A DNA stretch of 1,382 nucleotides from Patescibacteria group bacterium (GTDB lineage Bacteria > Patescibacteriota > Patescibacteriia > Magasanikbacterales > GWA2-37-8). The stretch spans positions 1-1,382 of the forward strand of contig SCQK01000025.1 in NCBI GenBank assembly GCA_004321885.1, given 5' to 3'. Positions 1-1,382 of this stretch are shown in pieces (positions within the stretch are counted from its first letter, which is position 1; the number at the start of each line of letters is the position of its first letter). Below the pieces are notes generated by a model. That model searched no databases. It was not told where the DNA came from and was given only the letters and a program-made list of their open reading frames with translations. The translations under genes were made by a program, and so were the position numbers.

Positions 1-25
1 GAGGTCTTGTCAAGAGGTGTGCAAA
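1..25. repeat. Terminal inverted repeat at the transposase-distal end (IRR relative to transposase orientation). It contains an outward-facing TTGACA on the minus strand.
   Basis: Bases 1-25 match the reverse complement of 1358-1382 at 20 of 25 positions. The five mismatches are at aligned positions 4, 6, 8, 9 and 14. Possible weaker extension to about position 31. Confidence 0.7.
8..13 (-). promoter_or_regulatory. Outward-facing consensus -35 hexamer (TTGACA) inside the terminal repeat, 7 bp from the element tip. It is a candidate half of a junction or hybrid promoter.
   Basis: Plus strand 8-13 is tgtcaa, so the minus strand reads TTGACA. It is followed on the minus strand by agacctc and then the element end. 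It is a sequence motif only, with no expression data. Confidence 0.4.
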
Positions 26-31
26 AAGAAG

Positions 32-1276
32 TCAGGCGGCCACCCTCCACTCCTGCTCCATGACACGGACGCCATCGACGAATGCGGCGCCGTGATAGAC
101 CTCTGTCAACAGCTCCGAGGCGTGCAGTCGCTGGAAGCGTTGCTGGGCGACCAGCAACATCTTCCAAATGACCGCCGTGGCGTTGTCGACCTTCTTGAAC
201 CGCCTCGCCGCATCGGTCCGCAGCCGCAAGGCGGCAAAGGGCGACTCAATCGGATTACTGGTACGCAGATGCACCCAGTGTTCCCTGGGAAACGAGTAGA
301 AGGTCAGCATCCGGTCCCAGTCTCGATCGAGCACGGCAGCGGCCGCCTCCAGCCCCTGCTGCCGGCACCAGCGCTGATAGCCCGCCTTCCGCTGCTCCGC
401 GTCTTGCTGTGTCGGGGCATACGGGATCTCGGTCAGCAGGCGCCGGGCCTCGGCTTGGCGCGTCTTCGGCACCTTGTCGAGGGCATTGAGAATCTTATGG
501 TTCCAGCACCGCTGCTCCTGGGCGTCGGGGTAGACGTTGCGCAGGCCCGCCCAGATCCCCAGGTGTCCATCGCCCACGACCAGCTTCGGCGTCGTCAGCC
601 CGCGCGCCTTCAGGTCCCGCAGGACGTCCGACCAGCTCTCGGTCGATTCCCGATGTCCGGGGACGACGGCCACGAGTTCCTTGCGCCCGTCACGCAAGGC
701 GGCCAAGACGACCAGGACCGCCGCCTTCTCTTTCTCGAGTCCGGCCTTGACATAGACCCCGTCCACCCAGAGGTAGACGACCTGGAGGTCGGCCAGAGGG
801 CGGCTCGCCCACTGCGCGTACTCCGCGTGCCACCGCTCCTTCAGGCGCGCGACGGTCGTGGTCGACAGCGGGGCGTCGTCCCCCAGCAGCCCACGCAGGG
901 CCAGATCGAAGTCGCCCAGCGCGAGGCCGTGGAGGTAGAGCTCAGGGAGCAGGGCACTGACCTCCGGTGTGCGCCGTGCGAACAGCGGCATCAGGCGACT
1001 GGCGAAGCGCTGCGCCAGGCCGCGGACGCGAGGCCGTCGGAGCGTGACCGTGCCATTACTCAGCGTCAACCGCCGTGGCTTGCCGTATCCGCTGCGGTAG
1101 CCGGGCGCACTATCGACGGCCGGTCTCCGCTCAGACTTCCGGCGGCCCAGCAGGTCGTCCACTTCGGCGTCCAGCAGCTCTTGCAGCCACTTCCGCATCT
1201 TGTTCCGGACCCAGGCTTCCAGGTGCTCCCATGTTACCCTTGACTCGGCGGTCGGTTCTGTGGTCTGCTTCTTCAT
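32..1276 (-). CDS. IS256-family (Mutator-like) DDE transposase, 414 aa
   Basis: The ORF runs from an ATG (complement of 1274-1276) to a TGA (complement of 32-34). Third-position GC is very high, consistent with genuine coding in a GC-rich genome. Recognisable IS256-family blocks are YLWVDGVYVK (D172, codon 761-763), LVVGDGHLG (D236, codon 569-571), the CWNH CxxH motif (residues 257-260) immediately after the second D, and TSNPIESPFAALRLRTD (E344, codon 245-247). The D-64-D-108-E spacing closely matches the IS256 triad spacing (D167/D233/E341). A strong Shine-Dalgarno sequence lies upstream. Confidence 0.93.
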   Translation of the reverse strand: MKKQTTEPTAESRVTWEHLEAWVRNKMRKWLQELLDAEVDDLLGRRKSERRPAVDSAPGYRSGYGKPRRLTLSNGTVTLRRPRVRGLAQRFASRLMPLFARRTPEVSALLPELYLHGLALGDFDLALRGLLGDDAPLSTTTVARLKERWHAEYAQWASRPLADLQVVYLWVDGVYVKAGLEKEKAAVLVVLAALRDGRKELVAVVPGHRESTESWSDVLRDLKARGLTTPKLVVGDGHLGIWAGLRNVYPDAQEQRCWNHKILNALDKVPKTRQAEARRLLTEIPYAPTQQDAEQRKAGYQRWCRQQGLEAAAAVLDRDWDRMLTFYSFPREHWVHLRTSNPIESPFAALRLRTDAARRFKKVDNATAVIWKMLLVAQQRFQRLHASELLTEVYHGAAFVDGVRVMEQEWRVAA

Positions 1277-1284
1277 GGCGGTGT

Positions 1285-1290
1285 CCTCCT
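1285..1290 (-). promoter_or_regulatory. Shine-Dalgarno ribosome-binding site for the transposase
   Basis: The minus strand reads GAGAGGAGGACACCGCC-ATG. AGGAGG (complement of cctcct at 1285-1290) lies 8 nt upstream of the ATG at 1276. Confidence 0.7.
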
Positions 1291-1357
1291 CTCGTTGACC
1301 GGGTGTCTGCCCGGTGGGTTAGAATGTCACCCGAGAGGGTACACCGCCTTTCTCCTA

Positions 1358-1382
1358 TTTGCACACCTTTTGAATATAGCTC
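1358..1382. repeat. Terminal inverted repeat at the transposase-proximal end (IRL relative to transposase orientation). It contains an inward-facing TATATT on the minus strand.
   Basis: The reverse complement of 1358-1382 (gagctatattcaaaaggtgtgcaaa) pairs with 1-25. The conserved inner core is GGTGTGCAAA. Confidence 0.7.
1373..1378 (-). promoter_or_regulatory. Inward-facing -10-like hexamer (TATATT) inside the terminal repeat, 4 bp from the element tip and oriented toward the transposase start.
   Basis: Plus strand 1373-1378 is aatata, so the minus strand reads TATATT. It is preceded on the minus strand by gagc, which is the element terminus. No in-element -35 partner is present, so it needs an upstream -35 supplied by flanking DNA or by the other end of the element. 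Confidence 0.4.

Follow-up and report, generated by a model that had tools for sequence, protein, structure and literature searches.

The two ends of the insertion sequence studied here each carry one hexamer of what resembles a bacterial promoter, which raises the question of how the transposase gene between them is switched on. A sequence-only reading of this DNA had proposed that the hexamers become a promoter when the ends are joined on a circular or tandem intermediate. For copy-out/paste-in insertion sequences, such junction promoters explain why transposase is low while the element is integrated and raised once the circle exists. A split junction promoter is very probably real in this element. 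The overall explanation that we consider probable combines such a promoter, split across the ends of an IS256-family element, with a downstream layer of control by an RNA helix.

Identity and tips of the element

The window (the whole 1382-bp stretch of DNA analyzed) is a single, complete insertion sequence of the IS256 family, which fills its contig from tip to tip.

1–39: right terminal inverted repeat (IRR), which takes in the 3' end of the transposase gene, with its tip at window position 1
1344–1382: left terminal inverted repeat (IRL), upstream of the transposase gene, with its tip at window position 1382
32–1276, minus strand: IS256-family (Mutator-type DDE) transposase gene encoding 414 amino acids, with its stop codon within the right repeat

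The size and architecture are those of the IS256 family (1382 bp, against ~1.3–1.5 kb for the family; one 414-amino acid open reading frame; and 39-bp imperfect repeats), and the two repeat arms have 77% identity, counted as complementarity. The transposase matches Pfam PF00872 (E = 8.8e-54) and NCBIfam NF033543 (280.5 bits; cut-off, 150). Amino acids D172, D236, and E344, along with C257/H260, align with the catalytic and CxxH positions of ISCth4 TnpA (6xg8; D175, D241, E348, and C262/H265; PMC7780238) and are invariant across 22 relatives. A subterminal TGTAAA motif has been named for the IS256 family (PMC7780238); at repeat positions 20–25, the window has TGCAAA, and 51 of 63 relatives have TGTAAA at the right end. 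The exact window protein was absent from the contig index by protein lookup. Two other open reading frames were set aside. One is antisense to the transposase (window 17–1243), has no Pfam match, and was treated as a by-product of high G+C content; the other is a GTG-initiated frame in the 5' UTR (window 1131–1364), which was judged by eye to be unconserved among relatives. Samples carrying close relatives include SRR32006833, SRR6684603, SRR6684601 (Methylomirabilis limnetica enrichment), and the JGI samples 3300044465 to 3300044786. Allomeiothermus silvanus DSM 9946, which is in culture, has a 64%-identical copy on a plasmid (pMESIL01, 125889–127151), and experiments would be possible there.

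The window itself has no flanking DNA. Relatives located in long contigs, however, terminate at the same GAG...CTC tips and are flanked by 8-bp target duplications, such as GCTTCGGG, AATTATTT, and AAATCCCA, the last two belonging to close relatives. Among 128 distinct insertion sites of relatives, 39 have perfect 8-bp duplications and 6 have duplications with one mismatch, in keeping with the 8–9 bp of the family. These shared tips and duplications indicate that the contig ends are true element tips, and thus that the distances of the hexamers from the tips are real.

Promoter-like hexamers near the two tips

The two hexamers can be read directly on the minus strand, on which the element begins with GAGC-TATATT and finishes with TTGACA-AGACCTC, as the sequence-only reading had stated.

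8–13, minus strand: outward-facing -35 hexamer TTGACA, 7 nt from the right tip (repeat positions 13 to 8)
1373–1378, minus strand: inward-facing -10 hexamer TATATT, 4 nt from the left tip (repeat positions 5–10)

Abutting the ends gives TTGACA-(11+N)-TATATT, oriented into the transposase gene, where N is the number of host bases at the junction; in close relatives, the predicted junction is ...TTGACANGACCTC-N-GAGSTATA.... A scan of the geometry found that a spacing of 16–18 bp between hexamers would require an N of 5–7. The arithmetic of the earlier proposal holds, and the required N matches spacers measured for two family members: 5, 6, 7, and 19 bp in circles of IS256, and 6–8 bp for ISCth4, with integration being best at 6 bp (PMC7780238).

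By position-weight scan, the junction site scores 15.5 bits and the best internal site 4.0 bits, values that assume a host promoter consensus for hosts that are uncultured. A consensus scan of both strands of the linear window turned up no sigma-70-like site. When the two 25-nt ends were shuffled, the quality and geometry of the split promoter were matched in 473 of 200,000 cases (0.24%). Neither -10-like hexamer is preceded by the TGn of an extended -10. The mismatches between the repeats are less telling than had been claimed. Four of the five (positions 4, 6, 8, and 9) had been placed within the hexamers, but position 4 lies outside both, and the count of three in five is insignificant on its own (hypergeometric P = 0.23).

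In the mechanism that we favor, the element would transpose by copy-out/paste-in. The intermediate would be a circle or a head-to-tail dimer, and a few host bases would separate the two ends at its junction. With a spacer of ~6 bp, the junction would read TTGACA-17 bp-TATATT and point into the transposase gene; integration would part the promoter halves again. Circle formation by this element, the 5–7 bp spacer, and transcriptional activity of the junction are all inferred.

Natural junctions were sought with a pattern consisting of the right-end core, a gap of 18–46 nt, and the left-end core. There were no matches to a circle or tandem junction in metagenome, genome, and viral contigs (a degenerate pattern being used for the viral ones). 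Likewise, no head-to-tail pairs occurred in ~190 fetched loci, nor did a junction occur in the flanks of eight further loci. These negatives are weak evidence against the proposal, as assemblies rarely keep such intermediates. A 713-amino acid protein with two transposase matches (P0001) was considered as a tandem dimer and rejected, as it comes from a single element with an in-frame internal duplication.

The comparison of related termini that the sequence-only reading had suggested bears out the hexamers. In the repeat pairs of 63 distinct relatives (59–88% transposase identity), TTGAC(A/G) is kept at 58 right ends (TTGACA in 46 and TTGACG in 12) and TAnnnT at 59 left ends, both at unchanging offsets from the tips; TAnnnT occurs at just 2 of the 63 right ends. 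Conservation of the half-sites at these offsets extends over relatives of 59–100% transposase identity. The position-weight score of the junction averages 12.7 bits toward the transposase gene versus 2.7 bits on the opposite strand, with forward exceeding reverse in 61 of 63. Against a junction promoter, the reverse strand outscores the forward in ISAzo34. Of 66 scanned elements, 61 score best with an N of 6, which gives a 17-bp spacer at tip offsets of 7 and 4 nt; the other five have damaged or divergent ends. The middle of the -10 hexamer is often C-rich in relatives (TACCCT, TACACT), which would make for a weak promoter.

Conservation of terminal bases may also reflect the transposase. It may be that the promoter-like bases are determinants of recognition or cleavage, that the ends differ because one is the donor and the other the recipient when the first strand is transferred asymmetrically, and that the likeness to -35 and -10 hexamers is incidental. 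Part of the sequence fits this view. Among the 63 relatives, GAGGT (positions 1–5) and TCAA (positions 10–13) are kept at both ends; T5, T10, and this same TCAA are therefore probably bases recognized by the transposase. Relatives of ~40% identity have TAnnGTCAA at both ends. For IS256, the first step has also been reported to be a sequence-specific cleavage at the left end (Hennig and Ziebuhr 2010, as cited in PMC3942029).

Other positions tell the two ends apart. An A occupies position 6 at 61 of 63 left ends, and position 9 is G in 60 of 63 right ends but nearly uninformative at left ends (0.11 bits). The systematic differences supply what TAnnnT needs at the left end (A6) and what TTGAC(A/G) needs at the right end (G9 and Y8). 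Only these three positions (6, 8, and 9) are truly end-specific and fit a promoter consensus, and all three do so on the strand directed into the gene, which argues against recognition. Position 14 is end-specific in the relatives as well, yet lies outside both hexamers, as recognition would have it.

Two further observations weigh against recognition. The ISCth4 transposase does not make base-specific contacts in the parts of the repeats that the hexamers occupy (PMC7780238). Furthermore, the distances from hexamer to tip sum to 11–12 in four lineages (IS256, ISCth4, ISRm5, and the clade of the window), despite the hexamers occupying different positions in the repeats. The -35 and -10 hexamers are located at bp 1–6 and 12–17 in IS256 (PMC7780238), and at right-repeat bp 6–11 and left-repeat bp 8–13 in ISCth4, for which a junction promoter was predicted (Kosek et al. 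2020, PMC7780238), as compared to bp 8–13 and 5–10 in the window. We confirmed the IS256 ends on plasmid pTZ27 by hand curation (TTGACT at the right tip and TATAAT at left-end bp 12–17, for a sum of 11); the offsets of ISRm5 are 9 and 2. ISAba26 was left out of this comparison. A sum of 11–12 and the 5–7 bp spacer usual in the family together place ~17 bp between the hexamers. Shifting positions with a constant sum are explained by a promoter and not by a shared binding site, and we consider it unlikely that recognition accounts for the hexamers. On comparative grounds, conservation of the tip-offset sum (11–12 bp), rather than of the hexamer positions, is evidence for selection on the junction promoter itself.

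The half-sites might instead act separately in the integrated copy, with TTGACA forming hybrid promoters with host -10 boxes and so activating neighboring genes, and TATATT relying on a fortuitous host -35. Outward -35 elements do turn on neighboring host genes, and for llm and mecA, hybrid promoters that draw on the outward -35 of IS256 have been documented (Maki and Murakami 1997 and Couto 2003, as cited in PMC9330008 and PMC7780238). The -10 hexamer is also just 4 nt from the tip, so that any -35 serving it in an integrated copy must be in flanking DNA. However, the flanks of the 128 distinct insertion sites have no common sequence able to supply a -35, selection for activating random host genes would be indirect, and the constant offset sum across the family is left unexplained. 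As the whole explanation, separate action is very unlikely; as a use of the half-sites, it does not compete with a junction promoter, and both could hold.

A predicted helix over the Shine-Dalgarno sequence

The 5' UTR of the transposase mRNA is predicted to fold into a long helix that buries the Shine-Dalgarno sequence.

1285–1293, minus strand: Shine-Dalgarno sequence GAGAGGAGG, 8 nt upstream of the ATG, with a GGAGG-type motif kept in relatives
1333–1348, minus strand: 5' (anti-Shine-Dalgarno) arm of the UTR helix, GGCGGUGUACCCUCUC, element positions 35–50, from the predicted fold and covariation
1277–1293, minus strand: 3' arm of the UTR helix, GAGAGGAGGACACCGCC, element positions 90–106, spanning the Shine-Dalgarno sequence and all bases to the AUG
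1298–1315, minus strand: inner hairpin predicted from the fold (ACCGGGC...CCCGGU), in the loop between the helix arms

The minimum-free-energy fold of the UTR is -43.6 kcal/mol (z = -4.5). Explicit pair counting in 38 relatives found 84.7% of cells paired, versus 43–61% with slid partners; 8 of the 15 helix pairs have changed on both sides, and the observed covariation was reached by none of 500 shuffles. The helix, including its 5' arm, is present in the per-sequence folds of all 94 relatives. RNAalifold yielded no structure from a MAFFT alignment in which the variable loop was badly aligned, and the window matches no Rfam family.

Transcription from the junction promoter is predicted to start at around element position 17, which is upstream of the 5' arm, and the junction transcript would therefore carry the occluding helix. 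In the explanation that we favor, this forms a second layer of control: any RNA starting upstream of element position 35, whether from the junction promoter or by read-through, could fold into the helix. The junction promoter would then probably increase the mRNA level while translation stays damped.

The helix also invites a different account of transposase expression, which depends on a weak candidate promoter within the linear element.

1336–1341, minus strand: candidate -10 TACCCT of a putative weak resident promoter, in the 5' arm of the helix (element positions 42–47), the best internal site in the position-weight scan
1359–1364, minus strand: candidate -35 GTGCAA (3 of 6 matches) of the same putative promoter, in the conserved repeat core GTGTGCAAA, from the position-weight scan

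Transposase may come mainly from this site, from RNAs that start past the 5' arm and leave the Shine-Dalgarno sequence free, with RNAs started upstream being masked, as in IS10 and IS50, and the junction promoter adding little or nothing. The candidate start is at around element position 54, just beyond the 5' arm, and an RNA starting there folds weakly, with the Shine-Dalgarno sequence mostly open. In 88 of 94 relatives, the 5' arm contains TAnnnT and the start predicted from it falls 2–9 nt beyond the arm, and A43 is invariant in the relatives' alignment (A2) although unpaired in the fold of the window. The energy, covariation, and ubiquity of the helix favor this account too, and Shine-Dalgarno-sequestering structures are known to repress translation of the IS200 transposase (PMC4513863). 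Against it, the -35 is poor (3–4 of 6 matches), and relatives have it anywhere between 14 and 18 nt from the -10-like hexamer, a variation that weakens the case for a resident promoter. The CCT of TAnCCT is required in any event for pairing with the Shine-Dalgarno sequence, the site scores just 4 bits and was not reported by the consensus scan, and the conserved split hexamers with their geometry are left unexplained. We regard this account as unlikely.

These results modify two statements of the sequence-only reading. That the linear element has no convincing sigma-70 promoter agrees with the consensus scan, but has to be qualified for the weak, conserved -10-like TAnCCT inside the helix arm, which could yield a short, translatable RNA from an integrated element. 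The claim that only the circle switches transposase on is doubtful in that form, given the helix burying the Shine-Dalgarno sequence, the weak internal promoter candidate, and the negative junction searches of the contig collections. An extreme version of such control would be a switch with two keys, in which the circle gives abundant but masked mRNA, and transposase is made only from the short transcript of the weak promoter or upon unmasking by processing, a host factor, or temperature. We think this quite unlikely; were it true, the junction promoter would have a role other than a simple burst of transposase, for example, titration of a regulator or marking of the circle.

Comparison with known insertion sequences

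A split junction promoter joined to a Shine-Dalgarno-occluding helix, the explanation that we consider probable, has precedents for each of its parts. The closest parallel is ISCth4. Its transposase is of the same family, with the alignment to 6xg8 having an E of 1e-30 and the DDE and CxxH motifs in register, though the proteins are distant (HMMER alignment over query residues 19–351, 110 bits). As in the window, the right repeat carries a -35 that faces outward and the left repeat a -10 that faces inward; a spacer of ~6 bp would bring them into a promoter with 17-bp spacing, and the hexamers fall within the variable first 14 bp of the repeats. ISCth4 also makes 8-bp target duplications, as do the relatives of the window. 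The hexamers differ in sequence (TTTACA/TAAAAT in ISCth4 and TTGACA/TATATT in the window), and the occluding helix predicted in the window has no described counterpart in ISCth4.

IS256 is of the same family as well (23% identity) and moves by copy-out/paste-in with circles and tandem dimers, the pathway that we take to apply to the window. Its -35 is located exactly at the tip, whereas that of the window is 7 nt inside. IS256 is additionally controlled by antisense RNAs (PMC10266640); unlike this, no antisense promoter was found in the window by consensus scan.

Outside the family, IS911, IS2, and IS30 have unrelated transposases (of the IS3 and IS30 families), and the activity of their junction promoters (Pjunc) has been measured, whereas that of the window is only predicted. 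Their junction spacers are shorter. The principle is the same in that a strong promoter comes into being only at the circle or dimer junction, where the -35 of the right repeat meets the -10 of the left repeat, and is split upon integration (PMC9330008, PMC7780238).

The helix has its own parallels. In IS200, translation is limited by pairing of the ribosome-binding site with a stretch of the transposase mRNA upstream of it (PMC4513863), similar to the helix predicted in the window. IS10, IS50, and IS200 are not known to use a junction promoter, unlike what is predicted here. A resident start between the two arms is known in IS10 and IS50, and is a weak prediction in the window. Translation of the IS10 and IS50 transposases is reportedly inhibited by fold-back of the mRNA.

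The split junction promoter is already a known trait of the IS256 family, which a review names among the families having junction promoters (PMC9330008). To the placements in that family, the window element adds what is, by sequence, a third. The conserved helix at the ribosome-binding site, lying downstream of the predicted junction start, is a small and testable complication of the standard model.

Element identity and tips

The window is a complete contig whose content is a single insertion sequence with no other feature.

Window 32–1276, minus strand: transposase ORF, 414 amino acids (ORF calling)

Profile searches assign the transposase to Pfam Transposase_mut (E = 8.8e-54) and to the NCBIfam IS256 equivalog (280 bits, cut-off 150), and the protein cluster at 100% identity to it is labelled "IS256 family transposase". 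D172, D236, E344, and C257/H260 align in register with the DDE triad and CxxH motif of the crystallised ISCth4 transposase (6xg8; PMC7780238). An antisense ORF of 408 amino acids (window 17–1243, plus strand) spans nearly the whole transposase gene, gave no hit in Pfam, and probably arises from the high G+C. The whole window is 65.6% G+C though labelled Patescibacteria, and its nearest relatives (83–89% identity) are in NC10/Methylomirabilis genomes. Binning easily misplaces contigs of such length that consist of a repeat alone, which makes the assigned host doubtful.

An imperfect inverted repeat of 39 bp occupies both contig ends. Distances measured from these ends are trustworthy only if the ends are true tips, which was checked with relatives fetched from longer contigs. 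Every lineage fetched shows GAG(G/C)T at the start of the element and the complementary motif at its end, and 8-bp direct repeats flank insertions. Methylomirabilis limnetica, for example, has TCCTGCGT/TCCTGCAT, a Dehalococcoidia genome has GCTTCGGG, and elements with 82% identity to the window have AATTATTT and AAATCCCA. Of the 128 distinct sites, 39 carry a perfect duplication and six carry one with a single mismatch. The shared tips and duplications therefore place the window exactly tip to tip.

Sister-sample contigs (L186–L190) join the left flank of the AATTATTT site to the right flank of the AAATCCCA site, and are either assembly chimeras or products of recombination across element copies. 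A 64%-identical relative is present in more than 40 copies in one long-read Dehalococcoidia genome (CAXXWW01) and in dozens more in related Dehalococcoidia genomes (L096–L171 together), which indicates a large expansion. Many of these copies have no matching 8-bp duplication, suggesting recombination between copies. A 64%-identical relative (L172:2407-4672), located in a MalT/LuxR-type regulator gene, has an in-frame internal duplication (transposase residues 1–268, then 1–414) that yields a 713-amino acid ORF within a single repeat pair, possibly an assembly artefact.

A probable promoter split between the two ends

On the transposase strand, the right end (tip at window 1) lies 3' of the gene and the left end (tip at window 1382) upstream of it. 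Each end carries one promoter hexamer.

Window 8–13, minus strand: -35 TTGACA in the right end, reading TTGACA-AGACCTC (sequence)
Window 1373–1378, minus strand: -10 TATATT in the left end, reading GAGC-TATATT (sequence)

The sequence-only reading proposed that abutting the ends, as on a circle or tandem intermediate, gives TTGACA-(11+N)-TATATT, where N is the number of host bases kept at the junction. Direct reading of the strand bears this out. The sequence-only reading also found no convincing sigma-70 promoter inside the linear element between 1296 and 1372, and our consensus scan of the whole window likewise returned no sigma-70-like site. In a position-weight scan using approximate E. 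coli consensus frequencies (maximum 17.1 bits; the host consensus is assumed), the junction site scored 15.5 bits versus 4.0 for the best internal site. An equal split promoter arose in 473 of 200,000 shuffles of the two 25-nt ends. The claim that four of the five repeat mismatches fall within the hexamers did not hold: mismatches are at repeat positions 4, 6, 8, 9, and 14, counted inward from either tip, and the hexamers span 5–10 and 8–13, leaving three of five inside (P = 0.23, not significant alone).

Ends from ~170 relatives gave 63 distinct repeat pairs (59–100% transposase identity). Both ends share the consensus GAGGTnnnnTCAAnAGGTGTG(C/T)AAA and differ systematically at three positions.

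Table. End-specific repeat positions in 63 repeat pairs
Position 6: left, A in 61/63; right, C or T in 60/63
Position 8: left, mostly A or C; right, always T or C
Position 9: left, near random (0.11 bits); right, G in 60/63

These bases convert the shared core into TAnnnT on the left and TTGAC(A/G) on the right. Conservation of the hexamers in related termini, raised in the sequence-only reading, was indeed found: TAnnnT occurs in 59 of 63 left ends (just two of 63 right ends) and TTGAC(A/G) in 58 of 63 right ends. Promoter scores in relatives are 12.7 bits toward the transposase gene versus 2.7 on the opposite strand, the former being higher in 61 of 63. In 61 of 66 elements scanned, the junction scores best at N = 6, where the spacer is 17 bp and the offsets are 7 and 4 nt; in the other five the ends are damaged or divergent. 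The middle bases of the -10 vary freely and are often C-rich, so promoter strength must differ between lineages; the best versions occur in the window lineage (TATATT) and in TACAAT lineages.

Repeat position 14 (window 14 and 1369) is also end-specific (A in 58/63 left ends, T or G in 57/63 right ends) and lies outside both hexamers; end asymmetry thus goes beyond the promoter. In one Dehalococcoidia copy (L139:308-330), unrelated sequence has taken the place of the outermost 9 nt at the left tip, and this damaged end is probably immobile. A 64%-identical copy on pMESIL01 of the cultured Allomeiothermus silvanus DSM 9946 (L173, NC_014213.1:125889-127151; duplication CAGCTACG) has the same geometry with TTGACG and TACCAT, and provides a practical experimental model.

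Searches of metagenome, genome, and viral collections and of the fetched loci gave no right-end/left-end junction. This absence is weak evidence, given the rarity of circles and the way assemblers break contigs at repeats.

A helix over the ribosome-binding site

Window 1277–1348, minus strand: 5' UTR helix masking the Shine-Dalgarno sequence (fold and covariation)

RNA from the predicted junction start (~position 17 from the left tip) folds at -43.6 kcal/mol (z = -4.5). The partner of GGCGGUGU (positions 35–42) is ACACCGCC, which ends one base before the AUG, and that of CCCUCUC (positions 44–50) is the Shine-Dalgarno sequence GAGAGG(A)G. In an alignment of 38 relatives, 84.7% of helix cells are paired, versus 43–61% with slid partners; both sides change in eight of 15 pairs, with 41 compensatory cells, a level reached in none of 500 shuffles. 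Each of the 94 distinct relatives, folded to minimum energy, has at least 60% of its Shine-Dalgarno window paired with an arm far upstream, and an Acinetobacter element (41% identical) carries a helix of this type, GGCGTATC...GATACGCC-ATG. No Rfam family matched the helix. As the helix lies downstream of the predicted start, junction-promoter transcripts, like read-through ones, should be translationally damped. Shine-Dalgarno-masking structures repress the IS200 transposase (PMC4513863).

Without the 5' arm, as in RNA from position 54, the Shine-Dalgarno sequence is predicted to be mostly open. A weak resident promoter may lie in the linear element, with a transcript that would start past this arm and escape masking; we regard it as a rival reading rather than a result.

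Window 1336–1341 (-10) and 1359–1364 (-35), minus strand: candidate resident promoter GTGCAA-17 nt-TACCCT (sequence)

In 88 of 94 relatives the 5' arm contains a -10-like TAnCCT, with the predicted start 2–9 nt beyond the arm, and A43 is invariant though bulged in the window fold. The candidate -35, however, is poor, and its spacing to the -10 varies from 14 to 18 nt among relatives. The layout resembles that of IS10/IS50, where masking spares the resident transcript alone. With the masking helix downstream of the junction start and this internal candidate, the earlier view that only the circle turns transposase on cannot be taken as established. The pairing of a junction promoter with a masking helix is the one mildly unexpected part of this picture, and it can be tested.

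Comparison with known junction promoters

In ISCth4, a -35 (TTTACA) at bp 6–11 of the right repeat and a -10 (TAAAAT) at bp 8–13 of the left would make a promoter at a 5–6-bp junction spacer; measured spacers are 6–8 bp, with integration best at 6 bp (PMC7780238). IS256 has its -35 at bp 1–6 of the right tip and its -10 at bp 12–17 of the left end, with measured spacers of 5, 6, 7, and 19 bp (PMC7780238), and is listed among junction-promoter families (PMC9330008). Inspection of IS256 on plasmid pTZ27 gave TTGACT for the right tip and GATAAAGTCCGTATAAT for the left end. ISRm5 has TTGACG 9 nt from the right tip and TAGTGT 2 nt from the left, and an Aeromonas element (36% identical) has the 7 + 4 arrangement of the window. 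Tip offsets of 0+11, 5+7, 9+2, and 7+4 always sum to 11–12 despite the differing places of the hexamers in the repeats. A near-constant sum with shifting hexamers is predicted by a junction promoter and not by a shared transposase-binding site. The trait is not universal: for ISAzo34 the reverse strand scores higher, and IS1414, ISXax1, and ISEf1 are ambiguous.

As a sequence design, the split promoter is real, conserved, and in keeping with the family geometry, and we think it reasonably likely to function as a junction promoter. Junction promoters have been demonstrated in IS911, IS2, and IS30, whereas that of the window is predicted. Its hexamers take a new placement, within a kind of promoter that earlier work had described for IS256 and ISCth4.

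Follow-up and report, generated by a model that had tools for sequence, protein, structure and literature searches.

A right-end TTGACA hexamer as the probable -35 half of a split junction promoter in an IS256-family insertion sequence

Analysis of a 1382-bp stretch of DNA (hereafter the window, meaning the whole stretch that was analyzed) revealed a complete IS256-family insertion sequence, without flanking DNA, that carries a perfect outward-directed TTGACA close to its right tip. This hexamer is probably the -35 half of a split promoter that would be formed at the junction of the two ends when the element circularizes. Split junction promoters have been reported before in the IS256 family. 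The hexamer is best read as belonging to a circuit by which the element regulates itself, in which transposase would be supplied only from the excised circle, and not as a device for activating host genes. The feature is real, conserved and functional-looking, yet it is of a known kind in a known family.

The assignment of the element to the IS256 family is based on its gene, its size and its ends. Its transposase gene (32..1276, minus strand) is of the IS256-family (Mutator-type DDE) class by Pfam, NCBIfam and structural homology. The 414-aa product matches Pfam PF00872 (Transposase_mut) with E = 8.8e-54, scores 280.5 bits on NCBIfam NF033543 (IS256 family, cut-off 150), and is homologous to the ISCth4 TnpA structure 6xg8 (E = 1.2e-30). 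The long ORF on the plus strand is the antisense shadow of this minus-strand ORF. The compact size of 1382 bp and the presence of a single ORF agree with the ~1.2–1.5 kb of family members, as do the terminal repeats, which are expected to be imperfect and ~20–40 bp in length. In the window these are 39 nt each, with positions 1-39 pairing with 1344-1382 at 77% complementarity. The subterminal TGTAAA-type motif described for IS256-family ends (PMC7780238) is represented by GTGTGCAAA in the window and by GTGTGTAAA or GTGTGGAAA in its relatives. At the right end of one relative on a metagenome contig (L139), this subterminal motif was locally duplicated (CTTCTTTTTGCACACATCTTTTTGCACACCTCTTGACATGACCTC).

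Position 1 is a true element tip, as the termini of relatives coincide with it and have the same GAG...CTC bases. Target duplications of 8–9 bp were found around 53 of 77 complete relatives (e.g., GCCGGCCA at L002 and CAGCTACG at L201). Because the end at position 1 lies past the transposase stop codon (32-34), it is the right inverted repeat (IRR, 1..39, minus strand), and the end at position 1382 is the left inverted repeat (IRL, 1344..1382, minus strand), which is located 5' of the transposase gene.

The outward -35 hexamer occupies positions 13..8 of the minus strand (IRR positions 8-13), where the plus strand reads TGTCAA, and it is separated from the terminus by the 7 bp of bases 1..7 (GAGGTCT). 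An earlier note on this DNA had placed a perfect outward TTGACA at this site, 7 bp from the tip, and direct reading confirmed that placement. The note had also calculated that a -10 hexamer starting 9–11 bp into the flanking DNA would leave a spacer of 16–18 bp, and that arithmetic is correct. A point absent from the earlier note is that the hexamer is co-oriented with the transposase gene. 

TTGACA occurs three times in the window, relative to an expectation of 0.33 on both strands, and none of 200 shuffled sequences contained three. The other two exact copies fall within the coding sequence of the transposase, one on the minus strand (104-109) and one on the plus strand (747-752), and a consensus scan found no -10 partner for either. 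That these two copies have no apparent role lends something to the view that the right-end hexamer is likewise a functionless chance occurrence. We consider there to be next to no chance that this view is right, and it is refuted by comparative data, in that the conservation is position-specific across 14 lineages while adjacent positions vary, and only 0.33 occurrences are expected per window.

The comparative data were obtained from several sets of relatives. Among 81 copies that were retrieved via the transposase, not via the repeat, the right-end hexamer was TTGACA in 68 and differed from it by a single base in the others (GTGACA in 10, TTGGCA in one and TTGACG in one). The ten copies in which GTGACA replaces TTGACA were from related Acidobacteriota metagenome-assembled genomes (MAGs). 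When lineages instead of copies were counted, 14 of the 17 that had been anchored on the transposase had TTGAC at this right-end position, at protein identities as low as 35–42%. In these 14 lineages, which range from 81% to 35% amino acid identity and take in Acidobacteriota, Methylomirabilis, Chloroflexi, Spirochaetia, Deinococcota, Actinomycetota, Gamma- and Betaproteobacteria, IRR positions 9-13 are invariant GTCAA (corresponding to TTGAC), while the neighboring positions 7 and 14 vary. The right inverted repeat thus has what is expected of a promoter of the Pjunc type at this end, namely a conserved outward -35 hexamer.

The corresponding feature of the left end is an inward-directed -10-like hexamer, located in the IRL 5' of the transposase gene as in Pjunc-type promoters. 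Read in the orientation of the transposase gene, the left end is GAGC-TATATT-CAAAAGGTGTGCAAA, in which TATATT (1378..1373, minus strand, IRL positions 5-10) matches five of the six bases of TATAAT and points into the transposase gene. We propose that it is the -10 half of the junction promoter. Its conservation was assessed in 27 distinct IRL variants, which had been retrieved through the right end and are thus unbiased for the left end. TA at positions 5-6 together with T at position 10 was found in 25 of the 27 variants, with the exceptions being TATAAC and one indel variant. Positions 7-9 are free to vary, and the hexamers included TACCAT, TATATT, TATCAT, TACAAT, TAGGCT, TAAACT, TAATTT, TATGAT, TATAAT and TAAGGT, among others. 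By lineage, A6 and T10 of the IRL were invariant in about 13–14 lineages and positions 7-9 were variable, giving the pattern TAnnnT. The left end of the window also has an outward TTGAAT (4/6 of a -35) at 1366-1371 on the plus strand, 7 bp from the tip. This sequence is unconserved, with relatives having CTGATG at that location.

Comparison of the two ends revealed which of these bases are particular to one end. Position 6, which is A in the IRL, is variable in the IRR (C in 7/14 lineages and A in 5/14), and the IRL varies at positions 9 and 13, unlike the IRR. As the same transposase should bind both ends, bases that are fixed at one end alone suggest an end-specific function. Not all of the conserved bases are of this type, however. 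T5, T10 and the TCA at positions 10-12 are common to both ends and may be transposase contacts, so the strictly end-specific signal is small. It consists of A6 in the IRL, which provides the -11 A of the left-end hexamer, and of G9 and A13 in the IRR, which complete the right-end -35.

The same observations bear on another explanation for the right-end hexamer, which is that it is conserved only for recognition of the right end by the transposase, or for discrimination of the donor from the recipient end, with its likeness to a -35 being coincidental. The extreme conservation of the right-end tip, whose 21 nt (CACACCTYTTGACAWGACCTC) were found in more than 120 metagenome contigs, is in keeping with a role in recognition, as is the TCA that both ends have in common. 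In ISCth4 the transposase HTH domain contacts bp 7-11, and copy-out/paste-in transposition needs an asymmetric use of the ends (PMC7780238). This explanation is nevertheless unlikely in our assessment. The end-specific bases are exactly those that complete TTGAC in the IRR and the -11 A in the IRL, and the combined offsets of the two hexamers from their tips (7 + 4) match the 5–7 bp bridges measured in the family. In addition, the ISCth4 hexamers are located at positions with no transposase contacts or with backbone contacts only (PMC7780238), and the coincidence would need to have recurred in lineages as distant from one another as Vibrio, Streptomyces and Acidobacteriota.

The reading that we favor is that of a -35 and a -10 brought together at a circle junction. 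IS256-family transposition proceeds by copy-out/paste-in, and the circle that forms along the way has a few flank-derived bases between the two ends of the element (PMC7780238). One end attacks the flanking DNA slightly beyond the other end, by a few bases, which generates a circle or a tandem dimer in which the IRR and IRL abut across a short bridge. In the orientation of the transposase gene, the abutted ends read TTGACA-AGACCTC-(bridge N)-GAGC-TATATT, with a spacer of 11 + N. Bridges of 5, 6 or 7 bp, which are lengths reported for IS256 and ISCth4, give spacers of 16, 17 and 18 bp, respectively. The joined ends would thereby constitute a near-consensus sigma-70 promoter (6/6 and 5/6) firing into the transposase gene, with a predicted transcript start near IRL nucleotide 17 (about position 1365 of the window). 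What this analysis shows directly is the two hexamers with their positions, the conservation that is specific to each end, and the arithmetic of the spacing. That the junction is transcribed in this element is what we infer.

Such a promoter would be active only while the element is excised. In the integrated copy its halves diverge, with 1.3 kb between them, and the -35 half would face host DNA, where a complete promoter would result only if the flank chanced to supply a -10. A consensus scan of the whole element found no complete sigma-70-like promoter inside it, a result in keeping with the common arrangement in which the resident promoter is weak and the junction promoter strong. Weak resident candidates noted by eye, such as GTGCAA-17-TACCCT, were not adopted. 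No natural IRR-bridge-IRL junction was present in 201 related loci or in a viral contig collection, and the bridge length for this element is consequently taken from its relatives. The transposition pathway is likewise drawn from the literature on relatives. Circle bridges are 5, 6, 7 and 19 bp in IS256 and 6–8 bp in ISCth4, and ISCth4 junction mimics integrate best when the bridge is 6 bp (PMC7780238). IS256 is also listed in a review among the families that use transient junction promoters (PMC9330008).

The closest parallel to the window is ISCth4 of Clostridium thermocellum (Kosek et al. 2021, PMC7780238), whose transposase is homologous and which has its -35 on the right and its -10 on the left. 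The ISCth4 -35, TTTACA, is located at bp 6-11 of the R-TIR and its -10, TAAAAT, at bp 8-13 of the L-TIR, from which a promoter would be assembled across a 5–6 bp spacer, and both hexamers sit where the transposase makes no base-specific contacts (PMC7780238). As in the window, most differences between the two ISCth4 repeats fall in their first 14 bp. The subterminal motif is of the TGTAAA type in ISCth4, TGCAAA in the window and TGTAAA in the relatives of the window, and the 8-bp target duplications of ISCth4 resemble those of these relatives (8–9 bp). The two elements differ in the positions of the hexamers (6-11 and 8-13 in ISCth4, 8-13 and 5-10 in the window), in the hexamers themselves (TTTACA/TAAAAT versus TTGACA/TATATT) and in the fixed part of the spacer (12 bp versus 11 bp). 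They also differ in their hosts, with ISCth4 being from a low-GC Firmicute and the window element from a GC-rich environmental lineage. The junction chemistry of ISCth4 has been reconstituted in vitro, whereas the element in the window is known here from its sequence alone.

The proposal also resembles the Pjunc promoters of IS911 and IS2 (both of the IS3 family), IS30, IS21 and IS1111, in which the -35 is in the IRR and the -10 is in the IRL. These elements differ from the window in having transposases of other families and shorter bridges (about 3 bp in IS911, 1–2 bp in IS2 and 2 bp in IS30), which puts their hexamers at different distances from the tips. The Pjunc promoters of all five are strong only in a circle or tandem dimer, which couples the supply of transposase to the excised intermediate (PMC7780238, PMC9330008).

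Among annotated elements of cultured bacteria, the closest relative of the window is that encoding WP_013156567.1 on plasmid pMESIL01 of Allomeiothermus silvanus (NC_014213.1), with 72% nucleotide and 64% amino acid identity. Like the window, this element has its IRR hexamer (TTGACG) 7 bp from the tip and its IRL hexamer (TACCAT) at positions 5-10, and it has an 8-bp target duplication, CAGCTACG. Unlike the window, it has one mismatch in the -35 and a weaker -10 (4/6).

To more distant IS256-family members, at 35–42% amino acid identity, we extended the comparison of the outward IRR hexamer at positions 8-13 and the inward IRL hexamer at positions 5-10. The same geometry was kept in Providencia (TTGACC in the IRR and TATAGT in the IRL), Streptomyces (TTGACA and AATGCT), Paraburkholderia (TTGACG and TAAAGT), Vibrio ISVa19 (TTGACA and TATGCT) and Rhodococcus (TTGACT and AATGAT). 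Three alphaproteobacterial lineages (L203, L208 and L209), from plasmids of Cereibacter (TCAGCC and TATGGC), Bradyrhizobium (TTGGCG and TATCGC) and Methylobacterium (ISMex3; TCCTGC and TATGCG), had near-symmetric tips (GAGCTATG/CG...). At the two sites neither a -35 nor a TAnnnT hexamer was found in these three lineages, and there was no match to the promoter consensus. That both hexamers are missing from them indicates that the split promoter is lineage-specific and not obligatory for the IS256 family.

An outward -35 at a tip can, in principle, also serve the DNA into which the element inserts. The right-end -35 of IS256 and of other families is documented to form promoters with host -10 sequences (PMC9330008, PMC7780238), and a right end in which an outward -35 remains can, as a secondary effect, give rise to fusion promoters that use -10 boxes of the host (PMC9330008). 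In IS256 of staphylococci and enterococci, which is of the same family as the window element and forms circles with 5–7 bp bridges, the outward -35 joins with host -10 sequences, and whether the spacer is 17 or 18 bp determines the strength of these hybrid promoters (PMC9330008). The activation of llm and mecA by IS256 was experimental (Maki & Murakami 1997, as cited in PMC7780238 and PMC9330008). The earlier note had proposed a similar activation of adjacent genes by the window element. Such activation is possible, given its documentation in IS256 and other families, but in the flanks of relatives the promoters it calls for were at chance level.

Neither the sequence nor the orientation of the flanking DNA departed from background. 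From 191 right-end tips of relatives we obtained 177 unique flanks, and TAnnnT at a spacer of 16–18 bp, which the note had looked to as a sign of hybrid promoters, was present in six of these (3.4%). The background, from three-offset windows elsewhere in the same flanks, was 2.5% (sd 1.5%, maximum 6.2%), so there was no enrichment. The expectation that genes would be oriented away from the right end was also not borne out, with 71 co-directional and 55 convergent ORFs (p = 0.18) by a crude call that used the longest ORF adjoining the right end. We conclude from the flank statistics that host hybrid promoters arise at about the rate of chance. Unlike the situation for IS256 at llm and mecA, the evidence here being that of sequence, suitable host -10 boxes occur near relatives of the window at chance frequency.

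One good instance of an apparent IS-host hybrid promoter was observed among the relatives. In L109 (1-200) and L086, which have the same flank, TTGACA is followed after 17 bp by TATTAT, and the sequence continues with AAGGAG and the start codon (ATG) of an intact ORF for a Wzy_C-domain (O-antigen ligase-like) protein of 541 aa. This junction is a plausible candidate for a natural IS-host hybrid promoter.

Five metagenome contigs (L089, L123, L155, L175 and L188) were observed to contain only a remnant of the right end, ~33 nt in length, in which TTGACA is intact. In all five it precedes the same conserved downstream sequence, with an ankyrin-like ORF located ~150 nt further on. Their upstream sides differ, with a tRNA gene present on that side in L175 and L188. 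No canonical -10 was found at 16–18 bp from the remnant in the five contigs. This set was found through the hexamer itself and is biased by that search pattern. The remnant could represent a fossil end that has been retained in a lineage.

The ideal arrangement before the intact Wzy_C gene, the persistence of a remnant with intact TTGACA before a conserved locus, and the documented activation by IS256 (llm, mecA) and many other families are what speaks for the idea that the outward -35 has been kept because hybrid promoters activate neighboring genes, to the benefit of host and element. We regard this idea as very unlikely. In addition to the flank counts and the lack of an orientation bias, it leaves the conserved inward -10 of the other end unexplained, and its remnant case is affected by the search bias described above and has no canonical -10 at 16–18 bp. 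Host-gene activation fails to explain the presence of the right-end hexamer. Its -10 partner, conserved and at the correct position, is found in the left end of the element itself, an arrangement that indicates a circle-junction promoter. Activation of neighbors would be an occasional, chance-level by-product, involving about 3% of insertions in relatives.

The mirror case, in which a host -35 completes the -10 of the IRL, was found in one of 105 unique left-end flanks, compared to 5.2 (sd 2.5) at control offsets. This depletion is weak and non-significant, and selection against insertions that activate the transposase could conceivably be its cause.

Additional control of the transposase may be exerted by the 5' leader of its mRNA (1277..1348, minus strand), for which a structure is predicted by folding and has comparative support. 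The predicted fold has an energy of -43.6 kcal/mol (z = -4.5), and the helix formed by GGCGGUGU and ACACCGCC ends immediately upstream of the AUG. In this fold an anti-Shine-Dalgarno sequence, CCCUCUC, pairs with GAGAGG of the Shine-Dalgarno region, and the ribosome-binding site is buried. The closing helix was preserved in 18 diverged relatives, in which four of its 12 pairs showed compensatory changes, and an Rfam search with the leader structure matched no family. As the modeled structure buries the ribosome-binding site, translation of the junction mRNA may be damped by the leader, such that high transcription need not give high translation. The leader may thus count against a simple picture in which transposase supply follows from a strong junction promoter.

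A broader reading would join these elements of the analysis, with the 7 + 4 geometry being ancestral and selected, with the junction promoter and leader acting together, and with some fossil right ends having been domesticated. Under it the geometry would mark a very large, mostly uncultured branch of IS256 in at least seven phyla, with loss in the alphaproteobacterial lineages. Transcription from the circle only and leader-gated translation would constitute a two-layer switch, and the solo remnant before the ankyrin-like gene in five contigs would be part of a host promoter. Taken as a whole we hold this reading to be quite improbable.

The split promoter also provides a simple annotation signature, which consists of TTGAC at right-end positions 9-13 and TAnnnT at left-end positions 5-10. 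This signature orients and delimits members of a widespread environmental branch of IS256 and predicts a circle bridge of 5–7 bp. The only points that are mildly new are that the split promoter recurs broadly, with a fixed geometry, in many uncultured phyla, that alphaproteobacterial lineages lack it, and that a conserved leader sequesters the ribosome-binding site.

The element in the window was itself distinct from those in the collections that we searched. A look-up of the exact transposase protein returned no record, and in the genome, metagenome and plasmid collections no match to the element exceeded 81% identity. The best relatives, at 81% identity, were in a Methylomirabilis MAG, an uncultured bacterium and several metagenome contigs, and a scan of genomes by protein likewise gave a best match of 81% amino acid identity. 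The metagenome contigs matching the right-end tip were all ≤81% identical overall, among the matches listed. The best plasmid match was the IS256-family element of Allomeiothermus silvanus, at 72% nucleotide identity. A search of viral contigs by protein identified one truncated relative, in which TTGACA is likewise 7 bp from the tip. The family itself is very abundant, and the complete chromosome of one Acidobacteriota MAG (OZ240092.1, 5.75 Mb) has about 45 near-identical copies (L013-L071) of a relative with 66% amino acid identity, indicating a recent burst of transposition.
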